A model generated the notes under the pieces. The model did not search any database, had not been told where the DNA came from, and worked only from the letters and a program-made list of their open reading frames with translations. Source: Limnochordia bacterium (GTDB taxonomy: Bacteria > Bacillota > Limnochordia > DTU080). Taken from it: 64,000 nucleotides of DNA. The stretch is from contig JBMNJG010000007.1 in the NCBI GenBank assembly GCA_050951545.1, forward strand, positions 1-64,000, in the 5' to 3' direction. The translations under genes were made by a program, and so were the position numbers. Below are positions 1-64,000 of this stretch, piece after piece (positions within the stretch are counted from its first letter, which is position 1; each line of letters starts with the position of its first letter).

Positions 1-195
1 CACAACTGCTCCGGGGCCATCTGTCGCCGGAGCAGTCTCCATATTAGGCAGGTGGTCAGGCAGCAGGGTCTGGATGGCGTCAGCTCGTGTTGGCAGCCCA
101 CGTGTCAGGCGATACCCCTTAAGCTGTACGTCGGCTCGGGCCAGGTACTGGATGAACTCACTGGCCTCTCGCAGGTGTGCTGCTCCCTGCGGCAC
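1..195 (-). CDS. Partial ORF running off the window edge, resembling the C-terminal lobe of a sugar SBP (possible fragment)
   Basis: Manual translation from GTG at 195: VPQGAAHLREASEFIQYLARADVQLKGYRLTRGLPTRADA..., similar to the 'AxxxxxxHxxEAWEFxxYL...LPTR' segment of the SBPs in this window. Confidence 0.35.
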   Translation of the reverse strand, partial: MPQGAAHLREASEFIQYLARADVQLKGYRLTRGLPTRADAIQTLLPDHLPNMETAPATDGPGAVV

Positions 196-235
196 AGCCC
201 CACCCCCAGTCCTTGTCGGTTTCCTAGTCCCGTCT

Positions 236-3200
236 TTACTCCGTTATCAAGAACCCACAGACTTCGCCAGTATGCGTACCAACCATCACCACCTCGTTGC
301 CAGCGGTATCTTCCAGGGTCTCTATGAAGGTGGGTACTCCCCTTACAGCACCCAGTCTCAGGACCTGCCCTTGGTGATTAAGAAGACTGATAGTGCCATC
401 CTCCGAGCCGACGATTATCTGCGAAGTGGGAGCTCCAGGCGTGTGGACAATACGTAGAGTCGTAGGTGGGCTGGACAAACGCAAGGCCCAGACCTTCTGT
501 AACTGGTAATCGAGTGCCACTACATAACCGCTCCAGAGCCCCACTACTACCTCCTGCGTACCGTCTCCGTCCAGATCAGCGATATCCATATCGCGTACGT
601 TGCGGGTGTCGTAGTTGCTTTGTCGCCACCCGCGGCCGCCATAGCCCGGCCCCGGACCAAAGCTTGCATCGTAGAGTGCTCTACCGTTGAGCTCCCAAGC
701 CGTTACGCGGTTATACGTGCCATTGATGTCGCTGATCACAAGCTTGGTGCCATCGCCAGCCAGATCCTCGTAGAACAGGCGGTGGCGGTTCATGGCCGAC
801 CAGCCGCCTACGTAGGTGGCGTCTGCGGGCACGCTGTTGAAGCTGCGGGGGTCAGCGCTGAGGACTCGGTTGTTGATGACCGCGACATCATTCGTGCCAT
901 TGTGTTTGCGCCCGGCCAGCAGATTAAGCGAGTCATTGGGTCCGGGCACAATGGCGAAGACAGAAGAGAGCCCCCAGAAAACCGGCAAGCGCTTGATAAG
1001 CTGCCCGTGTTCATCGATGATCTCGAGCGTGCAGGCGCTACCGACAAAGGCTTGGCTTTTGCCGTCTAGGAATACGCCAGTATACAGGCCATGGATCCCA
1101 TTTTGACCCGGGGCACTCTTAAACCAGTACTGTTTGGCGGCTCGAAAGACAGCCGGATCCATCTCCGACACGAAGACCCACTGGCGCTGCCCCTCAGTGT
1201 CAAAGGCGATCACTTTCTCATCCACGCATCCGGCCAGCAGCAACTGATGATCAGGCCACCAGCGCAGCATGCGGATCTGTCCGTCTGTCTGCATCTGCCG
1301 GACAATGTGTCCATCCGCAGCTATGAGATGGATTGTCTTGCCGCTGGACACGGCCAGAAGAGGACCAGCAGGTGTGGCCAGGCTGATCATGTCTGTGATC
1401 TGCCCGCCGACATTGGCACTCGCGATCCGCTGCAGAGCGGGCAGCTCAAGCTCAGCCTCTGTGTCTCGGGCCTCACGCTTGGCCGTACGCTGGCTCTCGC
1501 CTTTCGCGAGCAGGTTCTGGAGGTTTGTCTGAGTATGAGCTAGCATGGCCGTCCTGGGGCGGGCACTGAGAATGCGGTGACGACCAGCTGGCAGTGGCAA
1601 GAGCGATGCGCCGTCGGAGTTGCGTTCCAGTGCCTTCTGCTCACCGTTGACGGTAATCTGAGCGTCTTCCAAGGCGAGCTGAAGAAGCGTATCTTGAGTG
1701 GCGATCACAACCAACTCACCCGTGGCGTAATCCCAATCGATGTCTACGGGGTGACTGGCTACAAGCAGCGGCTGGTCGAGCCCCAGGCGAGACAGCTTGA
1801 GGCCAAAGGCGTGGTCGCTTGCCAACACGGCTACTTCGGCCTCGGTGTGGCCATACTGGCCCACAAGCGCCAGCGCTGGCGCCGGTAAGGCCAGGGCAGC
1901 GGCATTCGCAGACAGGGCGTAGCATTCACCTCTTGGTGCTCCTAGCAGTGTGAAGAAGCGCTGCTGCTGCCCCACTTGCACAGCATCGGACCACTCCATG
2001 GTCAGGATCTGTCCCTCAAGGGATGTGCGCATCAGCTCAGAGGTGCGTATGGGTCTGATCACACCACCGCTGGGGAGGTCGAGCTCCCACTTGATCTGGA
2101 CCTCCATATTGCCGGCGTCTTCCCGGAAGGTAAGATCGTCCACAAACAGCGCGTATTTCCCCGTGCGCTGAATCAGTGAGCGCCGCCAACTTGAATAGGC
2201 GGCATTGGGTACCTCTGCTATTACCGCCGCGGTCTTACCTACCACATCGGCGAGCTTCAGTGCCGCGTTCATGGCTATGTGGGGCTCAACCATGCCGTCA
2301 GCCTTGGTAAGCAGCTGGTTGTGGTAGCCCTTGAGAATGGGAGTACCCTGCAGCCGAAGCTCTAGGACTGCAAAGGTGTGGTAGGGGTTACGCGAAGCGC
2401 CGTTGAATCCGTCGATCAGAATATAGTCGCCAGTATGATCAGCTGTACTCCGATAACTGCCGAAACTGAACGATTCCTCTAAGGCCAGTCCATCTTGGCG
2501 GACGGCCCACTCATGCGGTAGCAGATGGCGGATGCTCCACTTGCCAATGAGGTCAACGGGGTCACTGGGTTGCAAGCTGTCGTCAGGCCAGAAAGACTGA
2601 CCGAGTCGGAACGTGTCAGTGTCTAGCACCGTGCGTTCACGGTAACGGAGCCAGCGCCCGTCGCCCGTGACGTAGGCTGCCTTGTGGAGATGACCCAGGG
2701 ATGCATACTGCAATGCCCAGTCAGGTATACGCCCGGAGATCAGCATCTCTTGGGCGCGCAAGAGTTCGTCTACCACACCATTGTCGACTGGTCGGCGATC
2801 GCCACTCATAACGAGATAGGTGAAGATTGGGGCGATGCCCGTGTTGTACCAGTAGAGATTGTCACTCTCGCCGCCGACACTACCGTACTTATGTAGCGAC
2901 CCAAAGTGATTGAGCGACCCGTAGACCGCGTAGTCCCAGACGCGGTCACCGTACTCTTTCTGGAAATAGCGTCCGAGGGCGTACATAGAGATGGCCGACC
3001 ACTGCCCATGGCGGCTGCCTACGGCGGTGGGAACGGATCTGCCATAGATGCCTTCGTCACGTCGGTGCTTCAGTTGCCGCGAAAAGGCATTGGTCACTTG
3101 CAGGCGCTCAGCATCGGTAAAGACTGGGCTTTCTTCGATGAGGTCCCAGAAGAGAATCATCATGTGGGCATTGTAGTGGTAGGGACCAGCGAGTGGATCG

Positions 3201-4576
3201 TCTTTGTTCTCGATCATCTCGCCATCGTTATCGGCGATCCACTCTTTCGTCTGATCATCTGGGAAAGCCAGCCGCAGGAACTCGCGGGCGTGCACCGGAT
3301 CGCCCGTCATGTAGTACAAGGCCATGCGTTTGCTGATCGAGTTCCAGCCAAAGTAACCCGAAGAGCCGTAACCCACCGAGGCTTCCCAGGTCTGCACCTG
3401 GTCTAGGCGCGTGGGCACTTGCATACCGCTACCCAACTGAATATCCATCAGCCAGCCTAGGGTGAGCAGGCCTGGTGTCGCAGCGGCCTCTTCGATTGCG
3501 CCTACCAGCACAGCCGTGGCTTGGGCGACGCCCTCTGTGTCACTGCCGCCGACAAAGATCACGTTTTTGCCATCGCCAAAGGGGCTGTGCAATGTGCGGA
3601 CCTCGTGGCCGCTGGTTCCTGGGTACTTCAGATCGAGGAGCGTGAAGTAGAGGTCGTAGAGCGCGCTGATGGTCTTGTTGGTGGAGCGGTTACCCAAGAC
3701 GATAAGGTTGCTTGCCAAAGGCGGCGTCTCTTCCGCTATGGGTTGCTTAGGCTTGAGGGCCTCAGGGCCTGCCCAGTGCCCAGGCACATGTACGGCGGCC
3801 CGGGGGTCGTCCTCTGTCACGATGGGCACCTCGACACCTGTGCGCCCCGCGATAGCCCTCTGGATACTGAGAGCTTGCGCATCGTAGATACCGGACTCCG
3901 GGACCACAATGTGCGCCTGTGGATGGCCATCACGGACAAGGTCGGTTTCCCGATGGAGCTTCTTGAGTGTGGCATAAACGGGCGGTTCAGGATCAGGCAT
4001 CGCATCAATGTCGGCGCCTGTGATCAGCTCTACACTGCGCACGATCACCTGCGGGGTAGGGGCGGCATGCGTATAGATGTAGATGGTGATACGTGTGGTG
4101 TCTGCAGGGGCCATGCCCGAGACGGACACCTCTGCAAAATCCTCTGTGTCCTCGGTATTCAGGCCTGTCTGAAACAGCTTGCCCGATGGCAGAAAGCGCA
4201 GCTGCATGTAGGCGCCATGGGTTGAGGCATTGGGCACCGCCTTGATCTGCGCAGTCACTTGGTAGCCGAGCCCTGGCTCGGCGGAAACTGTCTGAGACAG
4301 ACCGATCTCCCCATCGGCTCCCCGGGGCAATGACACTCCGTCGGTGATCAGCAGCCCCCGCTGGGCTGGATCGTCTTCAGCGACGACCGTGACACTGTTT
4401 CCACCAGTCATCTTGCCGTAAAGGCTCCAACCGCTGGGCGGTATACGCCCCTCCGCCCCTGCGAAGGTGGGATTCTGGAGAAGGTTTTCGGCCCCTAGGC
4501 AGGGCGAGCTTAAGGCCAGGAGGGTCAGCATAATGGCACCTATCATGGAGATCATTCGAGCATTCAGAAACGACAT
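236..4576 (-). CDS. Large secreted multidomain protein: signal peptide, CBM-like domain, alpha-helical/heparinase II-III-like core, C-terminal FG-GAP/beta-propeller
   Basis: Long ORF; start reassigned to ATG 4576 (GAGGTG RBS, signal peptide ending ...SPCLGA-ENLLQNPTF, a CBM-type start); DLAGDG and DLDGDGTQEVVVG repeats. Confidence 0.7.
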   Translation of the reverse strand: MSFLNARMISMIGAIMLTLLALSSPCLGAENLLQNPTFAGAEGRIPPSGWSLYGKMTGGNSVTVVAEDDPAQRGLLITDGVSLPRGADGEIGLSQTVSAEPGLGYQVTAQIKAVPNASTHGAYMQLRFLPSGKLFQTGLNTEDTEDFAEVSVSGMAPADTTRITIYIYTHAAPTPQVIVRSVELITGADIDAMPDPEPPVYATLKKLHRETDLVRDGHPQAHIVVPESGIYDAQALSIQRAIAGRTGVEVPIVTEDDPRAAVHVPGHWAGPEALKPKQPIAEETPPLASNLIVLGNRSTNKTISALYDLYFTLLDLKYPGTSGHEVRTLHSPFGDGKNVIFVGGSDTEGVAQATAVLVGAIEEAAATPGLLTLGWLMDIQLGSGMQVPTRLDQVQTWEASVGYGSSGYFGWNSISKRMALYYMTGDPVHAREFLRLAFPDDQTKEWIADNDGEMIENKDDPLAGPYHYNAHMMILFWDLIEESPVFTDAERLQVTNAFSRQLKHRRDEGIYGRSVPTAVGSRHGQWSAISMYALGRYFQKEYGDRVWDYAVYGSLNHFGSLHKYGSVGGESDNLYWYNTGIAPIFTYLVMSGDRRPVDNGVVDELLRAQEMLISGRIPDWALQYASLGHLHKAAYVTGDGRWLRYRERTVLDTDTFRLGQSFWPDDSLQPSDPVDLIGKWSIRHLLPHEWAVRQDGLALEESFSFGSYRSTADHTGDYILIDGFNGASRNPYHTFAVLELRLQGTPILKGYHNQLLTKADGMVEPHIAMNAALKLADVVGKTAAVIAEVPNAAYSSWRRSLIQRTGKYALFVDDLTFREDAGNMEVQIKWELDLPSGGVIRPIRTSELMRTSLEGQILTMEWSDAVQVGQQQRFFTLLGAPRGECYALSANAAALALPAPALALVGQYGHTEAEVAVLASDHAFGLKLSRLGLDQPLLVASHPVDIDWDYATGELVVIATQDTLLQLALEDAQITVNGEQKALERNSDGASLLPLPAGRHRILSARPRTAMLAHTQTNLQNLLAKGESQRTAKREARDTEAELELPALQRIASANVGGQITDMISLATPAGPLLAVSSGKTIHLIAADGHIVRQMQTDGQIRMLRWWPDHQLLLAGCVDEKVIAFDTEGQRQWVFVSEMDPAVFRAAKQYWFKSAPGQNGIHGLYTGVFLDGKSQAFVGSACTLEIIDEHGQLIKRLPVFWGLSSVFAIVPGPNDSLNLLAGRKHNGTNDVAVINNRVLSADPRSFNSVPADATYVGGWSAMNRHRLFYEDLAGDGTKLVISDINGTYNRVTAWELNGRALYDASFGPGPGYGGRGWRQSNYDTRNVRDMDIADLDGDGTQEVVVGLWSGYVVALDYQLQKVWALRLSSPPTTLRIVHTPGAPTSQIIVGSEDGTISLLNHQGQVLRLGAVRGVPTFIETLEDTAGNEVVMVGTHTGEVCGFLITE

Positions 4577-4796
4577 AATTGGCACCTCGCAGGGGACTAG
4601 CATTGGATCATTCTTCTCGTCGGCGTTGCCAAGTCCTTGGGGCTCGGCGCGATGAATGAGCGTTGTCGTGGGGAAAGGGCTGACTTTGCCAAACCACACC
4701 GTGCTAGAGGTCTTTCCCAGGGAGGCGCCTAATTTAAACCAGGTGACTACAAATGGCAGCGATGCGATGTCAAGACGACGGCAGGAGCGATGACAG

Positions 4797-5816
4797 ATGC
4801 CCACGGTGCGAGAGCGCTTTCAGGCCGTGATGTTACACGGTGACGTGAGCCTAGGTTTTCCTGTGATAGAATGGGCGAGTTGGTGGGATCAGACGGTCCG
4901 CAGTTGGGTCGAGCAGGGCGCGCCAGCGAAAAACCTCGAGGAGTGGTTCGATCTGGACGTTCATCGCCAGATCTGGGTTCGTCCTCGAGGGCGGGGATGC
5001 CCCGCAGTGCCCTACCACGGGGGGCCTGTGTTGGGCACAGAATGGGACTACGATCGGTTGCTGGCCCACCTCTTCAAGCTGCCGAGCTTTGACGTGCCGC
5101 TCATGGAGCGTTACCGCGCCGAGCAAGAGCGCGGCGATTCCATCCTGTGGCTGACGCTCGAGGGCCCGTTTTGGTTCCCACGGACACTCTTTGGCATCCA
5201 TGAGCACTTGCTGGCCTTTTACGATCAGCCTCAGCTGATGAAGCGCATGAACGAGGATTTGGCAGAGTTCAGCATCCGGGCGGTGGACGCGGTCTGCCAG
5301 CATTTCACCCCGGATTTCATCACCTTTGCGGAGGACATGTCATACAACCATGGGCCGATGATCTCTTACGACATGATGGATGAGTTTATGAAGCCGTATT
5401 ATCAGCGCGTGATTCCAGCCCTCACAAAACGCGGCATCATTCCCATCATTGACAGTGACGGCTTTGTGGAGTCGCTCATCCCGTGGTTTCGTCGCCAGGG
5501 GCTGCAGGGGATTCTGCCTTTGGAGAGAATGGCCGGGGTGGACGTTAATCGCATTCGCGGAGAACACCCGGATTGGCGGATGGTAGGCGGATTTGACAAG
5601 ACTGTGATGCATAAAGGTGAGGAAGCGCTGCGCAACGAATTCGCTCGTATCAGGCCGGCGGTTCTGGCCGGTTACTTCATTCCGAGTTGCGACCATCAGA
5701 CGCCGCCAGCGGTAAGCGTAGCCGATTACCGCCTATATGTGCGCTTGATGCGCGAATTCTCCTCTGAGGTGGCGGCGCTGGCGTCACGAACGAAGCAAGG
5801 TCCGCAAGTGTCATAG
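4797..5816 (+). CDS. Uroporphyrinogen decarboxylase (URO-D/MtaA-CmuA)-like family protein
   Basis: Motifs FAEDMSYNHGPMIS, DSDG, GGFDK, IPSCDHQTPP. Confidence 0.8.
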   Translation: MPTVRERFQAVMLHGDVSLGFPVIEWASWWDQTVRSWVEQGAPAKNLEEWFDLDVHRQIWVRPRGRGCPAVPYHGGPVLGTEWDYDRLLAHLFKLPSFDVPLMERYRAEQERGDSILWLTLEGPFWFPRTLFGIHEHLLAFYDQPQLMKRMNEDLAEFSIRAVDAVCQHFTPDFITFAEDMSYNHGPMISYDMMDEFMKPYYQRVIPALTKRGIIPIIDSDGFVESLIPWFRRQGLQGILPLERMAGVDVNRIRGEHPDWRMVGGFDKTVMHKGEEALRNEFARIRPAVLAGYFIPSCDHQTPPAVSVADYRLYVRLMREFSSEVAALASRTKQGPQVS

Positions 5817-5936
5817 CCACTATACTTGCACACTTCATGTTCGGAAAAAGTAGGCTACAGGGGCTAGGCAGATGGCAAGACTTGTATAGGGTGGCCAGCT
5901 ATTTAAGTCAGTGGCCAGAGAAAGCGGAGGCGGGGT

Positions 5937-7244
5937 ATGGAGGGCCGGCACCATCTGATAGGGATCAAGGGAACAGGAGTGAGCGGGCTCGCTTGCCTTC
6001 TTCATGACTGGGGGGTGGCAGTCTCTGGGTCTGACATTCCTGATTTCGTCTTTACGCAGGTAGCTCTTGAAGAACGGGGCATTCAGGTGCAGCCCTTTGC
6101 TCCTTCCAATGTACACGGAGCGACCACTGTCATTCGTTCCGCTGCATTTGGACCATCCAATCCCGAGGTAGCTGAAGCAATGAGGCTTGAGTTGCCCATC
6201 TTTACCTACCCAGAGTATCTGGGCGTGCTCACTGCGAGGAAAGAAACCATGTGTATTTCGGGTACCCATGGTAAAACGACTACCAGTGGCATGGTTGCCC
6301 GTGTCTGGGAAGCAGCAGGCAGGGATCCGAGCTATCTGATTGGCGATGGCACGGGTCACGGCAGGCCGGGCCCTGAGCTGGTGCTTGAGGCCTGCGAATA
6401 CCGGCGCCACTTTCTCAACTACACTCCGCGCGATGCGGTGATCCTCAACATCGATTTCGATCACCCTGACTACTTTCGTGACCTGATGGATACCAAGGAG
6501 GCCTTCGGGGACTTCGCGGCCCGTGCTGGCGAGCTTGTGGTGGGTTGGGGCGATGATACTGTGGTCAGGGCCGCGCTGAAGCCTTTGGGTAAGAAGGCGG
6601 TCTACTTCGGTGAAGCGCCTAACAACGACTACGTGGCCAGCAGGCTACAGAGCAGCCCCACGGTGCAGCAGTACATGCTGCACCATCACGGTACCAGGGT
6701 CGGTCGGGTGAAGCTCGCCGTGCCAGGTACACACAATGTTCTGAACTCATTGGCTGCCGCAACTCTGGCTCTCGAAAGAGGTCTGCCCTTTCAGGCGGTG
6801 GCCGCGGGGCTGGCTACCTACAGGGGCGCTCGCCGCCGTTTCGAGGTGACCGAGGTGGGTCATGGCTTCGTTGTCGACGACTACGCGCATCATCCCACCG
6901 AGATCGCTGCTGTAATTGGTGGTGCTCGTCAGCGTTTTCCGCAGCGGCGGCTGGTCGCGGCCTTTCAGCCTCATACGTATACCCGCACAAAAGCCTTCCT
7001 ACGCGAGTTTGCTCAGTCGCTGGCCCTGGCGGATGAGGTCTTGGTCACAGAGATCTTCGGATCGGCACGTGAGAACAGCGAAGGATTTAGTGCCGCCGCC
7101 ATTGTAGAGGCGATGGATGCCCGCAAGGCACGCTTCGTAACGCTAGATCAGCTGGAAGTGATCGGTAGGGAGGCCTTGGAAGAAGGGGATGTACTCCTGC
7201 TTCTGGGGGCAGGAGACATGTACAAGGTGAAGAAGCGCTGGTAG
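5937..7244 (+). CDS. murC: UDP-N-acetylmuramate--L-alanine ligase
   Basis: HLIGIKGTGVSGLA, SGTHGKTTTS P-loop, EACEY, NIDFDHPDYF, DDYAHHPTEI, FQPHTYTRT. Confidence 0.93.
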   Translation: MEGRHHLIGIKGTGVSGLACLLHDWGVAVSGSDIPDFVFTQVALEERGIQVQPFAPSNVHGATTVIRSAAFGPSNPEVAEAMRLELPIFTYPEYLGVLTARKETMCISGTHGKTTTSGMVARVWEAAGRDPSYLIGDGTGHGRPGPELVLEACEYRRHFLNYTPRDAVILNIDFDHPDYFRDLMDTKEAFGDFAARAGELVVGWGDDTVVRAALKPLGKKAVYFGEAPNNDYVASRLQSSPTVQQYMLHHHGTRVGRVKLAVPGTHNVLNSLAAATLALERGLPFQAVAAGLATYRGARRRFEVTEVGHGFVVDDYAHHPTEIAAVIGGARQRFPQRRLVAAFQPHTYTRTKAFLREFAQSLALADEVLVTEIFGSARENSEGFSAAAIVEAMDARKARFVTLDQLEVIGREALEEGDVLLLLGAGDMYKVKKRW

Positions 7245-7296
7245 AGGCCTGGCGCCTCGGTCTGCCCGGGGTGTCGCCGCAAGGAGGACTCTGCCC

Positions 7297-8583
7297 ATGT
7301 CTGCCACTGCCAGGCAGCCCTTTCACGTGCTGGTCAAACCCAACGGCCCCGTGTGCAATCTAGGATGCACCTACTGCTATTATCTCGGGAAGACCAGTCT
7401 CTACCCCGAAACGCGTTCGTTTCGCATGTCGGAGGCGACGCTGCAGGCCTTTGTCCGCCAGTACATTGAGGGGAGTCCCCTCTCGGAGATCGACTTCGCC
7501 TGGCAGGGCGGCGAGCCCACACTGTTGGGCCTTGATTTCTTCAGGCGGGTGGTGGAGCTGCAGAAGTGTTATACTCCACCTGAAAAGAAGGTACGCAATT
7601 CCATTCAGACTAACGGTACTCTTTTGGATGACGAGTGGTGCCAATTCCTTAAGGAACGCGATTTCCTGGTGGGGCTCAGTATGGATGGGCCACAGGAGTT
7701 GCATGACCGCTATCGCCTCGACAAATCAGGGGGGCCCACTTTCGCACGCGTACTAAAGGGATTGCATCTGCTACAGGAACACGAAGTAGAACATAATGTG
7801 CTCTGTGTTGTCAACGAGTTTAATAGCCAACACCCACGTCCTTTGTATCAGTTCTTTCGAGAGCAAGGGGTGGAGTTTCTGCAGTTTATCCCCTTGGTGG
7901 AGCCTCAAGGGGACGGCAGGCTTTCGCCGCGCAGCGTCACGGCGGAGGCCTATGGTCGCTTCCTGGTGGGGGTCTTTGATGAGTGGATCCGGCGCGATGT
8001 AGGCAGGATGTTTCTACAGCTTTTTGAAGAGACGTTGGCGGCTTGGAGCGGGGGTCACCAAACGTTATGTGTCCTGCAACCGACCTGCGGCAGCGCCTTC
8101 GCTCTGGAGCACAATGGCGATGTATATTGCTGCGATCACTTTGTCTCCCCGGAATGGAAGCTGGGGAACCTGCATGATACCTCTTTGGTCGAGTTGGCAC
8201 AGCTGCCCCAGGCGCGCCAGTTCGGGCTCGACAAGCGCGACAAGCTGCCAGCTTACTGCAGTCGCTGTGAGTTTCGTTTTGTCTGCAATGGAGGCTGCCC
8301 CAAAAACCGCCTGATCAAGACTCCGGATGGCGAGGAAGGGTTGAACTACCTCTGCGCCGGGTACAAGCGCTTCTTTGCGCATGTCGCTCCGTTCATGGAG
8401 CACATGCTGGAGTTGCTTAAGCGCAGGCTCCCACCTGCGCTGATCATGGATGAGCTGCGCCGCGCCGAGGCAGAACGCTTTGCTTCCGCACAGCGCAACG
8501 ATCCCTGCCCCTGTGGCAGTGGGTTGAAATACAAGAAGTGCTGTCTGCCTAGGCGTGGGGGAGCTGAGGGAACGCGCCTATAG
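7297..8583 (+). CDS. Anaerobic sulfatase maturase (radical SAM/SPASM) with C-terminal SEC-C motif
   Basis: CNLGCTYCYY, WQGGEPTLLG, SPASM cysteines (CCDHFV, CSRC..CNGGCPK), RNDPCPCGSGLKYKKCC. Confidence 0.92.
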   Translation: MSATARQPFHVLVKPNGPVCNLGCTYCYYLGKTSLYPETRSFRMSEATLQAFVRQYIEGSPLSEIDFAWQGGEPTLLGLDFFRRVVELQKCYTPPEKKVRNSIQTNGTLLDDEWCQFLKERDFLVGLSMDGPQELHDRYRLDKSGGPTFARVLKGLHLLQEHEVEHNVLCVVNEFNSQHPRPLYQFFREQGVEFLQFIPLVEPQGDGRLSPRSVTAEAYGRFLVGVFDEWIRRDVGRMFLQLFEETLAAWSGGHQTLCVLQPTCGSAFALEHNGDVYCCDHFVSPEWKLGNLHDTSLVELAQLPQARQFGLDKRDKLPAYCSRCEFRFVCNGGCPKNRLIKTPDGEEGLNYLCAGYKRFFAHVAPFMEHMLELLKRRLPPALIMDELRRAEAERFASAQRNDPCPCGSGLKYKKCCLPRRGGAEGTRL

Positions 8584-8810
8584 GGAATGGGCGCTGTGGA
8601 ATGACCGGGTTGCCGTGCGGCTAAGATGCTCAGTTGTTTCGGATACAATAGGGGTGAACCTTGAGCTTCTGTTGGTGCTCTAACTCTGGTAAGTTAACGG
8701 AGGAACAGAGTCGTACAAAGCGAATCATATGAAATGCGGCTTCAGCAATAGGCCGTATTATGAAGAATCAGTTGTGTTTAAGTGCCAAGACGGAGGTGGC
8801 TGGAGTGTGC

Positions 8811-10067
8811 ATGTACGGGCAGCAACGTGTACGTATCGTGTTCGTGATGTTGATAGCATTGATGTGCCTGGCCGGGATCGCCCAAGCACGACAGAAGGTG
8901 TCGATCATAGGCCCGTTTACTGGGTGGGGAGATTCGCTGCAAGAGGCGTTGAATACCTTCGCTCATCGCCATGATGTGGACGTGGAACTCATCAACACGC
9001 CGGGCTGGACTCAGACGCGCGAGAAAGCGGCGGCGATGGCTGCAGCAGGCGTTCCGCCCGATGTATTGTACGGTGACGGTACCGCCATCGGCTTTTACGC
9101 TGGGCAGCATATCTCACAGCCCCTTGACGCCCTCATCGCCAGGGATATCGACTACAAGCGCTATCCGGCTGCGGTACGAGAGCTGTTCCTTATCAAGGGG
9201 AAGCTCTGGGCTCTGCCCACGGCTCTGAGTTTGCATAACACGTATTACCGGCCCGAGCTCTTTAATCAGATGGGGTTGAGTCCCATTTCCCGTGACTGGG
9301 CAAGCGATGATTTCACGTGGGACGACTTTGTGAACCTGGCTCGGAAGCTGACCCGCGATCTTGACGGTGACGGGCAGACTGATCAATATGCCACGCAGGC
9401 CTTTGGGGCTGGCGGCGGAATGACGATGCTTGGTATGTGGGGCCTGAATCTCGTGGACTACGAACTTACCCGATTCCTGGGCAACACTCCAGAGGTCATA
9501 GAGGCCCTAGAAAAGACTACCTCCCTGTGGACGGTGCATCGTGCCGTTGGTGGCAACTTCATGGCAAGCACTGCGGCCATGTATCCAGTCCAATCGTACT
9601 TTCTCAACAACTTGAGCCGGGTTAGCCCAGATTTTGACTGGGCGGTAGGTATTATGCCTAAGGGGACGCACAGGGCAAATCAGGCAGGGTTCCAAGGCCT
9701 GGCTCTGGCCGGAGAGACCCCCAATGCGGAACTGGCGTGGAAACTGCTCAAGTATCTCGCCTATGACACGGAAGGGGCCATTCCCTTCACGCGTGCTGAG
9801 AACCGAGTACCCGTTTTGCCCGACACAGGTCGAGATTTCATTAGGCGTTGGAGCAGTGTTGTCTCTCCACAGGATGTGCAAGCCATTACCGACGGTATCT
9901 CATACGTCTATGATACGCTGACCTGGCGGCATCCCAACATCAACGAGATTCATGTGAAGACGATGGCTGCAGGTGACAGAGCCACTCGGGGCGATGTCTC
10001 AGTACGCCAGGCGATGGAGGAAGTGGCACCTACCATCAACGCTTTGCTTCGAGACGGAAGTTACTAG
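8811..10067 (+). CDS. ABC transporter sugar-binding protein (family 1)
   Basis: Signal peptide ending AQA; AAGVPPDV, WDDFVNLARKLTRDLDGDGQTDQY, ELAWKLLKYL; start moved to ATG 8811 (RBS). Confidence 0.88.
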   Translation: MYGQQRVRIVFVMLIALMCLAGIAQARQKVSIIGPFTGWGDSLQEALNTFAHRHDVDVELINTPGWTQTREKAAAMAAAGVPPDVLYGDGTAIGFYAGQHISQPLDALIARDIDYKRYPAAVRELFLIKGKLWALPTALSLHNTYYRPELFNQMGLSPISRDWASDDFTWDDFVNLARKLTRDLDGDGQTDQYATQAFGAGGGMTMLGMWGLNLVDYELTRFLGNTPEVIEALEKTTSLWTVHRAVGGNFMASTAAMYPVQSYFLNNLSRVSPDFDWAVGIMPKGTHRANQAGFQGLALAGETPNAELAWKLLKYLAYDTEGAIPFTRAENRVPVLPDTGRDFIRRWSSVVSPQDVQAITDGISYVYDTLTWRHPNINEIHVKTMAAGDRATRGDVSVRQAMEEVAPTINALLRDGSY

Positions 10068-10186
10068 CGCCGATCTGTGTGGCCAACACTGTCCCTCTCC
10101 AACACTTCTGCGCCCCGATCATCTCCAGCAGATGCCTCGGGGCGCAAGCTTCTTCGCTGCGTTGAGAACGTCGCCTCTTGCTCCGG

Positions 10187-11566
10187 CTATTCCAGGGCCG
10201 CTGGCGAAGACGCCTGGGTCTTCGAGAGAAGAGCTCCGGTCATGGCATGCAGTTCTTCCATCGCCTGAACCACCGTCGCTGGGGCCTGTGGGGCTAGCCC
10301 CTGCAGGGCTCGGTAACGGTAGGCGGTGTTGACCTCATAGCCGCTTTGAGTGAACGCTTCCGCTGTGGGGAGATAGCCGTGATTCCCGTTGGCGTAGCCC
10401 ACCACCAATGATGCGTTACCAGGGGCGCTTTGGGCGGCGATCGCCCCGTACGCCGTGAACGGTTCAAAGGGGAGCGCAGTGATAGCGAAATCACCCAAGA
10501 CGAGACACTGCAGCTCGGCGGAAAAGGCTTCTCGGGGGCGGGCTGCTCCCGGGACTCCCTGGTGCGCAGCTAGGGCCTCTTTGGCCCAGGCGAGGGGGCC
10601 GCTCCTGCTAGCAAGCAAGTCCCCGTCTGGATGCTCCTGGAACTGGTGCTCGAGCCGCTCTATTTCGCGCCGAATGGCGTGAATTGGAGGTAATGGTTGC
10701 AGGGCAAGCATCGCTTCATGCGATACTCCTACTAAAGACGCTGACTCAATGGGCCGTCCGCTGAAGAGGGCCTGCATCGCCGCCCCGGCAAGAACTCCGC
10801 CGTGGCGGCGCGCATAGCCAAAGGGGTCTCCACTTCTCATACCAATAGGGTTGACATCGCCGCAGGTTCCGGTCAGGTAGAGGCAGATGCTACCAGGGAA
10901 TATCCGTTCGAGATAGTCGATGGCGAAACCGGGGAAATCGCGGCCGATGAGGTAGTTTGAGCCTCCGAACATCACTGGGTGTACCGAGGCCGACAGTATC
11001 AGGGCGATTGGTGACACTGCATCGGGCGTCGCTGGCCAGATACCGAGCACAGTGGCACCGGAATCCACCTGCCCATCGCTGGCACGCCGATTCACGCCGA
11101 TGGGGGCATCGGCCGCGCCGTAGCTGAGGCGTACGGGCTGCATCCGCTGGGTGGCCAAGACGGCTGCCGAAATGATCTGGCGCTCAAGGAGTAGTCCGTA
11201 GTCCTGATCACGCGGACCATATCCGCGCCGGTAGCAGGCCAGCGGGCCGGAGTGCGTGTGGGTGGTGTGTATGAGGATCTGTGCCTCTGGCACGCCCGTT
11301 TGCTCAGCGATCAGTTTGCGCATACGCTGGGCATCTTCTGCGTCTAGCGAGAGCAGCTCACAGCTGATGATGATCGCTTGGGAGTTGGCTGTGGCTAGGG
11401 CGAGGGCAGTGGCATTAAGCGGATCGTGTATGCCTTCAGCCCCTCTGGTGCGGCTGGCGAACCCCGCCAACCACGTGTGTAGCGGCGGTGTGATGTCTAG
11501 GCGGGCTACTCCTGCCTGCCAACCTGATGCCTGCTTCCTCTGTGCACAATCATCGGCACTGGTCAT
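10187..11566 (-). CDS. Neutral/alkaline ceramidase N-terminal-like amidohydrolase
   Basis: AGVARLDITPP, GIHDPL, THTHSGP, GTCGDVNP, GYANGNHGYLPT; GGAGG RBS before ATG 11566. Confidence 0.8.
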   Translation of the reverse strand: MTSADDCAQRKQASGWQAGVARLDITPPLHTWLAGFASRTRGAEGIHDPLNATALALATANSQAIIISCELLSLDAEDAQRMRKLIAEQTGVPEAQILIHTTHTHSGPLACYRRGYGPRDQDYGLLLERQIISAAVLATQRMQPVRLSYGAADAPIGVNRRASDGQVDSGATVLGIWPATPDAVSPIALILSASVHPVMFGGSNYLIGRDFPGFAIDYLERIFPGSICLYLTGTCGDVNPIGMRSGDPFGYARRHGGVLAGAAMQALFSGRPIESASLVGVSHEAMLALQPLPPIHAIRREIERLEHQFQEHPDGDLLASRSGPLAWAKEALAAHQGVPGAARPREAFSAELQCLVLGDFAITALPFEPFTAYGAIAAQSAPGNASLVVGYANGNHGYLPTAEAFTQSGYEVNTAYRYRALQGLAPQAPATVVQAMEELHAMTGALLSKTQASSPAALE

Positions 11567-11663
11567 GTTGGTTTCCTCCAAGGCTTGGATTCCCTTTACA
11601 GTTCACCAGGGGTTTCCCCGAGGCCTGCGTCTTAAGGCCCTCAAGCACAGGCGGTGGGTCGCC

Positions 11664-12939
11664 CTATTTGAGCAGTCCAGTTACTACCTTGTGGATCTGC
11701 TCTAACCCAACAGCGGGGGCTAGACGACCTGCCCATATCTGACTCATCACGGGGTTCACCGCAGCATCTATTTGGGTGGCCTGGGGTACGACGTAGGCGG
11801 GGTAACCATTCGGATCAGAGGCTGTGTCAATGAGCGCATGCCAGTTGTCAGGAAGCTTGATGGCTCCGAGGCGGGCATAGCGGACCATGGCGTCTCTCGA
11901 GGCAGGCATACTTCCGCAGACGCGTGCCAACTCAAGCTGGTTGTCGACAAGGCTAGTGACGAAGTGCACCCATTGCCACGCGATGTCCCTTTGGCCGCTG
12001 TGGGCAACCACTTGGAGACTGCCTGGGTTCACCCGGGCGGCTCGATTCGCGGGTCCCTTCGGCTGCTGCGCGATATCCTAGCTGAAGGGGACATCTTGAT
12101 AGTACAAGCCGATCACGGTAGGCCCATCCACGACGTTGAAACCAACATTGCCTTTCCATGTGCGGTATGCGGCGTTGGTTACGGCCATATTCTCTGCGTA
12201 GAGTCCTTGTATGAATTCAACTGCACGCAGTACCTCGGGACTGTTGAACTGGCTCCTGTTGGGGTAGACGATGCTGTCGTAGAGTTGGCCACCTGCCTGA
12301 TGGACCTGCATCTCCCAGCGACTGCTGATACGTTCAGTACCAATGGTCTCCATGATCCCATCCCCATCCTTGTCGCGGGTGAGGCTTTTGGCACTAGAAG
12401 TAAGCGTCTCCCATGTCCAGCGTTCCCCGAGCTCTCGGGGGTTGGGTAACCCGGCTTCCGAGAACAGGTCGGCATTGAAGAAAGTAACGACGGGGTAAAC
12501 GCTGTAGGGAAGGCCCCACAGCGTGCCGTCTGGGGCGGTCACCCCTCGAATAGCCACTGGAGGGATGCGCTGCTCAAGCGAGAGCTTGTCTCGTTTTACG
12601 TAGGGCATCAGGTCTTCGAAAAGGTCCTTCGTGAGAAGGGGGGCTGCTAGCACAGGATGGGCATCTGTGACATCCGGGGCGACACCGCCAGCCACCATGG
12701 TAAGTAGCTTTGAGCGGTAGCCATCGAAGCCTCCTGAGGAGATGACGAACTCGACAGAGATACCCGTTTGCGTCTCAAAGCGGTTTGCCATGATGCTCAG
12801 GTATTCGCGAAACCCATCGCCATGGTCGCTGTAGGTATAATGAGTGAGCTGCACGTGCGTTGCCAATGCCGGGTTGGAGAGGATTGCAGATAGTCCCAAC
12901 AGGATAGAGGCTATGCCTATGGCCTTCCATTTTTTTCAT
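11664..12939 (-). pseudogene. Sugar SBP pseudogene (A7 frameshift after the start codon and an internal TAG)
   Basis: ATG 12939 + A7 is out of frame by one base (A6 gives MKKWKAIGIASILLGLSAIL); TAG at 12078-12080 lies in frame between ...DVPFS and DIAQQPKGP..., where paralogs have W. Confidence 0.85.
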
Positions 12940-13392
12940 TGGTGTACCCCCCTAAAACAGTATAGTGAGAACCTTACCACACAGTGTATAACACTGAGCT
13001 GATGAAAGCCATATCAACACACCGTTAAGAGCATGGCAAAAGCGGGCCGTACCGATCCCTGTTTCCTGCTGTAACCGCCCCCAGAGCTCACTTGTACACC
13101 CATAAATCAGACTGATCCGCCCAATTCACTGTCTGGGGCACCAGAAATGGGCCGAAGCGGACAGCGTTTGCCAGATATGGCCACATGGTGTCGCCAGCCT
13201 CTGCTCATCACGGCGTCCGGCGTGCCGATAAGTGTACACCCTGTCCAGCACTCCGGGAAACTGGTGACCAGCCTGAGCGCCAACTGAGCACAGATGAAAA
13301 GAAGGAGGGATGAACTGCTGCACGAAATGGATCTTAACTAAGAAAAGACCGTACGGCTCTCAGAATACATGACATACGGAGGTGTGGTTAAC

Positions 13393-14691
13393 ATGCGGCG
13401 GCACAGGGTTCGATTGTCAGTGGTTTTGCTCCTGGTGTGTGGCCTAGTTTTGGTAGTGGGGTCTCTTTCTTGCGCCAAGGATCAAGTTTCTATCACTCTG
13501 CAATATCGTCAAGCTGGATCTGATGTCGCGGCCGAGTGGATCAGAGAGTTTCAGAAGCTCTACCCGGGTATCAGTGTGACGTGGCAGCCCATGACTGGCA
13601 GTTGGCAGGATAAGCTGCTGACTGAGATGCTCGGGGGAACCGCACCCGATGTCTTTGAGTTCTGGAGTCCATTCAACCAGCAACTGAGACAACGGGGGTT
13701 GCTGCTCAATCTCACGCCGTATACGAAGAGGGATTTTACGCCACAGGATATCGCTGATTTCTACCCCAGTGTGTGGGAAACGTCTTTCACACGAGTCGGT
13801 CCACAGGCCGGATCCCAGTACATCATGCCGCGCTACATCAACGTGATGACCTTCCATTACAACGTGGAGCACTTTCAGGGAGCGGGGCTGCCTGACCCTT
13901 CACAGCTGGATGCCCGAGGGGAGTGGACGTGGCAGACCTTCAAGGAATCTGCGCGCAGGCTCACTCGACGTGACGGCACTCAAGTGACACAGTACGGTGC
14001 TGTGTTCATTGCCTCGCTACCCCGAGTACTCAACTGGATCTGGGGGGCTGGCGGCGATCTGATCGATCCCAAAGACCCGGGGAAGTTCGTTGGGGACACG
14101 CCCGAAGCTGAGGCAGGCGTCAAGTTCCTTTGCGACATGCTGTGGGAAGACGGCAGCGCGTCGCCAAGCTGGAGTGATACGGGTTTTCTGAATGGCAGCA
14201 TATCGATGATAGAAGAGGGCATGCAACCTGTTTTCGAGAGGCTCATGAGAGTAATCGGCGACGCGTTCAAATGGGATAGCATCCGTAGGCCAGAGGGGCC
14301 AGCAGGTCGTCCCGGGTACCTTGTCGATGATTCGTTTGGCATTTGGGCGGATTCGCCGCACCCCGCGGAGGCATGGCAGTTTCTGAAGTTCCTGGTCTCT
14401 CGTCAGGGACAGGAGATCATGGTTAAGCACTCTGGGCTTCCGCCAGTACGCCGCTCTGCAGCTCGGGCCTATCTGAACCTCGCTCCCGATCACAACCTGA
14501 GCGCGTTCATTGATGCGGTGGCAGAGAGTCGGCCAACGCTCTTTTCACGAATGCAGGGAGATATCTCTCAGACATACTCAGCCCTATGGGCGATGATCCG
14601 CCCTGTGCTGGACAATCAGCAACCATACCGGGTCGCAGTGGAAGCCAATCGCCCCAAGATCGAAGCCCTGTTGGCGGGGGCATCTAACTAA
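13393..14691 (+). CDS. ABC transporter sugar-binding protein (family 1)
   Basis: Signal peptide, GGTAPDVF, WTWQTFKESARRLT, EAWQFLKFL. Confidence 0.88.
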   Translation: MRRHRVRLSVVLLLVCGLVLVVGSLSCAKDQVSITLQYRQAGSDVAAEWIREFQKLYPGISVTWQPMTGSWQDKLLTEMLGGTAPDVFEFWSPFNQQLRQRGLLLNLTPYTKRDFTPQDIADFYPSVWETSFTRVGPQAGSQYIMPRYINVMTFHYNVEHFQGAGLPDPSQLDARGEWTWQTFKESARRLTRRDGTQVTQYGAVFIASLPRVLNWIWGAGGDLIDPKDPGKFVGDTPEAEAGVKFLCDMLWEDGSASPSWSDTGFLNGSISMIEEGMQPVFERLMRVIGDAFKWDSIRRPEGPAGRPGYLVDDSFGIWADSPHPAEAWQFLKFLVSRQGQEIMVKHSGLPPVRRSAARAYLNLAPDHNLSAFIDAVAESRPTLFSRMQGDISQTYSALWAMIRPVLDNQQPYRVAVEANRPKIEALLAGASN

Positions 14692-14700
14692 GGGTTGTTC

Positions 14701-14723
14701 GGGCCATCTGCTACAGATGGCCC
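14701..14723 (+). terminator. GC-rich hairpin after the SBP gene (terminator or mRNA stabiliser)
   Basis: GGGCCATCTG-CTA-CAGATGGCCC perfect inverted repeat; no U-tract. Confidence 0.5.
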
Positions 14724-14775
14724 ACTCTGAGGGAAGCATTGGTCAGGCGCCTGTACGCAAGGAGTCAGTGAGGGG

Positions 14776-17040
14776 ATGGTACTTCAAATGGTACGGAGGA
14801 AAGATCAAGGATTGCTTAGGTACCCATGGCTGAGGTGGCTTATGGCCATCGCTATGCTTCTCGTGATGGCCAGTTCGGCCGCGGCCTTTACCATCACCCA
14901 GAGTATCGGCGACGACGTGGACGATAAAGCCTGGAGGCAAGTTGGGACCGCTTGGTTTGCCCAGGTTGGTTCGGAGCTCAGGGGTTCATTTACCGCTCGC
15001 AGCGTATTCACACTTGGCGCCGAGGCTGACACTGCCGTCGAATGCATCTATCCCGTGGCCTTGAGTACTGATGCCGATTTCGTCCCTGACGCACTGCGCT
15101 TGGTGCTCCGATCTGACAGCTGGTTTGGGTGGAGTCTGTCGCTAGAGAGTGACACAGGGCTAGTCCCGCCTGGTGGCTCACAAGCCAGCCACATGGGTCG
15201 GGTCTCATTGCCTCCCGGCACATACGTCACTCTGCTGAGCTATGACCCCCTGACGGGAGGGCTATCGCTCTCCATTGACGAGGTGCTGGCGAACAAGAAA
15301 AGGTCGCTATATCAAAAGGCCATTGAGATCGCTACGACTGACCGTCCGCTCTGGCTCGGAGCTGGTCTTGACAGTCCAGGCGGGGATCGGGTTCCTGAGC
15401 TCGTGAGTTTTGAGGCTCTTGGTGCCCTCGGTTACTACATGCCAGTCAGCGCCCGGTTCGCTGTTGGCGCTTCATCTGCTGATGGCGGGTTTTTGCCTCT
15501 CGCCGTCATTGATGCCGATGAGGAGGTCGCAGTGCGGTTGTCAGAGGTAGGTATCTGCCCGCCTGGGCAGTTTGAACTGGCATTTCGCAGCCGAGATGGC
15601 CTAGGCGAAACCACGCACCTTGTGGATGCTGACGCTATTTCCTTAACGCAGTTGCCAGGAGAGAAGCTGCCCCTCGGTGAGGTTGAGGTGCGGCTCGATT
15701 ATAAAGATGGACACGAGGCCCTCATGACGGCCACCCGGGTGATCACGGTCGGTCAGGTGAGAATAGGTCTGGGTGAGGTCAGGGTTGATCGGCAGGCTAG
15801 AGAGGTCTTAGGTAGTCTGCACATCGCTACGAGTGCGGGCCTTGGCGAAGTCGGGGTCATGGCGGACGCCTTGCTCTACGAAGAGGTCTGGAACCCATCT
15901 TCAAGAAAGTACGACTCGGTACCCTATGAAGAGCGACGGGTTCTCGACGGTGCTGTTACCTTTGACGATGCTGGCAAAAGCCGCGTTGATTTCCGCTTGC
16001 CCCTGCCGCAGAAGGCTGGCCTGTTCAGAATGCGCTTGCGGGCGGAGGCCTTAGCGCCCAAATTGGCCATGGCGCTGTCAAGCGAGGAGGCACTCTTCAC
16101 AACGTACGCTCCGGCAATGCCGAAGTTGGGGCAACCGTACGCCATCGCCGTCTTGCCAGATACCCAATACTACGCCCGCTCCTATCCAGTCATCTTTAGG
16201 AGACAGATTCAGTATCTCGCCGAACAAGCAGCGGAACGGAACATCGTCCTCGCTTTGCATGTGGGCGATATCACCGACAATAACTCCCCGATGGAGTGGG
16301 AGCGCGCTGCCGAATCCATGAAGCTCCTTGACGGCGTCATGCCGTTCGTCTTGTCACAGGGAAATCACGACCTGAATTCAGCTGGGAATGCAACCAACCG
16401 TGAGAGCTCTCTTATGGACAATGTCTTTCCTGTCATTGGGCAGCGTTGGCTCAAAGGGACCTTTCCTGAGGGTCAAGTGGTGAACAGCTACGCGACATTC
16501 GATTTTGCTGGTGACAGATACTTGGTGATCTCTCTTGAGTTTGGGCCTCGCGACGAAGCCCTGGAGTGGGCAAACGCTGTGGTGGAAGCGCATCCTGATC
16601 ACAGCGTTATCGTGGTGACACATGCTTATACTCACCATACTGGGGCCCGCTCTAACCACGCGTACCAATACCCCATCGCTAGCAATCCAGCCACGACGGT
16701 GAATGGCGCCGATCAGATGTGGCGGAAGTTGATCTCTCGGCATGCGAACATGCTCATGGTGCTAAGCGGTCATCATAGCGATGGGCTTGCCCGTCGGGTG
16801 AGTAGAGGGCAGCATGGCAATGTAGTGTATGAGATCATGGCCAACTTCCAGTTCGGTGCGAGCGGTGGCGGTGGGTATTTCCCGTTGTTTGAGTTCCACC
16901 CAGACGGTAGCATCGAGGTGTATACCTACTCACCTTATTTCGGCGAGTGGCGGACTGGTAGAAGCGCATGGGGGTTTTCCAATCATTTCATGATCGACAG
17001 GGTTAATGAGCGGTATGTGGATCTCGAGTGTCCCGAATAG
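14776..17040 (+). CDS. Secreted protein with C-terminal calcineurin-like metallophosphoesterase domain
   Basis: Signal peptide; LPDTQYY, HVGDITD, GNHD, VVTHAY, LSGH motifs. Confidence 0.82.
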   Translation: MVLQMVRRKDQGLLRYPWLRWLMAIAMLLVMASSAAAFTITQSIGDDVDDKAWRQVGTAWFAQVGSELRGSFTARSVFTLGAEADTAVECIYPVALSTDADFVPDALRLVLRSDSWFGWSLSLESDTGLVPPGGSQASHMGRVSLPPGTYVTLLSYDPLTGGLSLSIDEVLANKKRSLYQKAIEIATTDRPLWLGAGLDSPGGDRVPELVSFEALGALGYYMPVSARFAVGASSADGGFLPLAVIDADEEVAVRLSEVGICPPGQFELAFRSRDGLGETTHLVDADAISLTQLPGEKLPLGEVEVRLDYKDGHEALMTATRVITVGQVRIGLGEVRVDRQAREVLGSLHIATSAGLGEVGVMADALLYEEVWNPSSRKYDSVPYEERRVLDGAVTFDDAGKSRVDFRLPLPQKAGLFRMRLRAEALAPKLAMALSSEEALFTTYAPAMPKLGQPYAIAVLPDTQYYARSYPVIFRRQIQYLAEQAAERNIVLALHVGDITDNNSPMEWERAAESMKLLDGVMPFVLSQGNHDLNSAGNATNRESSLMDNVFPVIGQRWLKGTFPEGQVVNSYATFDFAGDRYLVISLEFGPRDEALEWANAVVEAHPDHSVIVVTHAYTHHTGARSNHAYQYPIASNPATTVNGADQMWRKLISRHANMLMVLSGHHSDGLARRVSRGQHGNVVYEIMANFQFGASGGGGYFPLFEFHPDGSIEVYTYSPYFGEWRTGRSAWGFSNHFMIDRVNERYVDLECPE

Positions 17041-17096
17041 CTCAGCCACGGAGCTGCCGGGTTGTCGTTACTACGCATACCCGTCTTGAGACACAC

Positions 17097-17127
17097 AGAT
17101 GGAGCGAGAGTCTTCTCGCCCCATCTG
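17097..17127. terminator. Hairpin between convergent genes (probable bidirectional terminator)
   Basis: CAGATGGAGCGAGA...TCTCGCCCCATCTG inverted repeat. Confidence 0.55.
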
Positions 17128-17136
17128 AAGGTACGT

Positions 17137-18396
17137 CTACCGTGCCCGAGTCTGTTCGATAATCGCGGTGGTTTGGCTGTGGATCTGTTCTAGGTGAGTG
17201 CGCACGGGTACCCTTCCCGACCAGACTGGTGTCATATCGATGTAACGGGGGCTTAGATCCCTGGTCAGCACACCAATTGAGCGTGGACCGGGATACAAGG
17301 TTTGCTCGAAGATGGCCGCGACATTCTTATCCCGAATGCCAGCGACCACAGGGTAAGCGGTCTGTGCTGACAAAAGCGCCGCTAACAGTCCGGTTGCACG
17401 GGAAAAGTCTTCCGCATTCTCTCTGTTGGCCACAAGGTACTTTGTGAAGGCCCATGCCTCTGCGATGTACTCGGTGCTACTCAAGATATTGGGGCCAGCG
17501 CACCCGACAGAGGTCGCTGGACCCTGAGGGCCACGTGGCTGCAAAGCAACGTCCCATTCCAGTGGTGCATCTTTCAAGTACACACCAATAATAGTCAGCG
17601 CATCGCCCAAATTGATGGCTGTGCCACCCTTCCAGAAGTAGAACGCGGTTTGGTCGACCCCTGGGCGAAGATGGGGGGTTAGGCCTTCTCGGTAAAAGCG
17701 CGTTGTGAACTCAACACCTTGCTCAACCTGGGGCGTATTCCACATGCTTTTTAGGGGCTGCATGAACTGATCAAACTCGTAAAAGACGCCGCCAGCTTGT
17801 TTCACAAAGTGTTGCCAGGTGGCCCCCCAAGGACGATCGAGTCCATATGACTCAGGAGTACCATCACCGTCTGCGTCAACGGTGAGCTTCTTTGCGTAGC
17901 TGAACAGAGTGTCCCAATTCCAGGTCGTACCCAACTGGTCGGGAGTAACTAGACCAGCCTTGGCAAAGAGGTCACGGTTGAAGTAGGTCGGCGCTATCGA
18001 CAGATACAACGGGGCAGTATAGATGGCACCCGACGCGGATGAGATGGATTCTAGCACAGTGGGGTTGTACGCCTTCAGCAACCCGTCTCGCTGCAGCAAT
18101 GGTTTGAGGTCCACAAGCTCGCCCAAAGGGCCCAGGTGGGCGTAATCGGGGAGGTCAAAGATGTCGGGGGCTACCCCACCCATTTTCATCGTATCGAATT
18201 TGCCATGATCGCCGATGATGACATCGATTTTCACCCCGGGGTTAAGACGTTCGAAGGCTTGTGCCTTATCCTGAATGTGCTGGTGGTAAGCGTTTCCGTG
18301 GTGCACATACATAAGATAGGTTAAGGTGACCTGTTTGGCGCCCGCCGCACTGCACAAAAACAGTACAAACAGTAACAGATAACAGATTTTCTTCAC
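17137..18396 (-). CDS. ABC transporter sugar-binding protein (family 1)
   Basis: Signal peptide from GTG 18396 (MKKICYLLLF..AGA); GGVAPDIF, KKLTVDADGDGTPESY, EAWAFTKYL. Confidence 0.88.
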   Translation of the reverse strand: MKKICYLLLFVLFLCSAAGAKQVTLTYLMYVHHGNAYHQHIQDKAQAFERLNPGVKIDVIIGDHGKFDTMKMGGVAPDIFDLPDYAHLGPLGELVDLKPLLQRDGLLKAYNPTVLESISSASGAIYTAPLYLSIAPTYFNRDLFAKAGLVTPDQLGTTWNWDTLFSYAKKLTVDADGDGTPESYGLDRPWGATWQHFVKQAGGVFYEFDQFMQPLKSMWNTPQVEQGVEFTTRFYREGLTPHLRPGVDQTAFYFWKGGTAINLGDALTIIGVYLKDAPLEWDVALQPRGPQGPATSVGCAGPNILSSTEYIAEAWAFTKYLVANRENAEDFSRATGLLAALLSAQTAYPVVAGIRDKNVAAIFEQTLYPGPRSIGVLTRDLSPRYIDMTPVWSGRVPVRTHLEQIHSQTTAIIEQTRAR

Positions 18397-18635
18397 TGCT
18401 TTATGCCCCCTGGTGGTATACCTGAACACCCCATGCATTTCAGCTAGCTCATCAGTTCCGGGTGAAAGCTCGCTCTCGCTCGTGGAAGACTGCAGAGCAC
18501 CAACGGTACAGTCAGGGTTGGCTTATTTACTGTGTAAGACGGTATGGGTGGCAGCATATACCATTAGTTGGTATTCACCTTCGGCACGGCCGACGATTTC
18601 CCTTCTTCAACATAAGTCAGTTGTTTTGCAGCGGT

Positions 18636-19967
18636 CTATTCCAGGGCCGCTACCCCGCTCCTGTCTTCAGCAGGCCCATGGCCACCCAATCCGCCCTTTC
18701 CTTTCAGGTAATGATCCAAGAACGCAAGTGTTATCCGGTTTATCGTGGCCAGGCAATACCTTGTGTCTGTGCTTGCTCTCTGGCCATTCAGCATTCGCGT
18801 CAAGAGCGGACTCGTGAGCGCCAAATCTGTCAGAGTGAAATGCCCGGCCCCCGGCACATGCACGCTGCGGGCGATGGCCTCTGCGTTCGCAAGCAGCTTT
18901 GCATTGGCAGCATATTGCGGCCATTCGTTGAGGTAATCCCATGAACTATCTGAGTAGATGATCAGTGCGGGTACGGGATATGGTTCCTCATTCCACACGA
19001 ACTCGCCGTCTCTTACACCAGCAACATCACACAGGAAAGGTGACTCCAAGGCAATGACCGCGCTGACATCACGCCTGATTCGGCCGAGTCCCAATGCTGC
19101 AGAACCGCCTAAGGAATGCCCCATGACACCAATTTTCGTTGCATCTATGAGTGTGTAAACGAGGTCAGGATTACGATCTGCGGCTCTGTGAAGGGAATAG
19201 TCGATGACGAAGCTCAGATCTCGGGTGCGTACTCCCATCCACTTCTGGTAGTACTCATAGCTCTGCAGCTTGTTGCTCTTTGCGTCTTCGGCGAACACCT
19301 CACCCATGAAAGTACGATCAAGCCATGATGTCTTCCCGTCTGTGTCAGTCGTGAACAGGCATTGGTATGCATGATCGATGGCGCATACCACGTAACCATG
19401 GCTGGCCAACTCCCTGTACAGCGACAGGTTGCTCGACCTCACTCCGAACGATCCATGGGAAAAGAGGATAAGAGGATGCGTGCCATGGGAGTCTTCGGGG
19501 TACCAATACTGTACAGTTAGTCTTCTGGGGTTGCGGGTCTTGGAGTACGTTTCGAGGCGACTCTCGTCGGTGTACGTATAGGTTGCCGTTTCGACACCGT
19601 ATACGCCGGTGGTCTCCAACGGTCTGTACTGCGGGAATATCAGGGTGGGGCTGAGGGCAAGCAGCACGATAAAGAGCGTCAGGATGGCCCTTTTGATCAC
19701 GTTTCGACTACTGAAGATCTCACGGTCACCGTTTCCTCGCACCAGCACTATTGCGCCGAGTAACGACCAGATCAGCAACAGCGCTGCAAACGCATACCAG
19801 CGAGGACTCCATTCGACAGCCGACACTACCACTAGCACGACAAACCCAGCGAAGGTGCCTATGCGTATGACGCTTCTCTTCGTGACTTGGTATGATCTTG
19901 AGTGAATGCAGTATGCCGCGAATACCAGCTCAACTGCAGACGTAGCAAACAGCATGGTGCTTCCCAT
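18636..19967 (-). CDS. Membrane-anchored alpha/beta hydrolase (PAF-acetylhydrolase-like)
   Basis: N-terminal TM helices; LFSHG, LASHGYVV, GHSLGG nucleophile, H(F)TLTD; start moved to ATG 19967. Confidence 0.82.
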   Translation of the reverse strand: MGSTMLFATSAVELVFAAYCIHSRSYQVTKRSVIRIGTFAGFVVLVVVSAVEWSPRWYAFAALLLIWSLLGAIVLVRGNGDREIFSSRNVIKRAILTLFIVLLALSPTLIFPQYRPLETTGVYGVETATYTYTDESRLETYSKTRNPRRLTVQYWYPEDSHGTHPLILFSHGSFGVRSSNLSLYRELASHGYVVCAIDHAYQCLFTTDTDGKTSWLDRTFMGEVFAEDAKSNKLQSYEYYQKWMGVRTRDLSFVIDYSLHRAADRNPDLVYTLIDATKIGVMGHSLGGSAALGLGRIRRDVSAVIALESPFLCDVAGVRDGEFVWNEEPYPVPALIIYSDSSWDYLNEWPQYAANAKLLANAEAIARSVHVPGAGHFTLTDLALTSPLLTRMLNGQRASTDTRYCLATINRITLAFLDHYLKGKGGLGGHGPAEDRSGVAALE

Positions 19968-20188
19968 GGTTTCCCTCGTCGATTCGCGTCGCCGGCCGCC
20001 AGTGCGGCTCCCGGGTCCTCGCGGCTTAGGTGTCATTGTGCGGTATGGAGTAGTTCTCGTCGTCTGCGGGAAGTCCTGTTTGCGCCAGCGGGCGGAGTAG
20101 CTCTGCTTCGCTGCGACAGCGAGATCCCGTAAAGAGAGCTCTGGATCGCTCCAGAGCTTCTCTTGATGACCTGATTCTGTTCCTGCAC

Positions 20189-21445
20189 TTAGGCTTTCGG
20201 TACCTCCAAATCCGCCAGCCACTCCTGGGTAATGCGTTTGCCCAGCAAGAAGAACTTGCGATCTGGATGCCACAAGACGTCGTTGCCCCGGCGGTTCGTC
20301 ATGCTCGTATACACCCCGATATCGACTCGCTGCAAGGGGCCAAGGCCTACGCCGTCGTTATCCATGAGCTGTTTGGAGTGGCTAAACCAGATCGGCTGCT
20401 CGGCGTTGGGGCGGTATTCGCCCAAGGCGATGAACGCCGGACGCCTGTTGATGTTAGATTGTTCAGGACGGGTACCTTCGAGCTTGTCGTGATGCAGCAG
20501 CACGTAACGACCATCTGACAAGGAGTAGATGGGGCAACAGCAGATAGGCTGCAGAATCGGAAGCCCGTGATCCTTGCGCAGCAGCGGGCGGGGGTTGCCC
20601 CATGTGGCCCCATCGTCTGTCGAGATGCTGTACCAGATAACACCAGTCATGGTACGCATAGTGCAGAACAGACGCTTGTCCGGTAGCCGTACGAGGCTAG
20701 GTTCTTGGGCGATGCTGAGCAGAGGGTTGGTGTAATGCCCAACGCGTAAGGCCTTGTCTCCCCAGGCTGAGTAGGAGACCCGGATATCCTTCGGCTCGGG
20801 GTTCTCATCGATATTCTCAAAGCGCATGAACTCGGTCACAGACTCCGCGTCCCAGCCCGCTCTGTGGGGCGGAGTGCGCACAGCCGGGCTGACCCAGCGT
20901 GTGAAACCGACGAACCAGCGGTTCGTTAGATCGCGCACGGGTTTTTGCCAGACGATCCAGTTCGACGGGTATGCCGGGTCCGGGTGGTCGAGGGGGCTCT
21001 TCGTCATGAAGATGGTCTGCCCCTGGCTCCACGTATGCCCCATGTCGTCGCTGTAGACGGCATCCATGCTACCTGTCACCTGGTGGTGGTAGTCCACAAT
21101 GCCTTGGAACTGATTGTAGACTACATAGATCCGTCCCGAACTCGAGACGAGCGGGAATCCCCAACTGGCCTGCGAGCCTTCGCCTTTGCGGGGCGAACCA
21201 GCGATCATCAGCGGCTCTTGCCAGGTGAGGCCTTCATCCGTCGAACGCGAGAACACGATACGGTGATCACCGTATCCCTCATAGCTACTTTGCGTCCAAA
21301 CAGCCATCAATGAACCGTCCGGCCCGTCGAAGACGAGGAAGTGTTCGTTGCCCGTGTCATTCGTGGAGCCGTCAGCGCTTCTCGGGACGTAAACCACGTA
21401 GTCGGGCTCGCTTCTGCGAAGTTCAACGCTGAGATCTGTAGGCAA
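20189..21445 (-). CDS. BNR/Asp-box sialidase-like glycoside hydrolase
   Basis: Asp boxes SRSTDEGLTW, YSDDMGHTW, SISTDDGATW; AAAGGAG RBS. Confidence 0.8.
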   Translation of the reverse strand: MPTDLSVELRRSEPDYVVYVPRSADGSTNDTGNEHFLVFDGPDGSLMAVWTQSSYEGYGDHRIVFSRSTDEGLTWQEPLMIAGSPRKGEGSQASWGFPLVSSSGRIYVVYNQFQGIVDYHHQVTGSMDAVYSDDMGHTWSQGQTIFMTKSPLDHPDPAYPSNWIVWQKPVRDLTNRWFVGFTRWVSPAVRTPPHRAGWDAESVTEFMRFENIDENPEPKDIRVSYSAWGDKALRVGHYTNPLLSIAQEPSLVRLPDKRLFCTMRTMTGVIWYSISTDDGATWGNPRPLLRKDHGLPILQPICCCPIYSLSDGRYVLLHHDKLEGTRPEQSNINRRPAFIALGEYRPNAEQPIWFSHSKQLMDNDGVGLGPLQRVDIGVYTSMTNRRGNDVLWHPDRKFFLLGKRITQEWLADLEVPKA

Positions 21446-21475
21446 GAGGTGACTCCTTTCTGTCGTATCAGCAGC

Positions 21476-22768
21476 TTAGCGAAACAGGGCCTCGATCTGC
21501 TGGCTGACGCTCTCCATCGCGGCCTGTGCTGACTTCTGCCCTTGCCAGATCTGGCTGACTGCAGTGCGGATAATCGGTGCCTGCTCAGCCCATTTGGTGC
21601 TATAGGGCATGCCGCGACCACTTTCAACTGCTGTGAGGACATACCTGGCGTCAGCCTGTTTGGTCTCATAGAGTTTGGTCCAGGCACTGAAGGCTGAGAG
21701 CCTTGCTGGCAGTCTGTTCGTCAGCTCAGCCAGCTCCACCATGGACTGATGCGACATCAGCTCAGCGATGAGTTTCCATGCCAACTCCGGGTTCTGGTTC
21801 CTGCCGCTCTTGAACATGAGCAGGCCCGGCCCCAGAATGTTGTGCACAACATTCCGCGTCTGGGAGGCGCCGGGATGTACGAAGCTAGATACGCGAGCCC
21901 CAGCTGCGGCGTGGTACTGTCCCCAGTGGGCAGGAAGCGTTTCCATACCTGCCACCCGTCGGTTCTTGGTGCCGGGTCCAAAGGGGGCCATGATCTGGTC
22001 TCTGCGCAACTCATAAAGGAACTGCAACGCTTCGTAGCTGGCGGGCTCGGCTAGGCCCGACCTGCCTGTTTTGACGTCAAAGACCTCACCGCCGTTGCTG
22101 TAGACCCAGGTGCTCCAGGCAGGATCCCAACTTATGGATGCGCTGTAGCCATAGACCTCAGGCGTTCCATCGCCGTTTTTGTCGCGTGTGAGGCGTTGAG
22201 CAGTACGGCGAAAATCACCCCAGGTCCATACCCCGTTGGACCACGACTGACTCAGCATTGGCAGACCGACTTCGGCGAGCAGATCCTGATCGTAGTGAAT
22301 GTAACCCACATCTGGGTTAATCGGCATGGCGAGTTGTCTTCCATCACGAGCCCAGTACCGTAGGAAACCGCCGACGAAGTCGCTGGTCTTCAGCTTTGGA
22401 TCGCTCGAAAGGAAGTCGTTGAGGTCATACAGGAAATCGACATGGACCAATGCTCCCAGATCGCGCTGCATCATCATCACTACGTCGGGGGCTTCGCCTG
22501 CGGCCAGGTAGGCCCCAAGCTTCTGAGGTAGGTTTCCACCAGCCACGCCCTCTAGACGGACCTCGAGCTCGGGATTAGCTGCCTTGAATCGGGCGACGCC
22601 ATTAGCCATCCAGGCGTGCTCGCCCTCCCCTTCGACGTGAGGAAGCAGAACAAACAGAGCTTCTTTGGCAACGGCAAACGGATTGGCGCAGACGACAAGC
22701 AAAGCTAGAAAGATCCCCATAACTCCAGGTACCATCCCGTGTGTTCGCATATTTGCCACCCTTTTCAT
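21476..22768 (-). CDS. ABC transporter sugar-binding protein (family 1)
   Basis: Signal peptide, AAGEAPDVV, RLTRDKNGDGTPEVYG, ELAWKLI. Confidence 0.88.
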   Translation of the reverse strand: MKRVANMRTHGMVPGVMGIFLALLVVCANPFAVAKEALFVLLPHVEGEGEHAWMANGVARFKAANPELEVRLEGVAGGNLPQKLGAYLAAGEAPDVVMMMQRDLGALVHVDFLYDLNDFLSSDPKLKTSDFVGGFLRYWARDGRQLAMPINPDVGYIHYDQDLLAEVGLPMLSQSWSNGVWTWGDFRRTAQRLTRDKNGDGTPEVYGYSASISWDPAWSTWVYSNGGEVFDVKTGRSGLAEPASYEALQFLYELRRDQIMAPFGPGTKNRRVAGMETLPAHWGQYHAAAGARVSSFVHPGASQTRNVVHNILGPGLLMFKSGRNQNPELAWKLIAELMSHQSMVELAELTNRLPARLSAFSAWTKLYETKQADARYVLTAVESGRGMPYSTKWAEQAPIIRTAVSQIWQGQKSAQAAMESVSQQIEALFR

Positions 22769-22881
22769 GACTCGCCTCCTGTGAAGGTCCTTTCTGCGCT
22801 CCCCAGTGGAGAACTAGTATACATGTTTCCGGCTGTCGATGCTATTTCCTTCAATATGCCACACATGAATACCGTTCAGGC

Positions 22882-23685
22882 TCAATCCCTTGTCTTTGAG
22901 CGATGTAGTACAGCAAGCCCTTCACGGGCCTGAGTCATCAGCATCGTCACATCGCTTGACCACATGCACAAACGCATGCCTTGACTCTGCCAGTACACGA
23001 CGTCATTGAGGTTTGAGCAGTGAATGCCCGATATGATCCCGTGTTTGGCTGCCGCTTCCACTACGGCATGTGTAGCCTTGGACAGTGCTTGCGGGTCATC
23101 ATGGCGGCCGTCTGTCAGCGACTGTGAAAGGTCGTTGGGGCCCACGAGTGCAGCGTCTACACCCGGTACTGAAAGAAGGGCATCGAGGTTGTCTATGGCC
23201 CGTTTGCTCTCAATCTGCAGAACAACGAGATTGCGCTGGTTGGCCTCACGCATGTACTCCTGGGGGTCTCGTCGGCGGAAGGCGCTATGGGGACGCATCA
23301 GGGATACGCCTCGCTCACCATCTGGAGCATAGCGAGCGCACGCGACTAGCGTCTCGACTTGGGACTGCAGTTCTATTTGCGGAGCCAAGATACCATGTAC
23401 TCCTGCTTCCAGGTACTTGAGAATGGGCTCCCGGCGAACTTCGGGGATGCGCACGATCGGTGTGATGCCAGTTCCGCGACTGGCCAACATCATATCCTCA
23501 ACCGTCCCGTAGCCGAAGGAGCCGTGCTCGCAGTCTAGCACGACGAAATCAAACCCGGCCTCAGCCATGATGGGCATCGCTGCTGGATGTCGCATAGAGG
23601 TGATCATCGTGCCGAAGGCTGTTTCGCCTCGGGCCCACAGAGCTCTGAGCACTTGTACTGTCCTCTCCAGGCTGGTTTCACTCAA
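22882..23685 (-). CDS. HpcH/HpaI aldolase family protein
   Basis: GFDFVVLDCEH, YAPDGERG, QIES, VGPNDLS. Confidence 0.9.
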   Translation of the reverse strand: MSETSLERTVQVLRALWARGETAFGTMITSMRHPAAMPIMAEAGFDFVVLDCEHGSFGYGTVEDMMLASRGTGITPIVRIPEVRREPILKYLEAGVHGILAPQIELQSQVETLVACARYAPDGERGVSLMRPHSAFRRRDPQEYMREANQRNLVVLQIESKRAIDNLDALLSVPGVDAALVGPNDLSQSLTDGRHDDPQALSKATHAVVEAAAKHGIISGIHCSNLNDVVYWQSQGMRLCMWSSDVTMLMTQAREGLAVLHRSKTRD

Positions 23686-24367
23686 AAAGATCCGGCTCGT
23701 CTCGTTTCATGTGGGTGATAGCGGCTAGCAGTTCGTCGTCGTTCCCTAATAGAAGCTTCCGCACTGTGTCCCAGTCGGTGGCGGCTATGGCCTCATAGAT
23801 GGCTCTGTGTTCTTTGGGGCCAGCCCCAAGGTTCTTCGGGCGTAGCAGAGTCCACGAGCGGACCCGCAAAATCGTAGTGTTCAGCATATGGAATAGATCA
23901 ACTGCCTTGCGGTTGCCCGCTCCCGCCAAGATCTCAGCGTGGAATCTGGTGTCCAAATCTAGGAAAGCCATGTACTGCCGCTGGTCGGCCGCGTGTTCTT
24001 GCGCGTGTAGCAGGCTCTCCAGCACGCTTAAGTTAGGCATGAGAGCCTTGGTACTCATCTCGTCTAGCGCCCAACTCTCCAGCAGTTTACGCATCACGAC
24101 AGCATCAGCAGCCTCTTGCTCATTCAGCTTCGTCACGTATGTGCCGCGTTGAGGCTGGGTGACCACCAGCCCTTCGTGCTCGAGTAGCTTAAGGGCCTGG
24201 CGAGTTGGAGAGCGGCTGATGCCCAGCTGATCGGCCAGGCTATTCTCGGAGATGGCTTCCCCGGGCAGCAACCGCAGAGAGGCTATGGCCTCTCTGATGG
24301 CCTCATATGCCTGCTCAGTGAGAGAGGGCATTGGTGTCAGTTTGCGTAGCGATGCCAGACGTTGCAT
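23678..24367 (-). CDS. GntR (FadR/FCD) transcriptional regulator
   Basis: LLPGEAISENSLADQLGISRSPTRQALKLLEHEGLV wHTH; FCD motifs DTRFH and EHRAIYEAI. Confidence 0.9.
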   Translation of the reverse strand: MQRLASLRKLTPMPSLTEQAYEAIREAIASLRLLPGEAISENSLADQLGISRSPTRQALKLLEHEGLVVTQPQRGTYVTKLNEQEAADAVVMRKLLESWALDEMSTKALMPNLSVLESLLHAQEHAADQRQYMAFLDLDTRFHAEILAGAGNRKAVDLFHMLNTTILRVRSWTLLRPKNLGAGPKEHRAIYEAIAATDWDTVRKLLLGNDDELLAAITHMKRDEPDLFE

Positions 24368-24404
24368 AGACGATTCCCTCCGTACGTCATCCGGGTGCAC
24401 CTTC

Positions 24405-24423
24405 TATACAAGAATACAAGAAT
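24405..24423 (-). promoter_or_regulatory. Tandem ATACAAGA repeat, candidate GntR autoregulatory operator
   Basis: TATACAAGAATACAAGAAT just upstream of the GntR gene. Confidence 0.4.
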
Positions 24424-24489
24424 AGCTTTCGGGGTAGGCCAGGGGACTCCTGCGCTTGTCTCAATCTGTGCATGGAGTGGGGTGGGCGC

Positions 24490-25278
24490 TTAGCTACTTG
24501 CCGATGCGTAGCTTCGGGAGGCGACGAGCCAGCCCACGCGGGCGGCCCCCAGGCAAAGAAGAGCGGTCAGGACAGCGTGGCCAAGCTGGTTCAGGCTGCT
24601 TAGTCCGAGCAGCGTTTCCGCAGGCACCGTGGCCACAAACACCAGGGGCAGTACGAAGCGAAACGCGCTTTGCAGTGGGCGCGGGTAGCCGGTGATGGGG
24701 TAGCGGGCAAACTGGAGAATGGGCACGAAAAGCACAGGGATGTTATCCATGCGGATGGCTTTGAAGACGTACAAAACGCTGAGCAACCATAGGGAGTAGA
24801 TAATGGCTAGAGCACATAGCAGCAATACCAGGTACGCCCCGACCATCCAAGCCGAGGGTGGGGCAGGATGCTGTAGAAGACCGTAGAGCACGATAAATGC
24901 CCCTGTACACACGTTGGCTAGCGAAGGCAGATCATAGGTGCGCAGCGACACATAGGCCTGGGCATCAACGGGCTTGGTGAAGATGTAGTCCAGTTCACCT
25001 CGGCGCACGCTCTCCGCGAGGGCCGAGGCATTGGGTTCGATGAAGAAACCCGCGAGGGCGTAGACCAAGACAAAGGTGCCATACAAGACATACATCCGTG
25101 GTCGATTCCAGTCACCGATTGCTTCGACGTGCCCAAGCACGCTTTCGATGAACACCAAAAAGAGGCCTACTTCAGCGAGGCTACTGATGATGGTGCCGAG
25201 AAAGTGGGCACGATACTGCATCTCGCGTGTGGTGTGCAGGCAGAGAAAACGCCAGGCAAGCCGCGTGTATTGGCGCAA
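24490..25278 (-). CDS. ABC-2 family (DUF990-like) permease
   Basis: MQYRAHF, GELDYIFTKPVD, multiple TM helices; TTG start with GGAGG. Confidence 0.85.
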   Translation of the reverse strand: MRQYTRLAWRFLCLHTTREMQYRAHFLGTIISSLAEVGLFLVFIESVLGHVEAIGDWNRPRMYVLYGTFVLVYALAGFFIEPNASALAESVRRGELDYIFTKPVDAQAYVSLRTYDLPSLANVCTGAFIVLYGLLQHPAPPSAWMVGAYLVLLLCALAIIYSLWLLSVLYVFKAIRMDNIPVLFVPILQFARYPITGYPRPLQSAFRFVLPLVFVATVPAETLLGLSSLNQLGHAVLTALLCLGAARVGWLVASRSYASASS

Positions 25279-25282
25279 GGGT

Positions 25283-26083
25283 CTAGCCTCCCACCGCTGC
25301 GTAGGCTCGCACGCCCCGGCGCCAGACCCCAAGGGCGGTGCCCATCATGCACAGTGCCCAAAAGGCCTGCCAGAGCAGGCCGGGTATCAGAGCCTGAGCA
25401 GGCAGACGATTTAGCAGAATCATGACAGGAAAGGCCAGAGAGTACTTGAAGGGCAGGGCATCTCCCACTATCTGCAGCCAACGGGGGAATAGGTCGATGG
25501 GTACCACACCACCCTGTAGCAACCAGCTCAGCGAGTCGTAGATGTTGAGTATGCCCATGGGCTCAGCAAGCCAAAAGGCCAAAGAACCTAAGGCCATCTT
25601 CGCCCCTATGTTGATCGCGAAGGCCAGGACCACAGATAGCAGGAAAACGGCCCATTGCCCTCCCCGAAGCTGCGGCCACGATACGATAGAGCGAAAAACC
25701 CACGCGATGAGGGCAAGCAGTGGAAGACCCATGGCCGACTTCACCACCTGCCATGATGTCTCGCCAACGATCGAGGCCCAAAAGTAGCTCCAGGGCCGCA
25801 CAAGTTGGTGGGACAAGAGCCCATGGCGGATCTCATAGCTGAGGCTGTACTCAGGGTGTGCCTCGATCGCCACGCCGATGAAGGTAGCCGCCAGGTAGTA
25901 GGCAGCCATGTCCCCTAAGGTATAGCCAGCTATGCTCTGACCGCCCTGGTAGACCGCACTCCAGATTAGCAACATGGTGTAGGCTGGCAGCGAGTCTACC
26001 AACATCCAGATGATAGCGTTGGCCCGGTAGACCAGTGCATCTTGCAGGCCGATGTGCATATAGGTGATGTACTTGCGAGCCAC
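25283..26083 (-). CDS. ABC-2 family (DUF990-like) permease
   Basis: YRANA, EIRHGLLSHQLVRP, PIDLFP, LPFKY. Confidence 0.85.
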   Translation of the reverse strand: MARKYITYMHIGLQDALVYRANAIIWMLVDSLPAYTMLLIWSAVYQGGQSIAGYTLGDMAAYYLAATFIGVAIEAHPEYSLSYEIRHGLLSHQLVRPWSYFWASIVGETSWQVVKSAMGLPLLALIAWVFRSIVSWPQLRGGQWAVFLLSVVLAFAINIGAKMALGSLAFWLAEPMGILNIYDSLSWLLQGGVVPIDLFPRWLQIVGDALPFKYSLAFPVMILLNRLPAQALIPGLLWQAFWALCMMGTALGVWRRGVRAYAAVGG

Positions 26084-27099
26084 TATGGCGTAACCTCCTG
26101 CACCGCGTCCCTTCGATCGAATAGATCAGCAAGAACGTCCTCCGCCCCTGTCTCTTCAATGGTTACATCGTCGATGGGCAGCGCGTGGAGAAGCGAAGCG
26201 AGTGCCTGGGTGGCACTACCATTTTCGACTTCCAGTGTGACTCCCCATTTCGTGAGTTCAAGCACGCATCCATACTGACTCAGCTTGGATCGCAGCTCAG
26301 GGAGATCTCGCTCGTGAGCAGTGGCGAAGACCAAGCGCAGACGGCGTAGCGGTTTCGCTTGATGCACGAGCTGAGAGAGCAAGCCATCGAAGATCGCTGC
26401 GCCGCGGTCGACAACGATCACCCGCTGGCATAGCTCCTGAATGTCTTGCATGTAGTGACTGGTGAGCAGCACGGTTGTGCCATGCTCTTCCTGGTAGGCC
26501 CTGAGGAACGTTCGTAGTTTCTTCTGCGAAACCACGTCTAGTCCGATCGTTGGTTCGTCGAGAAGCAAGAGATCGGGTGCGTGTAGGAGCGAGCCGACCA
26601 GCTCACATTTCATCCGTTCGCCCAGGCTGAGCTGACGGACTGGCACATGAAGCACCTCTTGTATCTCAAACAAATCCACCAGGTCTGTCAGGCGCTGGCG
26701 ATAGAGCCTGGGCTCGATCTCGTAGATATCCCTGTTGAGTAGAAATGAGTCGGCTGCTGGCAGGTCCCAGTTCAGTTGGGCTTTTTGCCCCATGACCAAT
26801 GAAAGGCGCTGCAAGAAGGCTTTCTCACGGCGCCAGGGGATGTGGTCAAAGACACGGGCGTCACCCGAGGTGGGGCGCAGTATGCCAGAGAGCATCTTCA
26901 TCACGGTGGTCTTACCAGCTCCGTTGGGGCCCAAAAAACCCACCATTTCCCCAGCTGAGATCTCAAAGGAGATGCCGCGTACGGCCTCCTTGTACACCCT
27001 TTCGCGATGTACGAGCGAGCGCAGCGCGCCGAGAAGACCCTCTTGCTTGCGGAAGGTCGTATACACTTTCGTCAGTTGGTGCACCTCAATGGCCGCCAT
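26083..27099 (-). CDS. ABC exporter ATP-binding subunit
   Basis: GPNGAGKTT, LSLGERMK, LLDEPTIGLD, LTSHYM. Confidence 0.92.
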   Translation of the reverse strand: MAAIEVHQLTKVYTTFRKQEGLLGALRSLVHRERVYKEAVRGISFEISAGEMVGFLGPNGAGKTTVMKMLSGILRPTSGDARVFDHIPWRREKAFLQRLSLVMGQKAQLNWDLPAADSFLLNRDIYEIEPRLYRQRLTDLVDLFEIQEVLHVPVRQLSLGERMKCELVGSLLHAPDLLLLDEPTIGLDVVSQKKLRTFLRAYQEEHGTTVLLTSHYMQDIQELCQRVIVVDRGAAIFDGLLSQLVHQAKPLRRLRLVFATAHERDLPELRSKLSQYGCVLELTKWGVTLEVENGSATQALASLLHALPIDDVTIEETGAEDVLADLFDRRDAVQEVTP

Positions 27100-27248
27100 C
27101 GTATCCCCCACCCCGACTCATGCCACTTCATTGTAGGGGAGCGCCGTGCGAGTGGCAACAGGGGTCTGCCTGCATCCGGGGGAAGCGGGCCGTCCGGTGT
27201 CGTCTCGGGCTGCTGGTCGATCCGTGACTACGGGGGGTCTGTGCTTAT

Positions 27249-27452
27249 CTACGCCGCAGCATTCGTGTCGGCTGGGGGAGCCAGGCGCGCCGCATGGCCG
27301 ATTAGACTGCGCAGGCCCTCGGTAATATAGGCGTAAGCATCTCGACTGCCCTCGAAGTAGGGGTTCTCCGACTCAACGGCCTTGCGGTCTAACTCACGTT
27401 GCACGGCTTCATAGGCAGCAAGTAGCTTCTCGAGTTCGCGCTCCCAATGCAT
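27249..27452 (-). CDS. Small hypothetical helical protein (67 aa)
   Basis: Strong GAGGTGAGG RBS before ATG 27452; co-oriented with neighbours. Confidence 0.6.
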   Translation of the reverse strand: MHWERELEKLLAAYEAVQRELDRKAVESENPYFEGSRDAYAYITEGLRSLIGHAARLAPPADTNAAA

Positions 27453-27500
27453 CGACCTCACCTCATTTATGAGCTTCAGCCGTGTGGAGGCCGGGTATTC

Positions 27501-28514
27501 TCAAAGTAGCGACTTTTCTGGGTGAGAATACTGCGTGCCCTGCCACAGAGCTGCTGGTTCTAGCTTGGCTAGACGAACGAACTCCTCGCACATAGTTTCG
27601 ACGGCCTCTGGGCGATGGCCAGCACTGACTGGGTCGGCATACCAGGTAGCGATAAAGCCCCCGGTGGGCCGCCCTAGCTCAGTCACGAGGCGCCGACAGT
27701 AGGCCCGAATCTGATCAAGCGTGCCGTACTGCATGGTCTGCTGGATATCCACGGGGCAGTAAAAGGTGATCCGGCCCCCAAAGCGGGATCCTAGATTCCC
27801 GAGCCCCATGTTCTCTTGCTGATCCATCTGGATGACGTCCAACCCGATTTCGATCAAGTCATCGAGAATATCCACGATGTAACCGCAGCTATGCAGGAAG
27901 GTCAGCATGCCTGCCGCGTGGGCGGCTTCATATATGCGGCGATAGGCGGGCTTCCAAAGCGCTCTCCACGACGTCGGCGAGATCATGAGCCGATCCTGCA
28001 AGCCCCAATCGTCACAGAAGAAAAGACCATCAACACCTGCTTGGGCATAGCGTTCAATGGCTAGAAGGTTCATGTCGACGAGAATGCCCAGTAGCTCGCG
28101 CAGTTGATCAGGGGCCTCGTGGATATCGGCCCAGGTATTCTCTAGGCCACGTATGAAATGGACGCGTTCGTAGATCGAGATCCCTGATCCCAAGAGGAAC
28201 TTGTCGCCAGCTTTGTCACGCGCCCCATCTAGGTGGGTCCAACGCTTCGGGTCGCGGATGTCAGGTATGTGGAGGGTGGCTAAATCATCCCAACTCTTCA
28301 GCGGGAATTCCTTGACCTCACCCAAGCGCGACACACCAGCGTTAGCCCAGACTGCTCCCCATTCATCAGGCCCTCGTGAGGGTCGGGCGTCCGGTGAGGG
28401 GTGCATGCCCACACCAGCAAAGTCCGAACCGTACGGCTCCGGCAACTTCATCGGGAAACGATCGGGGGCCTTGAAGCGAACGGCCCGGGTGACTCGCTCT
28501 TTGCTCGTCATCAT
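27501..28514 (-). CDS. Uroporphyrinogen decarboxylase-like family protein
   Basis: MTSKERV, DEWG, CDDWG..LMISP, FLHSCG, VDIQQT. Confidence 0.85.
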   Translation of the reverse strand: MMTSKERVTRAVRFKAPDRFPMKLPEPYGSDFAGVGMHPSPDARPSRGPDEWGAVWANAGVSRLGEVKEFPLKSWDDLATLHIPDIRDPKRWTHLDGARDKAGDKFLLGSGISIYERVHFIRGLENTWADIHEAPDQLRELLGILVDMNLLAIERYAQAGVDGLFFCDDWGLQDRLMISPTSWRALWKPAYRRIYEAAHAAGMLTFLHSCGYIVDILDDLIEIGLDVIQMDQQENMGLGNLGSRFGGRITFYCPVDIQQTMQYGTLDQIRAYCRRLVTELGRPTGGFIATWYADPVSAGHRPEAVETMCEEFVRLAKLEPAALWQGTQYSHPEKSLL

Positions 28515-28957
28515 CCTATTGCCCCCTCATAGAGAAGACTTGTATCACGGCCCTTGCTTTCGTTCGATGAAGGCCATTTCCCTTCGGCGTGTTCATTGTC
28601 CTACCCATACACGGGCCAGCATGATACAATATGAAATGCCGCGTGTCCGACCGCCTGATAGAGTCGGTACACGTGGACAGAGTGAATGGGTAGGCATGTT
28701 TGGCAGCCGCCGACATGCCGTACAACGTGACTTGGTTCTCTAGGGAGTGACATGCATTGGTCTTTTCTCGCGTGCTACAACGAGTCAGCGGCATTTGCTT
28801 CGCACATGGGCCATCTGAATAACCGGTTCGACCTTGTCCGGAGCGCTGTTTGCCACGACCCGGCGCCTAGTCGCATCAGAAGGTGAGGGAGTCGTCTCTC
28901 TCAGCCGTTATTTCCTATGCTGACTTCGCGCGGGCGTGATGGATCATTGCACATACA

Positions 28958-28993
28958 AGCCATGGCAGGGCACGAGCCGCCATGGCTCTTTTT
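28958..28993 (+). terminator. Intrinsic terminator in the ABC-F 5' leader (attenuator)
   Basis: AGCCATGGC...GCCATGGCT 9-bp stem followed by CTTTTT, about 95 nt before the start codon. Confidence 0.7.
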
Positions 28994-29088
28994 GTGGGTG
29001 CCTGGCTAACGTTGTTTGCTAGAATGGCCCCACATCCTCTGGAGTCGGTGGCGGCGGTGTCGCCGAAGTCGAGATCGGAGGATGGTTT

Positions 29089-30993
29089 ATGAGCCTCATC
29101 GTGGTTAAGGATGTCTGGAAGAGCTATGGGGGCGGCGATGTTTTGTGCGGGGTGAGCCTGGCGGTCTCACCCGGTGAATGCGTCGCGCTTTTAGGTAGGA
29201 ATGGTTGCGGCAAGAGTACGCTGCTGCATATTATCGCACGGCAGATACTGCCTGATCGCGGTTATGTGCAGTTGGCTGGGCGGGCACGCTTGGGGCTTTT
29301 GACGCAGCAGCTCAGCGATCTGGGGGCAGTGGATGTACTCACTGAGACGGCCAAGGGGCTGGGCGATCTGCTGGAGCTTGAGCAGCGGCTACACGAACTC
29401 ATGGCGAGCTTGGCTCACCGCGGGGATGATGCGCAGCTGTTGCGCCAATATGGGGCGGTAGAAGCTAGCTTTCGCGCTCGTGACGGTTACAGGTGGCAGC
29501 AGCGGGTGAAGGCGGTCCTGATGGGATTGGGTCTGGCGCAGGACGCTCTGCACCAGCCTGCGAATCTTCTCAGCGGGGGCGAACGCATGCGATTGGAACT
29601 GGCGCGTCTGCTCCTGCAAGAGCCGGATGTCCTTCTTCTCGATGAGCCAACCAATCATCTTGATCTAACCGCTACGCAGTGGCTCGAGGGCTTTCTGGCT
29701 TCCTACTCAGGTGCGTGCCTGGTGGTCTCTCACGACCGCACTTTCCTTGATGCAGTAGCCCAGCGTGTGATCGAGCTCGAGGACGGGCAAGCCACGGAGT
29801 ATCGAGGCAATTTCAGTGCATATAGCCAGCAGAAGGCGCAACGGCTACAAGAACGTAGGCAACAGGCACAGACCACGGAGTGGCAGGTGCGGCGCGATGA
29901 GGCACTCATCGCCCAGCTGCGCAGCATAGGCCAACACAAGGCAGCGGAAAGTCGTACCAAAGCTCTTGAGCGCCGGCGTCAAGCAGGTAGCTCGCCGCGC
30001 CGTGAAGAGAAGGGGCCTGCCATCGCCTTTGCTCAACCAGAGTGGACGAGCAGGCTCATCGCAGAAGGTAGCCAGGTAGTCAAAGCATATGGTCGCAGGC
30101 GAGTGCTCAATGGTGCCAGTTTCGAGATCGCAGGCGGTGAGCGGGTGGGGATCATCGGCCCCAACGGAGCGGGCAAGACCACGCTACTGCGACTTCTCGT
30201 AGGTGAGGAGCAACCCACATCAGGTACGATTCGCCTTGGATCATGGGTGCGCTTCGTCTATCTGGGTCAGGTAAAGGAGTTCGCGGATCCTGAGCACAGC
30301 GTACTTGAGGAGGTTCTGGCATGTGCGCCGCAGTTGAGTGAAGGTGCGGCTCGCAACCTTTTGGCCCGGTTTCTTTTCACCGCCGAGCGCGTCTGCCAAC
30401 GGATCGATTCGTTGAGCGGTGGCGAAAAGAGTCGACTCGCTGTGCTATGTGCCATGCAACAGGAACCACACTGCCTCATTCTTGACGAACCTACCAACCA
30501 TCTGGATGTGCCCAGTAGGGAGTGCCTAGAGGAAGCGCTTGCTGAGTTTCGGGGTACTGTCATTGCAGTCTCCCACGACCGTTTCTTCTTGAACCGCATC
30601 ACCACGCGGATCCTGGCACTACAGGACGGCAAACTGACCAGCTTTCCGGGTAACTACAACGCCTACCGGAAAGCCGTGGCGCTAGGATCCGGCTCGCCTA
30701 GCAAGAGACAGGGCGGGGCAGTCCGTTCTGTGGTGGTTACGGGCAAGCAGATGCGGTCTCGGAAAAAAAGCCAACAGGCGAAGGTCAGGGAATATAGCAG
30801 GGCTCGTTCCCTGGATCTGGACAAACAGATCTCAGCCACCCAGAAGCGCATTCAGGAGCTGGAGGCGCAGTTTCAGGAGCCCGATTTTTTCCGGCACCGC
30901 TCGTCGCATCAGGCCTTGGAGGAGCATCAGAACCTGGTGGAAGAGTTGGCCGCGCTTCTTGCAGCTACACAAGCCGAAGCTGAGAGGCCATGA
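29089..30993 (+). CDS. ABC-F family ATPase (ribosome-associated; possible antibiotic-protection type)
   Basis: Two NBDs (GRNGCGKS/LSGGE/LDEPTNHLD and GPNGAGKT/LSGGE/LDEPTNHLD), no TM segments, C-terminal coiled coil. Confidence 0.92.
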   Translation: MSLIVVKDVWKSYGGGDVLCGVSLAVSPGECVALLGRNGCGKSTLLHIIARQILPDRGYVQLAGRARLGLLTQQLSDLGAVDVLTETAKGLGDLLELEQRLHELMASLAHRGDDAQLLRQYGAVEASFRARDGYRWQQRVKAVLMGLGLAQDALHQPANLLSGGERMRLELARLLLQEPDVLLLDEPTNHLDLTATQWLEGFLASYSGACLVVSHDRTFLDAVAQRVIELEDGQATEYRGNFSAYSQQKAQRLQERRQQAQTTEWQVRRDEALIAQLRSIGQHKAAESRTKALERRRQAGSSPRREEKGPAIAFAQPEWTSRLIAEGSQVVKAYGRRRVLNGASFEIAGGERVGIIGPNGAGKTTLLRLLVGEEQPTSGTIRLGSWVRFVYLGQVKEFADPEHSVLEEVLACAPQLSEGAARNLLARFLFTAERVCQRIDSLSGGEKSRLAVLCAMQQEPHCLILDEPTNHLDVPSRECLEEALAEFRGTVIAVSHDRFFLNRITTRILALQDGKLTSFPGNYNAYRKAVALGSGSPSKRQGGAVRSVVVTGKQMRSRKKSQQAKVREYSRARSLDLDKQISATQKRIQELEAQFQEPDFFRHRSSHQALEEHQNLVEELAALLAATQAEAERP

Positions 30994-31218
30994 ACGAGGG
31001 GTCAGCCATTGCTCGCGTGGGTCACTGACTGGCCATGTTTTCGGCACGCTCATGCCCAGGAATCGGGGGTGGTTTTGCCGAAATGATGCAGGCACACTCG
31101 ACCCAACACAATGGCTGCCCCCAGGGCAGGAGGTCATCTCCTTTGCACATGAGGGTATGTTGCTCCCGTTGTGGCCGAAGTGAGTTCAGCAAAGGCGGTG
31201 TCAACGTTGGAGCGCCCT

Positions 31219-32361
31219 ATGTCAAAAGAGGACATTTGTATGCATTTTGGGGAGGATTATGAGCGGTATCTGGGGGCGGTCATCCCACCGATCTTCCAGA
31301 CCACCCTGTTTACTCACAGAGGCCAGCCGCCCTCTGATGCGTACTCCTACACCAGAACCTCTAACCCCACCACGGAGATTGCGGAGTGCAAGATAGCGGC
31401 TCTGGAAGGGGGAGATAAGGCTCTTTGCTTCTCCTCCGGTATGGCCGCGATCACCTCGGCAATCCTCCACTGGGTAGGGGCTGGCAGCCATGTTATCTCC
31501 ATCAAGAATGTCTATGGGCCTGCCAACAGGTTTCTCGCATCGTATCTACGGAACTTCGGGGTTGAAACCACTTATGTGGCGGGCGAAGACGTCGATGCGT
31601 TTGCGGCGGCGATCAGACCTAACACCAAGCTCATCTACCTTGAGAGCCCGTCATCTTTGGTCTTCTCGATGCAGGACCTCGCAGCAGTAGCCGATCTGGC
31701 CAGGGCGCATCATGTCGCCACCGTGATCGACAACTCATGGGCTACGCCGATGTTCCAAAACCCCATCGCTCTAGGCATCGACATGGTAGTTCACTCGGCT
31801 ACCAAATACCTGGGGGGCCATAGCGACATCATCGCAGGTGCTATTGTGGGTCAGCAAGAGCAGATGGAGCAGATAGCTAGCAACGAACGCTCGCTGTTGG
31901 GTGGCATCATGGACCCACACCAGTCATGGTTGCTCATCCGAGGCATGAGAACCTTGCCTGTGCGCCTCAAACAGCATCAGGAAAACGCGATGCAGGTCGC
32001 TCGGTTTCTTGAGGAGCATCCCAAGGTAGAACGGGTGTTGTACCCCGGCTTGCCCAGCCATCCTCAGTATGATCTGGGCAGAAAACAGATGAGTGGGTAC
32101 AGCGCCCTGCTCAGTTTCGTCCCCAAGGGGACCGATAGGGAGATCGCCAGCATGGTCGATGCTCTGCGCTACTTTCAGAAGGGGCCGAGTTGGGGAGGCT
32201 TTGAAAGCTTGGTGTCACCAGCGGGCGTGGGACTGAGCGAAGAGGAGTCCCTACAGCGGGGCATTCCCCAAGGTCTCGTGCGCATACATGTCGGTTTGGA
32301 GAATGTGTCCACCCTCATGGAGGATCTGGATAGGGCGCTTCGCTTAGTAGGAGTGGCTTAG
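31219..32361 (+). CDS. PLP-dependent trans-sulfuration enzyme (cystathionine/methionine gamma-lyase family)
   Basis: YTRTSNPT, FSSGMAAI, DNSWATP, HSATKYLGGHSD, SWGGFESL, GLVRIHVGLE. Confidence 0.9.
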   Translation: MSKEDICMHFGEDYERYLGAVIPPIFQTTLFTHRGQPPSDAYSYTRTSNPTTEIAECKIAALEGGDKALCFSSGMAAITSAILHWVGAGSHVISIKNVYGPANRFLASYLRNFGVETTYVAGEDVDAFAAAIRPNTKLIYLESPSSLVFSMQDLAAVADLARAHHVATVIDNSWATPMFQNPIALGIDMVVHSATKYLGGHSDIIAGAIVGQQEQMEQIASNERSLLGGIMDPHQSWLLIRGMRTLPVRLKQHQENAMQVARFLEEHPKVERVLYPGLPSHPQYDLGRKQMSGYSALLSFVPKGTDREIASMVDALRYFQKGPSWGGFESLVSPAGVGLSEEESLQRGIPQGLVRIHVGLENVSTLMEDLDRALRLVGVA

Positions 32362-32660
32362 GGCAAGGGATCCCGCCCTTGCAGCAGACATTGGTGGACT
32401 CGACCCAGATGCGGGTGTAGTGATCTGGTGATCTGGGCCGTACGCTGTACGGCGGCGGCCCCAACCATCGACCGACAACAGCGGGCCAGTGCCGCCTTAC
32501 CCAATGACCCGCTAAGTTTGCGAGTGGGGGTCGGGAGCCACTTCCATAGGCAGACTCCTCGCGGCTGGCCTAAGATGCCCCAGAGCCACACTAGGTCGCC
32601 CAATAGCTGGTGCCCTCGGCAGCCAGACGCCTTTCTCCACCTGATTGATCCCCCGGCAGC

Positions 32661-32717
32661 GATGAAACCAGCGAGCATCGGCCGCTTTTTGCCGAGTTGG
32701 GTGATGTAACCAGCCTG
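32661..32717 (+). repeat. Single diverged copy of the repeat found at 34227-34645
   Basis: 45/57 nt identical to 34227-34283 by manual alignment, same orientation. Confidence 0.8.
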
Positions 32718-32844
32718 TGCATCGCCCACGACGGCCTAGCACTGTTCTACCCTGATGCCCCCATTACGACCGGAAAACGTGCCATCGCGCCTCGCTTTGA
32801 AGAGCTGGGTTCACGCCCCTATGCGTTTTGTCTGAATCGACCTT

Positions 32845-33951
32845 TTGATGAAGGGACTCTACCGGAGTGTGTCGAACATGTATTCGGGAACCGAACAGAC
32901 ATTCTGGCTGGAGGTGGCACCCTTGGATATCGAAGAGGTTCGCGTGCCGATCTCGTTGCTGCTCACTAGCCAGTTAAGAGCGACGGATAAGGTAGTCTGG
33001 CTGGCCCTCACACTCGACGCTGAGTTGGGGGAGCGAGCTCGTCTGTCGCCCACTCGCTTGGCTGCTCGTACCGGTTTGTCCCGACCCACCGTCCGCAAGG
33101 CTACGACAAGGCTAACCACTGAGGGCTGGTATAACCTGCCCACAGGCGTCAACCAGGCCCCAGCAAAAGAGCTGTCGGGACCAAGGGTGGTCATGCCTAC
33201 TGAGCTGATCATTGCCACCGAAGTCAGTGCTCAGGCCAAGGTGGTCTATGGTGCACTGCAGGCCACGCTCGATTACCGTAATCTGCAGGGCGTGTTCACA
33301 TATGCATCTGTGGCCCGGATGATGAGTCTAGACGCCAAGACGGTCAAGCGGGCCGCTCGACAACTGGCCAAGCTGGGCTGGCTGGAGATGCAGCAAGAGC
33401 ACAAGCAGGCTCCCATTTGCTTCAGCCTCTGCAACCCAGTCGCCCGCAGGTACATGGATGAACTGCTAGCGGCGCAGCAGCGACTCGACGAGGCTGAGTT
33501 CTTCGGACAGGCCTTGATGCAGGAATACCTATCGGCTATTTTCGACTCCGATGACCACAAAGACAACGCGTCTCCCCGTTTTCTAGTCAACCCGGCTACT
33601 GGCATGTTACTGGAGCTCGACCGCCACTATGACCTCGAGGCGGTGGCTTTTGAGTTTAACGGGCCACAACACTACACCCCTACCAAACGGTTCTCGGCTG
33701 ACGTGGTCGCCAAGCAGATGGAACGTGACAAGACCAAGCGTGAATTGTGTGAGAAGAACAAAGTCACGTTGGTTGTGATCCATGCCAAGGACCTGTCCTG
33801 GCTCACCATGAAGTTCAAGGCCGGCCAACTGCTGCCGTTGCGAAGCGACCTTAACAAGAAACTCCTCAGGTACCTCGATCTGAGGAGTCGCTTCTACCGC
33901 GAGACGGCTAAGGGTGGCTGGGCGCCCACCAGTGACGCTGCCAGCGAGTAG
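32845..33951 (+). CDS. Tandem winged-HTH protein with C-terminal Vsr/DUF559-like PD-(D/E)XK nuclease domain
   Basis: Two internal repeats (VPISLL..ATDKVVWLAL..RLAARTGLSRPTVRKA and MPTELI..AQAKVVYGAL..VARMMSLDAKTVKRA); LELDRHYDLEAVAFEFNGPQHY..RDKTKRELC..VTLVVI. Confidence 0.72.
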   Translation: MMKGLYRSVSNMYSGTEQTFWLEVAPLDIEEVRVPISLLLTSQLRATDKVVWLALTLDAELGERARLSPTRLAARTGLSRPTVRKATTRLTTEGWYNLPTGVNQAPAKELSGPRVVMPTELIIATEVSAQAKVVYGALQATLDYRNLQGVFTYASVARMMSLDAKTVKRAARQLAKLGWLEMQQEHKQAPICFSLCNPVARRYMDELLAAQQRLDEAEFFGQALMQEYLSAIFDSDDHKDNASPRFLVNPATGMLLELDRHYDLEAVAFEFNGPQHYTPTKRFSADVVAKQMERDKTKRELCEKNKVTLVVIHAKDLSWLTMKFKAGQLLPLRSDLNKKLLRYLDLRSRFYRETAKGGWAPTSDAASE

Positions 33952-34226
33952 CCAACGGCGACGAAGAGTGCGCCATAGCCTCGAATCATCTCTCCCCCTT
34001 CACCGATAGGGGTCTCAGCAACCTCTCGCTGCCGCTCGCTAAAGCGGGTGTCGCTATGCCCTCGCCAGGTGCCCTCGGCACGAGTCGTGACAATAGCAGA
34101 CCCGTGGTGCGCCAACGGGCGCTGCGCTTCCTGCTGTAACCGCCTCGAAATCACAATGTTCCGCCCAATAGCTATTTGCCTTGCCCAGAGCCCGCCTCGT
34201 CGCCTGGTCGGCCTCCTGTGATCGAA

Positions 34227-34645
34227 GATGAGACTGGCCAGCAACGGCCCCTTCTTGCCGATTTGGGCAATGTAACCGACCTGCGCCCCGACCCGGACCC
34301 CGACCCGGACCCCGACTCACCAGCCGGGTCCGGGACTGACGGAAGCGAAATCGATGGGCATCGCCCCCTTCTTGCCGATTTGGGCAATGTAACCGACCTG
34401 CGCCCCGACCGACCAGCCGGGTCCGGGACTGACGGAAGTGAAATCGATGGGCATCGCCCCCTTCTTGCCGATTTGGGCAATGTAACCGACCTGCGCCCCG
34501 ACCCGGACCCCGACCCGGCCCCGACCCGGACCCCGACCCGGACCCCGACCCGGACCCCGACTCACCAGCCGGGTCCGGGACTGACGGAAGCGAAACCAGT
34601 GAGCATCGCCCCCTTCTTGCCAAATCAGGCGATGTAACCGACCCG
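34227..34645 (+). repeat. Composite tandem array: four copies of a ~50-bp core, joined by a ~40-bp constant linker with 2, 0 and 5 copies of CCGGACCCCGAC
   Basis: Core CCCCTTCTTGCCGATTTGGGCAATGTAACCGACCTGCGCCCCGAC exact three times and degenerate a fourth time; linker CCAGCCGGGTCCGGGACTGACGGAAG three times. Confidence 0.92.
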
Positions 34646-34824
34646 GGCCTCGAGCCGGGCCCCGACCTGTGCCCCGGTAACGTGAAGCTTGTCAGGTACC
34701 TAGAACGGTTGATCTTTCTGCTACAAGGGAGGAAGTGTACGTTACATGCGTAACCTCAGTGTAAGCGAGAGACTTCGCGGCAGGGCCGCATTTCGGACCT
34801 AAGCCGCAGTATAGAACGGGGGCC

Positions 34825-36210
34825 ATGCCCATGGCTGTAGCGGACCTAAGACCGTACGCGGCACTCTTAACGGGGTACACCGAATTACGGCTACAGGAGA
34901 ACAGGTCAACTGGTGTGTCTTTTCTCAACGGTAGTAACACCGGTAACTCGCGCAGTAGCTCACGCGGGGTATCTGCTCGCGTCTACCGAAACGGCTCATG
35001 GGGCTTTGCATCTAGCCCAGATCCCAACGATGAGAGCATTAGGGCCGTCATCCGGTTAGCTCAGGATAATGCCGCCTTTCTTCACTCGCGGGGCGATCGG
35101 GACCGGGGGCCCTTGCCTTTCACGACAGCCAACGCAGAAAGCGACTTTTCTACGACGAGATCTAGATTTGCGCAGAAGGACTTGCTCGCTTTCGGCAAGG
35201 AAGCCGATAGCTACATTGCGGAGAAGTACCCGGATCTGACGAGTAGGACCGTCCATTTGAGTAGCCTTGAAATGGAAAAAACGGCACTTAACTCGGAGGG
35301 TTCTTGCTTTCACTCGCTTACACCCAGAAGCTATGTCTACATCCGTCTGGCCACACAGGCTGACGATGGGCCGGTGGAGGTGGGTGATCTCATCGGAGGA
35401 CTAGGCCAGTTTGAGGATACTCTTCCCTCGCCTGGGGACCTGCACGAGATGGTGGACCAGCTTTATGAGCACCTGATGCGCAAGAGGGAGGGTGTATTTG
35501 CCGAGGCCGGGGAAAAGATCTGTATTCTCGATGCCAAACTGGGTGGCATCTTGGCGCACGAGGCCATTGGGCACACAACTGAGGCAGATCTGGTACTCTC
35601 CGGGTCGGTGGCTGGTCGCCTGCTGAATCAGGAAGTGGCCAGCCCCTTGGTAACCTTGGTTGATTTTGCCCATACGGCGTTTGGCGAGGTGTGTCCCGTA
35701 CCAGTGTACGTTGACGACGAGGGCACGGTTGCCCAGGACGTCACCATTATTGAGCACGGTGTGCTCAAAGGCTTCATGCACAACAAGGAGTCGGCACGAT
35801 TGTTTGGCGTGGCCCCTACCGGCAACGCCAGAGCTTATACCTTCGCCGATGAGCCCCTTATCAGGATGCGCAATACAGCCATTGTTCCAGGCGCCAGCAA
35901 GCTGGACGACATGATCGCCTCTGTTGACGACGGCTACTATCTCATTCAGGCCAGTAACGGCCAAGCGGACTCCACGAGCGAGTTCATGTTCGGCGTTGTG
36001 CTGGGATATGAGATCAAGAATGGCAAACTGGGCAAGGCGCTCCGGGATACCACCATCTCTGGGGTGGCCTACGACGTGCTGAAGACGGTCACCATGGTCT
36101 CGGACCAGCTCTGGTGGAGCAATGGCGGCATGTGCGGCAAGAAACAGGCTATCCCAGTTGGCATGGGCGGACCGGCCATCAGGTGTCAGATCACTCTAGG
36201 AGGGCGATAA
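34825..36210 (+). CDS. tldD: TldD metalloprotease
   Basis: GVSARV, LAHEAIGHTTEAD, DDEG, TGNARA, IRMRNT, CGKKQAIPVGMGGP. Confidence 0.88.
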   Translation: MPMAVADLRPYAALLTGYTELRLQENRSTGVSFLNGSNTGNSRSSSRGVSARVYRNGSWGFASSPDPNDESIRAVIRLAQDNAAFLHSRGDRDRGPLPFTTANAESDFSTTRSRFAQKDLLAFGKEADSYIAEKYPDLTSRTVHLSSLEMEKTALNSEGSCFHSLTPRSYVYIRLATQADDGPVEVGDLIGGLGQFEDTLPSPGDLHEMVDQLYEHLMRKREGVFAEAGEKICILDAKLGGILAHEAIGHTTEADLVLSGSVAGRLLNQEVASPLVTLVDFAHTAFGEVCPVPVYVDDEGTVAQDVTIIEHGVLKGFMHNKESARLFGVAPTGNARAYTFADEPLIRMRNTAIVPGASKLDDMIASVDDGYYLIQASNGQADSTSEFMFGVVLGYEIKNGKLGKALRDTTISGVAYDVLKTVTMVSDQLWWSNGGMCGKKQAIPVGMGGPAIRCQITLGGR

Positions 36211-36212
36211 TC

Positions 36213-37508
36213 ATGAACCGTCACGATGAAGCCGCTCATCTGGCGCTTGGTGCACTGCTGAAGGCCGGGGCTGATAAGGCTAGCTGTGGGGTGAGTACAT
36301 CCACCACGCATGAGTTAAACGTGGAACGGGCAGAGATAGGCCTGCTACGCACGACGATGGACGTCGGGGTGCACCTGATGGCCATTAAGGACCAGAAAAA
36401 GGGGAGCATGAACCTCAACAGTCTGGAGCAACCAGCCATAGACCAAGGGGTTGCAGACACCCTCGCCATGGCAGCGGCATCTCAGCCTGACCCGGCCTTC
36501 GACATCGCCGAGGCTCAGGAGCCAGCTCGCTTCGAGTCTGGGAGCAGCGAACCTGATCTGGACGGGATGTATGATCGGGTCAAGGAGTTCTTGGCTGCAG
36601 TGGCGGCCAAGTACCCTAGCGTAATGCTGCGCCAGGCCTACCTAAGCTTCGGGCACCGCAACATGAGCCTAGTCAACTCCAACGGGATCCACTTTCAGAC
36701 CGCCCAGGGGACCTACCACTTCACGGCCCTGTTTTCGGGGCGGGAAGGCGACGATGTCTCCTCGTTTAACTACACCGGATTCTCGATGCGTGACTTGGAG
36801 CGGAAACTGTTGGAGTGTGGATCGCTGGATACCATGCTGCGTCAAGCTACGGAGCAAGTGCGTACGCGCCCGGTGCAGGGCAAGTTCACAGGGGATCTGG
36901 TCATTGCACCGGATTGCCTGGGTACCTTAATCGGCTTTCTCACCGGGCCGCTGACTGATGGGCCACTTATCTCCGGCACCAGCCTCTACAAGGACAGTCT
37001 GGGCGAGGAGATTGCTAGTCCTCAGTTTACGCTTCATTCCCGGCCAGTCTCTTCTGAGATCGCTAGCGGGTATTTTGTCACGGGTGACGGATATGCTGCC
37101 GAGAACAGTACGATCATTGACCGCGGCGTTCTCCGGACTTATTTGCTCAGCCTGTACGGTGCCAACAAGACGGGCCGGCAAAGAGCGCCGAACAGAGGCG
37201 GCGCTTATGTAGTTGAGCCGGGCGATATCTCCTTAGAGGGCCTGATCGGCCAGGTGAAGCAAGGGGTGCTGTTGACTCGCTTCTCAGGTGGGTCACCTAG
37301 CTCTAACGGCGACTTTTCTGGTGTCGCCAAGAACAGCTACTACATCGAAGACGGAAGAATTGCCTATCCTATTAGGGAGACAATGGTGTCTGGCAATTTC
37401 GCGGAGGCTGTCCGCAACTTGACGGCGATTTCCAAAGAGCGAGTGGACTACGGTTCGGCTATTCTACCTTGGGTTTCGATGCCAGGCATCACCATTTCGG
37501 GCAGGTAG
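36213..37508 (+). CDS. pmbA: PmbA/TldE partner subunit
   Basis: Follows tldD, lacks HExxxH; NGDFSG, YPIRETMVSGN. Confidence 0.85.
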   Translation: MNRHDEAAHLALGALLKAGADKASCGVSTSTTHELNVERAEIGLLRTTMDVGVHLMAIKDQKKGSMNLNSLEQPAIDQGVADTLAMAAASQPDPAFDIAEAQEPARFESGSSEPDLDGMYDRVKEFLAAVAAKYPSVMLRQAYLSFGHRNMSLVNSNGIHFQTAQGTYHFTALFSGREGDDVSSFNYTGFSMRDLERKLLECGSLDTMLRQATEQVRTRPVQGKFTGDLVIAPDCLGTLIGFLTGPLTDGPLISGTSLYKDSLGEEIASPQFTLHSRPVSSEIASGYFVTGDGYAAENSTIIDRGVLRTYLLSLYGANKTGRQRAPNRGGAYVVEPGDISLEGLIGQVKQGVLLTRFSGGSPSSNGDFSGVAKNSYYIEDGRIAYPIRETMVSGNFAEAVRNLTAISKERVDYGSAILPWVSMPGITISGR

Positions 37509-37538
37509 GAGCCGCACCTCACCCTCAGTGCAGTGTGG

Positions 37539-37567
37539 TTGCCTGTGTTGTCCAATCGTGATATACT
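37539..37567 (+). promoter_or_regulatory. Sigma-A promoter of the rpsF operon
   Basis: TTGCCT-N17-TATACT with an extended TG. Confidence 0.7.
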
Positions 37568-37571
37568 TTGG

Positions 37572-37626
37572 CGTAACCCTGCTCCAGGGTGGCGCCTGGG
37601 GCCGTCATGTCCAGAGGGAGGAGGTG
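37572..37626 (+). promoter_or_regulatory. S6:S18 ribosomal-protein autoregulatory leader
   Basis: CCCTGCTCCAGG..CCTGGGGCCG..AGGGAGG stem with the CCG motif, sequestering the rpsF RBS. Confidence 0.65.
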
Positions 37627-37634
37627 TGCCAACG

Positions 37635-37928
37635 GTGCGTCCTTACGAAGTGGTGACCATTTACAACCCTGGTCTAGAAAGTGAAGAAGCCTACGACGCT
37701 CAGATCGAGCGCTTTGCGTCTCTTATCGCCAATGAAGGCGGCGAGCTCGTCAATGTGGAGAAGTGGGGTAGGCGGCGGCTCGCTTACGAGATTGCAGGAC
37801 TAACCGAGGGCTACTATGTGATGATGCGGTTCAACGCGGAGCCAGCAGTGGCTGGCGAGCTTGAGCGCGTCATGAAGATCACTGATACAGTAGTCCGGCA
37901 CCTGTTGGTTCGGCTGGAGGAAAACTAG
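37635..37928 (+). CDS. rpsF: 30S ribosomal protein S6
   Basis: RPYEVVTI, WGRRRLAYEI, VVRHLLV. Confidence 0.96.
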   Translation: MRPYEVVTIYNPGLESEEAYDAQIERFASLIANEGGELVNVEKWGRRRLAYEIAGLTEGYYVMMRFNAEPAVAGELERVMKITDTVVRHLLVRLEEN

Positions 37929-37967
37929 GCCCCGGGCGCAAGTATTCCACGGGGAGTGTGATTCAGC

Positions 37968-38360
37968 ATGCTGAACAGAATAGTGCTCATTGGGCGATTG
38001 GTTGCGGACCCACAATTGCGTTATACCCACAGCGGTGTAGCGGTTGCGAATATGCGAATCGCCGTAGACAGGCCTTTCACGAACCAACAGGGCGAACGAG
38101 AGACTGATTTCATTGACATAGTCTGTTGGCGCAAACTGGGGGAAACTGTGGCCAATCATCTCACCAAGGGTCGGCTGATCGCCGTCGATGGACGGCTTCA
38201 GATTCGGCAGTATGAGTGGGAAGGTCAGAAACGTCAGGCCGCAGAGGTGTATGCAGATGACGTGCGCTTCCTCGATAGCAAACGCGATGCTGGCGGCGCG
38301 CCACCTGCTGGCGCACCTGGCGATTTCCCAGAGCCAGGTATTGATGAGGTCCCGTTCTGA
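37968..38360 (+). CDS. ssb: Single-stranded DNA-binding protein
   Basis: MLNRIVLIGRLVADP, ETDFIDIVCW, acidic tail DEVPF. Confidence 0.96.
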   Translation: MLNRIVLIGRLVADPQLRYTHSGVAVANMRIAVDRPFTNQQGERETDFIDIVCWRKLGETVANHLTKGRLIAVDGRLQIRQYEWEGQKRQAAEVYADDVRFLDSKRDAGGAPPAGAPGDFPEPGIDEVPF

Positions 38361-38406
38361 TGGATCGTAGAGGCTAGTGCGGCGCTTGTCATGAGGAGGG
38401 TTCATT

Positions 38407-38634
38407 TTGGCAAGAGAGCGCGGCAGGAAGCGCAGGAAGGTTTGTAGCTTCTGCGTGGATAAGGTAACAGCAATTGATTACAAAGAGGTAGGGCGGCTGC
38501 GCCGTTTCTTGACGGAGCGCGGGAAGATTCTTCCTCGTCGCATCTCGGGAAACTGTGCAGGTCATCAAAGACAGCTTACGCAGGCTATCAAGCGGGCGAG
38601 GCAACTGGCCATGCTGCCTTACTCTGCGGACTAA
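38407..38634 (+). CDS. rpsR: 30S ribosomal protein S18 (Zn-binding form)
   Basis: [28 protein letters not shown]. Confidence 0.96.
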
Positions 38635-38850
38635 CTGGTGACGAACGAGCCTCTTTCCACAAAGAGTACTGTCGGCACCGTGAACGCACGGTACCGACGG
38701 TGGTTGGCAAACGGGCTGCAATAGCGGCCCGTTCGTCGTCGCTGACGGGGTCTTCTCACTGCCTGAATGCACTAGGTGTGGATGAGGCAGGACAAGGCTC
38801 TTGTTTCGAGGAACTGATGCCGAGGCAATAATAGCGCGAGGGTGGGCCGT

Positions 38851-39762
38851 ATGTCCTCTGATCCTGGGGCGCAGATGGGTCGTGAGCGCCTGATACTGAT
38901 CTTCATCACTCTGATCACGGCCGTCTTGGGCACGATATTTTCTTCCATGCTTGTGTTCGCTCCGGCCCCCTTGGCAGTGCTTCTGTACAGACATGGGTTG
39001 CGCTCCGGCATATCTACAGCTCTGCTGTCAGGGCTCGTCGTTGGGGGATTGATGCAACACCCGATTCCGATGATACTCGTCCTGTTTGTGCTAGGGTTGG
39101 GGGTTGCGATCGGCGAAGCGTGGCGCGACGGGCTGACGCTGCGGCAGACTCTGACAGTGGGCTGGGGGGCTGCTTTCCTGGCTTTCGCAGCTTTCTTCAT
39201 CGTGTCGAAACTGGTGTTCGGCATCGATCTGCTAGATGAGGCTTTGAAGCTGTGGGTTGAGCAATTGGGCCGCATAGGTACTGTTGGCGGAGCCCTGCCT
39301 CTTTCGGAGGCTGAGTTGGCGAAGATCTCCAAGCACCTACGGACGGTGTGGCCGGGAATGATGGCTATGTCGTCCGCGTGTATCTGTTTTGCGAATTACT
39401 GGCTAGCTGGGCGTTGGCTCTTGCGCTTGGGGGCGGACGTGCCTTGGTTTCCACCCTTTGCTCACTGGCGTTTCCCGTGGTATTTCACCTGGGGCTACAT
39501 CGCCGGGATAGGGTTGCCTCTGCTTCCGGCTGGTCTGCAGACGTCGTGGTTGCTTGCCCTGGCGGCCAATCTAGAGATGATATTCCGGTTTGTGTTTGCG
39601 GTTCAAGGGCTGGCTGTGGTTTGGTTCTATCTATCTAGATGGGGTGTTCGCAAGTGGGTGACCATCATCATTGCGGTGCTTTCCACGATACTGATGCCCC
39701 TGCTGGTTTTTGTGGGATTGCTAGACTCCTGGTTTGACCTAAGGCGCCTCGATCTGCTATAG
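38851..39762 (+). CDS. YybS/DUF2232 membrane protein
   Basis: Multi-TM; PPFAHWRFP, QGLAVV, GLLDSWFDLRR; conserved position after rpsR. Confidence 0.85.
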   Translation: MSSDPGAQMGRERLILIFITLITAVLGTIFSSMLVFAPAPLAVLLYRHGLRSGISTALLSGLVVGGLMQHPIPMILVLFVLGLGVAIGEAWRDGLTLRQTLTVGWGAAFLAFAAFFIVSKLVFGIDLLDEALKLWVEQLGRIGTVGGALPLSEAELAKISKHLRTVWPGMMAMSSACICFANYWLAGRWLLRLGADVPWFPPFAHWRFPWYFTWGYIAGIGLPLLPAGLQTSWLLALAANLEMIFRFVFAVQGLAVVWFYLSRWGVRKWVTIIIAVLSTILMPLLVFVGLLDSWFDLRRLDLL

Positions 39763-39829
39763 ATGGTGAAATAGAGGGTGCTGATGGCAATAGTGCAAGC
39801 TGAGAACGATCATCATCGGGGGGTTGAGC

Positions 39830-40276
39830 ATGCGTATCATCCTAACTCAGGACGTAGAAAAAATCGGCAACAGAGGCGACATCGTGAATGTGGCCGATGG
39901 CTATGCACGTAACTACCTCATGCCGCGCGGGATGGCTATTCAGGCCACCAAGGCCAATTTGCGGCAGTGGGAGCATGAGAAGAATGTCGCGGGCAAAAAG
40001 GTGCTGAAAGAGGAAGAGGAGGCCAAGGCGCTGGCTGAGCGCTTGTCTGGAGTCACGGTAACGATCACCGCGAAGACAGGCGAAGGTGGCCGTCTTTTTG
40101 GCTCTGTGACCTCTCAGGATGTAGCCGATGCTGTGCAGAGTGCCTGCGATGTGGAGCTAGACAAGCGGCGCATTGACATGGCTGAGCCCATCAAGAACTT
40201 GGGTGAGTATGTGGTTCCCGTAAAGCTTTACCAAGGGGTTAACGCAGAGGTTATGGTGAAAGTGGTTGCTGAGTAG
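39830..40276 (+). CDS. rplI: 50S ribosomal protein L9
   Basis: MRIILTQDV, VADGYARNYL, GRLFGSVT. Confidence 0.96.
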   Translation: MRIILTQDVEKIGNRGDIVNVADGYARNYLMPRGMAIQATKANLRQWEHEKNVAGKKVLKEEEEAKALAERLSGVTVTITAKTGEGGRLFGSVTSQDVADAVQSACDVELDKRRIDMAEPIKNLGEYVVPVKLYQGVNAEVMVKVVAE

Positions 40277-40377
40277 CAACCCATGGGCTGGCCGGGCTGG
40301 CCCGCGTGCAGGTTTGGGGGGCTAACCTCACAGATGCCCGCTTGGGGGGGAGGGCGGCGCCCGGTGCCGCAAGGTTC

Positions 40378-42441
40378 ATGAGACTGTCATGGCATAGAAG
40401 GCAGAAGGCAAAGCCGAAACTTCGTCGCATTTCATCTTCTGAGAAGCAGAAGCTTCTTCGTAGAGTGGACGCGTTGTATGATGTGCTGGCCAGCATTATC
40501 GGGACAGACAGGCTTGTCTTAAAGGCTGGTAAGCTCGATGCTCTGGACCTGATGCGTTCAAAAGAGGTCTCTGAGCGTGTGTTGGGGCTGCGGCGCATCG
40601 TCTTCGAGGACCCCACCATCGATGATCTGGGTGGTAGCGACGATATCTTCCAGGTGCTTGATGCGATCGAGGAAGAGCTGGCCGAGCTTGTGGCGCGGCG
40701 AAGCGTGGAAGATTCCCTCGAGAAAAAAGTGGCTGTCAAGATGCAGGCGCGACATGATGATTACCTTAAGGAGTTGCGCATGCAGGTATTGCGAGAGGAG
40801 AGCGGCCCCGATAACGCCCAGACTTTGCGCAAATATGCCGAACTAGAGAAATTGGATCGCCGGCACCTGGCCCGCTCTGCCGTGGAGCTGTTACGGCCGA
40901 GTTCCATTGATGAGGTGGTAGGTCAGCAACAAGCCATCGCGGCTCTGTTCGCCAAGATCGCATCGCCATTTCCTCAGCATGTGCTCTTGTACGGTCCGCC
41001 TGGTGTAGGTAAGACGACCGTGGCTCGTCTTGCTCTGGAGTATGCTAAGTCGTTGGCATTCACCCCCTTCGATGCCGAGGCGCACTTTGTTGAAGTCAAT
41101 GGAGCGACGTTGCGCTGGGATCCCAGAGAAGCTACTAATCCTCTCTTGGGTTCGGTTCACGATCCCATCTACCAGGGTGCCCGGCGCGATCTGGCTGATG
41201 CAGCAGTGCCGGAGCCGAAGCCGGGTTTGGTCACCGAGGCCCACGGCGGTGTGCTTTTTATCGACGAAATAGGCGAACTCGATCCGATGCTCCAGAGCAA
41301 GCTGCTAAAGGTTCTAGAAGACAAACGGGTTCATTTCGAGTCTGCCTACTATGATCCCACAGATCCCAATGTGCCGAAGTACATCCACAAGCTCTTTGAG
41401 GAAGGAGCCCCAGCGGATTTCCTGCTTATTGGGGCCACCACTCGTGATCCGTCCGAGATCAACATGGCCCTGCGGTCAAGGTGTGCCGAGGTTTTCTTCG
41501 AACCCCTGACTTCCGATCAGGTAATCACCATTGTGGAGAATGCTGCACATAAGCTCAACGTACACCTCGAGCCAGGTAGTGCGAAGCTGATCAGTACGTA
41601 CACCGTGGAGGGGCGTAAGGCTACCAGCGTGCTTGCAGATGCCTACGGTGTGGCCCTCCAACGCGTCTATGGCGGCGATCGTCAAGTTCCCGACGAGCAG
41701 GCACTCCCTACGGTTCCGGCAGTGGTTCCCATTGGGCGCCAGGATGTCGAGGAAGTAGCGCGTGTGAGTCGCCTTCTGCCATATGCGCATGTGCGGGGTT
41801 CTCATAAGGCAGAAATTGGCAAGATCCTTGGTCTGGCCGTGAGCGGCTACCTCGGATCGGTCTTGGAGATCGAAGCCGTCGCTTTTCCAGCCACTCAACC
41901 GGGTAAAGGCTCGTTGCGCTTCAATCAGACAGCGGGATCAATGGCGCAGGATTCGGTCTTCAATGCCGCTGCGGTTGTGCGATTGCTCACTGGGGAGAAT
42001 CTGGCGAACTGGGATGTCCACGTCAACGTGGTAGGTGGAGGGCGTATCGATGGTCCCTCGGCTGGTGCAGCGGTGGTCATGGCCATTACGAGCGCCATCT
42101 TAGAGTGGCCGATCCGGCAGGATGTGGCCGTGACCGGGGAACTCTCGATTCAGGGATACGTCAAGCCTGTGGGTGGAGTATACGAGAAGCTCTTTGGCGC
42201 GAAACAGGCCGGGATCGTCTGCGCTGTGGTGCCACATGGGAATCTGGCGGAACTACCAGCGAAGTTGCCAGGCCTAAAAGTGGTTACGGTCTCCCATGTT
42301 CAGGAGATGCTTCCCGTTCTCTTCCATGGCGAACCAGGGCGCCGCCCCTTGGGTTACCTCAACCAGGTGGCAGCGGCTCATGATCCAGCGGCAGAGGTAG
42401 ATCCGCCACCCTTGCCTGCGCGCCGTGCCCCTGGGGTCTAG
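40378..42441 (+). CDS. lonC: Lon-family ATP-dependent protease (LonC type)
   Basis: GPPGVGKT, TLRWDPRE, LFIDEIGELD, IDGPSAG, VGGVYEK. Confidence 0.88.
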   Translation: MRLSWHRRQKAKPKLRRISSSEKQKLLRRVDALYDVLASIIGTDRLVLKAGKLDALDLMRSKEVSERVLGLRRIVFEDPTIDDLGGSDDIFQVLDAIEEELAELVARRSVEDSLEKKVAVKMQARHDDYLKELRMQVLREESGPDNAQTLRKYAELEKLDRRHLARSAVELLRPSSIDEVVGQQQAIAALFAKIASPFPQHVLLYGPPGVGKTTVARLALEYAKSLAFTPFDAEAHFVEVNGATLRWDPREATNPLLGSVHDPIYQGARRDLADAAVPEPKPGLVTEAHGGVLFIDEIGELDPMLQSKLLKVLEDKRVHFESAYYDPTDPNVPKYIHKLFEEGAPADFLLIGATTRDPSEINMALRSRCAEVFFEPLTSDQVITIVENAAHKLNVHLEPGSAKLISTYTVEGRKATSVLADAYGVALQRVYGGDRQVPDEQALPTVPAVVPIGRQDVEEVARVSRLLPYAHVRGSHKAEIGKILGLAVSGYLGSVLEIEAVAFPATQPGKGSLRFNQTAGSMAQDSVFNAAAVVRLLTGENLANWDVHVNVVGGGRIDGPSAGAAVVMAITSAILEWPIRQDVAVTGELSIQGYVKPVGGVYEKLFGAKQAGIVCAVVPHGNLAELPAKLPGLKVVTVSHVQEMLPVLFHGEPGRRPLGYLNQVAAAHDPAAEVDPPPLPARRAPGV

Positions 42442-42456
42442 CTAGGAGGGCTAGCT

Positions 42457-43389
42457 GTGCTCACTGCTATGCCTATCGATGGTTGCACACGTGTAGTAGG
42501 GGTCTTCGGAGATCCAGTAGAGCACACACTGTCGCCACCTATGCAGAACAGGGCTTTCGTCGCTATGGGCTTGCCTTATGTCTATGTGCCCTGGCATGTA
42601 CTAGCTCAGCGCCTAGCTGACGCAGTGAGCGCCATTCGAGCCTTGGGGTTGGCGGGTGTGAATGTCACCATACCGCATAAGGTGGCGGTGATGGGGCTAC
42701 TCGATGAGTTGACGCCGGAGGCTCGCCTGATCGGCGCCGTAAATACCATTGAAAACCGAGACGGGTGGCTGGTCGGTCATAACACGGACGGCCCGGGTTT
42801 TCTGCGATCGCTCACCGGCGAAGCGGGTGTGAGCCCGCAGGATCGGCGAGTTCTGCTTTTGGGGGCTGGCGGTGCTGCGCGGGCGATTGCCGTGCAGATG
42901 CTATTGGCGGGCGTTCATAGCCTGGTTCTTGCCAATCGCACCTTGGAGCGGGCTCGGCAACTGCAGCAGTTGCTGGGCGGGGTAGCGCCGCAAACCTTGG
43001 TAGAAGTTGTTCCGCTAGACACTAGCTCATCGGCTTTTTTGTGGGAACTCAGCACAGCAGACATCTTGGTGAACACTACGTCTGCAGGTATGTATCCCCA
43101 CCATACCGAGCCAGCGTTGCTTTCGGCGGCGCTGTTGCGTAGTGAGCTTCTCGTCTGCGATATCGTCTATTCGCCGCGGCGCACGTCACTATTGGTTGAG
43201 GCCGAGCGGGCTGGGTGCACAGTCTTGCCGGGACTGGGCATGTTGGCCCATCAAGGGGCTATGGCCATTGAGATCTGGACGGGTAGGAAGGCCCCGGTGC
43301 AGCTGATGAAGGAAACCCTGGACGAAGAGCTAGCCAGGCGCGAACTGAAAAGCGATGCTTCGGAGGGAAGATGCGATGTCAGAGACTAA
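42457..43389 (+). CDS. aroE: Shikimate dehydrogenase
   Basis: HTLSPPMQN, NVTIPHK, GAVNT, NTDG, GAGGAARA, DIVY. Confidence 0.92.
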   Translation: MLTAMPIDGCTRVVGVFGDPVEHTLSPPMQNRAFVAMGLPYVYVPWHVLAQRLADAVSAIRALGLAGVNVTIPHKVAVMGLLDELTPEARLIGAVNTIENRDGWLVGHNTDGPGFLRSLTGEAGVSPQDRRVLLLGAGGAARAIAVQMLLAGVHSLVLANRTLERARQLQQLLGGVAPQTLVEVVPLDTSSSAFLWELSTADILVNTTSAGMYPHHTEPALLSAALLRSELLVCDIVYSPRRTSLLVEAERAGCTVLPGLGMLAHQGAMAIEIWTGRKAPVQLMKETLDEELARRELKSDASEGRCDVRD

Positions 43390-44626
43390 AGGATGCCCGC
43401 AGCAGGGGGCAGATGGCGACCTGGTAGTGCGGCAAGGATGCGTCTACACATCGGAGGGTTTCGTAGAGAATGGCAGCGTGGTGATTTGCGAAGGGCGCAT
43501 TGTCTTTGCCGGGCCGGACGGCCAACTGCCGGAGATGGTGGATGTACCTTGGAGCGGGCGCCAGGTCCGTGTGCCGGATCTACCCACGCTGAACGCCTGT
43601 GACTGCATCGTCTGCCCAGGGCTGATCGATGTACACATGCACGGTGGTGCGGGCCGCGACGTGATGGATGCTCGCCTCGACTCGCTACAGATGATGGCGG
43701 CAGCGCATGGCAGGCACGGCACCACCACGTTTCTGGCTGGATCGATCACGGCGTCTCAGGAGGCGCTAGAGGCGGTTGCCTGGACCGTAAAGGAGGCCAT
43801 GCGAGCTTCACAGCAGCCTGATTGGGGTGGAGCGCAGATTGTCGGTCTGCATCTTGAGGGGCCCTACCTGAGTGTGGAGAAGGCTGGGGCACAAAACCCG
43901 GCCTACCTGCGTCGTCCCTGTCGCCATGAGATTCAGCGTCTTTTTGACATTTTGGGCCCTGGTCTGCGCCATATCACGCTGGCGCCGGAGTTGCCGGGAG
44001 CCTTAGAGATCATCCCTTGGCTGCGGCAGCAGGGCATGCGGGTAGCCATAGGTCACACCGCTGCCAGCTACGAGATCGCCATGGAGGCCATCGCCGCTGG
44101 CGCTGATCACGCCACCCACACCTTCAACGGTATGGTCTCTTTGCATCATCGGGAACCCGGGGTGCTGGGCGCAGTCTTGGGGTCTACAGGGGTGACGGCG
44201 GAGCTCATAGCGGACGGGATCCATATCCATCCGGGTGCCATGCGGGTAGTGTGGCAGGCCAAAGGAAGCTCCCATGTCTGCTTGGTTACCGATTCTGGGA
44301 TGGCCATGGATATGCCAGATGGGCGCTACCTGCTTGGCGAACTGCCTGTGGAAGTCAAAGATGGCGTATGTCGCCTGGTGGATGGCGGAGCGTTGGCCAG
44401 CAGCACATTGGGCATGGATCAGGCAGTGCGCAACATGGTGCAGCTTGTAGGGGTGCCTCTAGCGGAGGCTGTGGACATGGCCACTGCAGTGCCAGCCCGT
44501 CAGTTGGGCATGAGCGATCGCAACGGTTCGGTGCAGGTGGGCAAAGATGGCGACCTATGCTTGCTGGGGCCTGATCTGCTGTGTCGGGAGACGGTGGTTG
44601 CTGGCAGAGTCTTACCGCGCGTCTAG
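43376..44626 (+). CDS. nagA: N-acetylglucosamine-6-phosphate deacetylase
   Basis: PGLIDVHMHG, HLEGPY, GHT, THTFNGM, ADGIHIHP, VTD. Confidence 0.92.
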   Translation: MSETKGCPQQGADGDLVVRQGCVYTSEGFVENGSVVICEGRIVFAGPDGQLPEMVDVPWSGRQVRVPDLPTLNACDCIVCPGLIDVHMHGGAGRDVMDARLDSLQMMAAAHGRHGTTTFLAGSITASQEALEAVAWTVKEAMRASQQPDWGGAQIVGLHLEGPYLSVEKAGAQNPAYLRRPCRHEIQRLFDILGPGLRHITLAPELPGALEIIPWLRQQGMRVAIGHTAASYEIAMEAIAAGADHATHTFNGMVSLHHREPGVLGAVLGSTGVTAELIADGIHIHPGAMRVVWQAKGSSHVCLVTDSGMAMDMPDGRYLLGELPVEVKDGVCRLVDGGALASSTLGMDQAVRNMVQLVGVPLAEAVDMATAVPARQLGMSDRNGSVQVGKDGDLCLLGPDLLCRETVVAGRVLPRV

Positions 44627-45766
44627 CTCTTGGTTCGTCAGCCTTTTCTGGTCATACATGGCCCTGTCAGCCTCATACAGGGCTGCAGGGATATCGGCAG
44701 TGTCGATGGCATGGGCGTAGCCCATGCTAGCAGAGACCCTGATTCCTCTGGCTGACCATTCCTCTTCAAAGCTCTCGGTGACACGGAGCAAAAGCTGCTG
44801 CAGGTCACCCATTTCTTGATGCGTTCGCTGGGTGAGCAAGACGACGAACTCGTCTCCCCCAAAGCGAAACACATGCTCGCCTCCGGCAGCGGCAGCCAGA
44901 TATTTGGCAAAGGACCTCAGTACTCGGTCGCCCATGGCGTGACCGAAGGCATCATTGGCGGCCTTTAGACCGTTGAGATCAAAGGTGGCTAGAAAGTAGG
45001 GGGCATCGGGACGCTGCATCAGGCTGCCCAGTCGCTCATCCCAGGCGTGCCGGTTACCCACCTCTGTCAGAGCATCGCGATGAGCCAGACGCGTGAGGCG
45101 CTTGCGTTGAGCGTACAGCCGGGTGCACTGCCCTGTGCTAAAGACGGTGGCGGATGCTACCAGCAGCGAGGATGCGCCAGCATACTGATAGGCGAGGGCA
45201 GTCAAGATTCCCGTCAGCTGCATGCTCGGACCAGCCCAGCCCTCTGCCAGGATCAGATCATGCAGTATGTCCCACGGGTGGCAGCCTTTTTCTCTAGCGA
45301 CACAAAGACTCGTGGCGATTAGGTTCAGCAGCCAGCGCACGAAGAGCACCCCCACAGCCGCAGCCATACCAGCCCCGCTATATGGGCCAGTCCGATAGCC
45401 CGATAGAGTAAAGAGACCTCCTGCAAGGAATGTGGGGAGGATGCTATTGGCGAGGTTCAGGAGGAGCTTTTGGGGAGGCTGGTGGAGGCGCCAGGCGACA
45501 CGTAGAGTCACACAGGTGTCCATAAGCACTGCGAGGTGGGTGGGCAAGAGCAGGCGCCCAGCGGCCGTAATGGGGGCGCTGACAGGAGACAGGACGCCTC
45601 CCTCTAACTTCAGGTGCCAGTGGGACAGCAGAAGGGCAAGGGCGACAAAGAGGCCTAGTGTATCAAGCTGGGTGATCTCAACCTGGGAGATGGCCCAGAC
45701 TAGCACGACGCTTGCCGCAGCGATGAAGGTAGTCAACAGCATACGGGTCAGCCGCAATGCGGACAC
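44612..45766 (-). CDS. Membrane-bound diguanylate cyclase (multi-TM sensor plus GGDEF, no obvious I-site)
   Basis: DALTEVGNR, DLNGLKAANDAFGH, RFGGDEF, ADRAMY; no RxxD before GGDEF. Confidence 0.9.
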   Translation of the reverse strand: MSALRLTRMLLTTFIAAASVVLVWAISQVEITQLDTLGLFVALALLLSHWHLKLEGGVLSPVSAPITAAGRLLLPTHLAVLMDTCVTLRVAWRLHQPPQKLLLNLANSILPTFLAGGLFTLSGYRTGPYSGAGMAAAVGVLFVRWLLNLIATSLCVAREKGCHPWDILHDLILAEGWAGPSMQLTGILTALAYQYAGASSLLVASATVFSTGQCTRLYAQRKRLTRLAHRDALTEVGNRHAWDERLGSLMQRPDAPYFLATFDLNGLKAANDAFGHAMGDRVLRSFAKYLAAAAGGEHVFRFGGDEFVVLLTQRTHQEMGDLQQLLLRVTESFEEEWSARGIRVSASMGYAHAIDTADIPAALYEADRAMYDQKRLTNQELDAR

Positions 45767-45963
45767 CTCCTAGTCCTACCTAGGGCATTGGTCCTAGTCC
45801 ACAATGATATGAGTGTAAGGTTTGCGTATCGCGGGTCATGGCCTTCCTAGAAAAGACAGACATGACTTTGGGCATTTGCCAACATGGCCTAAGACGGGAT
45901 GAGCTCCGGTGATGGATTTCGGGGCTCACAGCGATCACCAGGCTGGCGGGGCACCCTACAGGC

Positions 45964-46395
45964 ATGTGGGTACGTTTTGTCGTCTACGGCATCTTAGGGT
46001 GGACCGTCGAGATTATCTGGACGGGCTTGGGAGGCATACTGCGCGGCGACCCGCGGCTGGCGGGGCGTACCTATCTTTGGATGTTCCTTATCTATGGTCT
46101 GGCTGCACCTGTGCTCGAGCCCATACATGCCCTTGTGGAGTCATGGATCTGGCCTCTACGGGGTCTGGCCTGGATGCTGAGTATCTTCGCCATCGAGTAT
46201 GTCACAGGATGGTTGCTGCAAGAGTTCACTGGGACTTGCCCTTGGGATTACACGGGTGTTCGTTTTTCTGTCCACGGGTTGATCCGCCTGGACTATGCTC
46301 CGGCCTGGTTTGTCTTGGGCCTACTCTTTGAGCGGTTACACCGCCTCTTGATCACCCTCACCCCATCAATTCTGCAGGTACTGCGCCTGCGATAG
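45964..46395 (+). CDS. Putative ABC-transporter type IV/CmpB-like membrane protein
   Basis: YGILGWTVE, WMFLIYG, CPWDY, GLIRLDYAPAWF. Confidence 0.75.
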   Translation: MWVRFVVYGILGWTVEIIWTGLGGILRGDPRLAGRTYLWMFLIYGLAAPVLEPIHALVESWIWPLRGLAWMLSIFAIEYVTGWLLQEFTGTCPWDYTGVRFSVHGLIRLDYAPAWFVLGLLFERLHRLLITLTPSILQVLRLR

Positions 46396-46462
46396 GTCTC
46401 TTTGCTGGAAACGGAAAGGACAAATGCCGGGTCATGGCTAACACCTGTCTCAGCACGTCTTC

Positions 46463-47764
46463 GTGAGAGAAACCGAAGGCACAAAAGGGGACAGACTCTC
46501 GGTGGAAGACAGCCTGCGCAGTGGTGAGCCATGTCTGGGTGAGCCCGATTTCCGCCCCACCGTACTTCTGCTTTGGCTGGGTTATGTGGGGTACTATCTG
46601 GGGCGGGCCAATCTGGCCCTGGCTCTGCCCGTACTTCTCAAGCAGTACGACATTCCTTACACACTAGCTGGTGCCGTCGCTACGGCTGGGTACGTTTGTT
46701 ACGCCGTCGGCCAGCCTGTTCACGGCATGCTTATCGATCGTTTCGGCGCCAAACCCTTCTTTCTGTTGGGGCTGGCTGTCTCTGCAGTGGCCAATCTTGC
46801 CATTGGGTGCATGTCGGCTCCTGTCTGGATGGCAGTCGTGTGGGGGATAAACGGGTTTTTCCAGGCCTGCGGGTGGCCAGCGTTGGTCAAAGTGGCGGAT
46901 GCCTGGTTGCCAGCTAGAGGTCGGGGCCGATTGATGAGTGTGTTGGCAACCAGCGCGCATGTCGGTAGTGTGCTGTCGTGGGCCGTGGCCTCTCTGATGG
47001 TCATCCGCTTTGGCTGGCGCTATGTCTTCTGGGTGCCGGCGTTGGCGGTAGGTCTGGTCTGGGTGGTCAGCTTGCTTTTTTTGCGTGAGCGTCCCGCAAG
47101 ATCATCGGTGGCGGCAAAACTCAGCGAGAAGGAAGTGCTCCCCTTTGCACAGCAGGTGGTTCAGATCGTAGGCAACCCGCAGATTCGGTGGACGGCGTTC
47201 ATCTTAGCCTGCGTCAACTTGATCTACAACGCTGTCTTGGCCTGGTTGCCGACGTATCTGATGGATGCGGGCTTAGCCTTAGCCAACGTGGGTTGGCGTT
47301 CCGTGGCTTTTCCTGTGACCAATGCCATGGGTGCCCTGCTGGTGGGCAGGCTGCTTGATGCTCGGGGCAATGGTCGCCAGACGGGGGTGCTCGTTCTAGT
47401 TCAGGCGGGGCTAGCTTTGGCGTTGTCGGGCCTTCTTCTGGCCCAGCCTAGTTCGATCTGGGCTCTAGTCAGTCTGGCTATGGTGGGCTTATGTATCGCA
47501 GGGGCCAACTTCCTGGTAACTGGGCCCATTCCACTTATGATCAGTATGGGCTCCAGTCAGGGTTTTACTGTCGGTATCATCAACGGCTTTGGCTATGTGG
47601 GTGCCTCTTTGGGGAGTTTCTTGACGGGTTGGTTGGTGCAAACAAGCGGCTGGTCGTCCGCACTGCGGCTGTGGTTGGTCGTGGCCCTTATGGCGTGGGC
47701 GGGCGCGGTTCGCTGTTGCCGCAGCATGACGCAGCGGCAGATCACATATGGAGGTGTGGTATGA
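46463..47764 (+). CDS. MFS transporter (OPA/GlpT-like)
   Basis: YYLGRAN, GMLIDRFG, NGFFQACGWP, about 12 TM helices; start uncertain. Confidence 0.85.
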   Translation: MRETEGTKGDRLSVEDSLRSGEPCLGEPDFRPTVLLLWLGYVGYYLGRANLALALPVLLKQYDIPYTLAGAVATAGYVCYAVGQPVHGMLIDRFGAKPFFLLGLAVSAVANLAIGCMSAPVWMAVVWGINGFFQACGWPALVKVADAWLPARGRGRLMSVLATSAHVGSVLSWAVASLMVIRFGWRYVFWVPALAVGLVWVVSLLFLRERPARSSVAAKLSEKEVLPFAQQVVQIVGNPQIRWTAFILACVNLIYNAVLAWLPTYLMDAGLALANVGWRSVAFPVTNAMGALLVGRLLDARGNGRQTGVLVLVQAGLALALSGLLLAQPSSIWALVSLAMVGLCIAGANFLVTGPIPLMISMGSSQGFTVGIINGFGYVGASLGSFLTGWLVQTSGWSSALRLWLVVALMAWAGAVRCCRSMTQRQITYGGVV

Positions 47765-48618
47765 GCTTCCCATTATGGGTACGTTTCGGTGAACAGCTTC
47801 TCGAGCACATTGACCGAACAAAGACGCCTCCGGGCTCTCTGGCTATTTGGTATTTGGGGCAGATGGGTCTGGTGCTCAAGGGCGCAGAGACGACAGTTTA
47901 TGTCGATCCCTACTTGAGTGATCCGCATAGAAAGGACGAGACAGGCCGTCAGGTTCCTAGGCGGAAATTCCCGCCGCCGTTTTCAGGCAGTGATATTCGC
48001 CATGCCGATGTTGTGCTTGGTACGCATAACCACAGTGATCACATCGACTTGCCTGCCCTGCAGCTGATAGCCGCCAGTTCTGCACAGGCGCGCTTTGTGG
48101 TACCAGCACCGCATGTCGATGTACTGACGGGGGCTGGCATCGCTGCTTCCAGGGTGCTGGCAGCCCGGGTGGGCCAGACGTTCAAGTATGGTCCGCTGAC
48201 GGTAACGCCGATCCCTGCTGCGCATGAGGAGTTGGAGCGTGATCGTCAAGGCGATTATACATGCGTGGGCTATGTTCTGCAGCTAAACGGCGTGACACTG
48301 TATCACGCGGGCGATACCGTTGAGTACCCGGATCTGCTGTCCACACTGCGTGAATGGCAGCTTGACGTGGCCTGTCTGCCCATCAACGGCCGCGACTTGC
48401 TGCGCAATCGCCGCAGTATCGTCGGGAACATGAACTTTCGCGAAGCAGTCGATGTCGCCTGCGGTGCGGGTGCAGGGCTGATCATCCCCATGCATTACGA
48501 CATGTTCGCTCACAACAGCGAGAACCCAGCTTTCTTCGTCGACTATCTGTATCGCACGTACCCGGCTCAGTCTTTCAAGATCATGGTGCCGGGGGAGCGC
48601 TTGGTGTATGTGCAGTAG
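47761..48618 (+). CDS. MBL-fold hydrolase (UlaG-like)
   Basis: WYLGQMG, THNHSDHID, YHAGDT, IPMHYDMF. Confidence 0.85.
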   Translation: MSFPLWVRFGEQLLEHIDRTKTPPGSLAIWYLGQMGLVLKGAETTVYVDPYLSDPHRKDETGRQVPRRKFPPPFSGSDIRHADVVLGTHNHSDHIDLPALQLIAASSAQARFVVPAPHVDVLTGAGIAASRVLAARVGQTFKYGPLTVTPIPAAHEELERDRQGDYTCVGYVLQLNGVTLYHAGDTVEYPDLLSTLREWQLDVACLPINGRDLLRNRRSIVGNMNFREAVDVACGAGAGLIIPMHYDMFAHNSENPAFFVDYLYRTYPAQSFKIMVPGERLVYVQ

Positions 48619-48632
48619 CGTGAGATAGGAGG

Positions 48633-51600
48633 ATGCGTATGTGTCGAAAAAGCGTGTTTGTCAGCACCGCAGTACTGTGTGCTTGTGCCGTGCTGTTCGG
48701 GTCAGCAGCTACAGCTCCGATCCATGCGAAAAACGGAACGAACTTGCTGACGGCAGAGGAGATGGCGACAATCCGGACATCACAGGCCTGGTCTGGTGTA
48801 AACACCTCAGCGGTGATCACTCTTGCGGATCGCTGGATGAAGTATACGCCGCAGCAATTGCGAGACATGGTGCCACCCGCTAGCGTGCCTCGCGCCTTTG
48901 ACACGCACTTTCTTCAGTGCCCCCAACACAGCGAAGAGATCAAGGCCTTTGGTAGCTATCCGTGGATCATCGATCCGGATAGGCCCTACAAGCTCATCTG
49001 CCCGGTGGGCGGCGAAGCTTATCCGACCAATGACTTTGATCACCACCACCACGGTGGGCCGGATGATGTCTCGTCCGAGCCTTACGTCGACACGGGTTGG
49101 GGGTGGCGCGACCCAAACCATCCCCAAAAGTACTGGTTTGTCGCTTACTACGCGCACTGGCTGTATCACGCTCATCTACGTCCAGCAGCGGTGGCCTTGG
49201 GGCAAGCCTATGTGCTCACTGGTGATGTGCGCTATGCCACGCAAGGGGCGGCACTGCTAGATCGCATTGCCGAAGAGTATCCAGACATGGACCACGTCAA
49301 ACAGTCTCGCTATGGTACCGAGATCCAGGTGGGCACCTACCAGGGCCGCATTCTGAACTGCATTTGGGAGACGGGCATGGCGCGTGATCTCGCCGTGGCC
49401 TATGACTACGTGTATTCAGGTATGGACGGCAACCGGGCCTTGGAGGAGGCGACAGGCAAGAGCATCGCTCGAATTCGGCAGAACATCGAGGTTAACCTGT
49501 TGGAGAGTGCTGCCCAATCGATTTACACGATGGATGGGCGCATCCGGGGCAATTTCGGTATGCACCATAGCGCCCTGGCCACTCTGGCTATTGTCCTCGA
49601 CAATCACATGACCGATCGTTATCTTGACTTCGTGCTCTATGCCACGGGGTTGGGCTCTTATCCCTATGAGGGGATTATCATGGGGCTGTCCAACCTCGTC
49701 TATCGAGACGGGGCACCCTTCGAAAGCTCCCCTGGCTATAACTCACTGTGGATTGGTCAGTTCAATGCGGTAGCGGAGCTGTTCTTGCGTCGGGGGATCA
49801 ATGTGTACCAGCAAGAGCCTAAGCTGAAGCGGCTCTTTGATTACCCGCTGAAGATCGTGATGGCTGATCAGTTCACCCCAAATATCGGTGACGAAGGCAG
49901 CGTAAAGGCGAAGGGTATCACTGGCTGGCGGGCTTCTACCTACAAGACGGCTTTTGAGCAGTGGGATGAGCGGGCCTATGTAACTGGTAGGCCGTTGACG
50001 ACGGCCAGTGACAACATGAGCGCTTACGGCTTGGCCATGTTGCGCAGTGGCAGCGGTTCGAATGCCACGGGTTTGAGCCTATACTACGGTCCTGCTGGAG
50101 GCCATGGTCACTATGATCGGCTAAACATTGAGCTTTTCGCTAAAGGCGAGCGTCTGCTGCCTGATCTGGGCTATCCGGAGTACATGAGTGGATTCCACAA
50201 GAAGCTCTGTGGCTGGACAGGTCACACCATCAGCCACAACACAGTCTTGGTGAATGAACGGCGGCAGCTCAGCAAGAACGGCGGTCGCCTGCAGCTTTTC
50301 AGTGGCTCACCCAAAGTCCAGTATGTTGACGTGCGGGCAGAAGAGGCCTACCAGGGCATCGCCAGCCGGTACCAACGGTCTGTAGCCATGGTTAGTGCCA
50401 CCGCAAGCGATGTCTATGTCGTCGATGTCTTTCGCGTGCATGGCGGCCATCAGCACGACTTCTCCATCCATGGGCCTGATGGGGCGTTTTCTGTGCAAGA
50501 TCTGACCTTGACACCGCCGCGCCCGGAGGGCACATTGGCGGGTACTGACGTGCCCTTCGGCTATCTCTACGATGCTGCTCATTTGGAGCGACCGGGCTAC
50601 ACAGGTGGCTACGGAAGCTACCAGGGTAGCGGTTTTTCGTATCTGCGTTCTGTGCAAAAGGGACAGCCGGAAGGGGTATGGCACGCCGATTGGGCGCTTG
50701 AGGCTAGAAAGGGAGTTCGCCTGAGCTTCGTTCCGGAGGCGGGCACGGAAGTCTTTGTCGCCGATGGAGAGCCGCCACAGAATAAGGCAGGCAACCCGCC
50801 GACGCTCAAGTATGTGTTGGCCCGTAGGAAGACGGAGGCAGGGGACGCCCTGGGTAGCACTTTCGTCACAGTGCTGCAACCCCACGAGGGTGTGCCTTTT
50901 GTTGACGACATCCGGCGGCTAGAGGCGGCGGATGGCGGCGATCAAGGTGTGGTGGCGCTACAGATCTCGCATGCCCACGGCGAGGATCTCGTCTTGCAGA
51001 GCGTCGATGCGGCCAGTGCATTCCGTGGCACTGACGGCACGTGTTTCAGCGGCTTGCTCGGGGTACTCTCGCGAACCACTGGTGGGATAGTCAACCACGC
51101 TCAGCTACTAGGCGGCGGCGTGCTTCAGCACAACGACTTCCTTCTTGAATCGGCAAGATCCTATACAGGAAGCGTCGTGGCTGCGGACTACGGGGCAGGT
51201 ACCATCATCGTCAAACTCGATCCCGATGCCCCAGCCATGCCCCTGGCGAAGCTGCTAGACGGTCAGCGTATCGTAGTCTCCAACGAGAGGCACGCTTCGG
51301 AGTTTGTGGTCAGTCAGGTAGAGGCCCTCGACGGGCGGCGCTATAAGGTCACCTTTCAAGAGCCAGTGGATCTGACAGGCCAGGGAAAAGTGACTGGCAT
51401 TGCGCCACAGTCTGTCAGCACCAGCACTCCGCTACCCTTGGGTAACTACTACGTGGGTCAGCAGCTGGTCAACCCGACAACCGGGCAAGCCGTACGCATC
51501 GCGAGCATTTCCGGTGCCAACATACGGCTGGAATCTAGAGACAGTGATGTAAGGCCGGGCGAGATGTTTCACATCTACGACTTCGGAGCCGGAGATCGCT

Positions 51601-52487
51601 TCCAGATTGCCAGCTCAATTCATCTGCATAGCGTGGACGGCAGCGGTCTCTATCAGGTGAGTAGTAACACCACAGGCCGCGTGGCTCTTTGGGATGGGCA
51701 GGAGCATCGTCTCGAGCCTGGCGAATGCCAGATTCGGGTGCCAACGATCAGCGTGGAGGTGCTCTCGCCCCTCTATGACGACCAGATCGTGGGCACACTG
51801 AAACCCGAGATCAGGCTCGGGATACCCCGGGAGCTCTCCTTGGCACATGTCGAGGTTACCTTCGCCGGACAGACTGTCTACAGCGGTGCACAGATGCCTG
51901 CTTCTGAGGCATTGGCCTTTGACACAAGAGCTCTTGAGGACGGCCAGTATTTGCTCACTGTGGAAGTGACGGATTCGTTGGGGAAGATCACCGCTAAGAG
52001 GATGCCTCTGCGTGTGCAGAACTGGTGGACTCTCGTGGCAGATCTGTGGGAGCCTCTAGCGAGCGGTTGGTTTGGTGATTTCGACTTCAACGAGATCTAT
52101 GATCGCTCACCAGGTTGGGTGTTTGTCAAGGATGAAGCAGAGGCTTTTCATGACGACCCACATCGCATGACTCGCACAGGGCCCACTGACGAGTACCTGA
52201 TTTGGGAAAGTCCAGCTCTGCAGCGCTTTGAGCTCGTCTTTTTCGCTAAGCAGGTGCTGGCCCCTGAGGATGTGGAATGCGCGATCTCGACCGATGGGGT
52301 GCAGTGGCAGCCGATTCCCTACAGCCTACATGCGGGAGGGGTCTCCCAGTCGGGTTGGCGGCTCTTGGAGCTGTGCGGTGAACAGGCGCCGGACCCGGCC
52401 ACCGGGTTCTTCCGGGTGCAGCTGCGGGCTGGCGCACCCGCCGAATTGCAGCTGGGGCGAGTCAGTTTGAGAGGGCAGCAACCCTAG
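48633..52487 (+). CDS. Secreted heparinase II/III-like polysaccharide lyase with Ig-like and extra domains
   Basis: Signal peptide; FESSPGYN, GHGHYDRLN, PDLGYP, TISHNTVLVN. Confidence 0.78.
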   Translation: MRMCRKSVFVSTAVLCACAVLFGSAATAPIHAKNGTNLLTAEEMATIRTSQAWSGVNTSAVITLADRWMKYTPQQLRDMVPPASVPRAFDTHFLQCPQHSEEIKAFGSYPWIIDPDRPYKLICPVGGEAYPTNDFDHHHHGGPDDVSSEPYVDTGWGWRDPNHPQKYWFVAYYAHWLYHAHLRPAAVALGQAYVLTGDVRYATQGAALLDRIAEEYPDMDHVKQSRYGTEIQVGTYQGRILNCIWETGMARDLAVAYDYVYSGMDGNRALEEATGKSIARIRQNIEVNLLESAAQSIYTMDGRIRGNFGMHHSALATLAIVLDNHMTDRYLDFVLYATGLGSYPYEGIIMGLSNLVYRDGAPFESSPGYNSLWIGQFNAVAELFLRRGINVYQQEPKLKRLFDYPLKIVMADQFTPNIGDEGSVKAKGITGWRASTYKTAFEQWDERAYVTGRPLTTASDNMSAYGLAMLRSGSGSNATGLSLYYGPAGGHGHYDRLNIELFAKGERLLPDLGYPEYMSGFHKKLCGWTGHTISHNTVLVNERRQLSKNGGRLQLFSGSPKVQYVDVRAEEAYQGIASRYQRSVAMVSATASDVYVVDVFRVHGGHQHDFSIHGPDGAFSVQDLTLTPPRPEGTLAGTDVPFGYLYDAAHLERPGYTGGYGSYQGSGFSYLRSVQKGQPEGVWHADWALEARKGVRLSFVPEAGTEVFVADGEPPQNKAGNPPTLKYVLARRKTEAGDALGSTFVTVLQPHEGVPFVDDIRRLEAADGGDQGVVALQISHAHGEDLVLQSVDAASAFRGTDGTCFSGLLGVLSRTTGGIVNHAQLLGGGVLQHNDFLLESARSYTGSVVAADYGAGTIIVKLDPDAPAMPLAKLLDGQRIVVSNERHASEFVVSQVEALDGRRYKVTFQEPVDLTGQGKVTGIAPQSVSTSTPLPLGNYYVGQQLVNPTTGQAVRIASISGANIRLESRDSDVRPGEMFHIYDFGAGDRFQIASSIHLHSVDGSGLYQVSSNTTGRVALWDGQEHRLEPGECQIRVPTISVEVLSPLYDDQIVGTLKPEIRLGIPRELSLAHVEVTFAGQTVYSGAQMPASEALAFDTRALEDGQYLLTVEVTDSLGKITAKRMPLRVQNWWTLVADLWEPLASGWFGDFDFNEIYDRSPGWVFVKDEAEAFHDDPHRMTRTGPTDEYLIWESPALQRFELVFFAKQVLAPEDVECAISTDGVQWQPIPYSLHAGGVSQSGWRLLELCGEQAPDPATGFFRVQLRAGAPAELQLGRVSLRGQQP

Positions 52488-52513
52488 AGAGCTGAACCAG
52501 AAGGGGTGTTACA

Positions 52514-54460
52514 ATGCACATCAAAGACTACCTGAACGATATAGCTGAGCAGATCACAGCTGGGGCGCCAGCGCAGTTGCCGCCGCCCGAGATGTGGGAG
52601 GCGTGGAGACGCCAGCGCCAACAGCAGTACCTGAAGATGATGGGGTTAGATCGTCATCTGGCAGTGCCGCGGTCGCCGCTTAATGTGCAGGTTACGCAGA
52701 CTCATCAGCGTGAGGGCTATCGTATCGAGTGTCTGAGCTATGAGAGCTTACCTGGGCTCATGGTGGCCGCCAACTGCTATATCCCTGATGGCGCTGTCAA
52801 TGCACCAGCCATTCTCTATGTGTGTGGCCACTCACTCTTGCAGAAGGCCTCTCACTACCAAGAGCATGCGCGGCGTTATGCGCAGCTGGGCTTTGTCACG
52901 CTTATCGTGGACACCATCGAGTTGGGAGAGGTGCGGGGTTACCACCACGGCACCTATAGCTATGGTGCTTTCCAGTGGGTCAGCCGTGGCTACACGCCGG
53001 CGGCGGTGGAAGTCTGGAATGGCATTCGCGGTATTGATCTGTTAAGCGCCCGTCCGGAGGTCGATGCGTCACGCATTGGCGTGACGGGGACATCTGGCGG
53101 GGGGGCCATCACCTGGTGGCTGTCCTGCGCTGACGACCGGGTGAAGGCCGCCTCTTCGTCGTGCGGTACGAGTACCATTGCCGCCCATGTCCGTGAGCGG
53201 ACGATCGATGGTCACTGCGACTGCATGTTTCCCATGAATCCCCAGGGGTGGTCACTCGTCGATTTCGCTGCCCTGGTGGCCCCGCGACCGATGCTTATTG
53301 TCTCGGCAGACCGTGACGGTATCTTCACTATCGATTCCATCAACGATTTCCGCGATCGCTTGGCCAAGGTATATGAGCATCTTGGGGCGCCGGAGAGTCT
53401 CGATCTGTTCACATTCCGGGCTCATCACTCTTACCAGCCGATGTCTCGCAAGGTCACCTTCCAGTGGTTCTTGCGCCATCTGGCAGGCAAGCAGCTAGCC
53501 ATTGAGGAGATCGCTGACATCGACGGGCATGTGGAAGAGGCCAGCACCTTGGCTGTGTTCGGTGGTCGGCTGCCAGCAAAAGACCGAGCATCGACCGTGC
53601 AGGATTGGTTTGTGCCGGTAGCCACCCCACCCCAGATCAACGATACCGTAGTCCTAAAGAAGGAACGCGAGCGAGTGATCGCCGCTCTGAAAGAGGAGAC
53701 CTTCGCTACTTTCCCTGATCCTTTGCCAGATCCCAAGCCGCAGGTGACCATGGAGGATTTCACTGGCGGAGGATACAAGAATGTCCACTTGCGTTACACG
53801 CCGGAAGCCAACTGGAGCTTGGCTGCTTCTTTGCACATTCCCCTGGGCGGAGAAGAGCAAGCACCAGTTGTCGTCGATCTGGCAGATGCGGACGATGTGC
53901 GCCTACAGCCGGGGCGTCGTGTCTCAGCCATTTGCCCCAGCGCTTGGTGGCGCGCCTCGCTCTCGCCGCGGGGAACAGGTGATACAGGATGGAGCCGCTC
54001 GCTTCACTGGCATTTGCGGCGTTCGGCGGCCCTGACCGGTAGAACACTGGCCTCGTTGCGCGTGCTTGATGTGCTACAGGGCTTGAGGGCCCTGAGGCAG
54101 CAGCCCGGTGTAGACCCGAAGAGGTTCTATCTGGCGGCTCGCGGTGAGATGGCAGCAGTAGCTTTGTATGCAGCTTTGCTTGATGGGCAAGTGGCCGGGG
54201 TGATCTTGAGCGATCCACCTGCTACACAGAACGCACCGGACAGCGAAGTCGGTGTGGGTCCGTTAGTGGAGATGCTGGATTGCTTGCGGATCACGGATTT
54301 GCCTCAGGTGGCGGGGCTGTTGTGGCCTGCGGCGTTGGTCTTTTTGGGCCCACGGCCGCAGAGTTACATGTGGGCGGAGGATCTGTACAACCGTCTGGGA
54401 GCGCCGGGAGGCTGTTGGAATGTGTCGCCGCGCAATGCGGCGTGGCGTCCCGAGCAGTAG
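52514..54460 (+). CDS. Two-domain alpha/beta hydrolase (acetylxylan esterase-like)
   Basis: YESLPG, YVCGH, RIGVTGTSGGG, GHCDC; the second domain lacks a canonical GxSxG. Confidence 0.8.
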   Translation: MHIKDYLNDIAEQITAGAPAQLPPPEMWEAWRRQRQQQYLKMMGLDRHLAVPRSPLNVQVTQTHQREGYRIECLSYESLPGLMVAANCYIPDGAVNAPAILYVCGHSLLQKASHYQEHARRYAQLGFVTLIVDTIELGEVRGYHHGTYSYGAFQWVSRGYTPAAVEVWNGIRGIDLLSARPEVDASRIGVTGTSGGGAITWWLSCADDRVKAASSSCGTSTIAAHVRERTIDGHCDCMFPMNPQGWSLVDFAALVAPRPMLIVSADRDGIFTIDSINDFRDRLAKVYEHLGAPESLDLFTFRAHHSYQPMSRKVTFQWFLRHLAGKQLAIEEIADIDGHVEEASTLAVFGGRLPAKDRASTVQDWFVPVATPPQINDTVVLKKERERVIAALKEETFATFPDPLPDPKPQVTMEDFTGGGYKNVHLRYTPEANWSLAASLHIPLGGEEQAPVVVDLADADDVRLQPGRRVSAICPSAWWRASLSPRGTGDTGWSRSLHWHLRRSAALTGRTLASLRVLDVLQGLRALRQQPGVDPKRFYLAARGEMAAVALYAALLDGQVAGVILSDPPATQNAPDSEVGVGPLVEMLDCLRITDLPQVAGLLWPAALVFLGPRPQSYMWAEDLYNRLGAPGGCWNVSPRNAAWRPEQ

Positions 54461-54553
54461 CGGCTGGCTGGTGGGGCTGGTGACGCAGGGACCTCTCGGC
54501 ACGACTTCCGTACCGGGGGGGATGATTCTACGGAAAGTGTTGCTAAGCAAGCC

Positions 54554-54613
54554 TTACGTCACCAGCGTAACCAGAACAGGCTGCACCACCTCCCTAGGAA
54601 TCTCGATTTCCAC
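54554..54613 (-). CDS. Candidate 19-aa small ORF MEIEIPREVVQPVLVTLVT downstream of the riboswitch
   Basis: GTG start close to GGAGG; the only plausible ORF in the riboswitch output region. Confidence 0.3.
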   Translation of the reverse strand: MEIEIPREVVQPVLVTLVT

Positions 54614-54631
54614 AGCCTCCACCAGTGGATG

Positions 54632-54652
54632 AAAAAGACCCTGTGAAGGGTC
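54632..54652 (-). terminator. Intrinsic terminator (riboswitch expression platform)
   Basis: Minus strand GACCC-TTCACA-GGGTC-TTTTT. Confidence 0.7.
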
Positions 54653-54673
54653 CCCGTGCGCACTGTTGTCGCA

Positions 54674-54759
54674 TTCCCTTCGGTAACCCGGCTGTCTGAA
54701 GAGTCCAGACCCGTGGCTTTGCGTCTCTGCCTCACGACGGAGTTGCCCGTATCGGGGAA
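54674..54759 (-). ncRNA. c-di-GMP-I (GEMM) riboswitch
   Basis: Minus strand TTCCCCGATACGGGCAACTCCGTC-GTGA-GGCAGAGACGCAAAGCCACGGGTCTG..CAGACAGCCGGGTTACCGAAGGGAA matches the GEMM-I consensus (GGCAA, GNRA loop, GACGCAAAGCC, GTTACCGA); G at the G20-equivalent position. Confidence 0.9.
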
Positions 54760-54930
54760 GCTGCAGTTAGGACTACCATGTTGATTGTAGCAGGACCCTT
54801 GGCCTTTGTGGGTGTCTCCTGAGGATGTGGGACCAAAATGAGACCATCTAGGGCAAAAGGTCTATGGCTCAGGGTAGAGATAGCACATGCCCGCACAACA
54901 CAACCCGATTTCGGGAAGGAGCGATTGGCA

Positions 54931-56157
54931 ATGGCTGCCCCCAAACGCGATGTGAACTACGACGAAAACAAGGTGCCCGTCTTTAGTCTGCCCGATCCTC
55001 TGACACTAGGGGATGGTGAGCCAGTGACGGATGCTCAGACCTGGTTTCGCCGTCGCCGGCCCGAGGTGCTGGAACTATTCAAGACTCAGGTATATGGCAA
55101 GGTACCTGGACCTCCCAAGCAGCTGTTCTATGAAGTATTTGAACAGGATTCCAGTGCTCTGGAAGGCCAGGCCGTGCGCAAACAGGTCTGGATCAGCTTC
55201 ACTGGCCAAAAGGAAGGTCCGGGCATGGAGATGCTTATCTATCTGCCAAAGGAAGCTAAGCAGCCAGTCCCGCTGTTTTTGGGGCTAAACTTTCACGGCA
55301 ACCATACGGTGCATCCAGATCCCAAGATCAAGCTTCCCGATAGCTGGGTGCGACCCAGTGAGGGAGCTGTCGATAACCGGGCTACGGAAAGTGGGCGGGG
55401 CCTGTCGGCTAGCCGCTGGGCCGTGGAGCTGATTCTCTCCCGCGGCTACGGCTTGGCCACGGTCTACTATGGAGACATCGACCCAGACTACCATGACGGC
55501 TTTCAAAACGGAGTGCACCCTCTTTTCTACAGAGAAGGGCAAACGGAGCCCGCTCCCGATGAGTGGGGGTCTATCGGGGCCTGGGCCTGGGGTCTCAGTC
55601 GCGCCTTGGACTACTGTGAGCAGGACCCGCAGATTGATGCGGAGCGGGTCAGCGTCATGGGGCACTCTCGGCTGGGCAAGACCGCCCTGTGGGCGGGAGC
55701 GCTCGATGGCCGGTTTGCCTTGGTGATCTCCAATAACTCAGGTTGTGGCGGGGCTTCGCTCAGCCGCAGACGCTTTGGCGAGACAGTGGAGATCATCAAC
55801 AACGCCTTCCCTCATTGGTTCTGCAGGAACTTTTGGCAGTACAACGGCCGCGAAAACGCGCTGCCAGTGGATCAGCATATGCTCATCGCTCTGATCGCTC
55901 CCCGGCCCGTCTATGTGGCCAGTGCGGAAGAGGACCGCTGGGCTGACCCCCGGGGCGAGTTTCTGGCGGCGAAGGGAGCAGATGCCACCTACCGCCTGCT
56001 GGGCACCGATGGCTTGGCAGCCACTGAGATGCCAGCACTCAGTGAACCGGTGCACAGCACAATTGGCTATCACATCCGTCCTGGTCGACACGATGTGACG
56101 GAATACGACTGGCAGCAGTACCTGGATTTTGCAGACCGGCACTTGCGCTCCGAGTGA
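54931..56157 (+). CDS. Glucuronoyl esterase (CE15)
   Basis: [51 protein letters not shown](D)VT. Confidence 0.9.
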
Positions 56158-56203
56158 CGCCGGGACAACGCGCAGACAGCCGGAGTAGGGGGTAACCCCT
56201 ATG

Positions 56204-56232
56204 TTGTTATTTTCCACATATGGTATTATAAG
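56204..56232 (+). promoter_or_regulatory. Probable sigma-A promoter of the pilin/T4P operon
   Basis: TTGTTA-N17-TATAAG. Confidence 0.5.
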
Positions 56233-56389
56233 GGTAGATTCCAGGTCCTAGGGCTTAGGTCCCAGTTTTGGCAAGGTCAGGGACGATCCTCAGACCAGCA
56301 CAGTGGGACAAGCTTCAGCAAGTGCTATCGTTAGCTCGCACGATGATCAGAGAACAACAGTAAGACCGCGAAACGGGGGTCGGAAACAC

Positions 56390-56851
56390 ATGAATAAATG
56401 GTTGGCAAAGGATGAGCAAGGCTTCACGTTAGTAGAACTGATGATGGTCATCGTCATCCTGGCGATTCTCACTGGCGTGGCGGTGCCGATGGTCAGCAGG
56501 ATGCAGAAGAATGCGTGGAAGGCGAAGCTAACCAGCTTGGCCGATTCGTTGGGGTCGGCGATTGTCGTTGACGCGATGATGGCTATGGATGATGCGGTGA
56601 CTGGGGCGTACTATGCTGGCTGAAGATCGATGAGGCGAGAGGGCTTGTCTCGCTGCCAAAGGATGTTGACGTAGCGACGGACGCTGCTGGTACGGGCGCT
56701 GCGAATGACGGATGCCAAGGCGTACCTGGTTGTCGCCGGAGCGACGAGGATGCGAAGGCGGTGACCATAACGGGCTATCGGAAAGGCAAGAGCTACGGAC
56801 CAACTCTTGCCCGACGGAGGAATGGTGTTCTCCTGGGCCGAGGCCAGCTGA
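56390..56851 (+). pseudogene. pilA: Type IV major pilin, frameshifted in the C-terminal half
   Basis: Class III signal EQG|FTLVELMMVIVILAIL; premature TGA at 56621-56623; protein-like text continues in alternating frames to an in-frame TGA at 56849-56851. Confidence 0.75.
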
Positions 56852-56893
56852 GTAACACCCCCTAACCACACCATAGCTAGCAGGTGAACACAT

Positions 56894-58624
56894 ATGGGCC
56901 CCATGCGCCGACGTAGATTAGGCGATATTCTCATCGAAAGAGGGGTCCTGACAGCGGAGCAACTGGGGAAAGCATTAGAGCGCCAGCTTGAAACCAGGGC
57001 ACCACTCGGCGCGGTACTTGTAGAGATGGGGTTGATCAAGGCAGATGTCTTGGCCGACGCCTTGGCAGAGCATCTCGGAGTGCCGCGAGCGGAATGGCGC
57101 CTGGGTAGTCCGGACCCGGAGCTGGCGCTTTTGATACCCATGGAGTTGCTGCGCGAGGGCCGCATCTTTCCCCTGAGTCGTGAAGGCGACTGCCTGCGTC
57201 TGGCGATGGCCGATCCGCTGGATATCTTCACGATCGATGCGGTACGTCAGGTGACTGGGCTTTTCGTAGAACCGGCCGTGGCTACGGAGGCGGAGATCAA
57301 GGCGGCTTTTGATCGGGTCTTCAACTTGTCCTCTGCAGCCCATGAGGTGATCGCTGAGATCGAGGAAGAGCCTGTTGAGGAGAAGTCGCTGGAATCGCTG
57401 ATGGAACAGCAGGTGGACTCCCCTGGGGTGAAGATGGTCAACCTGATCCTGGTCCAAGCGGTGCGCGACCGAGTCAGCGATATCCATATCGAGCCGCGGG
57501 AAGACCGAGTGATCGTCCGTTTTCGAGTGGACGGCGTGCTGCGGGAAGAGATGCGCTTGCCCAGGCAGATCCATTCGGATGTCACCCTGCGACTGAAGGT
57601 GATGGCCGGACTGGACATCACTGAGCGGCGGCGCCCTCAGGATGGACGAATCAAGATCACCATTGAGGGTCAGTCCATCGACTTGCGTATGTCGGTGCTG
57701 CCCACCATCTATGGCGAGAAGACTGTACTGCGTCTTCTAGACAAAAGTAGCGTAGTGTTGCGGGTGGCCGAGATGGGCTACCTTCCTGGTAGCCAAGATG
57801 CCGTGGAACAGATGCTGCGCCTTTCTACAGGCCTGATTCTCGTCACCGGCCCCACAGGCAGCGGCAAAACAACGACGCAGTATGCTCTCTTAAATGAACT
57901 GAACACTCCGGGGCGCAACATCATCACTGTTGAAGATCCAGTGGAGTACAGAATGGACGGGGTCAACCAGGTCCAGGTAAATGCCCGCATCGGTGTCGGC
58001 TTTGCATCTAGTCTGCGGGCCGTGTTGCGGCAGGACCCTGATGTGGTCGTGGTCGGTGAGGTGCGTGATCGCGAGACCGCCGAAATCGCTGTGCGCGCCG
58101 CTCTGACCGGACACTTGGTTCTGGCCACCGTGCACACCAACTCAGCTTGTGCTACACCCGCCCGCTTGATCGACATGGGTGTGGAGCCCTTCCTGGTCTC
58201 AGCTACAATGATCGGTGTGATCTCTCAGAGGCTGGTACGGCGTATCTGCCCCGAATGCAGGGAACAGGTGGGCGTTCTCGACCCGGCAGAGGAGACCTTC
58301 CTCGCTTCCTTTGGAGTGCATAAGCCGCAGCTGTGGCGGGGGCGTGGCTGCCCGGGATGTCGAGGCACAGGCTACCGCGGGCGCCTACCAGTAGAAGAGG
58401 TGCTGACGATCACGCGGGGCGTCCGCCGCTTGCTAGGAGCTCGTGTGTCTGAGGAGCAGGTGGAAGAGGCTGCACGGCATGACGGTTTTCGCACGATGAT
58501 TGAAAACGGTGTCGATAAAGTCTTGGCAGGTCTGACGACGCTTCAGGAGCTCTGGCGGGCGGTGTACTCATTGGAGGACGCTCTAGAGCAACAGCGGCAG
58601 ACAGAAAGCAGGATGAGCACTTGA
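56894..58624 (+). CDS. pilB: T4P assembly ATPase with N-terminal MshEN domain
   Basis: RLGDILIERGVLTAEQLGKALERQ, SDIHIEP, GPTGSGKTTT, LRQDPD, tetracysteine motif. Confidence 0.93.
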   Translation: MGPMRRRRLGDILIERGVLTAEQLGKALERQLETRAPLGAVLVEMGLIKADVLADALAEHLGVPRAEWRLGSPDPELALLIPMELLREGRIFPLSREGDCLRLAMADPLDIFTIDAVRQVTGLFVEPAVATEAEIKAAFDRVFNLSSAAHEVIAEIEEEPVEEKSLESLMEQQVDSPGVKMVNLILVQAVRDRVSDIHIEPREDRVIVRFRVDGVLREEMRLPRQIHSDVTLRLKVMAGLDITERRRPQDGRIKITIEGQSIDLRMSVLPTIYGEKTVLRLLDKSSVVLRVAEMGYLPGSQDAVEQMLRLSTGLILVTGPTGSGKTTTQYALLNELNTPGRNIITVEDPVEYRMDGVNQVQVNARIGVGFASSLRAVLRQDPDVVVVGEVRDRETAEIAVRAALTGHLVLATVHTNSACATPARLIDMGVEPFLVSATMIGVISQRLVRRICPECREQVGVLDPAEETFLASFGVHKPQLWRGRGCPGCRGTGYRGRLPVEEVLTITRGVRRLLGARVSEEQVEEAARHDGFRTMIENGVDKVLAGLTTLQELWRAVYSLEDALEQQRQTESRMST

Positions 58625-59658
58625 TGAGCCTGGATATCCACGACATACTGCAGCGGGCTGTAGAGCACAAAGCCTCCGATTTGCATCTCACCGTAGGCAT
58701 TCCACCGACGTTGCGTGTGCGCGGGCAGCTGCAAGCGCTGGCTGGCTTCTCGCGGCTTTTGCCTGCAGACACTGAGCTGCTGACGCATCAACTAGTCAAA
58801 CCTGAGATGTGGGAGCGCTTAGCAAACGGTGGGGAGCTAGACTTCTCTTATAGCCTCGGCCAAGTGGGTCGCTTTCGCTGTTGTGCTTACCGGCAAAGAG
58901 GCAGCCTGGGGCTGGCCATTCGTCTAGTTTCCCTTCAGGTGGCGGCCTTGGAGGCACTGGGACTCCCTAAGGTGATCTGCGAGCTGTGCGACAGGCCCGA
59001 TGGTCTGATTCTCGTCACTGGCCCGACGGGGAGTGGCAAGTCTACTACCTTGGCAGCGATGATTGACGTGATGAATCAGACGCGCAACGATGTGATCATC
59101 ACCCTTGAGGATCCGATCGAGTATGTGCACCGGCACAACAAGTCGATTATCAATCAGCGGGAGATCGGTACCGACAGCGAGTCCTACGCGGCGGCGTTAC
59201 GAGCGGCGTTGCGCAGTGACCCGGATGTGATTCTGGTAGGTGAGATGCGCGACTTGGAGACCATCTCCACTGCTCTCACGGCGGCAGAGACCGGACACTT
59301 GGTGCTCTCGACGCTGCATACGCGCGGTGGGCCTCAGACGGTGGAGCGGATCATCGATGTCTTTCCGCCGCACCAGCAGCAGCAGGTGCGAGTGCAGTTG
59401 GCCGGGTCGCTACAGGCGGTTATCTCGCAGCAGCTACTGCGCAGTGCGGATGGTCAACGCATGGTACCAGCTGTAGAGGTGATGGTCGGTACCATCGGTA
59501 TTCGCAATCTGATTCGTGAGAACAAGACGCACCAGATCATGGGTCTGATGGAAACAGGGGCTCGTTTTGGCATGCAGACCTTGGAGGCCTCGCTGGAGCA
59601 GTTGGTGCGCCAAGGGCTTATCGATCCTCAAGAGCTGGAGTCACGACGTCGACGTTGA
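58624..59658 (+). CDS. pilT: T4P retraction ATPase
   Basis: ASDLHL, GPTGSGKSTT, NQREIG, GIRNLIRE, GMQT. Confidence 0.94.
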   Translation: MSLDIHDILQRAVEHKASDLHLTVGIPPTLRVRGQLQALAGFSRLLPADTELLTHQLVKPEMWERLANGGELDFSYSLGQVGRFRCCAYRQRGSLGLAIRLVSLQVAALEALGLPKVICELCDRPDGLILVTGPTGSGKSTTLAAMIDVMNQTRNDVIITLEDPIEYVHRHNKSIINQREIGTDSESYAAALRAALRSDPDVILVGEMRDLETISTALTAAETGHLVLSTLHTRGGPQTVERIIDVFPPHQQQQVRVQLAGSLQAVISQQLLRSADGQRMVPAVEVMVGTIGIRNLIRENKTHQIMGLMETGARFGMQTLEASLEQLVRQGLIDPQELESRRRR

Positions 59659-59664
59659 CACGAG

Positions 59665-60915
59665 ATGGAGATGATCCGGAGGAAGACGATGCTGCAGCCA
59701 CAAACCTTTTCATATAAAGTACGTACACGGCGGGGGCAGGTTCTGGAAGGAGTCCTTGTGGATCGCAGTAGAGCCGCTGTCGAAAAGCGCCTTCTGGCAC
59801 AAGGCTACAGTGTACTTTCCATCGATAGTCCGGAGCGTCGATCCTTTCTGGAAAGACTGCGACAACCGCGCGGCCATGTGCCTGCGTCTACGATGGCCAT
59901 CTTTTGCCGTCAGTTTGCGATTATGCTCAGCAGCGGCCTGTCTGTAATCGACAGCCTGGCCTTGGTGAGTGAGTTGATGCGCGATCAACGGCTGAAGCGG
60001 GGCCTGGAAGCAGCGCGAGAGAGCGTCCTTGCGGGCAGCAGTTTTGCTGCGGCTCTCGGCGCCCGCAGTGAGGTCTTTCCCCCGATGGTGATCCAGATGG
60101 TAGAGGCTGGTGAGGCGACGGGCGCCCTAAACGAAGTGATGGAACGTTTGGCCATCTATTACGAAAGAGACGCCGAGATACGGGCCAAGGTGAAAGAGGC
60201 CATGACCTACCCGACGGTCGTCGTCTTCGTGGCCATCTTCGCCATCATCGTTATTGTCTTCTTCGTGCTGCCGACGTTCGTCGATGTCTTCCGGAGTATG
60301 GAGATGGAGCTGCCCTTGATCACCCGTGTGCTGATCGGTGTAAGTGAGTTCTTTATCCGTTGGTGGTGGCTGATTGCTGTAGGCTTGCTGGCGGGTTTGA
60401 GCCTACTGCGACGCTGGTTGGGCTCACTTGAGGGCAGTGCGACCAAAGATCGCCTGCTCTTGCGGGCCCCTCTACTGGGGCCGACGGTAAGTAAGCTCGT
60501 CTTTAGCCGACTAAGCAGGGCGTTGAGTCTGTTGGTGCGCAGCGGGGTGCCCATGGTCGAGGCCTTGCGCATGACCCAGCGCTTAGTGATGAGCGTGCCT
60601 GCGTCGCAGGCAGTTGCTCGGGCGACTCGATTGGTTGAACAGGGATACTCGCTTACTGCTGCATTGTCAAAGGAACCGATTTTCCCTCGCATGTTTCTCC
60701 AGATGGTGCAGGTGGGTGAGGAGACGGGATCCATTGACGTCACACTGGACCATCTCGCCGACTTTTACGACCGTGAGGCAGGCTATGCCATCAAGAACTT
60801 GACGACGTTGATTGAGCCAATAGTCATTATTGGGTTGACTATGATGGTGCTTTTCTTGGCTCTGGCCGTGGTCATACCGATGTTCCAGATGACCACCACG
60901 GTACCCAACACTTAG
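59665..60915 (+). CDS. pilC: T4P platform protein (GspF family)
   Basis: FCRQFAIMLSSG, GEATG, AMTYP, GEETG, LIEP. Confidence 0.93.
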   Translation: MEMIRRKTMLQPQTFSYKVRTRRGQVLEGVLVDRSRAAVEKRLLAQGYSVLSIDSPERRSFLERLRQPRGHVPASTMAIFCRQFAIMLSSGLSVIDSLALVSELMRDQRLKRGLEAARESVLAGSSFAAALGARSEVFPPMVIQMVEAGEATGALNEVMERLAIYYERDAEIRAKVKEAMTYPTVVVFVAIFAIIVIVFFVLPTFVDVFRSMEMELPLITRVLIGVSEFFIRWWWLIAVGLLAGLSLLRRWLGSLEGSATKDRLLLRAPLLGPTVSKLVFSRLSRALSLLVRSGVPMVEALRMTQRLVMSVPASQAVARATRLVEQGYSLTAALSKEPIFPRMFLQMVQVGEETGSIDVTLDHLADFYDREAGYAIKNLTTLIEPIVIIGLTMMVLFLALAVVIPMFQMTTTVPNT

Positions 60916-60943
60916 GACTGATCGCGGCAAAGGGGGCGTTATT

Positions 60944-61987
60944 TTGGCCCGAGCAGCTATCGGTATTGACTTCGGTCATTCGCATGTCAAATTGGTTGAG
61001 CTGAGGCGAAGCGGTCGCCAAGTCCAGCTGAAGAGGGCGTCACTGTTGCCTCTGCCCCCGGCGACATTGCGGGCGGGCGAGGTGGCTGATGAAAAGGTGT
61101 TGGCCGATTCGCTGTCGGACTTGATTCCTGGGTTACGCATGGAGCGAGCTGCGGTGGTTGCGGGTTGTAGTGGTCCTGCCGTTGCTGTGCGGGCTATGAC
61201 CCTGCAAACGGCTCCCAACGAGGATCTCGATCTGGCTGTGTACCAGGAGCTGGCCGCCTTGTTACGTCTTGAGCCAGCGCGCATGGAAGAGTACTATTTC
61301 GATTACCACGTCTTGCCCTCCAACGGCCCGAGTGAGCAAGAGGTCGTGGCGGTGGGTGTGGAAAGGAAAGTGGTTGAGGGCTATCTGAGGCCGCTGCGCA
61401 CGGCTCATCTAGATGCCCATGTGCTCGATGTCGCTGCGTTTGCTTTGCCTCGCGTAGAGGCGTTACCCGGACAAGTCTGCTACATAGATATCGGGGCTGA
61501 GTACACTGAGGTGATGGTCACCTCTGATCAGGAGTACGTGGTTTTCCGACGGATCCCCGGTGGTATGAACCACCTGATCTCTGCTGCAGCGGTTGGGTAC
61601 AGCATCTCTCAGTCAGAGGCCCGGAAGCTGTGTGAACAGACACACATCGATGAGCTGGTAACAGAGGCTCCTGGTGATCGCACGCATCTGCAGCGTGTGC
61701 TTCAGGAGATTGCGGGAGGTGTCGTGCAGACGTTGGAGTTTCTGCGCGTAAGACAGCGGGCTTCTTCGATCACCGAGCTCCTGGCCGCAGCGTTGGTTTG
61801 TGGCGGCGGCGCGCTGCAACCGGGCATGGTGCAGATGCTTCGTGAAGAGCTGGGCCTACACGTCGAGGTGATGCGCCCGCTCTCTTCCTTGTCTGGCGCG
61901 GAGGGATTATCCCCAAACACAGTGGCTACGGAGCCGCTTTTCGCGAGCGCAGTCGGTTTGGCTATGCGTGGAGTTGAAGACCTATGA
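60944..61987 (+). CDS. pilM: T4P alignment protein (actin-like)
   Basis: IGIDFG..VKLVEL, IDIGA, CGGGA, AVGLAMR. Confidence 0.88.
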   Translation: MARAAIGIDFGHSHVKLVELRRSGRQVQLKRASLLPLPPATLRAGEVADEKVLADSLSDLIPGLRMERAAVVAGCSGPAVAVRAMTLQTAPNEDLDLAVYQELAALLRLEPARMEEYYFDYHVLPSNGPSEQEVVAVGVERKVVEGYLRPLRTAHLDAHVLDVAAFALPRVEALPGQVCYIDIGAEYTEVMVTSDQEYVVFRRIPGGMNHLISAAAVGYSISQSEARKLCEQTHIDELVTEAPGDRTHLQRVLQEIAGGVVQTLEFLRVRQRASSITELLAAALVCGGGALQPGMVQMLREELGLHVEVMRPLSSLSGAEGLSPNTVATEPLFASAVGLAMRGVEDL

Positions 61988-62544
61988 TCCGGATTAACCT
62001 CATACCCCCAAGCGAACGGGCATCACTGAAGGTGATTCGACCGACCATCATTTTCGTGGTTTTGGCTGCTTTAGTGGTCGCCGCCTTGACTTCTGCCACT
62101 GTCTACATGCGCTGGCAGGTCGCCAACGAGAAGAGTCGTTTGGCGAGTTACAAAGACACCGTGGCTGCAGTAGGGCGCTATCGCCAAGAGCAGGCCTCAC
62201 TAGAGCAGAAGACGCGGGAGCTCGTCACTCTAGCACATCCGCTGCAAGAGGAGCTGGCGGGGCGGCAGCTGGCTCTAGATTTGGAGCTGTTGTTGTCCAG
62301 GGCGGCGAACAAGGCTGCTGGTAGTAACGTCTGGTTGCGAGAGCTGATCCTGCAAAGAGATGGTGCCCTTTCTCTAACGGGCTATGCGGTCGAGTTTGGC
62401 GATGTCTCACGGTTTTTGACGGCTGTAGGCCAGGATCCGTTCACAGTTCAGTCAAGCAGTACGGAGTGGGTAGAGCGAGACGGCGCTCGCTTGCTGGAGT
62501 TCTCCGCTCGGATAGCAGCGGTGAAGGGGGGCGCTGAGACGTGA
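61984..62544 (+). CDS. pilN: T4P alignment protein
   Basis: INLIP motif, TM helix, coiled coil, VWL..L..LTGYA. Confidence 0.85.
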   Translation: MIRINLIPPSERASLKVIRPTIIFVVLAALVVAALTSATVYMRWQVANEKSRLASYKDTVAAVGRYRQEQASLEQKTRELVTLAHPLQEELAGRQLALDLELLLSRAANKAAGSNVWLRELILQRDGALSLTGYAVEFGDVSRFLTAVGQDPFTVQSSSTEWVERDGARLLEFSARIAAVKGGAET

Positions 62545-63515
62545 GCATCCAGCTGACCCGTCTGGAGGGTGAGGGACGGCACGTGGTCCTGTTCGTGTTG
62601 GGGAGTCTCGCGCTGTTGGTGGCCTTTTGGCTACTCGTGTATATGCCGTCTAAGGCAGAGTTGACGCAACTACGTGCAGAGATCGCGGGGATCAAAGACA
62701 GCCTTGGTGCCGCAGAGGCGGTACAGCACCAGCATGGGGCTACTATGTCTTCCTATCGAGAGGCTCGCCACCAGGCCGGGAATCTGCTGAGCAAATTCCC
62801 CCGTGAAGACGACCTGCCCGAAATCATGGAAGCGTTTGACAAGGTAGCGCGCAGTCAAGGCGCCAGAATAGAGACTACCGACTACTCAGCAGTGAAGTGG
62901 GACCCTGTCTTGGGGCGCGTGCAGGTGACGGCTATGCTCAGAGGCGGCTACCCGGCGATAGGGGCCACGGCGATCAACATCGCGCGTGTGCTGCCCTCCG
63001 CTCGCTTGGAGCAGATGCGTGTCAACGCCCGGCAAGCGGCTGAAGCAAAGGGTCAGAACGCCGCTACGGATCTCCGGGTGGACTACCTTGAAGCGGAGAT
63101 GGTTTTTTCCATCTTGCTCGTGGCCAGTAGAGGCACCGAGCGGACAGACGGCGCTGATGACAATCAGCCGCCTCGAGGCGATCCGCGATTGGTTCAGCTT
63201 CTGGAGAACCAAGGAAGTTGGTACCCCAGACCAGCAGGCGGCACGTCCTTGGGGACGTACGATCTCTTTCGGCCTTCTGCAAAGGCAAGGGAAATGATAG
63301 CGCTGCTGCAGACGTTGGAGAGGTATCAGAAGGCACGGGTAAGCGGGATCGCGCAGAGCGGTGCTCGTCAGATCGCTACAGTCAACTTTGAGGGTCGCAC
63401 GTACCGATTACAGCCTGGAGATCAGTTGGTGCAGGCTCGGGTGAGCAGTGTCAGTAGAGATGGAGTTACGCTGAGTATTGCAGGGCGGACCTTGATGCTT
63501 AGATTGGGGGAGTAA
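62541..63515 (+). CDS. pilO: PilO with a C-terminal PilP/GspC-HR-like extension
   Basis: TM, coiled coil, FPREDDLP, GGY; C-terminal beta-rich VSGI..ATVNFEGRTYRLQPGDQL..VSSVSRDGVTL. Confidence 0.75.
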   Translation: MSIQLTRLEGEGRHVVLFVLGSLALLVAFWLLVYMPSKAELTQLRAEIAGIKDSLGAAEAVQHQHGATMSSYREARHQAGNLLSKFPREDDLPEIMEAFDKVARSQGARIETTDYSAVKWDPVLGRVQVTAMLRGGYPAIGATAINIARVLPSARLEQMRVNARQAAEAKGQNAATDLRVDYLEAEMVFSILLVASRGTERTDGADDNQPPRGDPRLVQLLENQGSWYPRPAGGTSLGTYDLFRPSAKAREMIALLQTLERYQKARVSGIAQSGARQIATVNFEGRTYRLQPGDQLVQARVSSVSRDGVTLSIAGRTLMLRLGE

Positions 63516-63517
63516 GA

Positions 63518-64000
63518 GTGAATAGACATGTGCTACATGTGATGTTGTGTGTCATGCTCTTGGTCATGGTACAAGCTGTCGTGGTAGCAGATGCCTCGCA
63601 GCCACCGTTGGTTGATCTCGAGTTTCGGGATGCGGAGATCCTAGATATCTACCAGGTGTTGGGTGATCTGGCAGGCTGGAACGTCGTTGCCGATCAGAGT
63701 GTCAAGGGCAAGTTTGGCTTATCGTTGCGTGCCACTCCCCTCACCCAAGCCCTAGACCTAGTAGCGCAATCGACGGGTTTTGGTTACCACCTCATGGGTA
63801 ATACGCTGGTCGTGGTACCAGCAAGTCGCCTGAAGGCGATGGCTCCCCGCGATTTCGCCCTGCTTTCTGTGAGACACATGGCACTGGAGACCGCCAAGGC
63901 GCTGTTGGAGGCTGGAGTGCCGGGCGTCACTGTCAGTTTGGACCAGAGACAGCGGGCAGTGCTCGTGCAGGGGACGGCTGCGGAGGTGCAAGATGCCCAA
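63518..64000 (+). CDS. pilQ: Secretin (PilQ/GspD family), 5' partial
   Basis: Manual translation: signal peptide, then VDLEFRDAEILDIYQVLGDLAGWNVVADQSVKGK..LDLVAQSTGFGY..GNTLVV (secretin N0/STN); runs off the window. Confidence 0.8.
   Translation, partial: MNRHVLHVMLCVMLLVMVQAVVVADASQPPLVDLEFRDAEILDIYQVLGDLAGWNVVADQSVKGKFGLSLRATPLTQALDLVAQSTGFGYHLMGNTLVVVPASRLKAMAPRDFALLSVRHMALETAKALLEAGVPGVTVSLDQRQRAVLVQGTAAEVQDAQ

Follow-up and report, generated by a model that had tools for sequence, protein, structure and literature searches.

A lone c-di-GMP-I riboswitch in a Limnochordia bacterium and the conserved, apparently non-coding RNA that it may control

The genome of an anaerobic-digester bacterium of the Limnochordia (3.64 Mb; G000 below) carries one c-di-GMP-I riboswitch, located on the minus strand and without a protein gene 3' of it. 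It lies in the window analyzed here, a stretch of 64,000 nucleotides, between a convergent and a divergent esterase-type gene (Table 1). The original prediction had described an orphan GEMM-I riboswitch with an extended -10, a terminator and a short output RNA that closes with a hairpin before a convergent gene and is complementary to the 3' end of 16S rRNA. All the features that it listed are present on the minus strand, the riboswitch is real and has no downstream protein gene, and the convergent gene does follow the output RNA, its stop codon being 15 nt from the base of the hairpin. The locus was compared with those of two species of the same genus (G001 and G002), a species of a different genus (G005) and two further genomes of the family (G003 and G004).

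Table 1. Features of the riboswitch locus and its surroundings, with positions in the window
Feature	Positions	Strand	Basis
GGDEF-domain gene, same contig	44612..45766	-	missing at the syntenic site in both riboswitch-less relatives
Convergent gene, alpha/beta-hydrolase or esterase, 648 aa	52514..54460	+	DLH and AXE1 matches, weak
Conserved downstream RNA element (candidate sRNA body)	54468..54600	-	73-76% identity to G001 and G002; alignment of three species
Long imperfect 91-nt hairpin; outer stem 54566-54556/54486-54476; apical stem 54535-54529/54512-54506	54476..54566	-	shuffles, alignment
Apical loop GAAUCAUCCCCCCCGG, 3' part C-rich, nearly invariant	54513..54528	-	three-species alignment
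Shine-Dalgarno-like tract AGGGAGGUGGU, pairing over 11 contiguous positions with the free 16S tail AUCACCUCCUU	54585..54595	-	alignment, duplex
Intrinsic terminator GGGGACCCU-UCAC-AGGGUC, then UUUUU	54632..54655	-	minimum-energy fold
GAAGGG, 3' side of P1; alternative partners the P1 5' strand or CCCUUC (54650-54645, antiterminator)	54676..54681	-	constrained fold
c-di-GMP-I (GEMM-I) aptamer	54678..54757	-	RF01051, 62.6 bits; RF03167, 60.4 bits
Extended -10 TGCTACAAT	54784..54792	-	read from sequence; kept in relatives; putative activity
Divergent gene for a CE15-type glucuronyl esterase (408 aa, counted from the conserved Met)	54931..56157	+	PF22244, 116 bits

The predicted extended -10 is found upstream of the aptamer and is kept as TGTTAGAAT in G001, G002 and G005. 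No recognizable -35 element precedes TGCTACAAT, and a two-hexamer promoter scan makes no call at this site in G000; in G005, the promoter scan calls TGTTAGAAT as a TG-extended promoter.

The GEMM-I identity of the aptamer is borne out by the RF01051 search that had been proposed as a check, in which the score is 62.6 bits (cut-off 35), the alignment spans model positions 1-87 of 87 and no second match occurs in the genome. The c-di-GMP-I-GGC variant model, RF03167, is exceeded by only 1.4 bits over its cut-off of 59, and the window has GACGCAAAGC where the RF03167 consensus reads GACGCGAAgC; GGC-labelled and RF01051-labelled aptamers of the class have the same key columns. Aptamers of the c-di-GMP-I class have two helices, a GNRA tetraloop on the first of them and conserved nucleotides at the junction. 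The first arm of the aptamer in G000 bears a GUGA tetraloop and contains two non-standard pairs. In the Vc2 structures the ligand is contacted by G20, A47 and C92. Among 12 Limnochordia aptamers, including that of the window, there is no variation in the CAAAG motif, in the G of GGC/GGT at the junction or in the CC of ..ACC/..GCC.

The predicted terminator is likewise present and forms in the minimum-energy fold. The hexamer GAAGGG is common to P1 and the antiterminator, which, together with the U5 run on the terminator, defines a coupled expression platform. Constrained folding gives -54.6 kcal/mol for the form with aptamer and terminator and -48.6 kcal/mol for the antiterminator form. Since the 5' half of the terminator competes with aptamer P1, an OFF switch is implied. 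The platform of G005 has the same P1/terminator design, with an equivalent CCAAAGGG/CCCUUUGG pair. A terminator scan of G000 does not list the hairpin at 54655-54632, a miss that may be due to extension of the stem by G-U pairing, which would use up the T-run.

Downstream of the terminator, the genus shares a conserved RNA element. The original reading of the output as a short RNA and not a deletion remnant holds, as no normal gene is found there in the relatives and the block is conserved. A covariance model built from the three genus species (R1) matches at 141-154 bits, and the counterpart in G005 reaches 15.8 bits with R1, and this only when a 401-nt stretch is searched with the filters switched off. 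In whole-genome searches R1 missed the G005 counterpart and found nothing further in 12 genomes of the order, and a search of 54380-54960 against Rfam with E values up to 10 returned the riboswitch as its sole match, with no family, RsaE included, for the element. MAFFT misaligned the stems once G005 was included, so the covariance model was kept to three species.

The hairpin of the element has a z-score of -4.5 in G000, and the hairpins across the species range from -3.7 to -7.8, with 0 of 200 shuffles equally stable in each case; a fold of a shorter piece, in which the outer stem lacks its 3' strand, is not representative of the element. Pair cells are standard in 66 of 66 over the three species. 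Covariation within the genus is weak, with one pair changed on both sides and a shuffle control that is not significant (167/500). The hairpin originally proposed, CGGTACG-GAAGT-CGTGCCG, does exist at 54514-54496, but the relatives support the different fold listed in Table 1. The apical loop of G005 also has CCCCCCGGU, and the C-run plus GG (54521-54513) is predicted to be exposed in the read-through RNA, with a mean unpaired probability of 0.76.

It might be argued that this is a decaying relic, in which the riboswitch has lost its gene and the hairpin is the 3'-end structure of the plus-strand esterase mRNA. The plus-strand fold is stable too (z = -3.6) and R1 matches that strand at 39.5 bits; yet the stems contain 5 G-U and 0 A-C pairs, so the riboswitch strand is favored, the plus strand being left with 5 C-A mismatches. 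The aptamer of G000 has the lowest RF01051 score among the aptamer-bearing genomes of the family (62.6 versus 66.4-68.8 bits), and the riboswitch is gone from sister species, both as expected of decay, whereas retention of the extended -10 on the riboswitch strand in all four species, the same architecture beside another gene in G005 and the invariance of unpaired blocks are not. Furthermore, no protein similarity points to a lost gene of the kind found elsewhere in the family: the gene downstream of the riboswitch in G003 and G004 encodes a TPR-HD-GYP protein, whose G000 ortholog lies elsewhere (C4:295241), and when this protein was compared by tblastn with the intergenic regions of G000 and G005, all E values were above 2. 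The relic explanation is consequently regarded as rather unlikely.

Both G001 and G002 are syntenic with G000 and keep the extended -10 and the element without the riboswitch: the aptamer and terminator stretch of 189 nt is replaced by 54-56 nt, in which the relic CCGATA-GGTCT matches two aptamer segments. RF01051 is matched in four of the six family genomes, G001 and G002 being the two without it. GGDEF matches number three in G000, none in G001 or G002 and eight in each of G003-G005, and one GGDEF gene of the window, which shares its contig with the sRNA locus, is cleanly absent between conserved flanks in G001 and G002. These two genomes are estimated to be 91-95% complete, and the losses of GGDEF and riboswitch count as one evolutionary event. 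No PilZ match was obtained in any of the four genomes searched.

In G005 the locus comprises TGTTAGAAT, the GEMM-I aptamer and a terminator, together with GGAGGUG, CUGU and a long hairpin whose loop contains CCCCCCGGU. A three-motif pattern, designed from the same four sequences and scanned in place of the proposed pattern of a GEMM riboswitch followed by GGAGGTGRTSCAG, occurs at three loci across genome contigs totalling 596 Gb and at two in a metagenome collection; the loci belong to G001, G002 and G005 and to copies of G001 and G002 with 100% identity. A looser pattern detected no element in G003 (93% complete) or G004 (96%) and gave one unrelated match in G001. The element is carried by only four species in two genera, three of them close kin.

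The short distance to the esterase raises a further explanation, that of an antisense-acting riboswitch whose read-through into the convergent gene lowers the expression of that gene, either through antisense pairing or because polymerases collide, with the hairpin being incidental. In G000-G002 there is no intrinsic terminator past the hairpin, which together with the 15-nt spacing would suit such a role, and one survey (PMC9943018) reports that among riboswitch families those for c-di-GMP show the strongest enrichment in antisense orientation, with 152 antisense and 2,554 sense. An incidental hairpin is hard to reconcile with an element that is conserved in blocks and folds significantly. 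Moreover, the convergent gene is not kept: the esterase of G000-G002 is replaced in G005 by a sulfatase-like gene at a distance of 210 nt, and the hairpin there is followed only by UUUU, at which the terminator scan makes no call. The promoter and element are also retained without the sensor in G001 and G002. Antisense action on the esterase is thus considered unlikely.

RNA-library contigs from four studies cover 54472-54837, and three contigs, from three of these studies, bridge the terminator. This evidence consists of assembled contigs at a depth of 2-7, in which strand, ends and level are not visible and DNA carry-over is possible; the flanking genes are also covered by RNA contigs in two of four runs, and parts of the stretch lack contig cover in some runs. 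None of the contigs placed on the locus runs from the element into the esterase gene, and the overlap between pieces is no more than 20 nt, which speaks weakly against antisense read-through.

Regarding coding potential, the 19-aa ORF predicted in the output exists as a frame, with 19 aa from its second GTG and 22 aa from the first (54622-54554), but it is not conserved, since it ends at TAA here and its counterparts measure 78 and 21 aa with different ends, leaving no reading frame shared across G000, G001 and G002. G005 has no ORF of at least 50 aa before the hairpin. Variable columns are distributed as 17/18/17 over the three codon phases, showing no 3-base periodicity. A type I toxin on the opposite strand was considered and rejected: the plus-strand ORFs (36/70, 17 and 74 aa) are not conserved and, judged by eye, not hydrophobic.

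A micro-ORF or leader peptide, translated from a CUG or an overlapping GUG under the strong Shine-Dalgarno sequence, is another explanation. A CUG lies 9 nt (8 in G005) 3' of GGAGG and opens 6 codons in G000-G002 and 11 in G005; CUGU is found 8-9 nt past GGAGG in all four species, and the frame ends at the same outer-stem UGA in the three genus members. The hexapeptides nevertheless differ (MFWLRW, MFRLCR and MSRLCR, read by eye), the G005 frame differs in length and stop, no ATG, GTG or TTG at workable spacing is shared, and the variable columns follow no codon rhythm. There is a precedent in C. difficile, where c-di-GMP riboswitches seemingly without a known target are described as controlling small proteins (PMC13724677), of 58 aa according to PMC11477304; downstream in G000, G001, G002 and G005, no conserved small ORF of that family's size (about 58 aa) was found, nor was anything like the 58-aa membrane protein. 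A translated micro-ORF is accordingly judged improbable.

The complementarity to 16S rRNA proved to be only partly as predicted. In G000, GGAGGTGGTGCAGCC (54593-54579) pairs with the genome's own 16S rRNA 3' end, GGCUGGAUCACCUCC, at 14 of 15 positions (13 Watson-Crick and 1 G-U), with one G-G mismatch, but the 15-nt extent is not conserved, the relatives G001, G002 and G005 scoring 12, 12 and 10 of 15. What is kept is a core of 11 contiguous pairs in the genus and 8 in the genus of G005. Within it, the three genus members show no differences at positions 54594-54585, and the first base is A in G000 and G in G001 and G002, with pairing kept. Counting both strands genome-wide, 36 sites score 14/15 and 5 score 15/15, four of these five being antisense of rRNA genes; because so few sites reach 14 or 15 (37 outside rRNA score at least 14/15), the 15-nt match, which was found post hoc, can be called rare. 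An 11-pair tract of this kind occurs at only 29 non-rRNA sites. The duplex with the free tail is computed at -20.0 kcal/mol in G000, -17.5 in both G001 and G002 and -15.9 in G005, and the predicted accessibility of the tract varies from 0.19 to 0.69.

Taken literally, the original model would have the 15-nt duplex with the 16S 3' end sequester or stall 30S subunits. This draws on the near-complete and genomically rare pairing in G000 and on a duplex with a longer 16S tail of -30.6 kcal/mol, whereas the extension beyond the core is not conserved and its distal part would have to pair with GGCU, which is already paired in the fold as the stem of 16S helix 45. As titration of ribosomes by a single low-copy RNA would also be unlikely, this model is held to be very improbable. 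The original prediction saw no canonical start codon after the tract, and none at workable spacing is common to the relatives. With 11 pairs to the 16S tail and no shared start codon 3' of it, the tract has the sequence make-up of a STAB-SD, and an RNase J ortholog is encoded in the genome (657 bits versus a cut-off of 400).

Three further possibilities concerning the tract and the loop were explored. Intramolecular pairing between the Shine-Dalgarno-like tract and the C-rich loop (-13.7, -23.1, -19.2 and -8.2 kcal/mol) is not consistently conserved and was set aside; in G005 it is ordinary, 37% of random 20-mers doing as well. A CsrA sponge was rejected, since CsrA is encoded in the genome but only one GGA motif is common to the species. 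A search for targets of the loop against 23,581 crude start sites gave top matches that were mostly internal false starts, with no clear candidate.

The best reading of the output is a c-di-GMP-repressed sRNA, and it is on balance probable that the riboswitch gates a functional non-coding RNA. Transcription would start a few bases past the extended -10. With c-di-GMP bound, P1 would hold GAAGGG and the terminator would form, releasing a riboswitch RNA of about 150 nt; with the ligand absent, GAAGGG would pair with CCCUUC and the polymerase would continue for about 160 nt. The read-through part would consist of the 11-nt anti-16S tract followed by the 91-nt hairpin with its exposed C-rich loop, and might act in trans. 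Its mode of action is suggested tentatively, as one possibility, to combine a 30S-bound stabilizer tract with a C-rich targeting loop: by analogy with STAB-SD, the tract may bind 30S and shield the RNA from RNase J, and the loop, in the manner of RoxS, RsaE and FsrA, may base-pair with target mRNAs at their G-rich ribosome-binding sites. Of the functions originally inferred, a stabilized regulatory RNA is the better half. A more far-reaching proposal, considered distinctly unlikely, is a ribosome-directed riboregulator, in which the 11-nt tract docks on 30S without translation, the anti-Shine-Dalgarno-like loop works at or next to the ribosome, low c-di-GMP thereby reshaping translation initiation directly, and deletion of the sensor in G001 and G002 has made the RNA constitutive.

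Most c-di-GMP riboswitches are interpreted through the protein genes 3' of them, and orphan copies are usually dropped or taken as antisense regulators. The present locus offers a comparative argument that an orphan riboswitch gates a stand-alone structured RNA, including a natural experiment in which the sensor is deleted where no diguanylate cyclases are detectable and the RNA and its promoter are kept. The Limnochordia are uncultured and abundant in biogas reactors. If the sRNA were confirmed, a trans-acting RNA arm would be added to their c-di-GMP signalling, and a new small sRNA family would join a STAB-SD-like tract to a C-rich loop.

Riboswitch-controlled non-coding RNAs are already known as a concept, for example in C. 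difficile. As a family, the sRNA appears to be new and of narrow distribution, with two genera so far. The class I c-di-GMP riboswitches of C. difficile are described as OFF switches, two of which (RCd11 and RCd12) control non-coding RNAs, and an orphan copy lies between CD2517 and CD2517.1 (PMC11477304). RCd11 and RCd12 share with the predicted design of the present locus a GEMM-I aptamer and terminator acting as an OFF switch and a short RNA output with no protein gene. The C. difficile RNAs are, according to PMC11477304, antitoxins antisense to prophage type I toxin genes and have a second promoter, whereas the Limnochordia RNA has a long hairpin with a C-rich loop and, among ORFs read by eye, no toxin-like one on the opposite strand.

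STAB-SD, the 5' mRNA stabilizer of Bacillus thuringiensis cry3A (PMC4113751), resembles the present tract in being Shine-Dalgarno-like, in its long complementarity to the 16S 3' end without a translation start and in its occurrence in Bacillota with RNase J. It differs, on the account given there, in stabilizing an mRNA, while the Limnochordia tract heads a candidate non-coding hairpin RNA. Antisense-acting riboswitches (PMC9943018) similarly point at a convergent gene whose 3' end is no more than 500 nt away; here, in contrast, the two genera have different convergent genes, with a conserved structured RNA in the intervening stretch. In Vibrio cholerae, the c-di-GMP riboswitch Vc2 is linked to the level of an upstream sRNA (bioRxiv 10.1101/617340); according to that preprint, Vc2 forms the 3' end of that sRNA and affects its stability, whereas the Limnochordia switch is 5' of its RNA and would act by termination. 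Finally, Bacillota sRNAs with C-rich regions include RoxS/RsaE, FsrA and CsfG, and RsaI has both G-rich and C-rich parts (PMC8216469). The exposed C-run of the loop could pair with G-rich ribosome-binding sites as theirs do, and a G-rich tract is present in the same molecule as in RsaI. Unlike RoxS/RsaE, FsrA and CsfG, the Limnochordia RNA has no Rfam match, bears a single C-rich loop and is riboswitch-gated, so that the resemblance is a functional one only.

The promoter, sensor and terminator originally predicted on the minus strand are all found at the locus (see table). The extended -10 element is read directly from the sequence, the aptamer matches the RF01051 model at 62.6 bits (cut-off 35), and the terminator hairpin is present in the minimum-energy folds. 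This hairpin is absent from the terminator-scan list despite its clear stem and U5 tract, perhaps because G-U pairs lengthen the stem and consume the T-run. The aptamer also scores 60.4 bits with RF03167, a margin of only 1.4 bits over the cut-off (59) for the "GGC variant" label; its GCAAAGC stands against GCGAAgC in the RF03167 consensus, and its key columns are common to 12 Limnochordia aptamers, whichever of the two Rfam labels is assigned. It is therefore treated as a presumed ordinary c-di-GMP-I aptamer. Model searches with both families return only this GEMM-I copy in the 3.64-Mb genome, and about 170 nt separate the terminator from the stop codon of the convergent hydrolase gene.

Coordinates of the features discussed (window positions unless a relative's locus is named)
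Feature	Position	Strand
Extended -10, TGCTACAAT	54792-54784	minus
c-di-GMP-I aptamer	54757-54678	minus
Terminator hairpin, GGGGACCCU-UCAC-AGGGUC + U5	54655-54632	minus
GGDEF gene, 384-aa ORF	44612-45766	minus
Heparinase II/III-like protein, 1284 aa	48633-52487	plus
Esterase-like hydrolase, convergent, 648 aa (stop codon at 54460)	52514-54460	plus
CE15 glucuronyl esterase	54931-56157	plus
Pilin-like gene with N-terminal methylation motif	56390-56623	plus
Type IV pilus ATPase (type II/IV secretion ATPase) with MshEN domain	56894-58624	plus
C-rich stretch upstream of GGAGGUG, locus L008	~1625-1667	
C-rich stretch upstream of GGAGGUG, locus L009	~1596-1640	
C-rich stretch upstream of GGAGGUG, locus L023 (G005)	~1640-1700	
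Window counterpart of the C-rich stretch, CAUCCAC	54630-54624	
Tandem GEMM-I aptamers, locus L018 (G021)	1502-1584 and 1691-1776	minus
HEARO RNA (RF02033), locus L016 (G022)	2129-2335	plus

Within the leader, GAAGGG (54681-54676) has two alternative partners, the P1 extension or CCCUUC (54650-54645), which sits within the terminator. The fold containing aptamer and terminator is calculated at -54.6 kcal/mol versus -48.6 kcal/mol for the antiterminator form, and in G005, from another genus of the family, the competing pair (CCAAAGGG/CCCUUUGG) is cleaner than in the window. As modeled, this competing-helix layout is an OFF-switch design, so that at high c-di-GMP transcription would be expected to stop at about 54630, and at low c-di-GMP the downstream RNA would be made.

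The central comparison comes from a DNA search over 41 related genomes combined with BLAST of the loci. Two sister species of the same genus, G001 and G002, are syntenic with the window on both sides, and homology is broken exactly between 54784 and 54594, where 189 nt with aptamer and terminator in the window correspond to 54-56 nt. Both species keep the extended -10 (TGTTAGAAT) and about 130 nt matching 54600-54468; because all three species share the end position of the hydrolase gene, this retained stretch is intergenic. The replacement stretch retains CCGATA-GGTCT, two separated aptamer segments, which suggests deletion of the sensor in the sisters rather than its insertion in the window's genome (G000). 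RF01051 is present in four of the six family genomes, G001 and G002 being the two without it. GGDEF matches number three in G000 and eight in each of three other-genus genomes (G003-G005), with none in G001 and G002 (estimated 95% and 91% complete). The window's GGDEF gene is cleanly absent there between conserved flanks, on the same contig as the RNA locus, and the HD-GYP ortholog is kept. Sensor and ligand-making enzymes are therefore missing from the same species, with promoter and RNA still present; this co-absence, a single event in two related genomes, argues that the aptamer would sense c-di-GMP and that the RNA may have its own function.

A counterpart exists in G005, whose sole GEMM-I has TTTACT-18-TAGAAT with TG upstream and a called terminator downstream. 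Past the terminator come a spacer, GGAGGUG, CUGU and a hairpin of 81 nt, which has CCCCCCGGU in its apical loop and is followed by UUUU; the convergent neighbor, 210 nt off, is a sulfatase-like gene. The three-member genus model aligns with it motif for motif, the stems being maintained by different base pairs. The G005 counterpart reaches just 15.8 bits (E = 2.4e-4, 401-nt search, filters off), and a whole-genome search with the model missed it. A pattern of three motifs common to the four species recovers three genome-collection loci, which by contig range belong to G001, G002 and G005, and two metagenome-collection loci that are 100% identical to G001 and G002, with neither chance matches nor further relatives in either set; being derived from the same four sequences, it gauges specificity and is not independent support. 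A looser pattern did not find the element in G003 or G004. Each of nine additional Limnochordia aptamers is followed by an ordinary ORF of 129 aa or more, for example flgB-like genes and signal-peptide proteins. The element matches no Rfam family, and the RNA seems to represent a new family of narrow distribution.

Hairpin z-scores are -4.5, -3.9, -3.7 and -7.8 in the four species, none of 200 shuffles reaching the same stability, and all 66 pair cells across three species are standard pairs. Since covariation is weak (one pair changed on both sides; shuffle control not significant, 167/500), support for the fold comes from stability, from G005 and from strand asymmetry: the stems hold five G-U and no A-C pairs, which points to the riboswitch strand rather than to that of the hydrolase gene. 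The 19-aa ORF first suggested here is not sustained, as frames across the tract measure 22 aa (G000), 78 aa (G001) and 21 aa (G002) with differing ends, and the 52 variable columns fall evenly over the codon phases (17, 18, 17). A small peptide initiated at CUG is highly improbable: this codon lies 9 nt past GGAGG (8 nt in G005) in all four species, opening a six-codon frame with a common UGA stop in the genus, but the peptides differ among its members and the G005 frame has another length. A riboswitch-gated small RNA is the likely output.

The four 16S genes of the genome end in ...GGUGCGGCUGGAUCACCUCCUUUCU. As proposed, 14 of the 15 positions of GGAGGUGGUGCAGCC (54593-54579) pair with 16S GGCUGGAUCACCUCC, 13 of them as Watson-Crick pairs and one as G-U, and the remaining position is a G-G mismatch; genome-wide, only 36 sites score 14 and five score 15, four of the latter antisense of rRNA genes. 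The 15-nt ribosome trap is nevertheless not supported, since folding of the 16S 3' end places the GGCU portion of the target in the helix 45 stem and the match drops to 12, 12 and 10 of 15 in relatives. What is conserved is a core, AGGGAGGUGGU in the window and GGGGAGGUGGU in the sisters, which in the genus pairs with the free tail AUCACCUCCUU over 11 uninterrupted positions, with eight pairs kept in G005 (duplex energies -20.0 in G000, -17.5 and -17.5 in G001 and G002, and -15.9 kcal/mol in G005). Outside the rRNA genes, just 29 genomic sites carry such an 11-nt match, against 685 occurrences of the bare heptamer GGAGGTG. Tract and C-rich loop are the two invariant unpaired blocks of the element, with predicted accessibilities of 0.19 to 0.69 for the tract and 0.55-0.87 for the loop, the loop being predicted mostly unpaired in full-length transcripts. 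The target search for the loop gave no consistent answer, and the tract-loop self-pairing test was likewise inconsistent. Each species also carries a C-rich, anti-Shine-Dalgarno-like stretch upstream of GGAGGUG (CCACCC, CCGCCACCC, CCCCCCCUCACCCUC), paired with the tract in the G002 minimum-energy folds.

Contigs assembled from four metatranscriptome libraries, each from a different study, cover 54472-54837. Three bridge the terminator (54541-54748, 54510-54674, 54526-54757) and one further contig spans 54472-54648, at a depth of 2-7, with strand, ends and level not visible and DNA carry-over possible. Against the refuting case of a missing read-through transcript this is weak evidence.

The window riboswitch lies within a plus-strand run of polysaccharide-degradation genes, 1.6-2 kb from the pilin-like and type IV pilus ATPase genes; MshEN domains bind c-di-GMP. 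Just upstream of the G005 riboswitch there are likewise a pilin-like gene and a response regulator (L023 3-365 and 648-1034). In G004 and G003, which represent two other genera of the family (L021 1-1591, L022 2-1589), a single GEMM-I aptamer precedes a TPR-HD-GYP-like protein of at least 480 aa, which could form a feedback loop on c-di-GMP breakdown; the orthologs in G000 (at a different site), G001, G002 and G005 have no riboswitch. The tandem aptamers of G021, about 105 nt apart, precede a protein of 157 aa whose start resembles a signal peptide, and in G022 about 560 nt separate a GEMM-I aptamer from the HEARO RNA, which scores 128.5 bits.

Of the original interpretation, the gated small RNA thus stands as likely, and trap and ORF do not. 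STAB-SD, as described in PMC4113751, is a Shine-Dalgarno-like sequence to which 30S binds without starting translation and which acts as a block to RNase J1; the anti-16S tract may resemble it, and an RNase J ortholog is encoded in the genome. The predicted OFF design agrees with C. difficile class I riboswitches, described as transcriptional OFF switches in PMC11477304, which also places riboswitch-controlled ncRNAs in that organism. The kind of system is already known from these ncRNAs, from c-di-GMP riboswitches being reported as over-represented in antisense orientation (PMC9943018) and from small proteins behind such riboswitches (PMC13724677).
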